From: Sedimentisphaerales bacterium
GTDB lineage: Bacteria; Planctomycetota; Phycisphaerae; Sedimentisphaerales; Anaerobacaceae
Length of the DNA: 64,000 nt
Direction of reading: 5' to 3'
NCBI GenBank assembly: GCA_963708075.1
Contig: OY970194.1
Coordinates: forward strand, 2,368,001-2,432,000
The stretch's first letter is position 1. Each line of letters starts with the position of its first letter. Both the position numbers and the translations under genes were made by a program. The notes under the pieces were generated by a model. That model was not told the origin of the DNA. It saw only the letters and a list, made by a program, of their open reading frames with translations, and ran no database searches. Below, in pieces: positions 1 to 64,000 of this stretch.

Positions 1-2
1 TT

Positions 3-350
3 ACGTTCAACCTGTGCCACTGGCTCAAAGTCAGTAAGGACAAGAACGTCAAGCCGGTCATCGAGCGAGCGATGCCACGTCTGTCTGTCGTGAACATCAA
101 CGGCGCCGATACTGAAGGCCAGGACTGGAAGACCTTGATTCAAACGCTCGACCGCGGTACCTTCAACGTGCGTGGATTCCTGGAAACGCTCCGGGACGCC
201 GGATACACCGGCCCCATCGGCTTTCAGGGATACGGCATCGGCGGCGACGTGCACGAGAACCTCAAACGCACGATGGCGGCGTGGGAAAAGCACTCCGAGG
301 TGCTTCGCGGCGACGTGAAGCCGTTCGGTGAGCCGAAGAAGACGCCCTGA
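3..350 (+). CDS. Sugar phosphate isomerase/epimerase (xylose-isomerase-like TIM barrel), 5'-truncated by window edge
   Basis: Frame open from position 3: TFNLCHWLK...VNINGAD...GYTGPIGFQGYGIGGD, a typical AP_endonuc_2/TIM-barrel C-terminus. Confidence 0.7.
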   Translation, partial: TFNLCHWLKVSKDKNVKPVIERAMPRLSVVNINGADTEGQDWKTLIQTLDRGTFNVRGFLETLRDAGYTGPIGFQGYGIGGDVHENLKRTMAAWEKHSEVLRGDVKPFGEPKKTP

Positions 351-360
351 CGGAATGACC

Positions 361-426
361 GTCCAATAGGTCCTATAGGTCCCATGAGTCCCATAGGACC
401 GATAGGACTCATAGGACGAATAGGAC
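361..426. repeat. Tandem degenerate 9-bp repeat array with overall dyad symmetry
   Basis: gtccaatag gtcctatag gtcccatga gtcccatag gaccgatag gactcatag gacgaatag gac; GTCCTAT-like left units are reverse complements of ATAGGAC right units. Confidence 0.85.
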
Positions 427-430
427 AAAG

Positions 431-733
431 ATGGAAACTCTGAAACTGCTTCGCGACTATTTTCCGACGGCCGTATATACGGGCAAGTGCCTGGTGTTTA
501 TCAGCGAGGACTGGCGCGTCGAGCTGACGGAACACAAGGACAGTGATTTCAGCAAGGACTCGGACCAGGCGTCCGTCATCCGAGTGCGAATCTTCAAAAG
601 GGCCATCAACGGCGAATTCACCGCGGGCTTCTACGAGGACTTTCAACTGCCCTCGCTCGGCGAGCTGGCCGAGCAGATCGAGAAATATGTGCAGGCGGCG
701 ATCGGCGCGAATCTCCAGGAGAATGCCGAGTGA
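431..733 (+). CDS. Hypothetical protein (100 aa)
   Basis: ATG ORF with AGGA upstream, host-like codon usage, co-oriented with neighbours. Confidence 0.75.
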   Translation: METLKLLRDYFPTAVYTGKCLVFISEDWRVELTEHKDSDFSKDSDQASVIRVRIFKRAINGEFTAGFYEDFQLPSLGELAEQIEKYVQAAIGANLQENAE

Positions 734-805
734 TCCCCCAGATGCTGTCGCCAGAGTGTTGCCTTTCCTTAAGCCGTCCTGTGCAGTACGGGAGCAACCT
801 CTTCC

Positions 806-1105
806 ATGGCTAAGCCGGCGATTCAGGAGAGCTCAGGTGGCGTGATCTTCACCGCCAAGGTTGTTCCCGGCAGCAGCAGGACGGTGGTCGCAGGGGTCCT
901 GGAGGACATGGTTAAGGTCCGGGTCGCCGCGGCGCCCGAGAAAGGCAAAGCAAACCAGTGCCTCGTCGCGTTTTTGGCCGATCAGCTTAATGTCAAGAAA
1001 GGCGATATCGAGATCGTCTCGGGCCAGACCCGACCTGTCAAGCAGGTGCGCGTGGCGGGGATATCCGCCGCGGAGCTTTTGGAGAAACTCGGACTCAACG
1101 AGTAG
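806..1105 (+). CDS. DUF167/YggU family protein
   Basis: KVVPGSSR...VKVRVAAAPEKGKAN...IVSGQTRPVK motifs. Confidence 0.9.
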   Translation: MAKPAIQESSGGVIFTAKVVPGSSRTVVAGVLEDMVKVRVAAAPEKGKANQCLVAFLADQLNVKKGDIEIVSGQTRPVKQVRVAGISAAELLEKLGLNE

Positions 1106-1111
1106 CACCGG

Positions 1112-1939
1112 CTACTGAGGCTGCTCCGGCAGCGTTTTCAGGCGGAGATTGCGTATCGCCCCGGTTGTTGCGTAGGTGGCGATGCCCAGCGGCTGGCAAA
1201 GGTCAACCTCGATTCGGATGTCGAGCTTGTGGTCGGTGATGTCCACGTCCACGAGGTTCTCATCATCCAGCCAGGCTTGGATGCGGCTCGGCACGACCCG
1301 AAGACGGACCTTGTACCACTTCCCCTTCTCGAAGCTCATCATCCGGGTGGTCTCGTTTTCGGAGGCATCAAAGTGGTCGATGCTGGACAAGCCGCAGAGG
1401 CTGCCGCCCCACCCTCCCAGAATGAGCGTACACGGGTTCTCCGCCACAGGAAACGTCAGGCCGCAGAAGAAATCGTTGCCCTCGACCCGCATCGCCTCCA
1501 GGGAAATCTCGTAGTTCATGCGTACGACCGGCCCGCCCCACGTGATTCCGGTCATGTAATTGCCCATCCCCAGGTGGATAGCCCCATCCTTGACCCCAAC
1601 ATCGCCCTGACCGCCGAAATCCGTGATCTTCCACTGCCCCAGCGTCCGGCCGTCAAAAAGGCTGATCTCCTCCCCTGGCCTGACCAGCAGCGCCGGTTGC
1701 GGCTTGAGCTCTTGTGCCGCCTGCACCTGGGCAGCCGCAGGAGCCTGGGCCTGCCCAGTCAAGGCCTTGTTTTCCGCCGGCCGCTCCTGCCGTTCTTCCT
1801 GCCGGCAGCCACCGCCCAACGTGAGGCAAAGGACCGCTAAAACAAAAAAAACCCGCGTCCAGACAGCGTCATGGCTGCTTCCCGGGCGATATTCCCCGTA
1901 CGTATTCAGGCATCCATCCTTCGAGCCGACAACTCTCAT
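1112..1939 (-). CDS. DUF1080 (3-keto-disaccharide hydrolase family) protein, probable lipoprotein; start uncertain
   Basis: SLFDGRTLGQW, NYEISLEA, GNDFFCGLTFP, GGWGG motifs; hydrophobic stretch ending LGGGC. Confidence 0.8.
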   Translation of the reverse strand: MRVVGSKDGCLNTYGEYRPGSSHDAVWTRVFFVLAVLCLTLGGGCRQEERQERPAENKALTGQAQAPAAAQVQAAQELKPQPALLVRPGEEISLFDGRTLGQWKITDFGGQGDVGVKDGAIHLGMGNYMTGITWGGPVVRMNYEISLEAMRVEGNDFFCGLTFPVAENPCTLILGGWGGSLCGLSSIDHFDASENETTRMMSFEKGKWYKVRLRVVPSRIQAWLDDENLVDVDITDHKLDIRIEVDLCQPLGIATYATTGAIRNLRLKTLPEQPQ

Positions 1940-2180
1940 ACGATCCTCCAGACAGTCGAAATTTTGTTTGAATAGGCTACGGCGTCTGGTAGAATTGCAC
2001 AAGAGATAATTCACCGGATGGCCGATTTCTCCCGGGCCGTGAGGGTTCAGGAAGGGAGAACCCCGGACGATAGATGGCGTATAGTTGATAGCTCACAGAG
2101 GTTGCAGGTTTCAGGTTCGTATCCTGCCCATAGCAAAAAGGGGGTTTTTGCACCCAGGAAGCACCCGCATAGAGGGAAAC

Positions 2181-3779
2181 ATGAAAAGAACCTTGACCGC
2201 TGCTGCCATTCTTCTGAGTTTCTGTTCTCTACCGGCGTTTGGAGAGCTTGCAAATGCCGGCAAGGCAGGCATTTACGTCAAGTCGCTGGATCAGGTGCTC
2301 CGTCTGCAGGAGGATGATATAGACTTGGCAACGGCCGTCCTGATCGCCTCAGAGTACTGGAGCGACATCGTGGCCGGCCGACGTTATCTGGAACAACTGG
2401 ACGCCATGGCGGTCGAGATTCAAGGGCGGCTGCAACGGCAACGGATACCGGCGGATTTCCGCGCCATCCCCGTTATCAATGACTACCTGTTCAATGAGCT
2501 GGGGTTCAAGACGATCTCCCATGCGAACGATCCGAACGATCTGTTCCTGCATTCGGTGATGGACAGGCGTCAGGGGTATTGTCTGAGCCTGTCGGTGCTC
2601 TACCTCGCCCTGGCAGAGAGATTGGGTCTGAACCTGTATGGCGTTGTGGTTCCCAGCCATTTTTTCGTCCGGTACGATGGCGGGCGAGTGCGATTCAACA
2701 TTGAAACGACCAGCAATGGCGCCAGTCCGCCCGATGACCATTACATGGCCAAGTTCAACGTTCCGGAGAGCGCAAACGACACGATTTACATGAAGAATTT
2801 GACCAAGCGCCAGACGCTCGGCTGCTTTTTCAACAATCTGGGCAATGTCTATAGCGACATCGGGGATATCGATACGGCCCAGGTTGCCCTGGAGCGGGCC
2901 GTGGCAATCAACCCGACGCTCTCCGAATCCCGAGCGAACCTGGGGAACATCTACCTGCAAAAACACAAGGTAAATGAGGCCGTCCAGCAATACAAGAGTG
3001 CTTTGCAGCTCAATCCCAAGGACCCGAAGACCTACAACAATCTCGGCAATGCGTACGCGGAACAGGACCGACTGAACGATGCCGTCTATGCATACCGTCA
3101 GGGCCTGAAGCTGGACCCGAATTTCACCGATGCGTACAGGAATCTGGCCTTGGTGTGCACGCGGCAGGAGAGATACTCGGAAGCGATATCGCACCTGAAC
3201 CAGGCGGCCGGTCTTGAGCCCAAAAACGCCCAGATCTACAATCAGATGGGCGACGTTTACTGCCGGATGCGCGGCTACGCCATGGCCGAGAGCCAGTTCC
3301 ACAAGGCCCTGAGCCTCAAGTCGGACCTGGCCGAGGCCTATTGTGGTCTGGCAGTCTGCTATCGCGGGCGAAATCAGCCGGCCAATGAGATCGAGGCCTA
3401 CAAAGCGGCCTTGGCGATCAAGCCCGATATGCTGGCGGCGCTGATCAATCTGGGCAATGCCTGCTTCAATCAAAAGGACTATAATTCGGCAATCCAGTAT
3501 TACAACCGGGCGGTGACAATCAAGCCGGATGACGCGTGGATATACTTTAACCTGGGGTCAGCCTACTCCAATCTGGAGGATTTCCCGCAGGCGATAAAGG
3601 CCTATGTCCAGGCGGTGACGCTGGATCCCAAGATCGGCGATGCACATCACGGCCTAGCCTATAGCTATTATAAGATTCAGAAGTATGATCTCGCGTGGAA
3701 GCATATTAACGCGGCAAAGACACTCGGCGTCAAGATCACGGATGACCAGATGCAAGCGATCAAAAGCAGGCTCAAATGA
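2181..3779 (+). CDS. Secreted SirB1/transglutaminase-like (Transglut_core2) domain protein with TPR repeats
   Basis: Signal peptide MKRTLTAAAILLSFCSLPAFG; GYCLSLSVLY...PSHFFVRY...NIETT; multiple NNLGNxY TPR repeats. Confidence 0.85.
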   Translation: MKRTLTAAAILLSFCSLPAFGELANAGKAGIYVKSLDQVLRLQEDDIDLATAVLIASEYWSDIVAGRRYLEQLDAMAVEIQGRLQRQRIPADFRAIPVINDYLFNELGFKTISHANDPNDLFLHSVMDRRQGYCLSLSVLYLALAERLGLNLYGVVVPSHFFVRYDGGRVRFNIETTSNGASPPDDHYMAKFNVPESANDTIYMKNLTKRQTLGCFFNNLGNVYSDIGDIDTAQVALERAVAINPTLSESRANLGNIYLQKHKVNEAVQQYKSALQLNPKDPKTYNNLGNAYAEQDRLNDAVYAYRQGLKLDPNFTDAYRNLALVCTRQERYSEAISHLNQAAGLEPKNAQIYNQMGDVYCRMRGYAMAESQFHKALSLKSDLAEAYCGLAVCYRGRNQPANEIEAYKAALAIKPDMLAALINLGNACFNQKDYNSAIQYYNRAVTIKPDDAWIYFNLGSAYSNLEDFPQAIKAYVQAVTLDPKIGDAHHGLAYSYYKIQKYDLAWKHINAAKTLGVKITDDQMQAIKSRLK

Positions 3780-3825
3780 CCCGGCGCGCCCGGCAGAAAT
3801 TCTGCAAGAATCCGGGAATAATCGC

Positions 3826-3854
3826 TTGACAAGTTCGCCAACAGCCCGTAGGAT
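3826..3854 (+). promoter_or_regulatory. Sigma70-like promoter of coaE
   Basis: TTGACA-N17-TAGGAT. Confidence 0.6.
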
Positions 3855-3866
3855 ATCTCCTGGAAT

Positions 3867-4508
3867 TTGGGAGTGGGCGGGCCAGACAGCGTAAGGGTGG
3901 GCAATCCGACGGAAAAGCCTCTGATCGGGATTATCGGCGGCATCGCTTCCGGCAAAAGCACCGTCGCAGCGGAATTCGAAAAGTTGGGCTGCGCGGTCAT
4001 TGATGCCGACGTGATCGTCCACGAGTTGCTCAGAGAAGACCGGGTCCGCAACGAGGTCGTTCAGCTCTTTGGCCCAGGGGTTTTGAATGCCCGTGGTGAG
4101 CTGGATCGCAAACGGCTTGCTACCATCGTGTTCGCCGACACGAGGCATTTGTCCGCGCTGAACAAAGTGGTGCATCCGCGAGTGTTGCAGCGAACCGAGG
4201 AGTTGATTGCACAGTACAATAAAGATAGTCACACCAAAGCAATCGTACTGGACATGCCTTTGCTGGTCGAGGTCGGATGGGCGGATCGTTGCGACAGAGT
4301 GATCTTTGTGGAGTGTGACCGCAGACGAAGAGTCGAGAGGGCCGGAACCAAGGGTCTCATGGACGACAGAGAAATGGAAATTCGAGAAAATTCCCAAATT
4401 TCTCTGGACAAGAAGGCCGGGCTGGCCGATGATATTGTAGACAACAACTCTGACTTCTCGACATTGGTCAGGCAAATCAAAGAAATCTTCTCTGAGATAA
4501 CGAAGTGA
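3867..4508 (+). CDS. coaE: Dephospho-CoA kinase
   Basis: IGIIGGIASGKSTVA P-loop, IDAD, LDRKRLA, VHPRV, DMPLLVE. Confidence 0.93.
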   Translation: MGVGGPDSVRVGNPTEKPLIGIIGGIASGKSTVAAEFEKLGCAVIDADVIVHELLREDRVRNEVVQLFGPGVLNARGELDRKRLATIVFADTRHLSALNKVVHPRVLQRTEELIAQYNKDSHTKAIVLDMPLLVEVGWADRCDRVIFVECDRRRRVERAGTKGLMDDREMEIRENSQISLDKKAGLADDIVDNNSDFSTLVRQIKEIFSEITK

Positions 4509-4736
4509 AGTCAGCGTGTGTGGTCTGACAGGAAGTTGCGCTTCTTGCAGCCGTCAATGTAGGCGGCGCACATGTACCGGCGTAATTCAACGCTCAAATC
4601 CCGCAGAACCACAGACAAGAGAAGATGGTTCACAGCAAGACAGACGTGTTGCCCGCATCTGTGGCGACAGGCACATACCTGCATAAACAGGGGCAAGGGT
4701 GACAGAGTAGTTTCCGTAAGTGGAAAAGGAGTAGTC

Positions 4737-6275
4737 ATGGCGAAGGCCAAAACAACCAAGAAGAAGAGGAACCAAAAGAGGAAGGCCGGGGAAGAAGAAG
4801 TCCTTATCGTGGGGCAGATGGAAGAATCCGATCCCTCGGCAGTAACCACGGCGGCCGAGGCGGCTGAGGCCTCCGATCCTGTGGAGACGCAGACCCTGGA
4901 GCCTGTCGAAACCGTCAAGTCCGGAGGGAACGGCGATCTCGGGACAACCGTGGAGGTCGAAGAGGGCACGGACGAGGAGTCCACGCACGCCAAGTACGAG
5001 CGCATCAAGAAAGGCAGTCTGTACTTGACCGACCTGCAGAGACTCACCGTGGCCGAGCTTCACGAGATGGCCAAAAAGGAAGGCATCACCGAGTACAGCG
5101 CCCTGAAGAAGCAGGATCTGATCTTCCGGATTCTCAAGGAGCAGATCCGGCAGAACGGGTTGATGTATGGCGAGGGCGTCCTGGAGGTCCTGCCCGACGG
5201 CTACGGCTTCCTGCGCAACCCCACGTACAACTACCTGTCCTCCTCGGATGATATCTACGTATCCCCGTCACAGATTCGCCGCTTCGGCCTGCGGACCGGC
5301 AACATCGTTTCCGGACAAATCCGGCCGCCAAAGGACTCGGAGAAGTACTTCGCCCTGCTGCGCGTGGAGGCGATCAATTTCGAGAACCCGGACCTGCTGG
5401 CGGACAAGATCGTTTTCAGCGACTTGACCCCGCTGCATCCGGAGCAGCGTCTCATCCTGGAAACCACCAGCGATGAGCTGAACATGCGGATCATCGACCT
5501 GGTGACGCCCGTGGGCAAGGGTCAGCGAGGCCTGATCGTGGCCCCGCCGCGTACCGGTAAGACGATCCTTCTGCAGAAGATGGCCAATGCCATTTCGACG
5601 AACCATCCCGAGGTCAAGCTCATCGTCCTGCTGATCGACGAGCGACCTGAGGAAGTCACCGAAATGGAGCGCAAGACCGCCGACGCCGTCGAGGTCATCA
5701 GCTCCACATTCGATGAGCCCGCCGCTCGTCACTGCCAGGTGGCCGAGATCGTCATCGAGAAGGCCAAACGCATGGTCGAGTACGGCACGGATGTCGTGAT
5801 CCTGCTCGACTCCATCACACGTCTGGCCCGTGCATACAACAGTGAGACGCCGCACTCCGGCCGCATCCTGACCGGCGGTGTGGACGCCGGCGCCATGCAG
5901 ATGCCTAAGAAATTCTTCGGCGCCGCTCGAAAGGTCGAGGAAGGCGGCTCGCTGAGCATCTTCGCCACCGCCCTGATCGACACCGGCTCCAAGATGGACG
6001 AAGTCATTTTCGAAGAGTTCAAAGCCACCGGCAACATGGAGTTGCACCTGGACCGGCGGCTGGTGGACCGGCGAGTCTGGCCGGCTATCGAGATCACTCG
6101 AAGCGGAACGCGACGCGAGGAATTGCTGCTCGATCCAAAGGAGCTTGAGCTCGTCTATCGGCTCCGCAGAGTCCTGAGCGACCTGAACCCGGTGGAGGCG
6201 GTCGAGTTGCTCAAGAGCCGGCTGTCCAAGACCAAGAGCAACGCCGAGTTCCTTATGACGATGAACCTGGATTAA
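4737..6275 (+). CDS. rho: Transcription termination factor Rho with acidic N-terminal extension
   Basis: [65 protein letters not shown] before ATG 4737. Confidence 0.97.
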
Positions 6276-6354
6276 CGGGCCGTGCCAACAGGCAGCAGGT
6301 CCATTGCCCGGCAGACGGACTCTTTACACGCCGACTGCGGATGAGTAACATACT

Positions 6355-6386
6355 TCCGGCAGACATTTGTCTGCCGGATTTTTTTT
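6355..6386 (+). terminator. Intrinsic terminator-like hairpin between rho and valS
   Basis: tccggcagac-attt-gtctgccgga perfect 10-bp stem followed by a T run. Confidence 0.75.
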
Positions 6387-6407
6387 ACTGACCTTTGATC
6401 TGGATGC

Positions 6408-9400
6408 ATGATGGCCGAGCAGTTGTCCAAGGTTTATGACCCGAAAACAGTTGAGGAACAGGTAAACGAATTCTGGCTGTCGAACAGCTATTTCCACGCG
6501 GACCCGTCACGCGATGGTGAGCGAAAAGGCACGTTCACCATCGTCATTCCGCCCCCAAATGTGACGGCCGCCCTGCATCTGGGCCACGCCCTGAACAACA
6601 CTTTGCAGGACATCCTCGTGCGAATGCGTCGGATGCAGCAGTATGAGACCCTCTGGATGCCCGGCACGGACCACGCCGGCATCGCGACGCAGACGGTCGT
6701 GGAGAAACGCATCCTGGCGGAGGAGGGCAAGAAGCGCACCGACTTTCCGCGGGAGGAATTCGTCCGGCGCGTCCAGGCGTGGAAGGACGAGTACGAGGCG
6801 ACGATCCTCGGCCAGCTCAAAGCCATGGGCTGCTCGTGTGACTGGCAGCGCACCCGGTTTACCATGGACGAGGTCTGCGCCAGGGCCGTCCGGGCGGCGT
6901 TCTTCAAGCTCTTCAAAGACAGCCTCATCTATCGCGGCAAGCGCATCGTCAACTGGGACCCGGCCACACAAACCGTGCTTGCCGACGACGAAGTCGAGCA
7001 CCAGACAATTCAGGGGTTCTTCTGGTACCTGAAGTACCCGCTTGTTGAGCCGATTGAGATTGACGGGCGACTCATCGAACACGTCACCGTAGCGACCACA
7101 CGGCCGGAGACCATGCTTGGCGATACCGCCGTTGCTATGAACCCGACCGACCCGCGAGCCAAATACCTCGTGGGAAAACGGGTCTGCCTGCCTATTGTTG
7201 GCAGAGTTATTCCAATCATCGCCGACGAGCACGTGGTGCTGCCCAATCCCGAGAGCGAGGATGAGAAGGCCCGGTTCTCGACCGGCTTTTTGAAAGTGAC
7301 CCCCGCCCACGATCCGGACGACTACGCCATCGGTGAGCGTCACTACGAAGAGATTGCGAAAGTCGTTGTCCCGAAAGATGAAGATTTCGCTGACGATCCT
7401 CGCCGGTGGGTCTTTGTCAACGTAATGGCACCCGACGGCTCCATCAGCGACAAACACGGCTGGAGGGACGCCACGGAGCCCGAGGCCCGGCAGTTGCTCG
7501 GTCTGGATCGATTTGAGGCGCGCGAGGCTATCGTCGAATGGTTCCGCCAGGAGAACCTCCTGGAAGACATTCGAGAGTACACTCACGAAGTCGGTCACAG
7601 TTACCGCAGCCACGTTCCAATCGAGCCGTATCTGTCCGACCAATGGTATATCGCCGTCAAGAAGCCCATCGAGCATCTGGCCCAGCAATTCGGCAGCGGC
7701 ATGATCGAGGGGACGGATGTGCCGGTGAACTCCCTCGCCGGCCTGGCGCTCAAACCTCTGGTCGATGGCCGGCTGCGATTCATCCCTGAACGCTATGCCA
7801 AGACCTATCAAACGTGGCTGGAGAACCTGCGTGACTGGCCGATCAGCCGCCAACTCTGGTGGGGCCATCAGATTCCAGTCTGGTCGCTCTATACCCACGA
7901 CGGGGAAGTACAGGATGATCCTCGTGATCAAGACGCAGCCGACAGAGCGGTGGCAGAGAAAGCACGCGCATTGCTTCTCCGAATCGCCAAAGCGGCAGGT
8001 TTGGGTGATGCAATCGAGGTTGTCCTTCACCGAATACCCTTCAACCATCTCCTCTTAGTCTGTTCGCGTGACGCCAGATCGGATGCCTTCCTCGGAGCTA
8101 TATACGAATTCTGGCTGAACAACGAGCCTTGGCCGAAAGAGCTCAATGGACCCGCAGAAAATGATCTGCTGGAACTCTACGGGTGCTTAACCGGCGTCGA
8201 TCAAGACGCCGATGTCCTCGATACTTGGTTTTCCTCGGCGTTGTGGCCGTTCAGTACGTTGGGGTGGCCGGAGGAGACGCCGGAGCTTAAGGCGTTCTAT
8301 CCGGGGAATGTGCTGTGCACGGCCCGGGAGATCATCACGCTGTGGGTCTCGCGCATGGTGATGATGGGACAGTATTGTGTCGGCGACATTCCTTTCAGCG
8401 ACGTGTATATCCACGCGATGATCCAGGACGGCGAAGGCCGCAAGATGTCCAAGAGCCTCGGCAACGGCATTGATCCACTCATCGCAATCAACAGCCACGG
8501 CGCCGACGCGATGCGATTTACGCTGGCGAGCATGACCACGGATACGCAGGATATTCGCATGCCGGTCGCGCCGATGACGCTGCCCGACGGGCGCAAAGTC
8601 AACACTTCGCCCAAGTTCGATGTCGGCCGCAATTTCTGCAACAAGCTGTGGAATGCGTCGCGATTTGCCATGATGAACATTGAGGGCCTCGATCCGGACG
8701 GCTTCGACGCGGCGAAGATGGACGTTACCGACCGATGGATTCTCTCGCGGCTTGCAGCTACGCAGCGCGAAGTCACCGAGGCCCTGGATGCGTTCAAATT
8801 CAGCGAACCTCTGAGTCAGTTGTACCGCTTTTTCTGGAACGACTTCTGCGACTGGTATCTCGAATGGGCCAAATCCCGGATGAGGGATGAGCAGAGCAAG
8901 AAGGTCGCTCAGAATGTTCTGGCCTTCGTGCTCGACAGCACTCTGCGCATGCTCCACCCCTTCATTCCCTTTATCACGGAAGGCATTTACCAGCGGCTGA
9001 ACGAGTTGGCTCCGGTCCGAGGTCTGAAGGGACTTGCCCAGCTCGATGGTGCGGACGCCCTTGTCATTGCTCCCTGGCCGGGCGCCATGGAACACTTGAG
9101 GGACGAGGCGGCGGAAGTGCAGATCCAGATCGTCCAGGAGATAGTCCGGGCGATCCGCGATGTCAGAAGCCAGCACGGCATATCCCCGGGCGAGAAGCTC
9201 ACGGCTTCGGCCAACGCGCCCCAGGTCACGGCCGATACGCTCAGTGCCAACAGTCACCTCGTGTGTCAACTGGCCGGCCTGAGCAGCTTCCAGGCGACCC
9301 AGGACGCGCCAAAGCCGAACAATGCCGCTGCCGCCATAGTAGGAGAGACACAGGTTTACCTGCACAACGTCATCGATCCTGCGGCGGAACGCGCCCGACT

Positions 9401-9578
9401 CGAAAAACAGAAGCAGGAGATCGAGCAGGCCAAGAAGGCCGTCGAGGGCAAACTGGGCAACGAGAACTTCGTGACGAGGGCCAAGCCCGAGGTAGTTGCC
9501 CAGGCCAGGGAGAAACTTGCACAGCTTCAGGAACAATTACAGGCCGTGGAGAGACATCTCGCCGAGCTTAACGGCTGA
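6408..9578 (+). CDS. valS: Valine--tRNA ligase
   Basis: PPPNVTAALHLGHA (HIGH), DHAGIATQ, TTRPET, KMSKS, C-terminal coiled coil. Confidence 0.97.
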   Translation: MMAEQLSKVYDPKTVEEQVNEFWLSNSYFHADPSRDGERKGTFTIVIPPPNVTAALHLGHALNNTLQDILVRMRRMQQYETLWMPGTDHAGIATQTVVEKRILAEEGKKRTDFPREEFVRRVQAWKDEYEATILGQLKAMGCSCDWQRTRFTMDEVCARAVRAAFFKLFKDSLIYRGKRIVNWDPATQTVLADDEVEHQTIQGFFWYLKYPLVEPIEIDGRLIEHVTVATTRPETMLGDTAVAMNPTDPRAKYLVGKRVCLPIVGRVIPIIADEHVVLPNPESEDEKARFSTGFLKVTPAHDPDDYAIGERHYEEIAKVVVPKDEDFADDPRRWVFVNVMAPDGSISDKHGWRDATEPEARQLLGLDRFEAREAIVEWFRQENLLEDIREYTHEVGHSYRSHVPIEPYLSDQWYIAVKKPIEHLAQQFGSGMIEGTDVPVNSLAGLALKPLVDGRLRFIPERYAKTYQTWLENLRDWPISRQLWWGHQIPVWSLYTHDGEVQDDPRDQDAADRAVAEKARALLLRIAKAAGLGDAIEVVLHRIPFNHLLLVCSRDARSDAFLGAIYEFWLNNEPWPKELNGPAENDLLELYGCLTGVDQDADVLDTWFSSALWPFSTLGWPEETPELKAFYPGNVLCTAREIITLWVSRMVMMGQYCVGDIPFSDVYIHAMIQDGEGRKMSKSLGNGIDPLIAINSHGADAMRFTLASMTTDTQDIRMPVAPMTLPDGRKVNTSPKFDVGRNFCNKLWNASRFAMMNIEGLDPDGFDAAKMDVTDRWILSRLAATQREVTEALDAFKFSEPLSQLYRFFWNDFCDWYLEWAKSRMRDEQSKKVAQNVLAFVLDSTLRMLHPFIPFITEGIYQRLNELAPVRGLKGLAQLDGADALVIAPWPGAMEHLRDEAAEVQIQIVQEIVRAIRDVRSQHGISPGEKLTASANAPQVTADTLSANSHLVCQLAGLSSFQATQDAPKPNNAAAAIVGETQVYLHNVIDPAAERARLEKQKQEIEQAKKAVEGKLGNENFVTRAKPEVVAQAREKLAQLQEQLQAVERHLAELNG

Positions 9579-9598
9579 GAGACAAAAGGGGGATCAGA

Positions 9599-9994
9599 AT
9601 GGAAGTGGAAGTCGAACTGTCGCGGATCATCATCAACGAGACCTCCGACCAACAGATCATCGTTTTGAAGGAACGCCACGGCACGCGAGGCTTCCCCATC
9701 GTGATCGGCATCGTGGAGATCTTCGCCATCGACCGTCGATTGAAAGGAATCAAGCCGCCCCGCCCGATGACTCATGACCTGCTGGCCAGCGTCATCGAGA
9801 GTCTCGGCGCGAAGGTCGAGCGCATCGTGATCGACGACCTCCGCAATCATACGTTCTATGCGAAGATTCATCTGAGCATCGACGGCCGGACAGTCACCGT
9901 GGACTCGCGGCCATCCGACGCCATCGCGCTATGCGCGGCTATCGAGGCACCTATTTACGTGGCTGACCACGTGTTTGAGAAGACGAATCAGTGA
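9599..9994 (+). CDS. Bifunctional nuclease family (DUF151) protein
   Basis: FPIVIG, PPRPMTHDL, DSRPSDAIAL. Confidence 0.92.
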   Translation: MEVEVELSRIIINETSDQQIIVLKERHGTRGFPIVIGIVEIFAIDRRLKGIKPPRPMTHDLLASVIESLGAKVERIVIDDLRNHTFYAKIHLSIDGRTVTVDSRPSDAIALCAAIEAPIYVADHVFEKTNQ

Positions 9995-10535
9995 TCAGGG
10001 TCGCCAGGATCAGCAGACCGACGGCGATACAGAGCAAGGCGTCGGCCACGTTGAACGTGTGCCAGTGTCTGCCCGGCCAGTACACCACATCGATGAAATC
10101 GCGGACCAGCCCATTGTTGAAAATCCGGTCCCACAGGTTACCGCTGACCCCCGCGGCAAAGAGGCCCAGCGCCACCTGAACGGTTCGCTGCTGCGCCCGG
10201 CCGAAAAGGAACACGCCGAGAATCACAAGCAGGGCAAGCACCGCCACCGCTACCAGGAAGAAATACCGGCCCGTGGCAAGCCCGAACGCGGCGCCATCAT
10301 TCAGCGCCAGGCGAAACGACAGAAAACCATCGACGATGCCGGCGCTCTGCTCCGGCTCGTACTTCAGCCAGGCAAAGACCGCGTGTTTTGTCCACAGATC
10401 CAGCGCCAAGCCGACGAACAGTAAGGTCCAGAAGATCAAGTGCGCTTTCACATCGGGCAGCCATGCGACGCAGCGACTCCACGATCTGCTGATCGAGGCG
10501 GCCGGATCCATTCTTTCCTGTTTTTCTATTTCCAT
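9951..10535 (-). CDS. lspA: Lipoprotein signal peptidase II
   Basis: DLWTK, NDGAAFG, GNLWDR, VRDFID, FNVAD. Confidence 0.93.
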   Translation of the reverse strand: MEIEKQERMDPAASISRSWSRCVAWLPDVKAHLIFWTLLFVGLALDLWTKHAVFAWLKYEPEQSAGIVDGFLSFRLALNDGAAFGLATGRYFFLVAVAVLALLVILGVFLFGRAQQRTVQVALGLFAAGVSGNLWDRIFNNGLVRDFIDVVYWPGRHWHTFNVADALLCIAVGLLILATLITDSSSQTRGQPRK

Positions 10536-10539
10536 GTAT

Positions 10540-11547
10540 TTAGTAGTTCAATCCTTGCAACAGGTTCTCTGATTTCAACTGGTCCCGGATCAATTGCTCC
10601 AGGACTTCGTGTTTCGGCTGGCTCGGTGCAATGCTCAGGGAGCGCCGCCAGTGTTTCAGCGCCTCAGCCTGCAGGCGGGCATCCGCTGTGCGGCGAGCCT
10701 TGATCATAAACGCAACGCCCAAGCCCCGATGGGCCTGCCAGTCGTCCTTGTTCAAGTCTATCGACTTCCGGTACATCTGTACAGCGTGATCGATGTCGTC
10801 GAGTTTGACGAGACAGTAGCCCAGATGTCGAAACGCAGTGCCATCTTCCGGCCGCATTTGCGTGACAGATATCAGCACGCCCCTGGCTTCGTCGTACTGC
10901 CCCGCCTTCATGTGGGCCACGGCCATCGCCAGCATCGCGTCCACATCCTCGCTATTTGATGACAACAGCCGCTTATAGACCCGGATCGCGTGCTCATAGT
11001 CCTTCTGCCCCTCATAGACGCGGGCCAGCAGCCGCAACACCTCCCCGGTCCTCTCCCCAGTCTGCTCCGCCTGCTCACAGTACACCAGCGATTTCACGTA
11101 CTGCCCTGCTTTCAAGTAACACTCCCCGGCCCCGAGCATCGCCTCCAGATTCTTGGGGTCCAACTCGACGGCTCGGGCATATGCCCCGGCCGCCTCCGGG
11201 TAGTTACCCAGTCTCATGCAGGCTGCGGCGAGGTTCATGTGGCTCTCGAACGCCCAGGGGTCCAGCTCGGCGGCTTTACGAAACGCGGCCAAGGCTTTTT
11301 CACGGTTTCCCAGTTTCTCCTGCGCTTTGCCCAGTTCCGCATACGCCAGAGCGAAATCGGGATCCGCCGCGATCACGGCATTCAGTTTCTTGACCGCAAG
11401 CTCATCCTGGCCCAGTTCGCGAAGCATGACGGCATCGAGGTACATGTCCACCGCCGGCTGTCGCGGCGTGCACCCGAGACACAGACTCAATGCCGCCAGC
11501 GACAGGCTCAGCCAAACCGGGATTGTACTCTTCGTTGCCCCAGACAC
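10540..11547 (-). CDS. TPR-repeat lipoprotein
   Basis: Lipobox-like CLGC followed by multiple TPR repeats. Confidence 0.85.
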   Translation of the reverse strand: MSGATKSTIPVWLSLSLAALSLCLGCTPRQPAVDMYLDAVMLRELGQDELAVKKLNAVIAADPDFALAYAELGKAQEKLGNREKALAAFRKAAELDPWAFESHMNLAAACMRLGNYPEAAGAYARAVELDPKNLEAMLGAGECYLKAGQYVKSLVYCEQAEQTGERTGEVLRLLARVYEGQKDYEHAIRVYKRLLSSNSEDVDAMLAMAVAHMKAGQYDEARGVLISVTQMRPEDGTAFRHLGYCLVKLDDIDHAVQMYRKSIDLNKDDWQAHRGLGVAFMIKARRTADARLQAEALKHWRRSLSIAPSQPKHEVLEQLIRDQLKSENLLQGLNY

Positions 11548-11834
11548 ACGGCTTCCTTTCCAGCCCGAAAATGAGGCCCGGGCGCCATATGCATCCGGGC
11601 CGCACTCCTTGCCTGCCGCGAATTATACAGAATCTTCCCATGCTGCAAAAGGTCCCCAGATCAACATTACCATGTTGGGGTACAACGGGTGGCAGCAGCA
11701 AGCGCCAGTTTGCCGATGGTTTTGCCTTCCGTCATCGGTAAAGCCGTCAGCCGTGCCGCTGCCCCCATAACCTCATGCCGGCTCTGCCACTACTTGGTAA
11801 TGCCCCCGTCGCTGTCGTCTCGACGGTTAAAGAT

Positions 11835-11864
11835 TTGACAGGCCCGCCCGGCGGTCGGTATGAT
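11835..11864 (+). promoter_or_regulatory. Sigma70-like promoter of gpmI
   Basis: TTGACA-N18-TATGAT. Confidence 0.65.
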
Positions 11865-11941
11865 ACAAGGCCCTTCTGGATAGGCCGTCCGGCAGGACGA
11901 AGCTATACGTCGTTTCCATTGTTTTGAAAGGCATATTCTAC

Positions 11942-13516
11942 ATGAGCAAAGAGACGGGCTTGTCGAAGAAAAGGCCGTGCGTTCTCATCATACGTGATGG
12001 TTGGGGCTATAATCCCGATCGCAACGAAGATCCGTACAACGCAATCAAACGGGCTCACACGCCGGTAGATGACATGCTGATGGCAGAGTACCCAAACTGC
12101 CTCGTCCACACCTACGGCGAGTACGTCGGGCTCCCCGACGGCACGATGGGCAACAGCGAGGTGGGCCACCAGAATATCGGGGCCGGACGAATCGTTCCCC
12201 AGGAATCGGTCCGCATCACCCATATGATCCGCGAAGGCTCGTTCTTCGAGAACAAGGAATTCCTGAATCTCGTCCGGTTCGTCAAAGAACGCAACGGCAG
12301 TATGCATATCATGGGTCTGTGCAGCGATATCGGGGTCCATTCACGTCTCGAACACCTGTACGGCCTGCTGGAACTGGCCAAGCGTAACGACCTGACAAAG
12401 GTCTTCATCCATGCCTTCACGGACGGGCGGGATTCTCCGCCGGATAGCGGGCTCGGATACGTTACCGACGTGGAAAAGAAGGCCGGCGAGATCGGCGTCG
12501 GCAGGATCGCCAGCGTGATGGGCCGGTTCTACGCGATGGACCGCGACAGCCGGTGGGATCGCGTCCAGAAAGCCTATGAATGCCTGCGGTTCGGCAAAGG
12601 TCTCGAAGCGCGCAGCGCAACCGAGGCCGTTCGCAGCAGTTACGACAAGGACGTGACGGACGAGTTCATCGAGCCGACCGCGATCGTCAATGCCGACAAC
12701 GAGCCGCTGGCAACGATCTCCGACGGCGACGGCGTCGTATTCTTCAACTTCCGCGGCGACCGGCCCCGCGAGATCACACGGGCGTTTGTGGATCCGGACT
12801 TCAAGGAGTTTGCGCGGACGACCCGGGCGGACGTGTACTTCGTCTGCATGACCGAATACGATGCGACGATTCCCGCTCCCGTTGCATTCCCGAAGCCAAC
12901 AAAGATGAAGAACATCCTCGGCGCGTATTGGGGCGCCCTGGGAATCAAGCAGTTCCGTTGTGCCGAGACGGAGAAATACGCTCACGTGACTTTCTTCTTC
13001 AATGACTACACGGAAAAGCCCTTCAAGGGCGAGGACCGGCAGATCGTCCCGTCGCCCAGAGTTCGCACGTACGATCTCAAGCCGGAGATGAGCGCATACG
13101 AAGTGGCGAGCGTCGTTCTCGACCGCCTGGACTCGGACAAGTACGACGCGATGGTGGTCAATTTTGCCAATCCCGACATGGTGGGCCACACGGGCGACTT
13201 GTCGGCAGCGATCAAGGCGGCCGAGACCGTCGATCAATGCGTCGGCAAGATCCTCGACAAGGTCAAAAGCATGGGCGGCGCGGCGATCGTCACCGCCGAT
13301 CACGGCAACTTCGAGAAGATGATCGACGGCTCGCCGGAGAATCCGCACACGGCCCACACGGTCGGAGACGTGCCCCTGGTGATTTTCGATGACCGCTACA
13401 AAGGCGCAAAGCTGCGGGACGTCGGCACGCTGGCCGACATTGCGCCGACACTGCTGCAGATGATGGGGTTGCGCCAGCCGCCGGAGATGACCGGCCGCAG
13501 CCTCGTGCCGGGCTGA
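11942..13516 (+). CDS. gpmI: 2,3-bisphosphoglycerate-independent phosphoglycerate mutase
   Basis: MGNSEVGH, DGRD, GRFYAMDRD, AETEKYAHVT, NPDMVGHTG, TADHGN. Confidence 0.97.
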   Translation: MSKETGLSKKRPCVLIIRDGWGYNPDRNEDPYNAIKRAHTPVDDMLMAEYPNCLVHTYGEYVGLPDGTMGNSEVGHQNIGAGRIVPQESVRITHMIREGSFFENKEFLNLVRFVKERNGSMHIMGLCSDIGVHSRLEHLYGLLELAKRNDLTKVFIHAFTDGRDSPPDSGLGYVTDVEKKAGEIGVGRIASVMGRFYAMDRDSRWDRVQKAYECLRFGKGLEARSATEAVRSSYDKDVTDEFIEPTAIVNADNEPLATISDGDGVVFFNFRGDRPREITRAFVDPDFKEFARTTRADVYFVCMTEYDATIPAPVAFPKPTKMKNILGAYWGALGIKQFRCAETEKYAHVTFFFNDYTEKPFKGEDRQIVPSPRVRTYDLKPEMSAYEVASVVLDRLDSDKYDAMVVNFANPDMVGHTGDLSAAIKAAETVDQCVGKILDKVKSMGGAAIVTADHGNFEKMIDGSPENPHTAHTVGDVPLVIFDDRYKGAKLRDVGTLADIAPTLLQMMGLRQPPEMTGRSLVPG

Positions 13517-13629
13517 CGCATGAACGCCCGCGATGAATCGGCGTAGGAAGTACTGTATGTCAGATGTATTTCCTGAATCTAGTCCGAAGCCCCCGCAAGC
13601 GGACCACCCTGTGGCGGGACTGAGAGCTC

Positions 13630-15444
13630 ATGGGTAAGATCGTCCACCTCGATCAAAACATGGTCAACATGATTGCGGCCGGCGAGGTGATCGAGCGGCC
13701 CGCCAGCGTGGTCAAGGAATTGATGGAGAACAGCATCGACGCCGGGGCCACGCAGATCGTCGTGGCCGTGGAGGACGGCGGCCGCAAGCTCATCAGCATC
13801 ACCGATAACGGCAGCGGCATGGACGCCGAGGATTTGGACGCCGCCTTCGAGCCCCATGCGACGAGCAAGATCAGAGAGGTCAACGACCTGCAAGGCATAT
13901 CTACGCTTGGATTCCGCGGGGAGGCTCTGGCCAGCATCGGCTCCGTCGCCCAGGTCCGAGCCGTCAGCCGCACGAGGGAGTCCGACCAGGCCCATTGCAT
14001 CGAGATCGATTGTGGAGAAAAGAGACCCATTAGCCCGTGCAGTGGCGATTTCGGCACAACGATCCAGGTTCGGGATCTCTTCTATAAGACGCCAGCACGG
14101 CGGAAGTTCCTGCGCACGGCCAACACCGAATTGGGCTACATCAGCGAGCAGTTCACGCGGATCGCTCTGGCAAGGACGGACATTGCCTTGGCGCTCACTC
14201 ATAACAATCGAGAGCTGTACCGGCTTGCAGAGCATCAGACCGCGAGGCAGCGGATCGCCCAGCTTTTCCCGATGCTGTCTGCCGAGCCCTCCGACGATCT
14301 CATTGAAGCGCAGACGGACGAGAGGGGTATTCGCATCCGTGCATTGCTCGGTCGGCCGAGTGTCTCGCGGACCAGCGGCCAGTTCCAGTACACCTTTCTG
14401 AATGGCCGGTTCATTCGGGACAAATTCATCTCCCATGCGATCAAGGAAGCCTACCGGGGGCTGCTCGATCCCAATCGGTTCCCGGTGGTCTTCCTGTTCA
14501 TCGAGATGCCGCCGTCCGAGTATGACGTCAACGTGCATCCGACGAAGATCGAGGTCCGGTTCTGCAACTCGAACCTGGTTCACTCTCAAGTCTTGGGGAC
14601 ACTGCGAGAGACACTTCTGGGCATGGATCTTCATGTGCCCGCGACGATACCGGCCGGCGCGCCGGCGGCGACGGATGACGCGACGGATCGACAAGTGAAA
14701 CGGCAGGAAATCGCTGACGCCATGGCCGAGTTCTTCAAGAAGCACCGCCCTGCCGACGTGCAACGGCGGCTCGATTTCCGGGCGGATATGCCCTCTGCTG
14801 GTTCCGCTCGTCGGCCCAGGGAATTCTCTCCTGTCGTCCCATCGTCACCAGCCCCCGCTCCCATCCAGATGGAGCAGCCCAAGTATCTCCAGATCCACGA
14901 CAGCTACATCGTCGAACAGACGGAGGATGGTTTTGTCATCATCGACCAGCATGCCCTGCACGAGCGAATGTTGTACGAGACGTTGCGCCAGCGGGTCCAG
15001 CGGGATCACCTCGAATCGCAACGGTTGCTCCTGCCCGAGAGCTTCCAGATCACAGATGGGCAGGCAGCCGTGATAGAGAGCAACGCCGAGCTGATCGCGA
15101 GGCTCGGGATCGAGCTCGTGCCGTTCGGCCCGAGAACATACGCGATCCAGGCTTTTCCCACGCTGCTCGGGGGCGTCTCACCGATCGAATTCGTCCAGGA
15201 CCTGATGGATCTTCTTGTCGAGAAGAGCGGCGTGCTCCCGGCCGAGGACCTCTTGAACGAGGTGCTCAACATGACAGCCTGCAAGGCGGCCATCAAGGCG
15301 GGCCAGAAGCTCAACGATGCAGAGATCCGCCAACTGCTGGCCGACCGGCAGCGTTACGAATCGACCAGCCGGTGCCCTCATGGCCGGCCGACGACGATCA
15401 AATTCTCGATCAGCGAGCTGGAGAAGCAGTTCAAGAGGACCTGA
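13630..15444 (+). CDS. mutL: DNA mismatch repair endonuclease MutL
   Basis: IAAGEVIERP, GFRGEALASI, DVNVHPTK, DQHALHER endonuclease motif, ACK, CPHGRP. Confidence 0.97.
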   Translation: MGKIVHLDQNMVNMIAAGEVIERPASVVKELMENSIDAGATQIVVAVEDGGRKLISITDNGSGMDAEDLDAAFEPHATSKIREVNDLQGISTLGFRGEALASIGSVAQVRAVSRTRESDQAHCIEIDCGEKRPISPCSGDFGTTIQVRDLFYKTPARRKFLRTANTELGYISEQFTRIALARTDIALALTHNNRELYRLAEHQTARQRIAQLFPMLSAEPSDDLIEAQTDERGIRIRALLGRPSVSRTSGQFQYTFLNGRFIRDKFISHAIKEAYRGLLDPNRFPVVFLFIEMPPSEYDVNVHPTKIEVRFCNSNLVHSQVLGTLRETLLGMDLHVPATIPAGAPAATDDATDRQVKRQEIADAMAEFFKKHRPADVQRRLDFRADMPSAGSARRPREFSPVVPSSPAPAPIQMEQPKYLQIHDSYIVEQTEDGFVIIDQHALHERMLYETLRQRVQRDHLESQRLLLPESFQITDGQAAVIESNAELIARLGIELVPFGPRTYAIQAFPTLLGGVSPIEFVQDLMDLLVEKSGVLPAEDLLNEVLNMTACKAAIKAGQKLNDAEIRQLLADRQRYESTSRCPHGRPTTIKFSISELEKQFKRT

Positions 15445-16340
15445 TGAAGAAGTGGTGGATTCTGCTGGTGGCCTTTGCAGCCTGGATCGGCTTGGGCTGC
15501 ATTCTGCTTCGACCTCGTCACGTCGAGGCAGCACTCGATGGGCAACCCTCGCGCACACCCGCCCGGATTGTCTCCATGGCGCCCAATCTCACGGAGATTC
15601 TGTTTTCGTTAGGTCTGGAGGAGAGCATCGTCGGCGTTACACGGGACAGCGACTACCCCCCCGCCGCCACACAGAAGTCCACCGTAGGCACCTTCTGGCA
15701 ACCCAACATTGAGGCCGTCATCGCTCTCAAGCCCGACCTGGTCGTGGCGCTGGATCTTGAGCAGCAGCGCAGCTTGGCGGGGCGACTTGCTCGCATGGGC
15801 TACAAGTGCCTGACGCTCGACATTTCGACAGTCGAGGATCTCTTTGTCGCCATATCCACCGTGGCCGCCGCCACCAACAAGGGCCCGCAGGCCGAACGGG
15901 TGCTCGGCGGCATGAAGGCCAAAGCGGCGGCAGTCAGGGACAAGACTGCCGGGAGGGATAGGGTGAGAGTTCTCTGGGTCGTGCAGCGGGAGCCGCTCCG
16001 TGTCGCCGGCCGAAACACGTTTGTCAACGAGCTGATCGAACTGGCGGGCGGCGAGAACGCCATCGGCCAGACCCTTCACGTGTACCCACCCATCGGCGGC
16101 GAGCAGATCATCGCCTCAGCGCCCCAGGTCATCATCGAGCCCACCATGGGCGGCGACGATGTGCAAGGGCAACACGTGCAGGCGGCTTCCTTCTGGAAAC
16201 GATACACAACGGTCCCTGCTGTGGCTGACGGGCGAATCCATGTGATCAATGGGGACCTTGTCTCCCGGCTGAGCCCGAGGCTTGGAGATGGAATCGAGAC
16301 GATAGCGAAATGTCTTCATCCGGAGGTCTTTGGAGAATAG
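15444..16340 (+). CDS. ABC transporter substrate-binding protein, BtuF/Fe-siderophore class
   Basis: RIVSMAPNLTEILFSLG, PNIEAVIALKPDLV, ELIELAGGEN; ATG overlaps mutL stop. Confidence 0.88.
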   Translation: MKKWWILLVAFAAWIGLGCILLRPRHVEAALDGQPSRTPARIVSMAPNLTEILFSLGLEESIVGVTRDSDYPPAATQKSTVGTFWQPNIEAVIALKPDLVVALDLEQQRSLAGRLARMGYKCLTLDISTVEDLFVAISTVAAATNKGPQAERVLGGMKAKAAAVRDKTAGRDRVRVLWVVQREPLRVAGRNTFVNELIELAGGENAIGQTLHVYPPIGGEQIIASAPQVIIEPTMGGDDVQGQHVQAASFWKRYTTVPAVADGRIHVINGDLVSRLSPRLGDGIETIAKCLHPEVFGE

Positions 16341-16343
16341 ACG

Positions 16344-17375
16344 GTGCAGCAGCTTCTCTCCCCGAGAACTCTGTTAATCAGGATTGCGGCCGCAGCGATT
16401 ATGCTGGTCGTGGTGATGCTCCTATGCGCTCTGGCCGGCTCAGAGAGCATCTCTCTGAAGAACGCTTTGGCCGGCGGACACGAAGGCGGCTCAACCAACT
16501 CCGATTACGAAATCCTCATGCATATCCGAGTACCCCGCGTCATCCTTGCGGCCATCGTGGGGGCGGCATTGGCCGCTGCCGGCGTGACCTTGCAGGCGCT
16601 CCTGCGTAATCCCCTTGCTGACCCATACATTCTTGGCATCTCCAGCGGGGCCGGCCTGGGCGCCACGCTCGCCATCATTGGCGGCTTCAGTTGGACCCTG
16701 TGGGGACGCTCTCCCGTTGCCATCTTTGCCTTTGCCGGTGCCGTGGGAACCGTCTGGCTGGTCTGGGGCATCGGGCGCATCACGGGCCGGTTCCATGTAA
16801 CCGGCTTGCTCCTGGCCGGTGTCGTCGTGAACGCCTTTTTCTCCGCGATCATCATGTTCCTGATCTCGGCGGCCAAGGGCCAGCAGCTCCACGCGACAAT
16901 GTTCTGGCTGATGGGCACTATGGCCGAAGAGGACTTCTTTGTTCTCTGGATTGGAGCCGGGTGCGTAGCGGCGGGAGTCGTGTCGTTGTACTTCCTCGCC
17001 CCCCAGCTCAATGCAATCAGCTTCAACCCGGAAGATGCGAAGAGCATGGGCATACACGTAGAGAGAGTCCAGCTACTGGCGTTCACAGTATCGGCGTTCG
17101 TTACGGCTGTGGCGGTGAGTTTGAGCGGCCTGGTCGGCTTCGTCGGGCTGGTCGTGCCGCACGCAGTCCGGCTGGTGCTTGGCCCCGACCACCGTCAGTT
17201 GCTGCCGATCAGCAGTCTCTGCGGGGCGATGTTCCTGGTGATCGCCGACACGGTCGCCCGGGTCATTGTGGCGCCGGCCCAGTTGCCTGTGGGCGTGGTC
17301 ACGGCAATGGTCGGTGGGCCATTCTTCCTGATTCTGCTCATTCGATACAACAGAAAGGTGTCATGGCTGCGATGA
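16344..17375 (+). CDS. FecCD/BtuC family ABC permease
   Basis: RVPRV, QALLRNPLADPYILGISSGA, GFVGLVVPH, LPVGVVTAMVGGPFF. Confidence 0.93.
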   Translation: MQQLLSPRTLLIRIAAAAIMLVVVMLLCALAGSESISLKNALAGGHEGGSTNSDYEILMHIRVPRVILAAIVGAALAAAGVTLQALLRNPLADPYILGISSGAGLGATLAIIGGFSWTLWGRSPVAIFAFAGAVGTVWLVWGIGRITGRFHVTGLLLAGVVVNAFFSAIIMFLISAAKGQQLHATMFWLMGTMAEEDFFVLWIGAGCVAAGVVSLYFLAPQLNAISFNPEDAKSMGIHVERVQLLAFTVSAFVTAVAVSLSGLVGFVGLVVPHAVRLVLGPDHRQLLPISSLCGAMFLVIADTVARVIVAPAQLPVGVVTAMVGGPFFLILLIRYNRKVSWLR

Positions 17376-18256
17376 CGGCATCCGTGCACGTGCAAGACGT
17401 CAGCTTCGCCTACCATCGGGCATACCCGGTGTTGAAGGACATCCGCTTCGCCGTGGCGGCGGGGAAGTTCCTGGCCATCGTCGGGCCGAACGGCGCGGGC
17501 AAGAGCACGCTGATCAACCTCATCGCCGGGTCGGTTACGCCGCAGTCAGGCAGAATATCCATAGACGGGATCAATATCAGGTCCTGCCGGCCCAGGGAAC
17601 TGGCTCGCAAGATCGCCGTGGTACGGCAGGGGTCTGTTCCGGTCTTCGGTTTTTCTGTGGCCGAGGCCGTGCTGATGGCGAGAACCACGCATTACGGCCC
17701 GCTCGGCTTTGAAAGCGAGATCGACCGGCAGTGCGTGGCAGAAGCCCTGGAAATGACCGCCACCGCCGAGTTTGCCTCGCGTCCGCTGGCCAGCCTGAGC
17801 GGGGGCGAGCGGCAACGGGTCTTTATCGCACGCGCCCTGGCTCAGGACACCCCCATCCTTTTGATGGACGAGCCAACGACGTTTCTCGATCTCAAACACC
17901 AGGTTGGCATCTATGACCTGCTCAAAACTATCCAAATTAACAAATCCCGAACGATCATTGCGATTACGCAGGATGTTAATCTTGCGGCCCAATACTGCGA
18001 CGAAGCAATTCTTCTTCGCCCCCTTTCCCGGCTGCCTGCTTCCACGAAAGGTAGTGGCGCCAATACAGATCATTGTCAGTACCGGATTGGCCCGGCGTCC
18101 GAGGTACTTACCGCGACCCATCTCAAGGAAATCTTCGGCGTGAGCGGATTCTCGGGCCTGATCGGCCAAGAGCACTTCTTTGTCCCCCTGGGCCGCATGG
18201 CCAAGGACGCAATCCGCGATGCTGACCAGGAACAGCCCGGCCAAGGATTGACATAA
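17372..18256 (+). CDS. ABC transporter ATP-binding protein (BtuD/FepC class)
   Basis: GPNGAGKST, LSGGERQR, LLMDEPT; ATGA overlap with permease stop. Confidence 0.92.
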   Translation: MTASVHVQDVSFAYHRAYPVLKDIRFAVAAGKFLAIVGPNGAGKSTLINLIAGSVTPQSGRISIDGINIRSCRPRELARKIAVVRQGSVPVFGFSVAEAVLMARTTHYGPLGFESEIDRQCVAEALEMTATAEFASRPLASLSGGERQRVFIARALAQDTPILLMDEPTTFLDLKHQVGIYDLLKTIQINKSRTIIAITQDVNLAAQYCDEAILLRPLSRLPASTKGSGANTDHCQYRIGPASEVLTATHLKEIFGVSGFSGLIGQEHFFVPLGRMAKDAIRDADQEQPGQGLT

Positions 18257-18447
18257 GTGCCTGCACGAAAAGGGTTTACATTAAGCCCACACATGCACTT
18301 GAGTCCGCCGCCTTTTCCGGACTAGCCGCGGAATTAGAATTACTCTGCAGGGCAAATAATACTACCCGCAAGTGACGATATATGGTAAACTATGGGTTTC
18401 TACAAAACGTAGATTCTAGTGTACGTATATGAAAGGCAAGCGTAGAA

Positions 18448-18930
18448 GTGGCACAGAATCGCAAAAAACCATCGAGAGAAAAGGCTCCGCCGAAGCAGTC
18501 CGGGGTGCGGCATCTGACCCCTGCCGAGATTGAGCATTTCAGGGCACTGCTGATTGAGAGGCGGAAAGAGATCCTGCATAATGTCGTGGAGATCGAGGGC
18601 GAGACCCTGAGAAAATCGAGGCTGGACGCCAGCGGGGATTTGTCAAGCATGCCCATCCACATGGCGGATCTCGGGACGGACAACTATCAGCAGGAGTTCT
18701 CCCTTGGCCTGATGGATAGCGAGCGAAAGCTCATCACGGAAATCGACGATGCCTTGCAGCGAATCGAGAATGGCACGTACGGCATCTGTGAGGGGACGGG
18801 CCAGCCCATAGCCAAGGCAAGGCTTGAGGCCCAGCCTTGGGCTCGATACTCCGTCGAACATGCACGAATCGTGGAGCAGCAACAGCAGCAGCAACAGCAA
18901 CAGCAGCCGCAGCAACCTGGAGAGAGCTGA
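18448..18930 (+). CDS. TraR/DksA family transcription factor
   Basis: HMADLGTD coiled-coil tip, EIDDALQRIENGTYGICE, ARLEAQPWARYS. Confidence 0.88.
   Translation: MAQNRKKPSREKAPPKQSGVRHLTPAEIEHFRALLIERRKEILHNVVEIEGETLRKSRLDASGDLSSMPIHMADLGTDNYQQEFSLGLMDSERKLITEIDDALQRIENGTYGICEGTGQPIAKARLEAQPWARYSVEHARIVEQQQQQQQQQQPQQPGES
18877..18915 (+). repeat. CAG/CAA trinucleotide repeat encoding a polyQ tail
   Basis: (CAR)10 ccg cag caa = QQQQQQQQQQPQQ. Confidence 0.9.
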
Positions 18931-19103
18931 GAGGTCGGGCTCAGGTGGTGTAGCCCCGGCTCGTGATGCCCAGGCGGTGTGCGAGACAAGGAGCCGGGAT
19001 AGCGGCAGGAGGCGATGATGCTGAACGACTGTAAGCCATGCACGATGATCAGGGACGAGTTCCGGGCGTTCGGATATTCATTCGATGTATTCCGGGAGAG
19101 CCC

Positions 19104-19352
19104 ATGAAACCGTCAGATCGTACGCATGAAAATCACCCACAACAGGCCCGCCAGTTCCGCTGCCCCACCTGCAAACAGATCGTGAAATCCCCCGAACAGG
19201 ATCCCTCAGCACAGATGAAGTTCTTCCCTTTCTGCTCGGAACGCTGCAAACTCATCGACTTGGGGGCCTGGTTCGATGCTGACTACAGAATTCCGAGCCG
19301 CCCCGATGAGGAATCCGAAGGCCCTTCACAAGACAACTCCTCCACCTCATAG
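19104..19352 (+). CDS. yacG: DNA gyrase inhibitor YacG
   Basis: CPTC...[16 protein letters not shown]. Confidence 0.9.
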
Positions 19353-19485
19353 GAACCGTTAGAAAGGCTCCCCCGCCGGACGAAATCCTCTGGACGACGC
19401 CCCACCCCAGGTAGTACCATGCAGGCACTACAGGCGATAATTCCAGACAAGGAATGAGCGGATCGCGATTTTGAAAGGGTGCAAG

Positions 19486-20811
19486 ATGGCGAATGGAAAA
19501 GAGCGGACACTGCCACTCGACAGTTTTCTCTTCCCCCGGATCTTTCAAGCCTTTCGCATATCCATCCAGCCCACGAAACTGATCATCGCGTTGTGTGCCC
19601 TGGCCATCATCTGTTTGACCGGCTGGATTATGGACCTCGCCAGCCGGAGCGTCGTCGTCGTCAACCCGGCCGGCGCCACGGAACTCAACCTGTATGCCGC
19701 CAGAGTTCTGGACCCGGATGCGCGTAGCGTGCCATTCATGGACACAGGGAGAAGAACCGGCGTCTTTGCAACGCTCTGGACTTTCGGGGCCGAGCGCATG
19801 CATGCCGCCGTACGCTCGCTCTTCCAGCTTGACATCGATGACGTCATAATGAATATCGTAGCCTGTTTTGTTGCGCTGGTCTGGGCCTTCAGATATCATA
19901 TCGTGTACAGTCTCATCTTCTTTGCAGTCGTGCTGGCGGTACTGTCGGTAGCGGGCGGCGCGATTTGCCGGATCGCGGCGTTACAGTTCGCCGGCGCAGA
20001 GAAGCCGGGCCTGCGCCAAGCCGTACGCTTCGGCTTGCGAAAATTCACCGCTTTCTTTTGTGCGCCGCTCACTCCCATGATCATCATCCTCGTCATCGGT
20101 GCAATCATCATCCTCCTGGGCGCGTGGGGCAATATCCCGTACGTGGGCGAGCTTACCGTGGGCCTGCTTCTGCCGCTGGCCTTTGCCGTCGCGATCATTA
20201 TCACGATCATTGCCATCGGAATTGTCGGCGGATTCAGCCTCATGTTTCCGACGATCGCCTATGAGGATTCCGACTGCTTCGATTCCATCAGCCGCTCTTT
20301 CAGCTATGTCTATAACAAGCCCTGGCGGATGGGCCTCTACGCGGTTATTGCTTTTGTCTATGGGGCGATCTGCTACCTGTTCGTCCGGTTCTTCTCATTC
20401 CTCGTCCTGTGGACCACCCACGCGTTCCTGCAGCTCGGTTTTGCCTACCAGAACAAAAAGCTCCACGCCATCTGGCCCGAGCCCGTGTTCACCGACTTTT
20501 TCGGCGCGGGTGTTGCCGCCCCGCCCAACTGGTCGACGTCCATTAGTTCCGCTCTGATTTACTTCTGGGTGCTTGTCGTTATTGGATTGGTGGTATCATC
20601 CGTGATCAGTTTCTACTTCTCAGCAAGTACAATCATCTACGCCCTGATGCGAAATCGCGTGGACTTCATTCCTCTTGAGGAGGTCTATGTCTATTCGCCG
20701 CAGGAGTCTGCCGAAGCGCCTCCCGCTGAGGCAAAGACCGAAGAAGCCCCCTCTGGCGCCGAGCCGCAAGCTCCCGAGGAGCCCGACAAGAAACAGGAGA
20801 CGTCCGAATAA
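19486..20811 (+). CDS. Multi-pass membrane protein of unknown function
   Basis: Long ORF with many hydrophobic helices and an acidic, Pro-rich tail. Confidence 0.8.
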   Translation: MANGKERTLPLDSFLFPRIFQAFRISIQPTKLIIALCALAIICLTGWIMDLASRSVVVVNPAGATELNLYAARVLDPDARSVPFMDTGRRTGVFATLWTFGAERMHAAVRSLFQLDIDDVIMNIVACFVALVWAFRYHIVYSLIFFAVVLAVLSVAGGAICRIAALQFAGAEKPGLRQAVRFGLRKFTAFFCAPLTPMIIILVIGAIIILLGAWGNIPYVGELTVGLLLPLAFAVAIIITIIAIGIVGGFSLMFPTIAYEDSDCFDSISRSFSYVYNKPWRMGLYAVIAFVYGAICYLFVRFFSFLVLWTTHAFLQLGFAYQNKKLHAIWPEPVFTDFFGAGVAAPPNWSTSISSALIYFWVLVVIGLVVSSVISFYFSASTIIYALMRNRVDFIPLEEVYVYSPQESAEAPPAEAKTEEAPSGAEPQAPEEPDKKQETSE

Positions 20812-20984
20812 TTACCCGACCCGGCATATTGCGGCACACCAGCGAGATCGAGCTGACGGCTCTGAAGACTCAACCGGGTCCCGACATATGCCGATGATAT
20901 GCGTGGCTGCTTGACGGCCGCTGAGCCTTTTCCATATTTGAGTGTTTTGTTGCATGATGGACGGTGAAGGAGTGCCGCCGGGGT

Positions 20985-22934
20985 ATGCCTGAGTCAGACA
21001 AAGAAGTACAGCACCATGACAGTGAGCGGCCCGGGCTGCGTGATTCGGCAACACCTCCAAGTCCTCTGCTGACCCTCCGCAAGCCGCTGGTAATCCTCGC
21101 CCATATTGCCGCCTTCGCAGCCTCCCTGGCCTTCTCGTTCCTCGTGGCCAACAACATGCAATTCAAGCAGGAGTGGCTCGTTCAGCAGTATCCGTTCCTG
21201 CTGCTTTTCTTCCTGGCGATCAAGCTGCCGGTCTTTGGGTTCTTCAAGCAGTACCGAGGCTGGTGGCGATACGTCAGTATCTCCGACCTGCTCGGGATTC
21301 TCCGAGCCGCCCTCGTCAGCACGCTGATCATCGTGGCGATCTGGTTCGTCGTAATGCTGCGCATCCCGGCGCTTCGGCACGCATTGCCCACGGGCATTGC
21401 GGACGTCAGCCAGGGCGTCTTCATGGCCGACCTGTTCGGCACCATCCTCCTTCCCGCCGGCCTGCGGATGATCATTCGTCTCTACCACGAGGAGTTCCGC
21501 ACCGTGGAGGGCCGCCGGCTCAAGCGGTTCCTGATCGTCGGGGCCGGCAATGCCGGCGAGGCGCTGCTCAGGGAAATTCACCGAATGCCCGTCATCGACT
21601 ATGACGTCGTCGGCTTTATCGATGATGAGCCCCTCAAGCAGGGCATTAACATTCACGGCATACCGGTCCTCGGCACCGTGGACGAGCTGCCCACGATCTG
21701 CAAGGAACGCAACATCGAAGAGATCGCCATCGCCATGCCTTCCGCCAGCCGGCAGCAGCTTCGCCACGTGATTCAGGTCTGTGAGGGAACCAAGATCCGG
21801 TTCCGCACGGTCCCATCCATCACGGACATCGCCTCCGGCAAGCTCCGTGTCTCACAGATTCGCGACGTCGATATCAACGACCTGCTGGGACGCGAGGTCG
21901 TGCAGCTCGACCTGGACCTCATCGAGGCATTCGCCCGGGGCAAGACGATCCTGGTCACCGGGGCCGGCGGCTCCATCGGCTCAGAGATGTGCCGGCAGAT
22001 ATGCCAGTTCGGCCCCCAATCGCTGCTGCTCGTGGAACAGGCGGAGAACCCCCTGTTCTACGTGGAGCGCGACCTGCGAAGACAACTCCCGGATATCGCC
22101 TTGCGGCCGATCATCTGCGACATCACGGACCGTTCCCGTGTGGACGAGATATTCCACCGCCACCAGCCGCAGATCGTCATCCATGCCGCCGCACACAAGC
22201 ACGTCCCTCTCATGGAGCTCAATCCCGGCGAAGCCATCAAGAACAACGTGCTCGGCACCCAGGTCGTGGCGGACGCCGCACACAACTTCGGCGCCACCCA
22301 CTTCGTCATGATCAGCACCGACAAGGCGGTCAACCCCACCAGCATCATGGGCTCCTCCAAACGCATCGCCGAGATGTATATCCAGGACCTCAGCAGGACG
22401 AGCAAGACCCAGTTCATCACCGTTCGCTTCGGCAACGTGCTTGCCTCCGAGGGTTCGGTCGTGCCCATCTTCAAGAGGCAGATCGCCGAGGGCGGCCCCG
22501 TTACCGTCACCCACCCGGACATGAAGCGCTACTTCATGACGATCCCCGAGGCCAGCCAGCTCGTGCTCCAGGCCGCCACGATGGGCAAAGGCGGCGAGAT
22601 CTTCGTGCTCGATATGGGCGATCCCGTGAAGATCGTGGACCTGGCCAAGGAACTGATCACCCTCAGCGGCTTTCGTCCCGGCGAGGACATCGAGATCGTC
22701 TTCACCGGCCCCCGCCCCGGCGAAAAACTCTTCGAGGAGCTGCGCATCGAGGGCGAAGGCATGCAGCGTACGCGTCATCCGAAGATCGGCATCTGGAAGA
22801 ACATCCCGATGGATCGCGACAAGCTTCGCACGGGTATCGCCGAGCTACTCACCATCGCCTCCCAGGGCAACGTAGATACCGTGGCGAGCAAGATCAAAGG
22901 ACTCGTCCCCGAGTACACACCCAACGCCGTCTGA
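20985..22934 (+). CDS. Polysaccharide biosynthesis nucleoside-diphosphate sugar 4,6-dehydratase (CapD/PglF family)
   Basis: N-terminal TM helices, GAGNAG, TGAGGSIGSE, HAAAHKHVP, STDKAVNP, VRFGNVL, RPGEKL. Confidence 0.93.
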   Translation: MPESDKEVQHHDSERPGLRDSATPPSPLLTLRKPLVILAHIAAFAASLAFSFLVANNMQFKQEWLVQQYPFLLLFFLAIKLPVFGFFKQYRGWWRYVSISDLLGILRAALVSTLIIVAIWFVVMLRIPALRHALPTGIADVSQGVFMADLFGTILLPAGLRMIIRLYHEEFRTVEGRRLKRFLIVGAGNAGEALLREIHRMPVIDYDVVGFIDDEPLKQGINIHGIPVLGTVDELPTICKERNIEEIAIAMPSASRQQLRHVIQVCEGTKIRFRTVPSITDIASGKLRVSQIRDVDINDLLGREVVQLDLDLIEAFARGKTILVTGAGGSIGSEMCRQICQFGPQSLLLVEQAENPLFYVERDLRRQLPDIALRPIICDITDRSRVDEIFHRHQPQIVIHAAAHKHVPLMELNPGEAIKNNVLGTQVVADAAHNFGATHFVMISTDKAVNPTSIMGSSKRIAEMYIQDLSRTSKTQFITVRFGNVLASEGSVVPIFKRQIAEGGPVTVTHPDMKRYFMTIPEASQLVLQAATMGKGGEIFVLDMGDPVKIVDLAKELITLSGFRPGEDIEIVFTGPRPGEKLFEELRIEGEGMQRTRHPKIGIWKNIPMDRDKLRTGIAELLTIASQGNVDTVASKIKGLVPEYTPNAV

Positions 22935-22985
22935 CCCGGATCGGCGCCCCTTTGCAGCATCGGCCATAGGTTGACCTGCGCATAA

Positions 22986-23014
22986 GAAAAGGGCCGGTTG
23001 CTGGCCGGCCCTTT
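22986..23014. terminator. Probable bidirectional intrinsic terminator between convergent genes
   Basis: aaagggccgg-N7-ccggcccttt. Confidence 0.75.
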
Positions 23015-23056
23015 GGTTCGCTGATCGTATTCAGTACGACTTGTGCTTACGGCATC

Positions 23057-24106
23057 CTACACATGTCCGTTGCCGTTTCCGTTGCCATCCGATTCGTACA
23101 CCTGCTCCTCCATGTGCTCTCGCGGATGGGCGTTGTCATAGACTTCCTTGAGCTTGCGGGTCGTCAGGTGCGTGTAGACCTGCGTCGTCGAGAGCGACTG
23201 GTGCCCCAGCAGCTCCTGCACGCTTCGCAGATCGGCGCCGTTGTTGAGCATGTGGGTGGCGAAGCTGTGTCGCAGGGTATGCGGGCTGATCGCGGGATCG
23301 AGCCCCGCCATCTTCAGATACTTGTCCATCTTCCGGCGGACGCTCCGCGTGCTCAGACGTTGCCCATGCTTGTTCACAAACAGGACTCTCGAATCGAAGT
23401 TGCCGTTGCTCTGGGCTCGCTTATTTCGGAACTCCATGTAATGCTGGATCGCCTGCAGGGCGGAAGAGCTGATCGGCGTGATCCTTTCCTTCTTACCCTT
23501 GCCACGGATGTGGACCACTTCGCCGAGGAAGTCGATGTCGTCCATGTTCAGACCCACCAGCTCGCTGACGCGGATGCCGGTGCTGTAGAGCGTCTCAAGG
23601 ATCGCTCTGTCCCGGGCGCCCAGCCAGCTCTCCACAGGCGGGGTCTCCAGAAGGCGTTTGACCTCCTCGTACTCGAGGAACCGCGGCAGCTTCTTTTCTT
23701 GTTTCGGGGTCCGCACCGCAGCGAGGGGGTTCGCCGCACAGCGACCCGTCTTCACGAGGAACTTGTAGAAGCTGCGCAGCGTCGCGAGCTTCCGAGCGAT
23801 CGTAGCCTTCGAGTACGCCCTCTCGTTGAGGTGCGTCAGGTACGACCGGGCCTCGTTCACGTCCACCGCCAGCAGGAGCTGATCGACCTTGTGCTCCGTC
23901 TGGGTCGCGACGGCCGTTGCCGTGCCGCCCTGCTCATGGTCCAGCGGCAGTCCATCCACCGCCGTGCCATCGCCTTCGGATGCGTTCAGGAGGAACTCCC
24001 CGAACTGAGCCAGGTCGGCCCCGTAACACTTGGCCGTGTGCTCCGAGAACCTCTTCTCGTACTTCAGGTAATTCAGAAACAGTTCTACGATTGCGCTGCC
24101 TTCCAT
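23057..24106 (-). CDS. xerC: Tyrosine recombinase XerC
   Basis: RDRAILETLYSTGIRVSEL, GKGKKER, HTLRHSFATH, LLGHQSLSTTQVYTH. Confidence 0.88.
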   Translation of the reverse strand: MEGSAIVELFLNYLKYEKRFSEHTAKCYGADLAQFGEFLLNASEGDGTAVDGLPLDHEQGGTATAVATQTEHKVDQLLLAVDVNEARSYLTHLNERAYSKATIARKLATLRSFYKFLVKTGRCAANPLAAVRTPKQEKKLPRFLEYEEVKRLLETPPVESWLGARDRAILETLYSTGIRVSELVGLNMDDIDFLGEVVHIRGKGKKERITPISSSALQAIQHYMEFRNKRAQSNGNFDSRVLFVNKHGQRLSTRSVRRKMDKYLKMAGLDPAISPHTLRHSFATHMLNNGADLRSVQELLGHQSLSTTQVYTHLTTRKLKEVYDNAHPREHMEEQVYESDGNGNGNGHV

Positions 24107-24210
24107 AGTCCACCTGCCCACTTCAACCATCGGCATACACTGCCATCTATTTCGTGCCTACGCCATCGCCTTGTGCCGGCGCCCTCACCCACCCGGAGGG
24201 ACCCTCGCCG

Positions 24211-24447
24211 TTAAGGCGTCATCTTCAAATTGCCGTCGTTCCGCAACAACTCTTCGGCATTCCCGATGAGGGTCTGCGTCAGCTTGAAGCTCAGCACCGC
24301 CGCATCGAACCAGTCGAAGTCTGTGCGTTTGTCTTTGGCCTGTTCCACCAGCGCATCGAGCAGTTGATCCTCGTGACCTGGCTCATAGCGGAAGATGAAT
24401 TTCTCCGCCCCCTTGTTGAGAACCAGTTGTCGTTTTGGCCTGTGCAT
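24211..24447 (-). CDS. Hypothetical protein (78 aa)
   Basis: ATG ORF with AAGGGA upstream, host-like codons, co-oriented with xerC. Confidence 0.65.
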   Translation of the reverse strand: MHRPKRQLVLNKGAEKFIFRYEPGHEDQLLDALVEQAKDKRTDFDWFDAAVLSFKLTQTLIGNAEELLRNDGNLKMTP

Positions 24448-24654
24448 GCTCGTCCCTTACCGCGTGGCGTCCGGCAGTCACCTGTTTTTATACGCCGCCG
24501 AAAATGCGGGACTGCTCAAACGTCACATCGCTTTTATCGGCCAATGGAGCGTCCGCCTTTACAAAAACTGGAGCCGAATAGTGCGTATTCCGCGCGCAGT
24601 GCCCCCCGGGTGACTGGGCTCCGTGCGTGTACAAGGATGTGTCTGGAGGGCGAA

Positions 24655-25611
24655 TCAGGAAGGTTTGGAGTGGCCTCGGAAGTACACCGTGTCCCCCCGC
24701 GGCTCGGCGATGACCAGCCCCTGGCTGCGCAGATCTCTTAGCTGTCTCATCGCCTCCTCGGCGGTGATTCCCAGTCCTGTAGAGAGGTCCCGGACCGAGC
24801 ACGGCCTGCGTTTCAGCATTGATAGCACGTCCGCCGTGACTTCCGCCGCCTGCCGGTCGCAGCTACCTGCCGGGACATCGGCGATCACCTCGCAGTCGCC
24901 ACCCATCTCGCGGGCGATGGCGGCAAGTGTCTCATAAGAAGCCGGCTCGACGCTCTTCTCCGCCGGAGGCCGAACCGCTGTATTCAGTTGCACTTTGTCC
25001 GGGCGAATCTTCCCGACCAGCTCTTTCATTTCTGCAATCTGTTCGGGACTCGTGTTCACGCCGGGCACGATGAATACCTCCAGCCAGATCCGCCCGCTGA
25101 ACTCATCCCGGAACGTAGACAGGCCGGAAACCAGCTTTTCAATGCTGATATCGCGGGCCGGACGCGTCACCGCCTCGAATGCCGCCTCGTCCCCCGCATC
25201 CAGCGAGGGGATGACAACGTCGGCTTTGGCGCACTCGGCACGGACATCCTCCCGGTAGAACAGGGTCCCGTTGGTCAGGACGGCGACGGGAATATCCGTC
25301 ACTTTGTGAAGGCCATCGATCAGGTCGCCCAACCGGGAATTGAGCGTCGGTTCGCCCGAGCCCCCGATCGTGATGTAATCGGTTCGCACCCCCTCGGCCA
25401 GCCTGCTTTTCACCTCCGCAATGACGGCGTCAATATCCACGAAATCCCGACGAACCGTGCTCTTCTCCGTCGTCCTGCCTAACTGGCAAAAGATGCAGTC
25501 CAGCGTGCAGACCTTCATAGGGACAATATCGATTCCCAGACTCAGACCCAACCGCCGGGAAGGAACGGGGCCATAGATGTAGCGATGTCGTTTACTCTCT
25601 TTGTTGTTCAT
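24655..25611 (-). CDS. Radical SAM protein with C-terminal HTH-like segment
   Basis: YGPVPSRRLG, CTLDCIFC (CxxxCxxC), GSGEPTL, LTNG, SLDA. Confidence 0.9.
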   Translation of the reverse strand: MNNKESKRHRYIYGPVPSRRLGLSLGIDIVPMKVCTLDCIFCQLGRTTEKSTVRRDFVDIDAVIAEVKSRLAEGVRTDYITIGGSGEPTLNSRLGDLIDGLHKVTDIPVAVLTNGTLFYREDVRAECAKADVVIPSLDAGDEAAFEAVTRPARDISIEKLVSGLSTFRDEFSGRIWLEVFIVPGVNTSPEQIAEMKELVGKIRPDKVQLNTAVRPPAEKSVEPASYETLAAIAREMGGDCEVIADVPAGSCDRQAAEVTADVLSMLKRRPCSVRDLSTGLGITAEEAMRQLRDLRSQGLVIAEPRGDTVYFRGHSKPS

Positions 25612-26417
25612 GCACAATCTCAGAAATCTTACGGCAAGTCCTCACGACACTCTCCAGCCAGTCCAGCGGCAGCATCGACGCGGCGTCGGACTTGGCCTTC
25701 TCAGGCTCCGGGTGCACTTCGAGGAACAGCCCGTTCGCTCCCGCCGCGACGGCCGCTCTCGCCAGCACGGGCGCCAACTCGCCGGCCCCCGCTGGCCGTG
25801 CCCAAGCCACCCGGCTGTTGCGTGCTGTGCGTGGCGTCGAACACCACGGGACAGCCGAACCGCTTCATCGCCTCGATACTCGTCATGTCGTTCACCAGGC
25901 GATTGTATCCGAAGAACGTCCCCCGCTCCGTCAGCACGACCTTGTCATTGCCGCACGCCCGCATCTTCTCGACGACGTTGCCCATCTCTTCCGGCGAGAT
26001 GAACTGGCCCTTCTTGATGCTCACCGGCTTGCCGGTCTCGGCACAGGCACAGAGCAGATCCGTCTGCCGGCACAGGAATGCGGGCACCTGCAGGCAATCG
26101 ACCGTCTTGGCAACGTCGGCTGCCTGGGCCGGCTCGTGCACGTCCGTCATGACAGGCAGGCCCGTCTCAGCCCGGACCTTTGCCAAAACCTTCATGCCCT
26201 TGACCAGTCCCGGACCCCGGAAGCTGGTGATGCTACTGCGGTTGGCTTTGTCGAAGCTGGCTTTGAAGATGATGCCGACGCCCGTGCGCCCGGCGATCTG
26301 CACCAGCCGCTCGGCGATCTGTAGACAGAGGTCCTCGCTCTCGATCACACACGGCCCCGCCATGAGGAACAACGGCGCATCCAACCCGATGTCAATGTTG
26401 CCAATCTTGAACGCCAT
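25592..26417 (-). pseudogene. kdsA: KDO-8-phosphate synthase, frameshifted near 25780 (probably a sequencing error)
   Basis: AGPCVIES, KASFDKANRSS, PAFLCRQTD, KKGQF, ERG, DATHS in one frame; ELAPVLARAAVAAG...EVHPEP...SD in another. Confidence 0.9.
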
Positions 26418-26440
26418 CCTTATTGCCATCCCATCTGGAA

Positions 26441-26998
26441 TCACAAATAGATTTCCCGCCGTCCTTGCCCCTGTCGTGACAACCCTCGCTCGATCAAGCA
26501 AGCGTAGCTGTCGGCGGTGTGCGGCACGTCGGACAATCCAATCATGGACTGCACCTGTCCAATCGTGCCGGAGTCCGGCCCTTCGATCTCCACGAATGCT
26601 CCTATCAGCGGCAACTCATCCAGGGCGACTTCACACCCACGCAGACTCCACAAGCGACGTCTCTTATTGAACGCCAGAGCCTTCTGGTAACCAAGCCCGC
26701 CGAGCAGCGATTCCGTCGTCGCCGCGTCCTTCACTTCAAGCTCGGCCTCCTGCCGCTTCTTGAAGTCATCCTTTTCCTTGGGGCCCTTGTAGGCAAGGAT
26801 GAGCCGCTCTCGCAACGCCGTCTTCTCAATCCGCAGCCGCAGGCATTTATCCGCCCTCGTCAACTCGCGGTCGGCCGTGTCAAAGTACCAATCCGTCTGA
26901 ACAACCTCGCGCAGGAAGGACGCTCCGCACTCTGCGAGCCTGCGCTCAACCTCGTGCAGCGAATCCACCTTCAGCTTGGCCTCGATCTCCACGTGCAT
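26441..26998 (-). CDS. CYTH-domain protein (class IV adenylate cyclase, CyaB-like)
   Basis: EIEAK, QTDWYFD, LRLR, YKGP, KRR, FVEIEG, SY. Confidence 0.88.
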   Translation of the reverse strand: MHVEIEAKLKVDSLHEVERRLAECGASFLREVVQTDWYFDTADRELTRADKCLRLRIEKTALRERLILAYKGPKEKDDFKKRQEAELEVKDAATTESLLGGLGYQKALAFNKRRRLWSLRGCEVALDELPLIGAFVEIEGPDSGTIGQVQSMIGLSDVPHTADSYACLIERGLSRQGQGRREIYL

Positions 26999-27014
26999 AG
27001 ATACCTATCGACGC

Positions 27015-29570
<2,556 letters not shown>

Positions 29571-29825
29571 GTACGTCAGTAGCCTCATAAACAGTTTGCA
29601 TCAGGACTGGGCATGCGGATGCATACTATAGTATTCTCCCGTGCCCGTGTAAATGTGCTAACGAGGGAGATAAATGTGATTTCGTGGCAGGAAACGACAA
29701 TTCCGCGGGCGCAGACCGGCAGTCTGGCGTGTTCTGCCCGCGACGTACGCAGATCATGGCTTCGGACGGACTCGGTGATCAGTCCTGATAAGCGGCTTCT
29801 TTACCTGGTTTGAACGATGAAGGTC

Positions 29826-30893
29826 TCAATTCAGCCAAGCTGAGAACAAGCTTCCAAAGCCGTCCGTCAAACCGGCGACAGAGACATTCGCCATGATCGT
29901 GAACGGTATGTCGCTCAGGTCGTTGACGGACAGCCTCGTGCTGCTGGAGACCCGGATCAGGCACAGGTCGGACTCGACCAGAGGAACCACCCACCTGTAC
30001 TGGCCGGTGTTGCCGATGTTCGGCGGGTACACGGGCGACCACATTCCACCCGCGTCGATCGAGAATTCCACGAGCACGTCTTCCGCAATACCCGTACTCG
30101 TCCATTTGATCGCCATGATGTCGCCTGCATCGACGGTGACGGCGGTGTTCGGCACCGTCAGAGTAATGGATGCCTCGGCGGGTGTGATGACCGGGCGCAA
30201 CTTGCTGAAGCTCTGCGAGCCCCAGCGGTTCGGTGAGCCGAAGGTACTGAAATCATCGCCGTCGTCATAGTCAGTCGAGTTCGCCAGGACCGTGGCGCTC
30301 GGGTTATCCTCCAGACGGCAAACCTCGGTGCTGCTGATTCCAGTGGCGGGACTGACGCCCTCCCCTGCGGGTCCAAAGATGGTCGCACCACTCGCGTTTC
30401 GTATCTTCAACTGCCAGTTCGTGGCGCTGACGGGAAAGGATGACTTCTTGATGTACTTGCCGTCGCCGTTGTTGTTGGCCTGCACATTGATCCACCAGTC
30501 CCCGGCGGCAGGATTATAGCTGACGTCGCTGGGCACGTCCTCGGCCACCGTGATGATCGTGCCGGCCCGCAGATCACTCCATATCGCGTCCTGCGTCAGG
30601 GTAAGCGTCTCGTCGAGAACCCCGTCCTCGTATACGTCGAGCTGCCAGCCCTTCATATTCAGATGGTCCTTGATGACGACCAGCTCGAACCAATCGCCGC
30701 CGTTACCCATGACGCGACCAAAGTACGTGTCGAAGGCCCGGCCGCCCGCTTCGTCCATCGCGGCATCGCCGCCGCCAAGGAAGTCGTTGCTATCGACGGC
30801 GTTATACTCGTTCAAGATAATGTCCGCCGCCCAGACGCCCTGGGCCATGAATGATAGCACCGCAACCAACAATAATGTCCGTGTCGTGCTCAT
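29826..30893 (-). CDS. Secreted lamin-tail-like domain protein with a C-terminal Ig-like domain
   Basis: Signal peptide ending VWA; ILNEYN, DWFEL, GWQL, STFGSPN; then IKWTSTG...EFSIDAG...YRWVVP. Confidence 0.75.
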   Translation of the reverse strand: MSTTRTLLLVAVLSFMAQGVWAADIILNEYNAVDSNDFLGGGDAAMDEAGGRAFDTYFGRVMGNGGDWFELVVIKDHLNMKGWQLDVYEDGVLDETLTLTQDAIWSDLRAGTIITVAEDVPSDVSYNPAAGDWWINVQANNNGDGKYIKKSSFPVSATNWQLKIRNASGATIFGPAGEGVSPATGISSTEVCRLEDNPSATVLANSTDYDDGDDFSTFGSPNRWGSQSFSKLRPVITPAEASITLTVPNTAVTVDAGDIMAIKWTSTGIAEDVLVEFSIDAGGMWSPVYPPNIGNTGQYRWVVPLVESDLCLIRVSSSTRLSVNDLSDIPFTIMANVSVAGLTDGFGSLFSAWLN

Positions 30894-30997
30894 GATTCCA
30901 CCCTTTCTCTCACTCAGAGGCAATAGAAAAACCCTTGACTCCGTTCAAGATAGCCCCCATCTCTGCACAGGCCATCGATCTCTACTATACCATGGGA

Positions 30998-32629
30998 TCA
31001 TTCCCGTGTCAATGATGGGTCCGCATTCGATGCGGTTCTTGCCACGGGCGTTGTGGAGGGTCCGATCTCCCACATGCCGTCCGGCCGGACCTGGAGCACT
31101 TCCGTATCACGATAGAAGTTCAGGGTCGCTGTGGCGTAATCAACGAGCGCATCGGCGGCCTCGTTGCAGGAATTGTACAAATGTTGCTCGGCATCGAGGA
31201 CGCGCCGGCTGCTCACCCGCGAGTACTCCAGGAGCACGGATGTCTTTCGGATGCGCTCGCGAGCCAGCTCGAGCCCTTCCGACAAAACCTCATATCTCTC
31301 CGCCGCTTCCATCAGCTTGCGATGAGCCTCGCGGACTTCCAGGCGAACGGTATCTGCCGACAGATCATATTCGCGCTGCCGCTGGTTCAGCAGGACCAAC
31401 GCCTTGCGATACACGCCCTGCTCGGGCACCCGGTCCAACGGCAAATCGAGGACCGGCCCCACCGCAATGTCTTTTTCGCCTCTGGCGTCAACATCGACGG
31501 TGCCCACAACCGTAAGCCCCGCGCCCAAGGCATCCTTGGCCACGTACACGGCACGTTGCGCATCGAGCACCATATCAGCGCTGTTGACCACGTCCAGGCG
31601 CCGACACAGGGCTGCTTCAATCGCCTCATCAAGGACGAAATCCGGGCGCGGCAGACCGTGGGCCTGAAGCGCATCAAGCACGCCCATGTCCAACCCGAAC
31701 TCCGAGGTCGGCGGCACACCAAGGGTGATCTTGTACAAGTCCAGAGATCGCTCGTACTCCTTGTCCGCCAGAATGTAGGTATCGCGAGCGCGAAGGATTT
31801 CCTGACGGACCCGGTCCAATTCTTCCGCCGGCAACCTCCCGGCTCCGACGAGACGCTCCACCTGGTCACGCAGTTTCTCGAGCGACTTGCGGTAGTCCTC
31901 CGTGTTCCGCGCGACCTCATACAACTCCAGGACCTCATAGTACTGCGTGATCACCGAGACCACGAACGTCTTGCGGAATCGATTGAAAGTCCTGATCTGG
32001 TACAGCGTGTTGCGTTCGGCCTGCGTCAGGGGCTCCAGCACCACTTTCGGATCGCTGCCGCGAAGCAGCGGCACCGTGACCGCCGCCCCCAGGATAGAAG
32101 AAAGGCCGCTCTCACGGAAGCCGAGAAGCGCATCTACCCACCGGGCTCCGACGCGAGTGCTGACCAGGGCGCCATTGGCGAGCAGACGGTTGAAGCCGAC
32201 GTTCCCCTCGACCGTCACGGTCTCATCCGTTCCATCGTTCGAGTAGATCGCGCTGCCGCCTCCGAACAATTGCCACTCGTATCCGTGGCGCACCAGACGC
32301 TGGTCGAGAGCCGTCGTATAGAGAAGCTCCTTCTGAAGCTGGTAGTCACGATTACGGGCAGTCGCGACGGCCACCGCCTCCTGCAGCGTCAGGACGCCCG
32401 ATACAGGAATGCTTCGATCCGCCTGAAGGTCATGGGGTGACGGTTCGACGTCGCTGATTCTGTAGTTTGCCTTTGTGCCGAGCTCCGGGGCCCACTTCCT
32501 GTCGATGATATCGTAGACCCTCTTGTCGGCATCCTGCTTGTAGTTCTTCGGACCACAGCCTGCCAGGATGGTCAAGGCGCCGAGACATACCAGACACAGC
32601 CATCTACGGTAATGTGATGTGTCCATCAT
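30998..32629 (-). CDS. TolC/outer-membrane efflux family lipoprotein
   Basis: Lipobox LAGC; LTLQEAV, VPLLRG, VITQYYEVL, LDLPLDR, RRVLDAEQ helical OEP repeats. Confidence 0.85.
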   Translation of the reverse strand: MMDTSHYRRWLCLVCLGALTILAGCGPKNYKQDADKRVYDIIDRKWAPELGTKANYRISDVEPSPHDLQADRSIPVSGVLTLQEAVAVATARNRDYQLQKELLYTTALDQRLVRHGYEWQLFGGGSAIYSNDGTDETVTVEGNVGFNRLLANGALVSTRVGARWVDALLGFRESGLSSILGAAVTVPLLRGSDPKVVLEPLTQAERNTLYQIRTFNRFRKTFVVSVITQYYEVLELYEVARNTEDYRKSLEKLRDQVERLVGAGRLPAEELDRVRQEILRARDTYILADKEYERSLDLYKITLGVPPTSEFGLDMGVLDALQAHGLPRPDFVLDEAIEAALCRRLDVVNSADMVLDAQRAVYVAKDALGAGLTVVGTVDVDARGEKDIAVGPVLDLPLDRVPEQGVYRKALVLLNQRQREYDLSADTVRLEVREAHRKLMEAAERYEVLSEGLELARERIRKTSVLLEYSRVSSRRVLDAEQHLYNSCNEAADALVDYATATLNFYRDTEVLQVRPDGMWEIGPSTTPVARTASNADPSLTRE

Positions 32630-32683
32630 TCTCAGGTGCCTCGGCGTTCAACACGCAAGCAAAGATGCGGCGAAAGCTCGCCG

Positions 32684-33913
32684 CTACAAGCCTCGGATTC
32701 CCACGACCTCGCCGGGGACAAGCGACAATCGTGGCGGAATGTTGATCAGCACGGGTTGTCCCCACTGGGGAACATTCGGGTTACGCCACAGGCGTTGCGG
32801 CATCAGTTCCATCGTGGGGCTGATCGACGCAATCTGCGACTCTGCGATCTGCGCCGGTGTCCTGATCTTGACCAGTTCCACCGACATACCCTCTTTGAGC
32901 ATGCTCAACTGCTGCTCACTCACGTACGCCACAATTTCGGTTGGCTCCTCCAGTGCGACCGCGAGAATCGGGTCCCCGGCCCGTACTACCTCGCCGACGC
33001 GCCGCATCACCTGTTCGCCCGGCCTTTGCTGTAGCGCATCGTTTTCCTGTACCGGAATGGGGATAATGCGACCTTTGATAGGTGATTTGAGCTCGACGGC
33101 TTTCCGGGATTTCAGCGCCGTGAGTTGTTCAAGGAGTCCCTTCATCAATTCTTCCTGCACCCCGATCTCTTTGCGGATCACCTCCAGCGCCTGATCCACT
33201 GAGGGCCCTGCGATCTCTTGTCCGGCAAACTGCTCCAGCCGCACCTCCGCTTCAGCCATGTCCGCTTTCGCCTGAGCCAGCAATCGCGAGTCCTCGTCGA
33301 TCTTCTTGCTCAGGCTGGCGCACTGCACCTTGACCTTGTCCAGCTCATAGGGTGCAATCACGTCTTCCTCAAGAAGCTTCTCAAGGATCTTCCTCTCCGA
33401 CATCAGATCGCCCAGAGTCAGTTCATCGGCGGCAATCGACCCCTGCAACTGCATGACTCGCACGCGATAATTGTCCGCATCCATGGCGATCCGGTTCAGG
33501 TCTCCTGACCGGCTGATTTCCAGGTTCCGCTTCTCCGCCTGCATCGTCTCCTGGGTTGGGATCAGTTGGGCGGCCAGATGCTCGATTTCGGCCATGACAC
33601 CGGCCAACTCCCCTTTGAGCTCCGCTTCCAGCGTCTGCTCGTTATCGAGGATCGTGTCCACGACCGCCAAGGTCTGTCCGGCGATCACTGGCTCGTATAA
33701 TGCGACCGAAATGTCCTTGATGCGGCCGGTGCTGCTCGCCGCCACCTGGCGCACCTCCCCCCTCGCGATGCCCACGATTTCAAATCGGTGAGCACGCTGA
33801 CGAAGGAGCCCGACTACGCCACCGACAGCCACCAGCCAGACCATCACCGGCACTGCGTGACGCAGGTAGGAGCGTTTCTGCTCGTGACTACTTGGTGCGG
33901 CTTTTCTTCCCAT
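32684..33913 (-). CDS. HlyD-like periplasmic adaptor (membrane fusion protein)
   Basis: N-terminal TM, lipoyl halves (TGRIKDI...AGQTLA; LKSPIKG...VGEVVRAGDPI) flanking a long coiled coil; LVPGEVV end. Confidence 0.85.
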   Translation of the reverse strand: MGRKAAPSSHEQKRSYLRHAVPVMVWLVAVGGVVGLLRQRAHRFEIVGIARGEVRQVAASSTGRIKDISVALYEPVIAGQTLAVVDTILDNEQTLEAELKGELAGVMAEIEHLAAQLIPTQETMQAEKRNLEISRSGDLNRIAMDADNYRVRVMQLQGSIAADELTLGDLMSERKILEKLLEEDVIAPYELDKVKVQCASLSKKIDEDSRLLAQAKADMAEAEVRLEQFAGQEIAGPSVDQALEVIRKEIGVQEELMKGLLEQLTALKSRKAVELKSPIKGRIIPIPVQENDALQQRPGEQVMRRVGEVVRAGDPILAVALEEPTEIVAYVSEQQLSMLKEGMSVELVKIRTPAQIAESQIASISPTMELMPQRLWRNPNVPQWGQPVLINIPPRLSLVPGEVVGIRGL

Positions 33914-33921
33914 CGTGCGGC

Positions 33922-34617
33922 CTAGGCTTCGAGGAGCCTCTCCTGCATCGTCAGATTGATGTTCTCGATCCCTTCGACCTTCTCTAACTCGGCGACAAAC
34001 TCATTGTTCATGGCGACATTGCGTATCATGATCTGATAGGCGTATTCGGCCGGTCCGCCGAAACCGCTGTCCTGCACCGAGATCAGGCTGAAGCTCCCAC
34101 AGAACCGATGCAGAATATTGGACACCGGATGGTTTGGACCCAGTGGGCCTCGCAGGCCGAAGCGAAGGAAACCATTGTGAGGCTCATGCGAGCCAAAATC
34201 GGTGAAATGCAGGTACACGGCGATCGAGCACAGAATCAGCGTCCCCAGGATCGACGTCAGGTATCGGTGCGAGCCGCAAGCCATGCCGATCACCAACGCG
34301 CAAAAGACGAAGGCGATGTCACGCGTGTCCTTGAGCACGTTCCGGAAGCGGACGATGGCTAACGCGCCCATCAGCCCGACGGCCGTGATGATGTTGTTCC
34401 CGATCACCGACATCACCATGGAGACGATTACCGTGATCAGGATCAGCGATTGCACATAAGAGCGGGAATAGGACAATCCCGTGTGCGTAAGGTAATAAAC
34501 CCACGCAAGCACCTGCCCCAGCACAAATGCCAGCAGAAGCGAAAGAAGCACGGCCTGGGGAGTGAACATCCCGCTGCCCAGCGACGTGTCCTCCAGGACT
34601 TGCCACCATCTATCCAT
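33922..34617 (-). CDS. DUF4956 family membrane protein
   Basis: Four to five TM helices, YSRSYVQSL, GLMGALAIVRFRNVLKDTRD, C-terminal ACT-like soluble part. Confidence 0.88.
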   Translation of the reverse strand: MDRWWQVLEDTSLGSGMFTPQAVLLSLLLAFVLGQVLAWVYYLTHTGLSYSRSYVQSLILITVIVSMVMSVIGNNIITAVGLMGALAIVRFRNVLKDTRDIAFVFCALVIGMACGSHRYLTSILGTLILCSIAVYLHFTDFGSHEPHNGFLRFGLRGPLGPNHPVSNILHRFCGSFSLISVQDSGFGGPAEYAYQIMIRNVAMNNEFVAELEKVEGIENINLTMQERLLEA

Positions 34618-35518
34618 TCCACGGACTCCTCAGGGCCGGGGCACAGAAGCCAAACCGGCACGCCTGTTCGATAGATGTGGCGTACTTGGATACCGAATTC
34701 AACACCAAGCCGAAGTCCTCCACCAGGCGGCTGAGCCACAGGGGATACGTTCCCGTGAACTTGATCTCCAGGATTACGTTGTTCATTGTAACATCATTGC
34801 GCTGCCAGCCGGAACCCCCAAGTCGCACATACGGCTCGTGCGTGACCTTGTAACAGAGATCCCGGTCAAAGGTCACCCTCACCCGGTTCTGGGAAGGGCT
34901 CTCCCAGGCCTGCCTCTTATAGCGGACCAGAACCATCGGGCCGGCATGGATGCTTGCCACGTACAACTGAAACTGATTCAAGGCGGCCTCGTCGGTCGTA
35001 TAGCCTTGCGGGGGCAACGACATGCCCCGGATCAAGACCGGCACATCACCGTCCATCACGCGCGCCCGGCTTTTCATGATCACGCGATTGATCCGCCGCT
35101 TGATCTCAAAGAAACGCGGGTACTCGGGCTCATCCGTGTAGCTGCGAATCCGCAGCTTGAACCGGTTTTTCACCCCCGTCATGGTCTCCCGGCACAGCCG
35201 CAGGTCCGGAGAGTCCAAATACAGGCTGACGATCGGGTAATACCCTCCCCGTTGCAGCTTGGAGTAGCGGTCCGGCTCGAGAAACGGCCTGATATACCTT
35301 TCAATGGCCGCGGTCTCGATCTCCGTAATGAGGTATTTCATCTCATATCGGCACGCGAGCATCCGGTCAACCGTCTTCTTCGGCTGCCGGTCAGGGCGCA
35401 CCTTCGGACTGTCCTTCTGCCCCGGGGCATTGTCACAAGCCCGTCGTTCTGAGTCATTTGTCATCATACCGGCCTTCTCCGCCGCATTACCTGGCGAGGC
35501 CGGATTTCGTAATTCCAA
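34610..35518 (-). CDS. VTC-domain polyphosphate polymerase (triphosphate tunnel metalloenzyme)
   Basis: RYEMKY, SLYLD, KLRIRSY, FEIKRR, YKRQAW, RVRVTFD, ILEIKF, SKY match Vtc4 catalytic-tunnel motifs. Confidence 0.88.
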   Translation of the reverse strand: MELRNPASPGNAAEKAGMMTNDSERRACDNAPGQKDSPKVRPDRQPKKTVDRMLACRYEMKYLITEIETAAIERYIRPFLEPDRYSKLQRGGYYPIVSLYLDSPDLRLCRETMTGVKNRFKLRIRSYTDEPEYPRFFEIKRRINRVIMKSRARVMDGDVPVLIRGMSLPPQGYTTDEAALNQFQLYVASIHAGPMVLVRYKRQAWESPSQNRVRVTFDRDLCYKVTHEPYVRLGGSGWQRNDVTMNNVILEIKFTGTYPLWLSRLVEDFGLVLNSVSKYATSIEQACRFGFCAPALRSPWNG

Positions 35519-35647
35519 ATCCGTGACACTCCTTCATGGTCCGGCCTTGACCTCGCAAACGCAAGTGACGCCCTCCCAAGCAGTTACACGTCATCATTCC
35601 TTAACCTCGCACTGGAGATGGTCAATTCCAGCCCGAGCTTCTTATCT

Positions 35648-35677
35648 ATTTTAACACACGGACCCACTCACAGTCAA
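35648..35677 (-). promoter_or_regulatory. Sigma70-like promoter of the VTC-DUF4956-HlyD-TolC unit
   Basis: Minus strand TTGACT-N18-TAAAAT with TG extended -10. Confidence 0.55.
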
Positions 35678-35750
35678 GAGCCTGTCACCCAGTTTCCCTT
35701 GTCATCACGCAAAGCCTGACCACGTCCGATAAACCATGATTCCGATGCAT

Positions 35751-38700
35751 CTACGGCTCCTCATGCCTGAGAGGGTCCGGCTCGTTAGCGGCCCCCGGAG
35801 AAGGAACCGCGGAATGCCAGTTGGCGGGGTCGTTGCCATACGCAGCGGAATCCGTCCGGTTCAGGGACATGCCCAAGCCGTTGGCATCCCCGGGCCACGG
35901 GTCAGTGCGCTCAGGGAAATCCCGCCCGTGCGCCCCGTCACTGTACACGACCCGATCCACACGAATCCAGTTACGCGTTCCATTTGCATCCACGTTGCCG
36001 GGCTTGCTGAGCTGGATCTTTGCCGGACCGTTGACCAGCTTGCCGGCGCCCCAGGCAAGAATCTGCACGCCCACAGGGGCCGTGTACTTCGAACTGAACA
36101 AGCCCGTGTCTTTCACCAGCAGCAGGTACTCGCCTGCTGCGAGCGTCACAGGTGGATTCTCAGGCAGCAGCAACTCAACGGATGGCTCCTCCGGATCATC
36201 CGTGAATCGCCAGGGAGCTTCTCTGACTGCGTCGTACAACGTCACAGGCTCATCGCTGATATTGAGCAGCTCCACGTACTCGGCGTCTACAGGATTCTCC
36301 GGATGGTACATGATCTCATTGATCACCACCGGCCCCACTCTCGGAGCAGCATTCTCCGCACCAGGCGTGGCCATGCTCATCGCCACGAAGTTGTATGTAC
36401 CCATGCTCTTCTCGTAGCGACCCAGGGAGACTCCCGCCTCGGAGGCATCGAATTTCTCCTGCTCGCTGTAGCCGGTCAGGACGCCTGCGGAACCGGAATG
36501 CAGATAGACCGTTTCTCCATCGGCGCTCAGGGCAAAGGGCTCATGGCTGCCCGGATCGGCCTGGCTGTTGAAGTGGCGGTTCTCATAGAACACGATGTAC
36601 TCACCGGCGGCGATACTTGCCCCGGCGGCCACCTCGTACTGGGTCAGATTGTTCGCGTCATCGCTGAGGAACCAGCCTCCGATATCAATGGGCTGATCGG
36701 TCGTATTGTGCAGCTCGATCCAATCGGGTCCGCTGTCCTGGGAGTTGGCCAGAAGCTCATTGATGACCACGGAGCCGAGCGGAGGCACCTGGCCGCTATC
36801 GTCAGTACCGGGCGAGCCGCCTGCCTTGGCGCTGGGCCGCCAGACAATCTTATCATCGTACGCATTGGGGTCGGCTGTCCTCGGGTCTCTTACGGTAAGC
36901 GAGAAACCCAGCCCGTCAGTGATATCGAACCAGTTGTCTTCGAGGCGGAAATCGTGAATGTCTGTGCCCACGGCATCGAGCAATTCGATCCGCTCTCCCG
37001 CGTTGTTCAGGTTGCCTACGTACTGGCCCACGACAGGCAGACTCGAGCCGTACCGGGCCTGGAAGGCTGTCGCGTTCCTGACCAGCAGGGAGTAGCGGCT
37101 GGGAGCCAATTCCAGGTCCGGGAAGGTGAAGTAGACGCCATTGGCGAGCTTCACCAGGTTCAGATTGATGCTCTCATCGCCGATGTTGATCAGCTCGATG
37201 AATTCGGTATTGGGATCATTCGGGTCGTCCGTCTCGACCGGGTGGTACATGATCTCGCTAATCCGCAGGTTCTCCGCGATCGGCCCGACGGAGAAGACCG
37301 CCTCGTTCAAAGCGCTCCAGGCGCCGCCGCTCAGTGCCCGGGCCTTGACCTGCACGCTCTTGTCCAGCGTCACGGGACCTGTGTACTTGATGGCGGTCGG
37401 CGAAATCCCACCGCTCGCGGCAGATGTCCCTTGCCCCCACTCCAGCGAGGCCTGGATGATGAAGTCCGAGCTTGTCGGCGAGGAATTCAAGCCATGAATG
37501 GCGAGGATGTTCTGCCCCTGCCGCAACAGGCTGATGTGCTCGTCGATCGGGAAGATCTCGGCGGCATCGCCCTCATGGTTGGCTTGAGCGGCGGAATTCC
37601 ATGCCGGTGTCCCGGTGAACGAGGCCCTCTGCACTTCGACGCCGTTGAGGTAGGCGACAAAACCGTCGTCATATTGGACCCTGAGTGACAGCGACTTGTA
37701 CGTGCTCGGGTCTGCGGCCACATCGAAGGGGATTCGTATGTAGCAGCCCGCCGCGATTCCATACATCTGCCGATTCAGATCGAGGCTGATCAGGGACTCA
37801 TACCCGAGGCTGCGCTCGTAACCGACCCCGCCGGGGCCGCCCGCCACGGTCATCCAGGTCGCATCATTGAAATCCTCACCGCCCTTCCATGCCTCTTCGA
37901 CTTCACCGGTCGGAACGAGGACGCGTTTGGTCGTGTTCTCGGCCACCAGGATCTGGCCTCCGGAGCTCCCCGCCTTCTCCGGCAGCCGCGGATCCGTGCC
38001 GTCCAGGGTGTAGTAGATGTCGTCTGACGCCTGCATTCTCAGCTCGAAGCCAACGGGGACATGCCCGCCGTGCTGATTGAAGCTCGGGGCCCATACGTCG
38101 GGATACCAACCATGGCTCCTCAACTGGTCCAGGACCACCGACGTCCGGTTCGGAAGGCCGAAGTCGCCATAGTCGTTGATGATGCGATTGACCTCGTTCT
38201 CCCAGTCCGCCTTCGTAAACGCGGTCGAGCGCTTCGCGTCGCCCCAGCGAGCGGACTCGGCGATGATGGCCATCTCGATTTGGCCGGCCCGGTCGAGCAT
38301 GCGCTGCCTCGATCTTGCGTAGGCCAGAACCCCGTTGTTGAAGAAATGCTTGTGCACGCGATCGGCCAAGCGCATGCGGAACTCCGGATGTTCGAGCAGC
38401 CTTTGCTGCAACCACTGGGGCGTGAAGTACTCGAAGCGCGCAGATCCGGATGCGTGAAAGGCCCCGTCCGATCCAGGCCCCAGCCATAGCGGTCGATCAA
38501 GGTGTGCTCGGCGTCATGCCGGAACCACTTGAAACCATCCGGATTCGCATGATTGTAGACGCTGTAGTAGTTGTTCGGCCGGTTGTTGCCGAGAAAATTG
38601 GATATAGGCCCGTCAAAATCTCCCGCGTAGAAGGTGCACAGCATGTAGTCGATCAGGTTATCCGGGTCGAGCAGCTTGGGGTACTCGGGGTTGGGCGTCC

Positions 38701-40426
38701 CATCCGGATTCAGGCCCTGGATCCGATAATACGGCTCCTCGACATTGAAGCCGGCCACAGCAGCCTGCCAGAGCAGACGGCAGGCATCCAGGGCGCCGTC
38801 CGTCGCCTCGATGGTGTAGCTGGGGTTGCCGCCTACGGTCTTTACGACGTCGTAATCCTCCTTGCCTCCCCCGAAGTAGGATTCAGCGTACGAGGCTTCC
38901 GGCCGCTCTTCCGTCTGGAACAAACCCCAGTACTGGCCATTGAGATAGAGATGATAGTAGCGACTTCGGGTGTAGGATTGGCCCATGTCCCGCTGCGTGT
39001 CACGAGAGAAGACGTCGCGGAGGAATGTGTGCCTTTCAGACCCGTCATAGGCCCAGGAGTAGTTCTGGCTGGTCCGCAGATCGATGTTTTCGAATTCGTC
39101 CACTCCCTCTTTGCCGAAGAGTGGATACTTGAGCTTTGGCGTGCCGTACTCACTTCGAAAGAACAGGCGAAACGCGTGTTTGGGATTCGAGTCGCTGCGG
39201 CTGTATCCGCCGCGAACCCGCAGTCCGGCGTCAACCTGGAATCCCTCCGTCTCATCCGGATGAATCAACTCGACGGAAACCAGCCGCTCCCACTCCTGTC
39301 CGGTCCGCTTCGCATTCACGTAGATCCCTCGTTGCGAGTCGAAGAGATTGCTCACGTCCGTCGCGAGGGAAATCGTGGGGATGGAAAGCAGTGCATCACC
39401 CATCAGGTCCTTGTACCGGGGATCGTTCACGACATCCGGGTCCATGCCGTAGTCGATCGTCTGCCCGTTGACGCTGCCGGTGGGCCATCCGGGTCCGGGG
39501 GACCCTCCCGTCGGAGACTGCTTGATCACATCGGCAACGAAGATATAGGTGCGAGTCTCTATTGGCGAGGGTTGCCAGCCGGGCTTGACCGCGACCGCAC
39601 GCAGGCAGGCGGTCTTGTTGATTCGCACCGGCTCACTGTACAAGGCAGCCATGCTACTCGGACGGGCGGCATCGGCGACATACGGCACGCTGCCGTCCGT
39701 CGTGTAGTAGATCATCGCCCCTTCCGTCTCGCAGGTGATGGCTACGAAGAACTCCCGATCATGGAAGCCGTGGTCGAAATTGAACTTCGGCTTCCGTGTA
39801 ATCCCCTCGTAGATCCGGACGTTCGGGCCGCCGGGGGTGGGGAATGTCATCAGCCACCACGAGTCGTTCCCATCCGGGAATCGGCCGTAGGAGACGTTCG
39901 CCACCTGCTGGTCAAATGTGATAGTGTCGACCAGAGTGACGCCGTCCTTGTCGAACAGCGCCAGATCCTCGCCGCCGGCATTGAGCGAGAAGTCCGCATG
40001 CAGCCCCGGGTCCGCCACATCCCTGTCGGCCCAAATCACCAGGTAGCCATGGGGTGCAATGGTCGTCTGCGCAGCATCGCTGGTGGGAATGTGCCATTTC
40101 GCGGGTTGGAGCAGATCGTCCGTCAGGTACATCCCGCCGACATCGAACGGTGCGTCCCCCCGGTTATATAACTCAAGCCAGTCGTCCGGCTCGCCTTGCG
40201 GGTCTGAGTACTTGTCGCTCGAGTTTGACGCCAGGAACTCGTTGATGACGATGGGGATAGCCCCTGCCTCCAGATTCGCGTCCACAACCGTGTAATCGGC
40301 AAAGCCGCTACCGTCGCCAAGATCCCGAGAGGATGAAGCAGCTAGCGTGGAACCGCCGATACAGAGAATCAGCGCAAGCACGCGCACGCTGTCCGGCAAC
40401 ACATTCACCTTCGTCCTCCCGTGCAA
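35751..40426 (-). CDS. Large secreted CotH-kinase protein with multiple lamin-tail domains and Fn3-associated/CHB_HEX_C-like domains; one frameshift near 38441
   Basis: Signal peptide; LTD motifs (INEFLA, DWLELYN, TPGGPN; ISEIMYHP; INELLA; INEIMYHP); CotH motifs RGGYSR, LYLNGQYWGL, NNYY, IIAESARWGD; IYYTTDG/IYYTLDG. Confidence 0.85.
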
Positions 40427-40486
40427 ATAGACAAGTCTACCCGGGCTTCACTCCGCGCAGAAGCTCCGGACAGAAGCCAAAACTGT

Positions 40487-40516
40487 ATTGTAGCATAAAT
40501 CCTGCCATCAGGTCAA
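40487..40516 (-). promoter_or_regulatory. Sigma70-like promoter of the CotH gene
   Basis: Minus strand TTGACC-N18-TACAAT with TG extended -10. Confidence 0.55.
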
Positions 40517-40694
40517 TCCTGGCTCCCGGCAAATGTCCCGCCCGCGAGCCAGCGAAAACCGGGACTTCCAGCGCCACAGGTGCGGCCGGCACCCATCCTT
40601 ATAGACGCAATTCCAGCGTCTTAGTTTCAGAAAAACTCTGTGAGCCGGATATGCTTTCCCGCCGCAAATCGCGGTGGCGCGTCAGCACTCAAGG

Positions 40695-41105
40695 TCACTG
40701 GTCGGCGCTGCTCCGCTCCCCAAGAGTATGTGAATCGAAGGACAACCATGGGCGAACCGCCTCGATCGTGGCAGGACCTATGCCTGTAACCCTTCGCAGA
40801 TCTTCGGCGCGTCTGAACGCGGGCCCCTGGCCGCCCCTCTCGCTGAATTGACTGCGGTAGGAGACAATCTGCCGAGCCCGCGCTGGGCCGATTCTCGGCA
40901 GTCTGGCCAGACTTTCGGGCAGCGCATCGTTCGGATTGATCGTGTCCTCGATCGCGAAGTGAACAGGGTGTGCGGATGTATCCGCCACGCTTACAGCAAA
41001 AGTGATGCCGGTTGCCACACAAAGGCATGCAAGACAGAGGAAACCAACCGATTCGATCAGGTCGCCGGACGGCTCGCTCCTGCCGGTGAAGACGCCGGAC
41101 ATCAT
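40695..41105 (-). CDS. ComEA-like helix-hairpin-helix DNA-binding protein
   Basis: TM segment, INPNDA, LPRIGPARA, FRRAEDLRRVTGIGPATIE. Confidence 0.85.
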   Translation of the reverse strand: MMSGVFTGRSEPSGDLIESVGFLCLACLCVATGITFAVSVADTSAHPVHFAIEDTINPNDALPESLARLPRIGPARARQIVSYRSQFSERGGQGPAFRRAEDLRRVTGIGPATIEAVRPWLSFDSHTLGERSSADQ

Positions 41106-41133
41106 CGGGCACCTCCCTGGGTCGCGTCCGTTC

Positions 41134-42609
41134 CTACCGCTTGAACATGGACACGTATACCCTCTTGAGCGTCTTGAATGCTTCTTTTGCCTCAAGCTGG
41201 TCAGTCAACAGGCCGCTGTACGCAATGGTGTCGTCCGGACCGTCTGCGAGGGTGCCGTAATTGACGGCTTCAACAAACGGTTTGCTCAAAGCAATCTTAT
41301 AGAAGCGATTGAGCCATTGACTTTGCCGAGTGTCATCCCATTTCTGGTGCCACACGCCGGCCACCTGGCTCTCAAATGGGCCGCTGCCGTTCTTGCTGGG
41401 GATCTCGACGTCGGTGATGTACAGCGGCTTGGCCACCACGGCAAAGCAATCGAGAATGGACGATATCTGCATCATGTCCCGCAGATGCATGCCCACTTCA
41501 TCTTTGCCGAAGCGCATCTGCAGTCCGAACGCATCGAAATTGGTCCCGCTCTGGACCACCATATCCATGTAGACAAACGGCGGAATACTGTTGGGCGTCG
41601 TGGCGTAATATTCGCCCCACGGATGGCTGACCTCAATGATTTTGACGGCCCGGCTGCCTGCCGCCTTCACACCCATACTGGCCGCACGCGTCATCTCGAG
41701 GATCTGCTCAAAATTGAAATTGAACTGGTTGTATGCGTTCAGGCCGCTGATCACGTACCATCGATGGACCACGTTGGCATAGCGGGCCACGACTTTGGAA
41801 ACGAACTGATACGCCAGTTCCCGGATCTTCTCGAAGCCAACCCCGGCCTGCAGGAGCCATTGGGGCAGGTGGTCTTCCGTGAAGCGAAGCAACGGTCCAA
41901 CGCCGATGACCACCTTCTTCCCGGCCAGCAGAGAAATGCACTGATCCACGGCGGAGAAATCCAGGTGTCCTTTTCGGGCTTCGATCTGCGCCCAGTTGAC
42001 AGGCACGGTCACCGAGGAAAAGAACTCCGTGAGTTTATCGAAATACTGAGGCTTGGCAATCAGGCGGGGATCGACCCGACAACCGAGACAGCCGCGGCCG
42101 AACCCATGATTCTTACGCCGCTTGTCAAAGAGCAGTTTCCCGTGTCGGATGGCCAGTTTCTCAGAGTATACCATGGCCCTCTTCAGGGCCTCGTCAGCCA
42201 GCCGGGATGCCTTCGCGCCGTTGTCGATGTTCTGGATCGCCTCGATAAACAGGTCCTGGGCCCCCTTCGAAATGTCCTCCATCCCCTCGACGCTATCGAA
42301 AAAGGACCAGTCTTCCCGCCGGTTGGTGATTTGCATAAGCTTGGCGCGGGTGATCTCGACGTTGAGATTATAGGGGCGTTCCCGCTCGGGCAGGCAGGTG
42401 GTGGGCAGCAGGATGCGGCCGAAACCGCTGATCGGCCACAGCAGGGCCAGGCCCGCCGTTTCTACGTTTGGCCTGATGCACTCGACGATGCCGTTGGTGG
42501 CGCCGATTCTCGCCCGGCGGATGCTGATGCCGTCCGTGCCGAACAGGTAGGCGCCGCAGGGCCTGAACTTCTCAACAAGTTCGCCATCTCTGAAGACCTG
42601 AAACTTCAC
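41134..42609 (-). CDS. GH10-like TIM-barrel protein without signal peptide (probably non-catalytic)
   Basis: WAQIE..G..DFS.VD, VVARY, W, FDAFGLQ, PLYIT, GLL...K.AF pattern resembles the GH10 barrel. Confidence 0.7.
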   Translation of the reverse strand: MKFQVFRDGELVEKFRPCGAYLFGTDGISIRRARIGATNGIVECIRPNVETAGLALLWPISGFGRILLPTTCLPERERPYNLNVEITRAKLMQITNRREDWSFFDSVEGMEDISKGAQDLFIEAIQNIDNGAKASRLADEALKRAMVYSEKLAIRHGKLLFDKRRKNHGFGRGCLGCRVDPRLIAKPQYFDKLTEFFSSVTVPVNWAQIEARKGHLDFSAVDQCISLLAGKKVVIGVGPLLRFTEDHLPQWLLQAGVGFEKIRELAYQFVSKVVARYANVVHRWYVISGLNAYNQFNFNFEQILEMTRAASMGVKAAGSRAVKIIEVSHPWGEYYATTPNSIPPFVYMDMVVQSGTNFDAFGLQMRFGKDEVGMHLRDMMQISSILDCFAVVAKPLYITDVEIPSKNGSGPFESQVAGVWHQKWDDTRQSQWLNRFYKIALSKPFVEAVNYGTLADGPDDTIAYSGLLTDQLEAKEAFKTLKRVYVSMFKR

Positions 42610-42758
42610 TCAGTACCTCGATCCAACAGGTTGATTGCGGCACCGCACCCGCAAAGTCATGCGAAGTGTGCTCGCGGCACTATCATAGCACAGAGCGGCT
42701 TTGACGCAACGCAAAAACCCGGTTGCGTGCCCGGGAGCAGCCCGGCGATCGGGTACAA

Positions 42759-43211
42759 TCAGGTTTCTGCCGCATGGGGCCGGCCCGGAAAGGGCCTTTT
42801 CTTGTACCGGACCATGCGCAATCCGTTGCCTCGCTCATTGTACTCGACCACGTCCATATAGGCATTCATGAGCAGCAGGCCGCGGCCTTCCGGCCGATAC
42901 AGGTTCTCGCCCGTCCGGGGATCGGGGATGCTGTGTGGATCGAACCCCCGGCCCTCATCCGTCATCCGGATCTCCACCTTCTCCTCATCGACCAGGTATT
43001 CCAGCACCACTTTCTTGGACGGGTCCATCTTGTTGCCGTGCTTGACAGCGTTGAGGAAGGCCTCTTCCAGAGCCAGATGCACGGCGAACAGATCGTCCTG
43101 CGTATAGCCCTTCTCCTCCAGGAGGGAGAGAAGTCGCTCGCATGGCTCCCTGAGGCCTGATGGCTTGCTTTCTATAACGATGGAAGACTGGATGGGCGTC
43201 TTAGACGCCAT
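42759..43211 (-). CDS. Anti-sigma factor / Ser-Thr kinase (RsbW family)
   Basis: LEEAFLNAVKHGN, DEGRGFD, GRGLLLM. Confidence 0.9.
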   Translation of the reverse strand: MASKTPIQSSIVIESKPSGLREPCERLLSLLEEKGYTQDDLFAVHLALEEAFLNAVKHGNKMDPSKKVVLEYLVDEEKVEIRMTDEGRGFDPHSIPDPRTGENLYRPEGRGLLLMNAYMDVVEYNERGNGLRMVRYKKRPFPGRPHAAET

Positions 43212-43320
43212 ACCGTAATACCTGCCCTTCTACATCCTCCGGACCAGGCCTGTGCGCAACCCGGTTCGGCCCTCGCGACGGAGGTTTGGCGACGCTGTCC
43301 ACGAGTTGCCGGCCCGGACT

Positions 43321-43701
43321 TCACTGCTGCTGGCGCTCGGGGAAACTGTGAATTGCACTGTCCACATCCTCATGGATCTCGAACACGCTCGTCAGCCGGG
43401 TGATCTTGAACACCTCATAGATGCCGGGGTGAATGTTGCATAGCCGCAACTCGCCCCCCTGCTCATAGATCCTTTTACTGATCCTGATCAACAGCCCGAG
43501 CACGGCAGAGGACAGGAACCTCACATGGCGGAAATCCAGCACCAGATGGATGCGGCTTGCCTGCTCGATCACGGCCTCGATCGACGTTCGCAGCGCTCGT
43601 ACGTCCGTCTCCTCGAGGATTTTCTCGTCGGTAAAGGCTACTACCGTCGCGTCATCCACATACTGCACACTAATTCGCGGCTGACTTACAGCCATATTCA
43701 T
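43321..43701 (-). CDS. STAS-domain anti-sigma factor antagonist (RsbV/SpoIIAA family)
   Basis: LDFRHVRFLSSAVLG, LRLCNI, VFKITRL. Confidence 0.9.
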   Translation of the reverse strand: MNMAVSQPRISVQYVDDATVVAFTDEKILEETDVRALRTSIEAVIEQASRIHLVLDFRHVRFLSSAVLGLLIRISKRIYEQGGELRLCNIHPGIYEVFKITRLTSVFEIHEDVDSAIHSFPERQQQ

Positions 43702-43728
43702 CTCCTAAGATTCAAAAAAGACCGCCAG

Positions 43729-43757
43729 ATCCTATGCGGCTGCCCTGCCACTGTCAA
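43729..43757 (-). promoter_or_regulatory. Sigma70-like promoter of the STAS/anti-sigma unit
   Basis: Minus strand TTGACA-N17-TAGGAT. Confidence 0.6.
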
Positions 43758-44036
43758 GTCCTTTGGCCGGATATTGCCTCTTCTACCCGGACCTTCGCCC
43801 GAGATTCCGAAAAATCCCGCCGCGAAAGCAGCAAATTTCCTCCATTTTGAAAAAAACTCTTGCTATTCGAATAAACAATAGATACTAATACCTAATTGGA
43901 TCACCGGAGATGGCAGTATCCGGCCGCCGGTGTTCGGGGTGTGTGTCACGTGAGAGCCGTAAGGTGCAACCGCACGCGGCGCCCATGACTACCATACGGA
44001 TTGTAAGAATTCCTGGTTGTTTGGAAGGAGAATCAG

Positions 44037-44435
44037 ATGAGAGTCAGCAGGTCAACCGGATATGCTCTCTTGGCGGTCGGCTACATTGCCAAGAATCAGG
44101 GTGACGGTGTCGTTCTGTCCCAGGACGTCTCCAAGCAGTATGACATTCCTCTTGAGTACCTGCTCAAGATTCTGCAACAGTTGGTCCGGGCTAATGTGCT
44201 TCGCAGCAAGCGGGGCCCACGCGGCGGTTTCTCCCTGGCCAAGATGCCAAACAAGATTACGATGCTCGAGATTATCGAGGCGGTGGACGGCCCGCTGACG
44301 GGCGAGTTGAGCCTCGCGAACGCCCGTGGCGACAAGTACGCCCAGAGGGCTGAGCAGACCTACAATAAGGCAATTGCCCAAGCCAAGAGCGTCTTCGAGA
44401 AGACGAAGCTGTCGAGCCTGCTGACCGGCAAGTAA
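44037..44435 (+). CDS. Rrf2 family transcriptional regulator
   Basis: YLLKILQQL, SKRGPRGGFSLA, EIIEAVDG; GGAG RBS. Confidence 0.92.
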   Translation: MRVSRSTGYALLAVGYIAKNQGDGVVLSQDVSKQYDIPLEYLLKILQQLVRANVLRSKRGPRGGFSLAKMPNKITMLEIIEAVDGPLTGELSLANARGDKYAQRAEQTYNKAIAQAKSVFEKTKLSSLLTGK

Positions 44436-44521
44436 GGCCCTGCGCCGCCTGTCACAGGTCATCCTGCCCTGCAGTACCGGATTTCGCGCGAGGTTCCTCG
44501 CGAGAGCTTGGGGTGCGCGCT

Positions 44522-44791
44522 ATGCAGATCAGCGAATTTCAGAGGTTCATCGCCCGCAAATACAAGAAGCGGGACAAGGAACGAGGCGTGCCTCGCACGT
44601 TCCTGTGGTTCATTGAGGAAGTCGGGGAGCTTGCTACGGCCTTGGCTTCCAAGGACAAGGCCAACACCGAAGAAGAATTCGCGGACGTATTCGCCTGGCT
44701 GTGCACCCTTGCCAACATCACGGATGTCAATCTGGAGAAGGCCTGCGGCAAGTACACCAGCGGCAAGGTCAAGGGCTTCAAACCCAAGTAG
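44522..44791 (+). CDS. MazG-like nucleotide pyrophosphohydrolase
   Basis: EEVGELA, EEFADVFAWL. Confidence 0.88.
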   Translation: MQISEFQRFIARKYKKRDKERGVPRTFLWFIEEVGELATALASKDKANTEEEFADVFAWLCTLANITDVNLEKACGKYTSGKVKGFKPK

Positions 44792-45076
44792 GCCGGAGGG
44801 GACGCACAGGATCGGCCCGTCAGGGAAGCATGGCGGGTGAGGGTCTATCTACTTATTCCGATCTCATCGAGTCTGGATTTGAGAGGATCTGCCGCGGCAT
44901 CGGCGCAAGCAGCCCGTGTGTGACTACATTTCATGAGGCGGGTACGGCTTCACTTGCGAGAAGAAATCATGCGAGGATGCACAACCTGCGGAAGGTGTCC
45001 AAGGCCCTTCTCGTGGGGCAAACGTCTCCGCGCGCCTGACGGAGTCATGCAGGCCCGGAAGACATGGCCGCACACA

Positions 45077-45872
45077 TCACTCGGTGGTGGCTCGCGTGAT
45101 GCCCAGCAGTTCGAGCGAGTCCCGTTCGATCACGTTGCGGATGCTGGCTCGAGGGACGGTCGGCAACTGCGTGTCGGCCAGAAGCATGTTGAACCCCAGG
45201 AGCGTCTCGATGCATTCTCCTGCGTTTGCCAGGGGGAAACCGCTGCCGAACAACAGTTTGTCCATGACGTCACGCTCATACGCCGCCACGACAATATTGT
45301 AGGTCTGCCAGACCTTGCCCGGCCGGATCGTCAGGTCGGCGAAAACTCGCTCGTGCTTGGACACCATCGACAGGGTCTGCTCGATAAACGGCACGCCCAT
45401 ATTGCCGATCACCATGTTCAGCTCAGGAAAGGCCCGCGCCACTTCGTCCAGCAGATACGGCTGTGCGTACTCCAGGATGGCGCCGGCCCTCAAGGTATGA
45501 CTGCTGTTGTGAAAGAAGACCGGCAGGCCCATCTCCTGCACCGCGGCATAGAACCGCATCGCCCGGCTGTGTACAGGATGAAAGCCGCATAACGAACAGT
45601 AAATGACGAATCCTCTCAGGTTGAGCTTTTCCACCTGAGATCGAAGGCTCTTCTCGTCGATACGGTCCTGCGTCGGATCCACCACGGCAAAGCCCACCAT
45701 CCTGGTTTTGTTCCGATCCATGTACTCGGACAGTTTCCTGTTCACTGTCTCACGGGAGTCATCCGGGCTGGCAAGGACAATACATGCATCGACGGTTCTC
45801 TACTGCCGTCAGATGCTCCGAGGTGTCCACCTCACTCAACGAACGGACATGCGTATGACAATCCACAATCAT
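45077..45872 (-). pseudogene. Amidohydrolase family (Amidohydro_2) protein; +1 frameshift near 45796 (probably a sequencing error)
   Basis: N-terminus MIVDCHTH at 45872 in one frame; GFAVVDP, GLPVFFH, KLLFGSGFP in the downstream frame. Confidence 0.8.
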
Positions 45873-46256
45873 GGCCACATCCTACCTGTGCCGCGTGCCC
45901 CCCGCCGCCGCTATGCACAAGGTCGGTTATCTTAAATCCCGTGCCGCAGTACGTCAAGAGCAAATATCCGCCGTGCGGAATCCTGGACGATACTCCGCTT
46001 GACCCCGGCTCTCCCAGCCGGTACGATGACGCTTACCGGGGGAATCGCGTGCCCTGGTGAGAGATGACAACTGCAAGGGTCCATTCCTCCTGTTTTCGGC
46101 ATGCTTCCGAAATGGAATTGAATATTCCGTGCGAACAAGCGTCTGTATGATGGAAAAGATGAGGCCGGCCCATTGCCGCAGTGGCATGCCGTAAGCCCCG
46201 TCCCGGATTTGCTGAGTTGCAGGTCCTGAAATATAGGCAGGCATTAGGAGGCATAC

Positions 46257-46670
46257 ATGGATTGCCCAACGTGCCACAATGCCATGATTACGCTGGAACT
46301 GGCCGACGTGGAGATCGACCACTGCACGAGTTGCGGGGGTATCTGGCTTGATACCGGTGAGCTCGAGATATTGCTGGGCGATCCGGCACGGGCCAAACAC
46401 CTCCTTCGTTCCTTCCAGCAGAGTGGCTCGGCGACCGAGCTGCCTCGCAGGTGTCCCATCTGCGACAAGAAAATGGCAAAAGTCGCTGTTGGGCGGTCCG
46501 ATCCCCTTCTAATGGTCGATAAATGCCCTCGCGATGACGGCCTCTGGTTTGACAGGGGTGAGCTTCAGGAGGTCCTGACCCGGGCCGACTTGGACGACGG
46601 TAACAGAATTCAGCAGCTCCTGGCCGATATATTTGGCAGAGATCGAGAGAAACACGGTGCAAAACCATAA
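46257..46670 (+). CDS. zf-TFIIB double zinc-ribbon protein
   Basis: CPTC...IDHCTSCGGIWLDTGEL and CPIC...DKCPRDDGLWFDRGEL; AGGAGG RBS. Confidence 0.88.
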   Translation: MDCPTCHNAMITLELADVEIDHCTSCGGIWLDTGELEILLGDPARAKHLLRSFQQSGSATELPRRCPICDKKMAKVAVGRSDPLLMVDKCPRDDGLWFDRGELQEVLTRADLDDGNRIQQLLADIFGRDREKHGAKP

Positions 46671-46811
46671 GCAACACATTATTTCACTGGACACCCCGGC
46701 AGGGTATAATTCCTGCCTGGATGATGGATGAGTCCGGACGCGAATCGTTCGCGTGGAGAGTACATCGTGTAGCGCACTTTGTGTGGAACTGTTTGATGAA
46801 AGGATCGAATC

Positions 46812-46898
46812 ATGGGATCGTGGACTTGGATTCTCCTGGGTGTTGCTGCTGTCCTTCTCGTTGTGGCCCTGGTAATGAAGAAGGGGAAATCCTCGTAA
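46812..46898 (+). CDS. Small single-TM membrane protein (28 aa), not in ORF track
   Basis: MGSWTWILLGVAAVLLVVALVMKKGKSS*; AAAGGA 7 nt upstream; directly before lemA. Confidence 0.6.
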   Translation: MGSWTWILLGVAAVLLVVALVMKKGKSS

Positions 46899-46933
46899 CG
46901 TAGTATCCGTCCGTCCGACAGAAGGGAAAACAC

Positions 46934-47503
46934 ATGCCCGGAACACTGATAGCATTGGCCGTACTTGTCGGTATTGTCATCCTGCTGGCCCTCGCGGTAA
47001 TCGGCATCTACAACTCGCTGATTCGCCTGCGCAATCAGGTCGACAATGCCTGGTCGCAAATCGACGTCCAGTTGAAACGCCGTCACGACCTGATCCCGAA
47101 CCTCGTGGAGACGGCCAGGGGCTACATGAAGCACGAGCGGGAGACCTTCGAGGCCATCACCAAGGCACGAAGTGCGGCGATGGGCGCCAGGACCGTCTCC
47201 GAAGCCGGCCAAGCGGAAGGCATGCTCGCAGAAGCGCTCAGCAGGTTCATGCTCGTGGTCGAGAACTACCCCGACCTCAAAGCGAACCAGAACTTCCTCG
47301 CATTACAGGAAGAGCTGACGAGCACGGAGAACAAGATCGCGTTTGCCCGCCAGAACTATAACGATCAGGTCTTGTACTACAACAACAAGATTCAGATGTT
47401 CCCGTCCAATATTCTGGCCGGCATGTTCAACTTCACCAAACGTGACTTCTTCGAAGTGCAGACGCCGGGCGAGCGGGAAGTGCCAAAGGTCAGTTTCGCC
47501 TGA
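46934..47503 (+). CDS. lemA: LemA family protein
   Basis: YNSL, AWSQIDVQLKRRHDLIPNLV, ENYPDLKAN, ENKIAFARQNYN. Confidence 0.95.
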   Translation: MPGTLIALAVLVGIVILLALAVIGIYNSLIRLRNQVDNAWSQIDVQLKRRHDLIPNLVETARGYMKHERETFEAITKARSAAMGARTVSEAGQAEGMLAEALSRFMLVVENYPDLKANQNFLALQEELTSTENKIAFARQNYNDQVLYYNNKIQMFPSNILAGMFNFTKRDFFEVQTPGEREVPKVSFA

Positions 47504-47691
47504 TGAGCGACCGGCAGAAGGCGAAGCAGTACACGTAGCCACAGGGCATCTGTGGCCGGCGGCTCCTCCTGGCGCCGCATGGGACGGACAGAATCACAAT
47601 AGGTTGATGGCGTGGCAGATCGCAGGCTGAGTGCGGTGGAGGAAGGAGACCTGCCCGGGGGAAATATTTTCGCTTGAACGAGACGACAACA

Positions 47692-48924
47692 ATGTGGGAA
47701 CTCATCCGCGCGAACAAGCGAAACTCTGTCGCGCTCATGATCCTGATGGCTCTTGTGCTGTTTCTGCTCGGCTCCGTCATCGGTTTGGCCGTCTTTGGCC
47801 CGGAAGGCGGGCTGATGGGCATGGGAATCGCGGCGGTCGTCTGGCTGGTGCTGGCTATGGTCAGCTTCTCCTCCGGCGATCAGATTCTTCTCGCCGCCAG
47901 TCGCGCGCAGCGCGTCACTCATGACGTTCACCCGCAACTATTTAATATCGTGGAGGAGATGAAGATCGCGGCGGGTCTGCCTGCCATGCCGAAGATCTAC
48001 ATCATCAACGATCCGGCGCCAAATGCCTTTGCGACCGGCCGCAGCCCCCAGTCCGCCTCCATCGCCGTCACGGCCGGCCTGCTGGCGAGGCTCAATCGTG
48101 ACGAGCTGCAGGGCGTCGTCGCCCACGAAATGAGCCACATCCTGCACCGTGACATCCTGTACATCACACTCGCAGGCATTATGCTCGGCGGCATTACCCT
48201 GCTCTCCCAAGCCTTCCTGCGCGGCTCGTACTATGGCTCAATGGGCTCGCGACGACGCTATTCCAGCGACCGTGGTGGTGGGCAGGCACAGGCCATTCTC
48301 CTGCTCATTGCGGTCGCCGCCGCTATTCTGGCGCCGATCATGGCCTATCTGCTCTACTTTGCGCTGTCCCGCCGGCGCGAGTACCTGGCCGACGCCGGCG
48401 CTGCCCGGCTGACCCGCTACCCGGAAGGCCTGGCCAGTGCACTGGAGAAGATTGCCAGTGACCCATCGCCGCAATTGGCCTCAGCCAGTAAGGCGACGGC
48501 CCCGATGTACATCGCCAACCCCTTCAAGCGACGCGGGGGAATGGGCCTCTCCGACCTGACCAGCACTCACCCCCCGATCTCCGAGCGCATCCGCATCCTG
48601 CGCAGCATGTCCCAGGGGGCGTCCTATCGGGACTATGCGCGGGCGTATGTAACCGTCACCGGCACGAAGAACATCATCCCCGCTTCCGCCCTGTCCGGCG
48701 GAGAAGTCTCGCTCCGGCCCGGTGAGATTCAGCCGGCGGCGCAAGAGCCACCCGCCAAGCAGGCCCACCAGGTTGGCGACATCATGCGAAAGGTGAACGG
48801 CTTCTCGTTCCTCACATGCCCGTGCGGCCTGAAGCTCAAAGTCCCGCCGAACTTCAAGGCCGACAAGGTCAACTGCCCCCGCTGCGACCGGACCCTCCAC
48901 CTCCGCCCCCAGCCCCAGATTTGA
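47692..48924 (+). CDS. htpX: M48 family zinc metalloprotease HtpX with C-terminal zinc ribbon
   Basis: PNAFATG, HEMSH, REYLAD, STHPP; C-terminal CPCG...CPRC. Confidence 0.88.
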   Translation: MWELIRANKRNSVALMILMALVLFLLGSVIGLAVFGPEGGLMGMGIAAVVWLVLAMVSFSSGDQILLAASRAQRVTHDVHPQLFNIVEEMKIAAGLPAMPKIYIINDPAPNAFATGRSPQSASIAVTAGLLARLNRDELQGVVAHEMSHILHRDILYITLAGIMLGGITLLSQAFLRGSYYGSMGSRRRYSSDRGGGQAQAILLLIAVAAAILAPIMAYLLYFALSRRREYLADAGAARLTRYPEGLASALEKIASDPSPQLASASKATAPMYIANPFKRRGGMGLSDLTSTHPPISERIRILRSMSQGASYRDYARAYVTVTGTKNIIPASALSGGEVSLRPGEIQPAAQEPPAKQAHQVGDIMRKVNGFSFLTCPCGLKLKVPPNFKADKVNCPRCDRTLHLRPQPQI

Positions 48925-49020
48925 CCTTGAGCGCGCAGGCAAAGCGTCGCGCTACGGCTCGGGTGCGACCGGAATGCGGTGGCAGCATGTGGCCGCCGTG
49001 TGCGGACCGTGCCCTCTTTC

Positions 49021-49253
49021 GTCCCTTGCGGGACTGGCTTTTGTCCTTGGCCCCGGTTCCCCAGCGATGAATCGCTGGGCTATTCTCTATCGCCCTCCGG
49101 GCTTGGACTGCGTCATGGCTGAGCTTCATGGTCCTGCCAAACTGAAGGCTATTCTCTATCGCGCTCCAGGCTTGGACTGCGCCGCAGTCCTCTTGCATCG
49201 GCCCATCCGCCCCACAGGGGCGATCGACAATAGCCCACCGTTTCAACGGTGGG
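49021..49253. repeat. REP/REPIN-like cluster of short palindromes and direct repeats
   Basis: Hairpins gtccc-ttgc-gggac, cccagcgat-ga-atcgctggg, gcccc-aca-ggggc, cccaccgtt-tc-aacggtggg; about 34-bp direct repeat ggctattctctatcgc.ctcc.ggcttggactgcg near 49078 and 49147. Confidence 0.7.
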
Positions 49254-49385
49254 TGCCGATAGCCGATCTATCCGAAAGCCCCATAGAGGCGAAAGAAGAC
49301 TGGGCCGCGCTCTTGTGTCGGGTGGAATCCGAATCCGCCACCGTATGCCGACCGCACCCTTTCCCTGAAAGAAAGAAGATTTCTC

Positions 49386-49414
49386 TTGACGGCTTCATTG
49401 GCCTCGCGTACAAT
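49386..49414 (+). promoter_or_regulatory. Sigma70-like promoter
   Basis: TTGACG-N17-TACAAT. Confidence 0.6.
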
Positions 49415-49706
49415 GCACAGCGGAAAATGCAAAGGCGGGCAAGCAGTTTTGTCATAACTTATATCGCCATCATATTTTGACTTCATTTCATACCGCCCAC
49501 CTTCGCGAGTGAGTGTTTTCTGCGTCATGGGAATACCGTGCCTTCAGGGCATCGGCAGGCGGAGTGGCAATGTGCGCGGAGAATTCTCCAATTGCAGAGA
49601 TCGTTCGATTCCACAGGCATGAAGCGAAGGTGTTCTGCGCCGACAGACGCGGGTGTGTGCCCGCGCCGGTACTCATACCTATCATCTTATTGGAAAGGAG
49701 CGGAAA

Positions 49707-51506
49707 ATGGACAGGATCAGAAATCTTGGAGCTGTGGCAACCATCGGTTTGTTCCTGATGGCCCTATGCAGCACGGCCTCCGGCAAGATCATCTATGTGG
49801 ATGACACGGCAGCCGGGGCCAACAACGGCACTTCCTGGGCGGATGCGTTCAGCTCCCTGCAGGATGCCCTTACGAAGGCTGGGCAGGGTGACGAGGTGCA
49901 CGTCGCGCAGGGCACATACAAGCCCGCTGCGTCACCAGGGATGGGCGGCAACACAGGTGATAAGGGAGCGAGTTTCCGCCTGATCAGTGGCGTGAAATTG
50001 GCGGGCGGGTACGCCGGCGCTGGTGTGGCCGAGCCGGATGACCGCGACCTGCAATTGTATCCGACAGTTCTCACCGGCGATCTCAAGGACAACGATGCAG
50101 AGAACAGCGACCTCCCGAGCCTCCCGAATGACCCAACTCGATCCGACAACAGCACTTACGTCATTGTCAGCCAGAACAACGACTCAAGCACCCTACTGGA
50201 CGGTTTTGTCATTACGGCCGGTGCACGGAGCGGCCTGAATTGCGCCGGCAGTAGTCTCGTTGTCGTGGATTGCGTCTTCCGGCAGAACTCCACCACGTTC
50301 GACGGTGGCGCGGTGCATCAGGAGACGAGTGGCGTGGCCACATTTACGCGCTGCACCTTCACGGAAAACTACGCCAAACAACACGGCGGAGCCGTCTACA
50401 CCCAGGCCGGCGTCACCCTGACCGATTGTGCGTTCGTCGCCAATGAGGCCGGGATGGCGGGTGCCGCCGTCTACAACGCCGCGGGCAACACCGTCATGAC
50501 CGGCTGCACATTCACGCGAAATGCCGCCACTGCGGACGGGGCCGTCGAACATATCGGCGGCTGGCTGACGGCCAGAAACTGCACGTTTACCGACAACTCG
50601 GGTAAGGACGGCGGCGCCATCCACCTGCTCAGTGGTCACGCGGAGTTTGCTGACTGCCTGTTTGAGAACAACTCGGCCTCTGCAAAGGGTGGCGCCCTCT
50701 TCTACGATGGCGGCAGTTCAGAAAACGTTCGCAACTGCCTCTTCATCGGCAACTCGGCCGAACGCGGCGGTGCGGTCTTTGGATTCGGCCGGTCTACCAT
50801 CCGCAACTGTGTGTTTGAGGACAACTCTGCCAAGTCGGGAAGCGCCGCAAGCGCGGACTGTTACGCACCGAGCTTCGTCCATTGCGTCTTCTTTGCCAAT
50901 CCTGCCGATGACGGCGCCTGTGTTGCCCAAAACGCCTGCAGCAGTCGATCCGTCACCTGGGTCACTATCACCAATTGCATCCTTTGGGACAGTGGCGGCG
51001 TCTCCGTGGCCCAGACAAGCAAGGCGACCGCCACTTCCAGGGTCACCTACAGTCTCATTCAAGGCGGCTCGCCCGGGGAAGGCAACATCGACGCCGACCC
51101 GCTGTTTGCGATTCCGGGCCGCTGGGACCCAAACGGCATCCGGGATAACACCAGTGATGACTTCTGGGTCAATGGGGACTATCACCTGCGGTCCCAGACC
51201 GGACGGTGGGATCCTCTCAGCAAGAGTTGGGTCGTTGACGACGTAACCAGCCCGTGTATTGACGGCGGCGATCCGGCCGGCCCAATTGGGCTTGAGCCCT
51301 TCCCGAACGGTGGCGTCATCAACATGGGCATCTACGGCGGGACAGCCGAAGCGAGTAAATCTTACTTCGGCCAACCTGTCTGCCAGACGATCATCCCCGG
51401 CGACATCAATGGTGACTGCCGGGTGGACATGGCCGACCTCGAAATCATGATGAGTCACTGGCTTGAGGACGCGAACCCATCCCAGAACCCTCCCCATCGC
51501 AGGTGA
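49707..51506 (+). CDS. Secreted right-handed beta-helix protein (PMP-like GGA/FxxN repeats) with C-terminal dockerin-like motif
   Basis: Signal peptide; IYVD...GTSWADA; repeated FxxN...GGAV; DYHL...SPCIDGG; GDINGDCRVDMADL. Confidence 0.85.
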   Translation: MDRIRNLGAVATIGLFLMALCSTASGKIIYVDDTAAGANNGTSWADAFSSLQDALTKAGQGDEVHVAQGTYKPAASPGMGGNTGDKGASFRLISGVKLAGGYAGAGVAEPDDRDLQLYPTVLTGDLKDNDAENSDLPSLPNDPTRSDNSTYVIVSQNNDSSTLLDGFVITAGARSGLNCAGSSLVVVDCVFRQNSTTFDGGAVHQETSGVATFTRCTFTENYAKQHGGAVYTQAGVTLTDCAFVANEAGMAGAAVYNAAGNTVMTGCTFTRNAATADGAVEHIGGWLTARNCTFTDNSGKDGGAIHLLSGHAEFADCLFENNSASAKGGALFYDGGSSENVRNCLFIGNSAERGGAVFGFGRSTIRNCVFEDNSAKSGSAASADCYAPSFVHCVFFANPADDGACVAQNACSSRSVTWVTITNCILWDSGGVSVAQTSKATATSRVTYSLIQGGSPGEGNIDADPLFAIPGRWDPNGIRDNTSDDFWVNGDYHLRSQTGRWDPLSKSWVVDDVTSPCIDGGDPAGPIGLEPFPNGGVINMGIYGGTAEASKSYFGQPVCQTIIPGDINGDCRVDMADLEIMMSHWLEDANPSQNPPHRR

Positions 51507-51885
51507 GCGGGTCCGCAGACAGTGCGCGATGCAGTCGTCGGCTTCTGCCTGGCTGCCTGGCGGCATGCGACGGCGATGACGTTGGGCGGGTCTGCCCCCC
51601 CTACTGAGGAACTGGGGGACTGGCCGAGTCTTGTGCAGGCTGTTGTGAGGCGACAGTGTCCGGCGGCGTTGGCGCAGACTCTTGTGACGTCGGAGGACCG
51701 GGTGGAGTCTGCGCGGGTGGCGCGGCAGGCTTAGCCGCCGAAATTCATCGTCAAACCGGCCAATAGCAGTGAAAGGCATGCAAGTCGTATTCGCATGGAC
51801 ATACGCCCCAGAGTTGCTGATCGGGCACTCAGGCCACTATCAGAGTATTCGAAATGCGCAGGACGTGACCAAACCCCACTGTCAC

Positions 51886-51914
51886 GAAAAAAGTCCCGCC
51901 TTTCTGACGGGACT
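51886..51914 (-). terminator. Intrinsic terminator downstream of the cold-shock gene
   Basis: Minus strand agtcccgtca-gaaa-ggcgggact followed by T run. Confidence 0.7.
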
Positions 51915-51951
51915 CCTTAGCTTGCGACCATCGGACCCGAATGTTGCGCGC

Positions 51952-52155
51952 TCAGCAGGCTCGAACTGCTGTTGCTTGTGGTCCTTTCCTCCCTTGGCCG
52001 ACTGTGTACTCGACCTCCTGGCCTTCCAGAAGCGACTTGAACCCGTCGGACTCGATGTTCGAGAAGTGTACGAACAGGTCCTCGCCTCCGTCGTCCGGCG
52101 TGATGAAGCCGAACCCTTTCTTGGCATCAAACCACTTGACTTTGCCTCTACTCAC
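51952..52155 (-). CDS. Cold-shock protein (CspA family)
   Basis: GKVKWF, KGFGFI (RNP1), LFVHFS (RNP2); GTG start after AAGGAG. Confidence 0.95.
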
Positions 52156-52260
52156 TGTCCTACTCCTTCGTCCCTCGTTCTGCGAAACGGTGATTCGCTG
52201 ATCTCGCCGGGGGCATTCCTCCTGAGGGATCAAGAAATACTCCCCGCAGAAATCAAAAAA

Positions 52261-52290
52261 ATCCTACTTTAGCCCGTTGCCGCCTGTCAA
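52261..52290 (-). promoter_or_regulatory. Sigma70-like promoter of the cold-shock gene
   Basis: Minus strand TTGACA-N18-TAGGAT, implying a roughly 100-nt 5' UTR. Confidence 0.6.
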
Positions 52291-52499
52291 CAAAATTCTG
52301 GAAGAAATCCCCCATTTTTGAGGGGAGTTTCTGCCCTCGTCTTTCGCGATGTTTCAGCCAAAAACAGGGGATGTCACGCTGCCTCCCCCTCTGAATGTGG
52401 GGGCCATACAGGGTCCTGAAGTCCCGGCTTCGCCATGTGGTGACATTCGGGTGGCTTTTGACCGACTGTTATTGTGTAAGAACCCCTCGCACAAGTGCC

Positions 52500-55259
52500 T
52501 CAGGCAAGCGGTTTCCCGTCGTTGAGGGCCTCATACGCGGTGATGTACCTCGCGACCATATTATCCAGACTCCAATTGTGCCTGGCCTCCCTCATGATCC
52601 TTCTTGCCTGTTTTTCCCACTCCCTCGGATGCTCGTGAAAATACCTGTGGTTCTGAACGGTTGCCTTCAGACCCCACCACAGGCCGGCGGCATTATAGTC
52701 ACGGAACAGGGTGCCATTGCCGCTGTCGATCGGGGCACCCCACGCCCGCAGGCTCAGTGGCTTGATCTTGTCACTGTACCCGCCGGTATCCCGGTTGGTG
52801 GCCGTCGCGCCGTAGAGGTTACCGACGACATCAATCTGGCCGAATGGCTCATAGAGCGACGCCCCGAACACGTCACTGGCTGCCGCATACCCGAGAATGC
52901 TGAGGTTCTGGTCGAAACGATGATAGGTGATCCGCCCCTGCGAAGCACACGCGATCCGGCCCATGATGTCCGCGTGTGTCCAGTCCCCGCCCACGGGGTC
53001 GCCCACGACCGCAATCTGCACGCCCGGATGCTCGTCAACAAACCGTTGGGCGATCTCCTCGATCAGCTCGATCCCCTTCTGCATAAGATCGAGCCGGGAG
53101 GGCCAATATAGAAGGATCGCCTCCGGATCGACGTTCAGGCCCATCCTCTTCTGGAACTTGACCAGATTGAGTCTCTTGGCCTCAACGATATCGTCGTCGG
53201 GGCCGAAACACCTCGCCAGTCCCGGCTTGTCCACCTCCGGATTCTCCTCCTGGTTCTCCGGGTACACGTCGGGCGAAATGCCATTGGGGATCACCAGCGC
53301 GGAACGATTCACATACTTGACCTTCGTCTCCTCGCGAACGCTCCAGGGGATGATCGGCCGGTCCAGGAAGTAGTCCCCCACCACCTCCTTCAGGAACCTC
53401 TCCCCCACGTAACTGATCCTCGTCGCGCTCTTGATCGCGGTAGCCTGGCAATCCACACACTGCTGCTGGGATTCGAAGGAGATGTACATCGCACCCCAGA
53501 GTTTCGCCAGGTTCACGCCGTAGAACATGTCCAGCGGCACGTGTCCCGTGTGCGTGTTGTGGACCGTGTGCAGGACCGGCACGCCTCGCATCTTGGCGTA
53601 TGCCACAATGACCCCGCCCGCCATCCAGTCATTCGTGTGCAGGATAGCCCGGCCTTCATACTGGCTGCGGATCTCCTTGAGGTACGTATTGACCACCTGC
53701 TTCTGGAATTCCGCCGCGTTGGCCAGAGGCGAGCCGTCGTAGGCGCTGCGATAGCCCTCGAAGATGGCTGAGCTGACCAGGTGCACGTTCTCGGGATTGA
53801 GCTGATGCCGCTTCTGGATCCATTCGCTCTCGCTGAGACCCGCCTCCTCCCGAAACCGGGTGGCCAGGTTGATCGTGACCAGGTGCACCGGAATCGCCCG
53901 GATCGAGAGCCCTTTGCACAACGCGGAGATGACGTCCCCCAGTCCGCCGCTCTTGCCGGAGACGTATTTGGCGAATTGCCCCATTCCTTCCGAGGGTAGC
54001 CTGGCCGTCTCGGGCGTGATGATAATCACCGGCGTTCGTGTGCTCCGCGTGAGGATGTTAAAGCTCTTGACGTTGTGAGACAGCTCGTCGGCGGCGTGGG
54101 TCAGCGTGTAGGCCGCTGTGGCCACCGAATCATACGGATTGCGATCGTGCTCGGGCGAATTGCCATTGCGGCCCTCGCCGTTGAGATACAGCAAGTGATC
54201 GGCCGTGGTCAAATAACGGAACTTGTGCAGAAGGTCGCCCCCCGCCCGCCTCGCCTCCGGCTCCAGGTTCTCCAGGCTCCGGAAGAGCACCTGCTGCGCC
54301 CGTGAGCTCAGGAATGCAAGCGTCTCCGGAGCCCCGGACTGGTCCGGGCGCTCCGGCTCGGCGCAGTCCACCATGGGGCAGCTCGTGATCTGAAACCATT
54401 CCGCCACCTCGGTCGGGTTCGCCGGCACGATATCCATGTACTTGGGGAACTCCTCCGGCAAACCTCGCCAGAACTCCTCCACCTTGCGATACGGCAGCGT
54501 CCCCTGCTCCACGAGCGGGAAGTCGCAGACAAGCACAACAATCTCGCCGCCCACCTGATGAATGAGATCGGCGTACTCGCCGGCGGTCGGGAACACATCG
54601 CCGGTTGTCGCCGACAGCCTCCGGCTGAGAAAGGCATTGCGAGGCAGCACGGCCAGTTTGCGAGGTCGGCCCTTCCTGCCTCGCACCCGATAGACCGCGT
54701 TCACAGCCGCCGGCTTGCGATCCCGCACGTTCACGATCCGATCGCACAGCTCGCACAGAATCGCCGTGAAGCCCATGTCCGCCACGATGTTGGCAACCTC
54801 GTTATCGTACAACAGGCCCGTATTCGCGAACGCCGTCGGCTTCACCCCGAAGATGCTGCTCATCTTCTCCCGATGCAGCGCAACCTGCTCCTTGAACTCC
54901 GTTTTCTCAGGGTCAGGGAAGAAGGACACAAGTGAATGGTAATACGTTTCCTCCAGAAACTCGACCTGCCCCTGGTGGCTGGCGGAATGCTCCAGCTCCC
55001 GCAACGCATCGAGGACGGCCGGCTCGTAGAGGTCGGCCTGCTCCAGGAAGGTCCCCGAGATGCTGAAGCTGACCTTGAAGTTGGGGTGCTCCCTGACAAG
55101 CTCCGTGAACATCCGGGTCAGGGGTAAATAACATCGCTCCGCTCCCTGCTGAAAGATCTCGCTGTTCTTCTGATCCCAAAGGAAGGTTGCATCATCCGGG
55201 CTCAGTCGAAACGGCTGGTGCAAGCGCAGGCATACAGTCACCAGAGGCATCGTTGCCAA
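52500..55259 (-). CDS. GH57 alpha-amylase-like domain fused to GT5 glycogen synthase
   Basis: GH57: LHQP, SISGTFLEQ, ETYYHSL; GT5: TPE, KSGGLGDV, HTNDW, TVHN, SRL...QKG, EPFG, RDTGG. Confidence 0.85.
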   Translation of the reverse strand: MATMPLVTVCLRLHQPFRLSPDDATFLWDQKNSEIFQQGAERCYLPLTRMFTELVREHPNFKVSFSISGTFLEQADLYEPAVLDALRELEHSASHQGQVEFLEETYYHSLVSFFPDPEKTEFKEQVALHREKMSSIFGVKPTAFANTGLLYDNEVANIVADMGFTAILCELCDRIVNVRDRKPAAVNAVYRVRGRKGRPRKLAVLPRNAFLSRRLSATTGDVFPTAGEYADLIHQVGGEIVVLVCDFPLVEQGTLPYRKVEEFWRGLPEEFPKYMDIVPANPTEVAEWFQITSCPMVDCAEPERPDQSGAPETLAFLSSRAQQVLFRSLENLEPEARRAGGDLLHKFRYLTTADHLLYLNGEGRNGNSPEHDRNPYDSVATAAYTLTHAADELSHNVKSFNILTRSTRTPVIIITPETARLPSEGMGQFAKYVSGKSGGLGDVISALCKGLSIRAIPVHLVTINLATRFREEAGLSESEWIQKRHQLNPENVHLVSSAIFEGYRSAYDGSPLANAAEFQKQVVNTYLKEIRSQYEGRAILHTNDWMAGGVIVAYAKMRGVPVLHTVHNTHTGHVPLDMFYGVNLAKLWGAMYISFESQQQCVDCQATAIKSATRISYVGERFLKEVVGDYFLDRPIIPWSVREETKVKYVNRSALVIPNGISPDVYPENQEENPEVDKPGLARCFGPDDDIVEAKRLNLVKFQKRMGLNVDPEAILLYWPSRLDLMQKGIELIEEIAQRFVDEHPGVQIAVVGDPVGGDWTHADIMGRIACASQGRITYHRFDQNLSILGYAAASDVFGASLYEPFGQIDVVGNLYGATATNRDTGGYSDKIKPLSLRAWGAPIDSGNGTLFRDYNAAGLWWGLKATVQNHRYFHEHPREWEKQARRIMREARHNWSLDNMVARYITAYEALNDGKPLA

Positions 55260-55537
55260 CTCCTTAAGATGCTCAGCGTCACAACTGCGGATGAATACAG
55301 GTCAAAACTACACGGACTACTTTACCCCCGTGTATTCGATCTTGCAAGCCCGAACTGCGTCCGGCATTACCGATGCATGGGTAATCACCGGTCATCCTGC
55401 AAAGGCCGGCGGCGGATGCGCCCGGAAGCTGCGGATGCGAATGCGCCAGCGGGCTCTCTATCGGACCAAGCACGCGTCCCGCATGTGATTGCCAGTTCCC
55501 CCGCCGCTGAAATTGTGGCAGAAAATCTCTTGCAGAT

Positions 55538-56389
55538 TCACGGCTTGGTTTCATTCGCCCTGGCGGAAGCATTCTTCTTTGCTCTGTGCAGCAATTTGTA
55601 CGCCCAGTCCTCGAAGAACAGAGGATAAAGATTCATTTTCTCCGTCGCCAGACGCACCCCCATGCGAGTGAGCAGATGCTTGACTTCCTCTTTGTGATCC
55701 GGAAACTGGGCGGTGAGCTGCCTCTTGTACAGCCGCCGCAACATGCGACGCCTTTCATCCTTGACCTCTTCGTCCTTGCCCGCAGCCCGGAAGAAGCGGC
55801 GGATCTTGTCCAGCTTCATGTTCTCCGTCTTCTGCAGGTAGCGGACCAGCCGGCGGGGAACCTCATCGGGAATCACGAAATCCTCATCGATCCCCCTCGT
55901 TTCCAGCTCGTTGGGCTCGTACTGAAGGAACGGGTCGAAGAAGAACACGGCCGGATAGTAATCCACGCGGTGCGAACCCAGGTAAGAAACGAAAACGTCC
56001 ATGCTATGGCCGTTTTGAAACAAGGTCACCGGCCCGTCGCCGATACAGATGCTGTAGCATAGCTTGTTGAAATCGCGCCGGTTGTAGCCGACGATGGCAT
56101 TGAACGGCCGCCGAAGCCTTGGCAATGTCACCCGCCGCACGTCGAAGATGATCAGCCGCGAGGTGGTCGTATCCTTCGCCATCTTCTCGACCTGCTCCAG
56201 GGCGCCGCGGACGCTCGTCGCGTCGGGCCGGATCACGGCACAATGCTTGAACCGCTCATCCGCCCGGATTCTCTCGCGGACATCCGTGCCCAGGATTGGA
56301 TCGACCGTCAGTATGTGAATCTGGTCCCGCCTGTTAGGGTGGGTCAATATGTCCAGCTTGTTGTCGGTAAGATGGTAAGTGTCTTCCAC
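55538..56389 (-). CDS. Hypothetical protein (283 aa)
   Basis: Long ORF with host-like codon usage, co-oriented with neighbours. Confidence 0.75.
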   Translation of the reverse strand: MEDTYHLTDNKLDILTHPNRRDQIHILTVDPILGTDVRERIRADERFKHCAVIRPDATSVRGALEQVEKMAKDTTTSRLIIFDVRRVTLPRLRRPFNAIVGYNRRDFNKLCYSICIGDGPVTLFQNGHSMDVFVSYLGSHRVDYYPAVFFFDPFLQYEPNELETRGIDEDFVIPDEVPRRLVRYLQKTENMKLDKIRRFFRAAGKDEEVKDERRRMLRRLYKRQLTAQFPDHKEEVKHLLTRMGVRLATEKMNLYPLFFEDWAYKLLHRAKKNASARANETKP

Positions 56390-56537
56390 CGTCGCAAAAT
56401 CCTTCGCCTTGAGATATCACCGGTGCACAGAACCATTACGTTGCGGCTGTGCCACGGTTCACGCGGCCCGCATTGAACAGGGCAAGGGTTGGAGTGACTT
56501 GATGATAGTCGGCCCGCTGTCAGCAAGGTAGCCCCAT

Positions 56538-57341
56538 TCACCACCAGAAGCATGGGTTCTGATATATCTGCCATTTCCAGCGGTGCTGCATCTCCTCAAA
56601 ACGTCGCCACTCGCCGTGGCCATCTACGAAGAAGATGTTTCCGCCCGTGGCCTTGGTGCCTTTCTTCAGATGGTTGGACCTGTCATAAATCTGCCATCGC
56701 GTCCAGCAGCCGCCGATGGCCCGACTGAAATCGGCCGTGTCCCGGTTGGGCCCATCGCTTACCGTCACGTCCGAAATCAGCTCCACCATGGCGGGCGGCT
56801 GTTTTGTGCTGATGAGAGAACGGACCCACTCCTTGGGCTGGCCGTCCGGGCTCATAGGCGGGTGATCCCAGTGCCCACCAGTTGGCGTCGTGATATCAAT
56901 GAAGTAGTAGTAGCCCATGATCCGGTGAAAATCCTTGCGTTTCGCGATATCCGTGGGCTCAGGTGTGGCATAGGTTTCCGGCGTGCCGGCCGGGAGGTTC
57001 TCCCCGTAACGCCAGAAGATGATCCGATCCCGCTGGCTCCAGGAGGGGCAGTAGAAGATGTGCCGGTCGAACCCACCGCTCTGCATGAGGTAGTCTGCCG
57101 TCCAGTACGAGATATCGAAGAGCCAGCGATCCACCACCGTATTCATCGGGAGCTTGCCATCGTAATCATGGCCATACATGAACAGGCCCATGCCCATGTT
57201 CTTCTCGTTATGGGCACACGCGGTACGCCGGCCCTGCTCCCGCACCACGCTCAGCGCAGGCATGAGAATGCCCATTAACAGTGCGATGATCGCAATCACC
57301 ACCAACAGCTCTATAAGCGTGAAGCCTCTCTGGTTGCGCAT
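56538..57341 (-). CDS. Prepilin-type N-terminal cleavage/methylation, H-X9-DG (DUF1559-like) protein
   Basis: RGFTLIELLVVIAIIALL, FYCPS, NH...GGNIFFVDGH. Confidence 0.9.
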   Translation of the reverse strand: MRNQRGFTLIELLVVIAIIALLMGILMPALSVVREQGRRTACAHNEKNMGMGLFMYGHDYDGKLPMNTVVDRWLFDISYWTADYLMQSGGFDRHIFYCPSWSQRDRIIFWRYGENLPAGTPETYATPEPTDIAKRKDFHRIMGYYYFIDITTPTGGHWDHPPMSPDGQPKEWVRSLISTKQPPAMVELISDVTVSDGPNRDTADFSRAIGGCWTRWQIYDRSNHLKKGTKATGGNIFFVDGHGEWRRFEEMQHRWKWQIYQNPCFWW

Positions 57342-57445
57342 GGCAAACCTCACTCCCGGATTGTCAATGACAGACGGCCGCCGCAGGCAATCTCACGCCG
57401 GCAGCATGCCCTATAGCATACCATTCCGACGGGAATACCCCAAGT

Positions 57446-57808
57446 CTAATCAGCGAATTCGGCGGATTTCCTGCCGCGCCGTCGCCGCCTTTGCTTCTGC
57501 TTGCGAATCTTCTCCGCTTTCGCCGCCGCCGGGCTCTCGTGGCCCAGGCTCTTGAGCTCCAGCAACTCGCACATCCGCTTTCTCGCGTAGTACCGGTTCA
57601 GCCGCTGGGACCGTTCCTGTTGCATCTTCACCTCCAGTCCCGTCGGCCCATGCCGCAGGTAGACACAACTGGAGGTCTTGTTGACCCGCTGCCCGCCCGG
57701 CCCGGAGGACCGGACGAACTTCTCCTCCAGGTCCTGCTCGCGCAGCCCCACCGCCGCCATCCGCGCCTCCAGCTCCGCCTGCTTCTTCTGCGTGACTCCG
57801 AAGTCCAT
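57446..57808 (-). CDS. Short peptide-chain-release-factor-like GGQ protein (ArfB/C12orf65-like)
   Basis: FVRSSGPGGQRVNK, RSQRLNR, basic C-terminal tail. Confidence 0.85.
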   Translation of the reverse strand: MDFGVTQKKQAELEARMAAVGLREQDLEEKFVRSSGPGGQRVNKTSSCVYLRHGPTGLEVKMQQERSQRLNRYYARKRMCELLELKSLGHESPAAAKAEKIRKQKQRRRRRGRKSAEFAD

Positions 57809-58070
57809 CCTCTTCTACGCCTTCATTCCAAACTATCACCGTCGCCAGCACAACCCCGCGTCATATCCTGCCTGTCGGGTTATTCAATTATACCCTCATC
57901 CGCCATGGACTGCATAGTCCTCCCTCGTGACCCGCGGACTCACAACCGGTGACTGCTCTCTGTCTTTGACCCTGATTCCTGCTGACTCTCCCCTTGCCCT
58001 TTTGTCCCCTTCGGCCCTACAATCAGGAATAATGGCCACGCCATTCCAGGGCTTGAAAAGGAGAGTGGAA

Positions 58071-59570
58071 ATGAAGAGGCTCGACATGAGATGGGGTCTG
58101 GTGCTTGCTGTTTTGTGCATGGTAGCGATGGACTCGCAGGCAGAGACATCCGGCCAACGCAACATCATACAGATCGAGAATGAAAAGGCCGGGACGACGG
58201 ATTGGCTCCTGACGAAGATCAAGAGGGGGTCGGTGGCGCCTCGGTACGCTCCGGAGGATGAGAACTACGACAAAGGGTGGCGTCGGCGAAAGGAACTGGA
58301 GGGGTATTGCTCCCACACGAGCATCAGGGCGGGAGAAACCCTCGACGTTTACGTCAGCACCGATCCTGCCGATCAATACAAAGCCGAGATCTACCGCATG
58401 GGTTACTACGGGGGCAGCGGTGGACGGCTGATGCGAACGATAGGCCCCTTGCAGGGGGCCGTTCAACCCACGCCCGAGGACGGCCCCCGCCGTCTGATAG
58501 AATGCAAGTGGAGCAAAGGTTTCAGCCTTGAAATCCCGAAGGACTGGGTGAGCGGCGTCTATCTCGGCAAGCTCAGCACGCTCAAGACGCAGGCCGAAAG
58601 CTATGTGATCTTCATCGTGCGGGATGACCGCAAAGCGGATTTGATGTTTCAGTGCTCCGATCTGACCTGGTTGAGCTACAACCGGTGGCCCAATTGGCGG
58701 TCGTTGTACGATTTCGGAACGGATCCCTGGGGCGCGTCGAATCGAAGGCCCGGCAACGACGTGGGCTTCGATCGGCCCTACGCCATCTACTGGAACGGTT
58801 TTCCCGCCGGGTTCGAGCCGCTGACAAACGGTTCGGGCGAATTCCTGATGATCGAGTTCCCCCTGGCGTTCTGGCTGGAGAAGGAGGGCTATGACGTCAC
58901 GTACATCTCGAACGTCGACACACACGCGGATGGAAAAGGGCTGCTCCGAGGCAAGGGGTTCGTCTCGGTCGGCCATGACGAGTACTGGACGAAGCAGATG
59001 TTCGAGAACGTAACGAATGCGCGAGATGCAGGCGTGAGTCTCGCCTTCCTGTCCGGCAACAGCATTTCGGGAGAGGTTTCCCTTGGGCCGAGCACGGATG
59101 GCCGGCCCAATCGTCTGATCCGCAGGGTCGGCGGCTTCAGCGGCGAGCAGGCCCTGATGGGAGCAACGTCTTACGGCGTCGGTTTCGCGGATTGGACGTG
59201 CGGCGACCCAAACCACTGGGCGTTCGAGGGGACGGGAATGAAGAAAGGCGACCGCGTGGCCCAACTCATCGGCTGGGAGCACCACGGGCCCCCTCTGGCG
59301 CAGCACGAGGGTCTGGAAGTCCTGTCGAGCGGACCCGTCTACGGCTGGAACGGGGAATTGCGCAGCGCGACCTACGCGACGACCCTGTACCGGTGGAAGA
59401 AGGGCAACCTCGTCTTCAATGCAGGGACATGCTGGTGGAATATGGTGCTCTCGACGCCGCCCGGGTTCATGAATCCGCCCAAGAGATACTTCCTGCAGGC
59501 CGACCCCCGTATCCAGCGGATTACCCGGAACGTCCTCGACAAGATGATCTCCGCAAGCTTCGTGGAATGA
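58071..59570 (+). CDS. Secreted N,N-dimethylformamidase beta-subunit-like family protein
   Basis: Signal peptide; IYRMGYYGG, SGVYLGKL, FIVRDD, FDRPY, WLEKEGYDVTY, GHDEYW, AFLSGN, VFNAGT. Confidence 0.8.
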   Translation: MKRLDMRWGLVLAVLCMVAMDSQAETSGQRNIIQIENEKAGTTDWLLTKIKRGSVAPRYAPEDENYDKGWRRRKELEGYCSHTSIRAGETLDVYVSTDPADQYKAEIYRMGYYGGSGGRLMRTIGPLQGAVQPTPEDGPRRLIECKWSKGFSLEIPKDWVSGVYLGKLSTLKTQAESYVIFIVRDDRKADLMFQCSDLTWLSYNRWPNWRSLYDFGTDPWGASNRRPGNDVGFDRPYAIYWNGFPAGFEPLTNGSGEFLMIEFPLAFWLEKEGYDVTYISNVDTHADGKGLLRGKGFVSVGHDEYWTKQMFENVTNARDAGVSLAFLSGNSISGEVSLGPSTDGRPNRLIRRVGGFSGEQALMGATSYGVGFADWTCGDPNHWAFEGTGMKKGDRVAQLIGWEHHGPPLAQHEGLEVLSSGPVYGWNGELRSATYATTLYRWKKGNLVFNAGTCWWNMVLSTPPGFMNPPKRYFLQADPRIQRITRNVLDKMISASFVE

Positions 59571-59735
59571 TCGAGGTCGGGACAGAGACGCCGAACCGCC
59601 GCGCTGATATGCCGCTGTCACAGGTCCCGAATTGCCAGATCAACTCCGCTGGTCCGGTGACGATGTCACCCGTGCCGCGTGAGTCCGGACGCATAGGAAA
59701 ATCTTTTTTGGTCCGAAAAAAAATCCTCATGCATA

Positions 59736-59764
59736 TTGACGCCATGGACCGATAATAGTAAAGT
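59736..59764 (+). promoter_or_regulatory. Sigma70-like promoter of the large secreted protein
   Basis: TTGACG-N17-TAAAGT preceded by A/T tracts. Confidence 0.5.
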
Positions 59765-60144
59765 CTCGCTGCTACAATTCAGTTGGGGGTGGCAGAAGAA
59801 ACCAGAAGCAGGTTGAAGGATCAACAGCCAAAGAGTCTTGTGAAGGAACAAAGCTGAGAGTGGGCCGCGATTCATCGGCGGGCGGTGCAACATGCCGCGA
59901 CAGCCGGTTGTGAATCTGCGGTCGGCTTGATGCGCGTGACGAGGACAAAGCTGAATATGGTTGGCCCTGAGAATACCTCTCTTACCTGTACTTGTCCTGC
60001 ATTGACTCCCCCGTAGGACAGGCGCAACAAAAACACAGCGCTTGCGCAAGCGACACAGCCGACTTTTGACACGATCGTTCAGAGCGTGGCGGTTTGGAGG
60101 CCGTCTGAACACAGTTTGTAGTTTGACTCTGTGGGTAGGTAACA

Positions 60145-63100
60145 ATGGTTCCAAGAAACACAAAGTATGTCATTTCAGCAGTATTGTGCATTCTCGGTTC
60201 ACAGGCGGTAAGTTCCGCAGCGGACTACTATGTCAATGCGGCCGGCGGCAATGACGGCAATAGCGGCCAGAGTTCCGCCGCGCCCTGGCGGACGGTCGCC
60301 AAGGTCAACGCCGTCAGCTTCGCCCCCGGCGACCGCATCTTCTTCGCCCGCGGCGGCATCTGGCGTGAGTCGCTGATGCCTCGCACCTCCGGCGTCGCCG
60401 GCAGTCCCATCACCTTCGGGGCCTACGGCTCCGGCGCCGCCCCGGTGCTCGCCGGGTCCAACGATCTGACCGGCTACACCTGGCGTAAGAGCGTCAGCGG
60501 CACCAACACGTACTACGGCTACGCCTCGGGGATCGAGCCGCCGGACGTGGTCTGGCTCAATGGCGCCCCTTGCACCCGGGGCACCGCCGGCAGCCTGGCG
60601 GACCATCAGTGGGATTGGAATAACCGCGATTCGCTGGGCTTTTCCACCGTCTACATCCGCGATGACTCCGGCATGCCCGGCGTCAGCGGCGTGCTCGTCG
60701 AATCCGCGGCCCGGGACTACACCGTCTTCGCCTCCGGCAAGAGCTATCTGACGTTCGAGAACCTGGAGGTTCGCCACACGGACGATTACGGCTTCAGCTA
60801 CGGCGTGATGCACTTCAACTCCTGCAAGAACATCACCATCCGCAACTGCACGGTCCATGACGTCACCGCCAACGGGATCAAGTTCATCGGCGCCGGCAGC
60901 GCCAATCACGTCATCCAGGACAATGTGGTCTACAATGCCCTGCCGCCGTGGAGCTATCCGTGCCTGATCAGCATGTTCGACACGAATACGGCGACGATCT
61001 CCCGCAATACGATCTACAACGCGGTCGGGCAGTGGGCGGTCGGCATGATGGTCCTGAACAGTTGCAGCAACCTGACCATCGAGCAGAACAACATCTACAA
61101 CTGCAACGGCGACCACGTATACCTGCGAGGCTACGCCTCCGGCAACACCGTGCGATACAACTACCTGCACGATGGGTCCGGCACCGGCGTGATGATCCGC
61201 GAAGGAGCCAGCAATAACAAGGTCTATGGCAACCAGATCGCGGAAACCGGTGCGGGCGTCTCCATCAACAACACCGGCGGCGCCACCAGCTATAACCTGG
61301 TCTACAACAACACCATTTGCAGCGAGGCCCGCAGCAACGGCGGTGGTATCGTCGTCGTCGGCGCCCACGCAGGCACCCAGATCCGCAACAACTGCGTCCG
61401 GACCAATGATGAGTATGCGCTCTTCTTCGATGCGGCGGCGGCCGGCGTGGTGACCTCGAACAACAACTGCGTGTACAACACCAGTTCATTCCGCCTGATC
61501 CACTGGGCCGGCGCCAATTATCTGATGAGCGGCTTTGCCACCTATCAGAGCGTCAGCGGCCAGGACCGCAACTCCATGGCCCGCGATCCGCTGTTCGCCA
61601 ACCTGGGCGGCCGCGATTTCACCTTCCAGAGCAGTTCCCCCTGCATCGGTACGGCCGTGGACCTGGGCGATACCTACCGTTATGACTTGGCGCCGGCAGC
61701 ACCTGGCCCAGTGGCGTGCGAACGCTCGATCAGCGCGCCTACGGCACCTGGGAGATCGGCGCCTACGTGTACGGCAGTGCGCCTGCCACTGGCTACACAC
61801 TGACGACCAGTGCCACCAACGGCACGATCACGCGTACGCCCAACCAGAGCAGTTATACCTCGGGCACGACAGTCACCTTGCAGGCGACGCCGAACAGCGG
61901 CTACGTATTCACCGGCTGGTCGGGCGATCTGACCGGCACGACCAACCCGGCCACGCTCGTGATGAACTCGAACAAGTCCGTCACCGCCAATTTCACCCCT
62001 GTGCCCAGCACGACGTACACACTTACCGTCAGTGCCACCAATGGCACAGTGACCAGAACGCCAAGCAAGACCAGCTACGCCTCCGGCGAAACAGTCACCC
62101 TGCAAGCGACGCCGAACAGCGGCTACACGTTCACCGGCTGGTCGGGCGATCTGACAGGCACGACCAACCCGGCGACGCTCGTGATGAACTCGAACAAGTC
62201 CGTCACCGCCAACTTCGCGGCCTCCACGGGCGGCACTACGACGAAGAAGGTAGGTACTACGACCGTGTTCTCGAGTGTCACGAAGGAGGCGAACCGCCGA
62301 GCGACGCCGTACACAATGGCCGAGACGGGGCAATTGCAGAGCATCAGCATTTACCATCAGGGTGGCTCCGGGCGGATGCTCCTGGGCGTCTATGCCGATA
62401 GTTCGGGCAAGCCGGGCTCGCGCCTTGGGATAACCAGTACCACTACGGTCAGTAGCATCAGAGGCTGGCAGACAGTGGCCTTGCAGAGCCCCGTGGCGGT
62501 GTCCGCAGGTCAGAAGATCTGGCTGGCATGGGTCTTTGAGCGTATTCCGGGGATTCGCTACACCAAGGGGACTCCGGGCCGGGCAAGTTCACCGGACCTC
62601 TGGCCGGGCGGCATGCCTGCCACCTTCGGCACGTCGACTCTGGGTAACTACATCTATAGCATCTACGCGACCTATGCCACAACGTCTACCATCAGCAGTG
62701 ATACTACCGCTCCCACGAGCGGGGCTGTAGGGACCACGACCGTGCTCTCAAGCATCACCAGGGATACCAACCGCCGGGCGATGGCGTACACGGCGCCTGG
62801 GGCCGGGCAACTGCAGAGCATCAGCATCTACCATCAGGCCGGCTCCGGCCAAATGATCCTGGGGGTCTATGCGGATAGCTCCGGCAGGCCGGGCTCTCGC
62901 CTTGGCGTGACCAGTTCCACGACCGTTAGCAGCACGACCGGCTGGCAGAAAGTCAATCTGCAAAGCCCGGTGGCGGTGTCCGCTGGTCAGAGGATCTGGC
63001 TGGCATGGATCTTCCAGAGCAATCCGGGGATTCGCTATGCCAGCGGGATTCCGGGCCGGGCCAGTTCCTCCGGCCTCTGGTCGGGCGGCATGCCCACCAC

Positions 63101-64000
63101 GTTCGGCACTTCCACTGTGGCCAACTACATCTACAGCATCTATGCGAGTTATAGCTCGACCTCCGGCACGGCGGCAGCCTACTCAATCGCAGCCGACGAG
63201 ATGCTGGTAGAGATGCCGACTATCGATGACAGTTCTGAAGCTATCATGACGCCAAAGGCTAAGGGCAATATCCCGCAGACCAGGGGTACTTCCAGGGCTG
63301 CAGAACGTGCCCGTACGCCCAAGGCGGAAGAAAGCGTAACCGATGGTCAGGAGCAGATCCCGCCGGCGATTGTCGATGGCGATCTCATGCCCGATCCCGC
63401 TACGACAGCCAACACGATGATGCTTCTACGGGTTCGCGATGCAGGCAAGGGCGTCAATCCTGCCTCCGTGAGTATCGAGGTGGACGGCCATATCGTCTAC
63501 AGCGGTGATGTGGAGGCATCGAACACCAGCTATGGTGTCTGTGTGCGAACCGGGACCAAGGCGGACTACAGGTACCTCTATCAGCCGAAGGAATCCACCG
63601 GCGAGCAGGTCGTCGTGGCGGTCAATGCCCGCGATCTGGCCGGCAATGTGATGCCCGAGCAGACGTACCTGTTCGATACCGCGGCCTCTGTGCCCGCTCC
63701 CACGCAGAGCATTGCTCCGGAGCCGGCTGGCGAGGATCAAAACAGCGTGTCCGATGAGGCCATCCTGGATCAAAGCAATCTCGATCAGCGTAGGCCCGCC
63801 ATCGTACGTGATGGTACCGGCAACACCTGGTCCGCCTGGCAGGCGGGCGATGTCGGACAGCGGCAGATCTACGTCTCTCGCGTATCCGAAGGTGTGGAAA
63901 CGGCCGAGGATACGTTCCAGGTAACCCAAGGCGAAGGCGATCACTGCAATCCCGCCATCGCCGTGGATGGTGCAGGCGTTCTCTATGTCGTCTGGCAGGA
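60145..64000 (+). CDS. Very large secreted multi-domain protein (pectate-lyase-like beta-helix, two InlB-B/Flg_new-like repeats, two tandem beta-sandwich repeats, Ig-like and propeller-like parts); frameshift near 61694; runs off the window end
   Basis: Signal peptide, YYVN...GNDGNSG...PW; after a 1-nt shift the frame reads GSTWPSG...WEIGAYVY...YTLTTSATNG and stays open to 64000. Confidence 0.8.
61794..62216 (+). repeat. Two tandem intragenic repeats (222-nt period), InlB B-repeat-like
   Basis: YTLT.SATNGT.TRTP...VTLQATPNSGY.FTGWSGDLTGTTNPATLVMNSNKSVTANF twice. Confidence 0.85.
62250..63152 (+). repeat. Two tandem intragenic domain repeats (477-nt period)
   Basis: VGTTTV...NRRA..YT...GQLQSISIYHQ...LGVYADSSG.PGSRLG...GWQ...IWLAW...GGMP.TFG...NYIYSIYA.Y twice. 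Confidence 0.85.

Follow-up and report, generated by a model that had tools for sequence, protein, structure and literature searches.

A planctomycete locus joining a VTC-type enzyme, an MgtC-family membrane protein and an EmrA-type adaptor as a candidate system for polyphosphate synthesis and export

The window analysed here, 64,000 nucleotides of DNA from a Sedimentisphaerales bacterium, carries between positions 29826 and 40426 a set of ORFs that all lie on the minus strand. The first-pass annotation described six co-oriented genes, and these are indeed present, with the CotH gene appearing as two ORFs as read. In order they encode a CotH-family kinase, a VTC-domain enzyme, a DUF4956 membrane protein, a membrane fusion protein (MFP), a TolC-family outer-membrane factor (OEP) and a last, predicted secreted protein. 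The spacing reported for them holds, with an 8 nt overlap of VTC and DUF4956, a gap of 8 nt between DUF4956 and MFP and a gap of 54 nt between MFP and OEP. A spacer of 232 nt separates CotH from VTC, and one of 74 nt lies between OEP and the last ORF; we narrow the tight unit to VTC-DUF4956-MFP-OEP. Promoter-like sites, pattern matches only, include a sigma70-like site upstream of VTC (35648..35677, minus strand, 10/12) and, ahead of the last ORF, one that has an extended TG (30984..31012, minus strand, 11/12); similar sites also precede CotH, and the total of 5 is not above the 3.7 +/- 2.0 found in shuffles.

The CotH gene (35751..40408, minus strand; probable start GTG at 40408) encodes a predicted secreted kinase of about 1550 aa, assigned from Pfam, reading frames, orthologues and a CotH profile. 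An N-terminal hydrophobic signal is followed by an LTD, a Fn3-associated/CHB_HEX_C region, the CotH domain and three further LTDs. In the window this order is divided between two ORFs that differ in frame (40426-38120 and 38411-35751). An extra base at 38440 is present in contigs from 3/4 runs (X1-X3; two studies), and the orthologues L004, L006 and L016 are single ORFs of 1490-1500 aa, so this is one gene that a single-base error of the assembly, at 38440, has broken in two. A real pseudogene was considered and rejected because independent contigs hold the missing base; the frame changes seen in 8/18 long CotH-like loci of the same assembly also count against it. The kinase domain scores above the PF08757 cut-off, matches 5jd9 at profile E 1e-51 and keeps the catalytic Asp/Asn/Asp columns. 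In Bacillus CotH the adenine is sandwiched by Tyr142 and Trp245 (review, PMC12189002); among 62 aligned CotH sequences the Trp245 column holds W in 29, H in 14, Y in 9 and F in 5, with His in the window copy, while the Tyr142 column is K/R in 43/62 with an aromatic column adjacent, VTC-less genomes being alike. The source genome has about 29 CotH-type matches, of which the locus-adjacent gene is one, and a single VTC.

The last ORF (29826..30923, minus strand; probable start ATG at 30893) encodes a predicted secreted protein with no known family. Its earlier label as an LTD protein could not be confirmed, as it has no Pfam (PF00932 included) or NCBIfam match and the leads are weak (hhalign probability 8% against LTD; Atlas top match LTD at 0.85); it is a local accessory, and its weak likeness to LTD is only a lead. 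It stands as a free gene in 20/33 GTDB loci, and its N-terminal domain recurs inside a VTC-adjacent CotH protein (L032).

The VTC-domain triphosphate-tunnel enzyme, a predicted polyphosphate (polyP) polymerase (34610..35518, minus strand; PF09359 E 6e-35), probably starts at an ATG near 35467 and is soluble by hydropathy, with no transmembrane segment. Its profile matches Vtc4 (3g3q) at E 5e-32; a profile is needed, as single-sequence phmmer against the PDB gave a best E of 0.42, which is not significant. The triphosphate/Mn ligands of Vtc4 are K200, R264, R266, K281, Y359, R361, E426, S457 and K458 (10.1101/2023.01.27.525886), and all nine are kept as K15, R77, R79, K94, Y154, R156, E205, S231 and K232 (A2 numbering), in agreement with the Vtc4-like tunnel motifs noted in the first-pass annotation. 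Among 99 VTC sequences seven of the catalytic columns are conserved in 98-99, R79 in 92 (the other 7 having K) and S231 in 84. TTM hydrolases possess an acidic patch, or second metal site, that includes the Glu-2 and Glu-171 positions (PMC4641920). Three of its four positions can be mapped: two appear basic as in Vtc4 by motif mapping (R11 in 88/99, K207 in 99/99) and one is acidic, E13 (97/99), which lies at a second-metal ligand position of the hydrolases and is Thr in Vtc4. A Vtc4-like tunnel can also be a tripolyphosphatase (PMC4641920); this and the conserved hydrolase-type E13 were both counted against a polymerase and export reading.

These features bear on an alternative with the same export architecture but a cargo other than long polyP: what leaves through DUF4956, MFP and OEP would be a nucleotide (ATP) or a short condensed phosphate (PPPi) for secreted CotH, with VTC acting as a preparing or recycling triphosphatase or transferase. 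The Glu at E13 fits such a role, as does the binding of AMP/ATP by Bacillus CotH (PMC12189002), and CotH remains adjacent to DUF4956 in four genomes (G493, G241, G348 and G468) where no VTC was found. Yet R11 and K207, at the two further patch positions that could be mapped, are basic as in Vtc4 and the equivalents of K458 and S457 are kept, and all four VTC-less genomes have PPK1, which fits a polyP cargo, at a base rate of 243/401 in our survey of 401 genomes (110 VTC-positive and 291 VTC-negative). We consider a short cargo unlikely, while giving it the most weight among the alternatives.

DUF4956 (33922..34617, minus strand; PF16316 E 3e-13) is modelled as a five-helix MgtC-like membrane bundle with a C-terminal ACT-like domain (AF2 pLDDT 87.5). 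G84, R90 and R92 are invariant at the end of helix 3 (RFR motif), and conserved charges within the helices are few. An hhalign comparison with an MgtC protein gives 96% over 171 columns, while the protein falls below the MgtC cut-offs (PF02308, 19.5 vs 31.4 bits; NF007431, 19.9 vs 214), and fold matches of the C-terminal part include the MgtC CTD 7qa5 (Z 8.4, rmsd 3.1, 88 aligned). Foldseek with the model returned nothing at E 0.001 or better, no listed structure matched the membrane part in a wide search whose list was filled by the C-terminal domain, and a PDB search with the profile brought up no VTC chain. By these comparisons DUF4956 is an MgtC-family membrane protein and probably no Vtc1 homologue, though it may be analogous in function, and its proposed role as a channel has to be qualified. 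MgtC itself is known to act through regulatory contacts with proteins, for example by binding PhoR (PMC6658541), and this together with the homology counts against reading DUF4956 as an export pore. As for the docking of VTC on DUF4956, complex prediction with one VTC and three DUF4956 chains gave 0.32 against 0.00 for the best control, with runs sharing at least 54% of contacts and a partner pLDDT of at least 67; in the calibration of this score the mark was reached at <=0.60 by 18/157 solved complexes and 2/215 mismatches. The model lends weak support to binding, and the docking part of the original proposal stands to that extent.

Downstream of DUF4956 lies the EmrA-type membrane fusion (periplasmic adaptor) protein (32684..33913, minus strand; HlyD_3 E 8e-9). 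It has a membrane anchor at its N-terminus, its AF2 model shows a long helical hairpin, and its best PDB match is EmrA (4tko; profile E 1e-29, Foldseek E 5e-18). Its subfamily profile matches 32/401 genomes (15 families), all of them VTC-positive, and 0/291 VTC-negative ones; the next-best MFP in the source genome scores E 2e-14 with it. Seven of eight held-out matches are found downstream of VTC at a distance of 758-878 nt, and the eighth falls at a contig break. The subfamily sits one gene past VTC, directly behind DUF4956, and by these profile matches is dedicated to VTC-DUF4956 loci. The TolC-family factor (30998..32629, minus strand; PF02321 E 7e-18, TIGR01844 below cut-off) has a lipoprotein-type signal with a lipobox Cys25. 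It follows MFP in 25/33 GTDB loci and stands behind MFP in only 4/20 loci beyond Sedimentisphaerales, where the TolC-like gene is thus optional, a point counted against the duct model. Tripartite pumps use three inner-membrane families, ABC, RND and MFS (PMC8277102). Across 57 loci no multi-pass or ABC protein is conserved within 5 kb, the sporadic cases amounting to 7 ORFs in 6/57 loci, and no ABC, RND or MFS transporter is conserved within the same distance. The suggested HlyD/TolC pair is therefore retained in part: the adaptor is dedicated and no classical pump is found at the loci, while the TolC-like gene is mostly missing beyond Sedimentisphaerales.

A second alternative takes DUF4956 as an MgtC-like regulator or anchor, lets MFP-OEP borrow an ABC or MFS pump from elsewhere for another surface cargo, and leaves the polyP made by VTC in the cytoplasm under common control. 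It draws on the MgtC homology and ACT-like C-terminus, on the scarcity of conserved charges in the helices, and on the likeness of MFP to EmrA, which works with an MFS pump. A search of the source genome (93% complete) turned up neither PPK1 nor PPK2, so that VTC could be a storage polymerase there. Against it stand the confinement of the MFP subfamily to VTC genomes, its position directly behind DUF4956, the lack of a conserved pump at the 57 loci and the finding that within the family PPK1 and VTC are independent (VTC in 12/18 PPK1 genomes and 100/151 overall). This alternative is improbable in our judgement, coming second to a short cargo.

The order of the genes reaches far past close kin, as a survey of gene neighbourhoods revealed. 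VTC, DUF4956 and MFP stand in this order in 32/33 GTDB loci and in 27/80 phylum loci. In close kin the downstream leuS and CYTH genes are conserved as well, and mere vertical synteny was considered but is rejected, since the VTC-DUF4956-MFP order persists in other families. In the DUF4956 tree a single branch (SH-aLRT 94) sets the MFP-linked rows (43/83) apart from the rest, with no MFP losses among them. The link has a single origin and represents one event, which was counted against the export model. The expectation that MFP would be present in diderms and absent from monoderms was not borne out in this simple form, because the 40/83 rows without MFP are all diderm planctomycetes. No pel genes adjoin the window locus. 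A plasmid search yielded 6 VTC-like records and a metagenome scan 1 locus, and the best 120 of 373 homologue matches were all close relatives.

At the genome level CotH occurs in 94/110 VTC-positive vs 30/291 VTC-negative genomes, in line with the co-occurrence mentioned in the first-pass annotation, counts that overstate the association because related genomes are not independent. VTC or PPK1 is present in 119/124 CotH genomes; G467, a single contig 91% complete, has 55 CotH candidates but neither VTC nor PPK1, nor any DUF4956 that is clear; like the other CotH genomes without VTC, it was counted against the preferred reading. VTC as a simple substitute for PPK1 is not seen, PPK1 occurring in 59/110 VTC genomes and 243/401 overall. 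A third alternative accepts that polyP is made and exported and holds that it would serve as a polyanion in the periplasm or at the surface, to bind metals, form matrix or store phosphate, CotH sharing only the surface site. It is favoured by the distance of CotH from VTC and the promoter-like site between them, by a CotH domain within the examined DNA in 14/33 GTDB loci (many incomplete) and 51/80 phylum loci, by the 30 CotH genomes without VTC, and by the pel polysaccharide genes that adjoin the monoderm block in the excerpt of 10.1101/768473. The strong co-occurrence of VTC and CotH speaks against it, as do the persistence of CotH beside DUF4956 without VTC and, in the same excerpt, the retention of the cotH-PPP-DUF4956 block in streptococci, clostridia and bifidobacteria. 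We regard it as the least probable of the three.

We prefer to think of the locus as a polyP polymerase coupled to a tripartite exporter with a new class of inner-membrane component, a reading that we place somewhat short of an even chance. It builds on what is directly supported, namely the order of the genes, the catalytic residues, the folds, the dedicated adaptor and the co-occurrence. That the gene set makes polyP and pushes the polymer out of the cell appears likely, given a polymerase-type enzyme, a membrane protein, a dedicated adaptor and a duct with no ordinary pump. Soluble VTC would build polyP from ATP while docked on a DUF4956 oligomer, which would hand the chain to the EmrA-type adaptor and then to the TolC-like duct and the cell surface, the polymerase standing in for the ABC, RND or MFS motor of the usual tripartite pumps, as in yeast VTC. 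What we infer is the activity of the enzyme, the pore, the way the parts assemble, the cargo and its use by CotH. Going a step further, exported polyP would possibly be used by CotH, as phosphoryl donor for many secreted kinases, directly or through nucleotide regeneration; alternatively, it would be a surface polyanion. The most extended form, a synthesis-driven exporter class of Vtc4-type polymerase, MgtC-family pore, adaptor and duct in which one machine supplies dozens of CotH kinases, seems doubtful to us, if more probable than any of the alternatives.

Were the export reading true, an inner-membrane class beyond ABC, RND and MFS would be added to the tripartite exporters, the MgtC fold would gain its first transport function, and bacteria would have a PPK-independent polyP polymerase with a first route for exporting the polymer. 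The supply of a phosphoryl donor to secreted kinases beyond the cytoplasm would then have a possible explanation. As only four small genes are concerned, the idea is directly testable by heterologous expression. PPK-independent extracellular polyP is described in B. cereus in the available part of a 2026 preprint (PMC13484657), which calls the export mechanism unknown; according to the same text B. cereus is without a VTC4 homologue, so the window locus does not explain its polyP. No paper on the MFP-linked system was found in the literature searched, a scope that excluded most subscription papers.

Among known systems, a cotH - poly-phosphate polymerase - DUF4956 - DUF4832 accessory block adjoins Gram-positive pel operons (10.1101/768473), and C. 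perfringens NELoc-2 carries similar genes (PMC2879425). In the excerpts available the three-gene cotH-polymerase-DUF4956 core is common to these loci and the window; in the literature the core stands without a function: the excerpts name no MFP or OEP and no polymerase or DUF4956 function. The locus studied here is without pel neighbours. The Bacillus spore-coat kinase CotH (5jd9/5jda) shares a homologous kinase domain and the catalytic Asp/Asn/Asp columns, whereas the window protein is large, signal-bearing and LTD/Fn3-decorated, with His for Trp245. With MgtC/SapB proteins DUF4956 shares a homologous membrane bundle and the ACT-like C-terminal domain; it differs in scoring below their cut-offs, in its invariant RFR motif and in its link to VTC, CotH and MFP. 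Eukaryotic VTC (Vtc4/Vtc3/Vtc1; 3g3q, 7ytj, 8i6v) has the homologous tunnel domain with the nine catalytic residues and likewise pairs the enzyme with a small membrane protein bearing conserved basic residues. In contrast, the window enzyme is free-standing, without SPX or membrane domain, and has an extra conserved Glu; its partner is a five-helix protein with MgtC homology and not the three-helix Vtc1 type that forms a pentameric channel, and the locus adds MFP and OEP. Like EmrAB-TolC, MacAB-TolC and HlyBD-TolC, the locus combines an EmrA-type adaptor with a TolC-family factor in co-oriented, adjacent genes, but where those systems have an ABC, RND or MFS protein, none is conserved here, and its place is taken by a TTM enzyme and a membrane protein like MgtC.

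The gene cluster is real and conserved, and its architecture is unusual. It lies in a 7.5 Mb, single-contig genome that is 92.8% complete (window G000:C1:2368001-2432000), with every ORF on the minus strand and matches to the Pfam families CotH/LTD/Fn3-associated, VTC, DUF4956, HlyD_3 (the adaptor, MFP) and OEP. CotH and VTC are separated by 232 nt, VTC and DUF4956 overlap by 8 nt, and gaps of 8, 54, 74 and 237 nt follow between DUF4956 and MFP, MFP and OEP, OEP and the last ORF (30923-29826), and the last ORF and leuS, reproducing the shared orientation, overlap and two shortest gaps of the first-pass annotation. The CotH reading frame is broken into two frames near 38440. This split is an assembly error, because independent contigs from three of four sequencing runs (two studies) carry an extra base there, one of them being otherwise identical, CotH orthologues are unbroken ORFs of 1490-1500 aa, and the frame changes at 8 of 18 long CotH-like loci in the assembly. 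Two genes upstream of CotH (40695-42609, minus strand), one ComEA-like with a helix-hairpin-helix and the other GH10-like, are syntenic in L004, L006, L007 and L009. On the other side, past leuS and at 3 kb from the cluster, lies a separate gene with a CYTH (triphosphate tunnel) domain (26441-26998, minus strand), which is kept with leuS in close kin.

A profile of 99 VTC sequences matches yeast Vtc4 (3g3q) at E 5e-32, and Vtc2/Vtc3 more weakly (5e-16 to 1e-13). The nine Vtc4 residues named in the cryo-EM preprint (10.1101/2023.01.27.525886), K200, R264, R266, K281, Y359, R361, E426, S457 and K458, correspond in our alignment reading to K15, R77, R79, K94, Y154, R156, E205, S231 and K232. These columns are nearly invariant among the 99 sequences, upholding the earlier claim of Vtc4-like tunnel motifs. 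K458 is the residue missing from the inactive Vtc2 and Vtc3. An acidic patch marks hydrolytic triphosphate-tunnel enzymes despite the common tunnel, according to PMC4641920; two motif-mappable patch positions are basic here (R11, K207), as in Vtc4, and a third is Glu (E13, 97 of 99 sequences) where Vtc4 has Thr. From its sequence, the protein is likely to be an active polymerase. That the exported cargo is a nucleotide or short phosphate, rather than the polyphosphate such an enzyme would make, is unlikely.

The AF2 model of DUF4956 (pLDDT 87.5) has five helices (20-139) followed by a ferredoxin/ACT-like domain (148-224). This C-terminal part resembles ACT-type folds, with MgtC C-terminal domains among many tied matches (7qa5, Z 8.4, rmsd 3.1, 88 aligned; 2lqj, Z 7.6), and the DUF4956 profile aligns to a genuine MgtC protein with a probability of 96% (hhalign) across 171 columns. 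MgtC acts on PhoR (PMC6658541), and DUF4956 could likewise be a regulator of the MgtC kind, the adaptor borrowing its pump from elsewhere, which we consider quite unlikely. All 85 sequences have G84, R90 and R92, followed by conserved K96, D97, R99 and D100; these residues would lie at the cytoplasmic face if the ACT domain is cytoplasmic. So placed, they would be comparable to the rings of basic residues described for the VTC channel's mouth (10.1101/2023.01.27.525886). When VTC was modelled together with three copies of DUF4956, the prediction scored 0.32, and the best of the three controls scored 0.00; runs agreed in at least 54% of contacts, and partner pLDDT was 67 or higher. In the method's calibration, on cases unlike the present job, 18 of the 157 solved complexes passed with a score of 0.60 or lower, as did 2 of the 215 mismatches. 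The model weakly suggests that VTC and DUF4956 bind.

Of the 151 genomes of the family, 100 have VTC, as do 110 of the 401 from across the phylum, and 80 of 143 phylum VTC places were examined, picked by score and contig room. The adaptor follows DUF4956 in 32 of 33 GTDB loci, the remaining locus stopping at a contig edge. DUF4956 is present in 70 of the 80 phylum loci, CotH in 51, and MFP directly behind DUF4956 in 27, so that the neighbourhood survey bears out synteny of VTC-DUF4956-MFP beyond close kin. With a single membrane anchor at its N-terminus and a long hairpin, the MFP is closest to EmrA by both profile and fold. In a reciprocal search of the 401 genomes (four candidates scored per genome, E 1e-45 or better), its profile matched 35 places in 32 genomes; every one of these is VTC-positive, and the 291 VTC-negative genomes gave no match. 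Eight places were outside the training set. One is at a contig break, and in the other seven the match lies downstream of VTC at a distance of 758-878 nt, enough to hold one DUF4956. A rapid ML tree was built for 83 DUF4956 proteins (midpoint root; L029 and L070 excluded as contig ends). In it the 43 MFP-linked rows occupy one side of a single branch (SH-aLRT 94), so the MFP link is one acquisition, retained across 30-60% sequence identity. Two loci, L060 and L115, have a rearranged order, DUF4956-MFP (625 aa)-OEP-VTC, with more distant MFP and OEP.

The proposed HlyD/TolC pair fared unevenly: the MFP is dedicated to VTC-DUF4956 loci, but the OEP is less constant. It comes next in 25 of 33 GTDB loci (cut off in four, absent in four), and, in the phylum survey, behind DUF4956-linked MFP in 6 of 7 loci from the same taxonomic order against 4 of 20 outside it. 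This scarcity weakens the duct idea but leaves it standing, since adaptors often draw on a shared TolC whose gene lies elsewhere. In 57 loci with a DUF4956-adjacent MFP, screening for hydropathy and Walker-A motifs within 5 kb turned up seven sporadic ORFs and no conserved pump. Tripartite motors are given as ABC, RND and MFS in PMC8277102, the examined part of which mentions neither 'polyphosphate' nor 'MgtC'. The last ORF, annotated at first pass as an LTD protein, has a signal-like N-terminus, no Pfam or NCBIfam match and weak LTD leads, which leaves that assignment tentative. At 20 of the 33 GTDB loci it stands as a free gene, and L032 has it as a domain within a VTC-adjacent CotH. It was not found among the 80 phylum loci and is treated as a local accessory.

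CotH retains the kinase Asp/Asn/Asp, and its adenine-pocket residues gave a mixed comparison. With relatedness ignored, 124 of the 401 genomes have CotH, made up of 94 of the 110 VTC-positive and 30 of the 291 VTC-negative ones, PPK1 occurs in 25 of the 30 CotH-only genomes, 48 of the 94 with CotH and VTC and 159 of the 261 with neither, and VTC or PPK1 is present in 119 of the 124 CotH genomes. VTC profile search found nothing in the 30 CotH-only genomes; DUF4956 matches nine of them, five strongly, and CotH adjoins DUF4956 in four of the nine (L131, L132, L134, L135), all PPK1-positive. In the genome studied, 29 ORFs match the CotH-core profile at E 1e-4 or below, many of them large and with LTDs, beside one VTC and one DUF4956; PPK1 (PF02503) and PPK2 (PF03976) were not found in this 92.8% complete, frameshift-prone assembly. 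Counter to the link, genome G467 has 55 CotH candidates without VTC or PPK1. Polyphosphate export unrelated to CotH is an improbable alternative to use by these kinases. A first look gave 36-70 CotH candidates in several other planctomycetes (G267, G316, G332, G347, G375, G389, G467, G478).

Other VTC neighbourhoods differ in their partners. In one (L089:6820-8616, L096:9460-11133, L141:5511-7382; similar in L068, L077, L140), mostly without DUF4956 and in CotH-rich genomes, VTC has directly behind it a protein of 560-620 aa whose P-loop domain resembles thymidylate kinase; this protein could be a polyphosphate-nucleotide kinase because PPK2 has the same fold. An EF-hand and PPDK_N (ATP-binding) protein of ~800 aa replaces CotH beside VTC-DUF4956 at L108:6552-8885 and L111:6410-8842. 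MFP-less loci (L035:5152-6258, also L036, L038, L041, L052, L056) have a conserved ~366 aa slot beside CotH with a beta-helix-type C-terminus, two members matching TPR families.

In the literature, cotH, poly-phosphate polymerase, DUF4956 and DUF4832 adjoin Gram-positive pel genes as a block given no tested function (10.1101/768473), VTC and CotH genes share a C. perfringens locus (PMC2879425), VTC4 is given as eukaryotic (PMC13318637) and bacterial polyphosphate export is termed unexplained (PMC13484657). Our search, subscription papers and supplements aside, found no description of an MFP-linked VTC-DUF4956 system, and as far as it shows this architecture is undescribed. The function we infer is that polyphosphate would pass from VTC through DUF4956, MFP and OEP, exported as it is synthesised; this is the best reading, held tentatively at a little under an even chance. 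The secreted CotH kinases would be likely users of the product, although the whole chain, export and kinases together, is doubtful. While it lacks a defining feature of each system, the cluster would act like the VTC complex of yeast coupled to a tripartite exporter.
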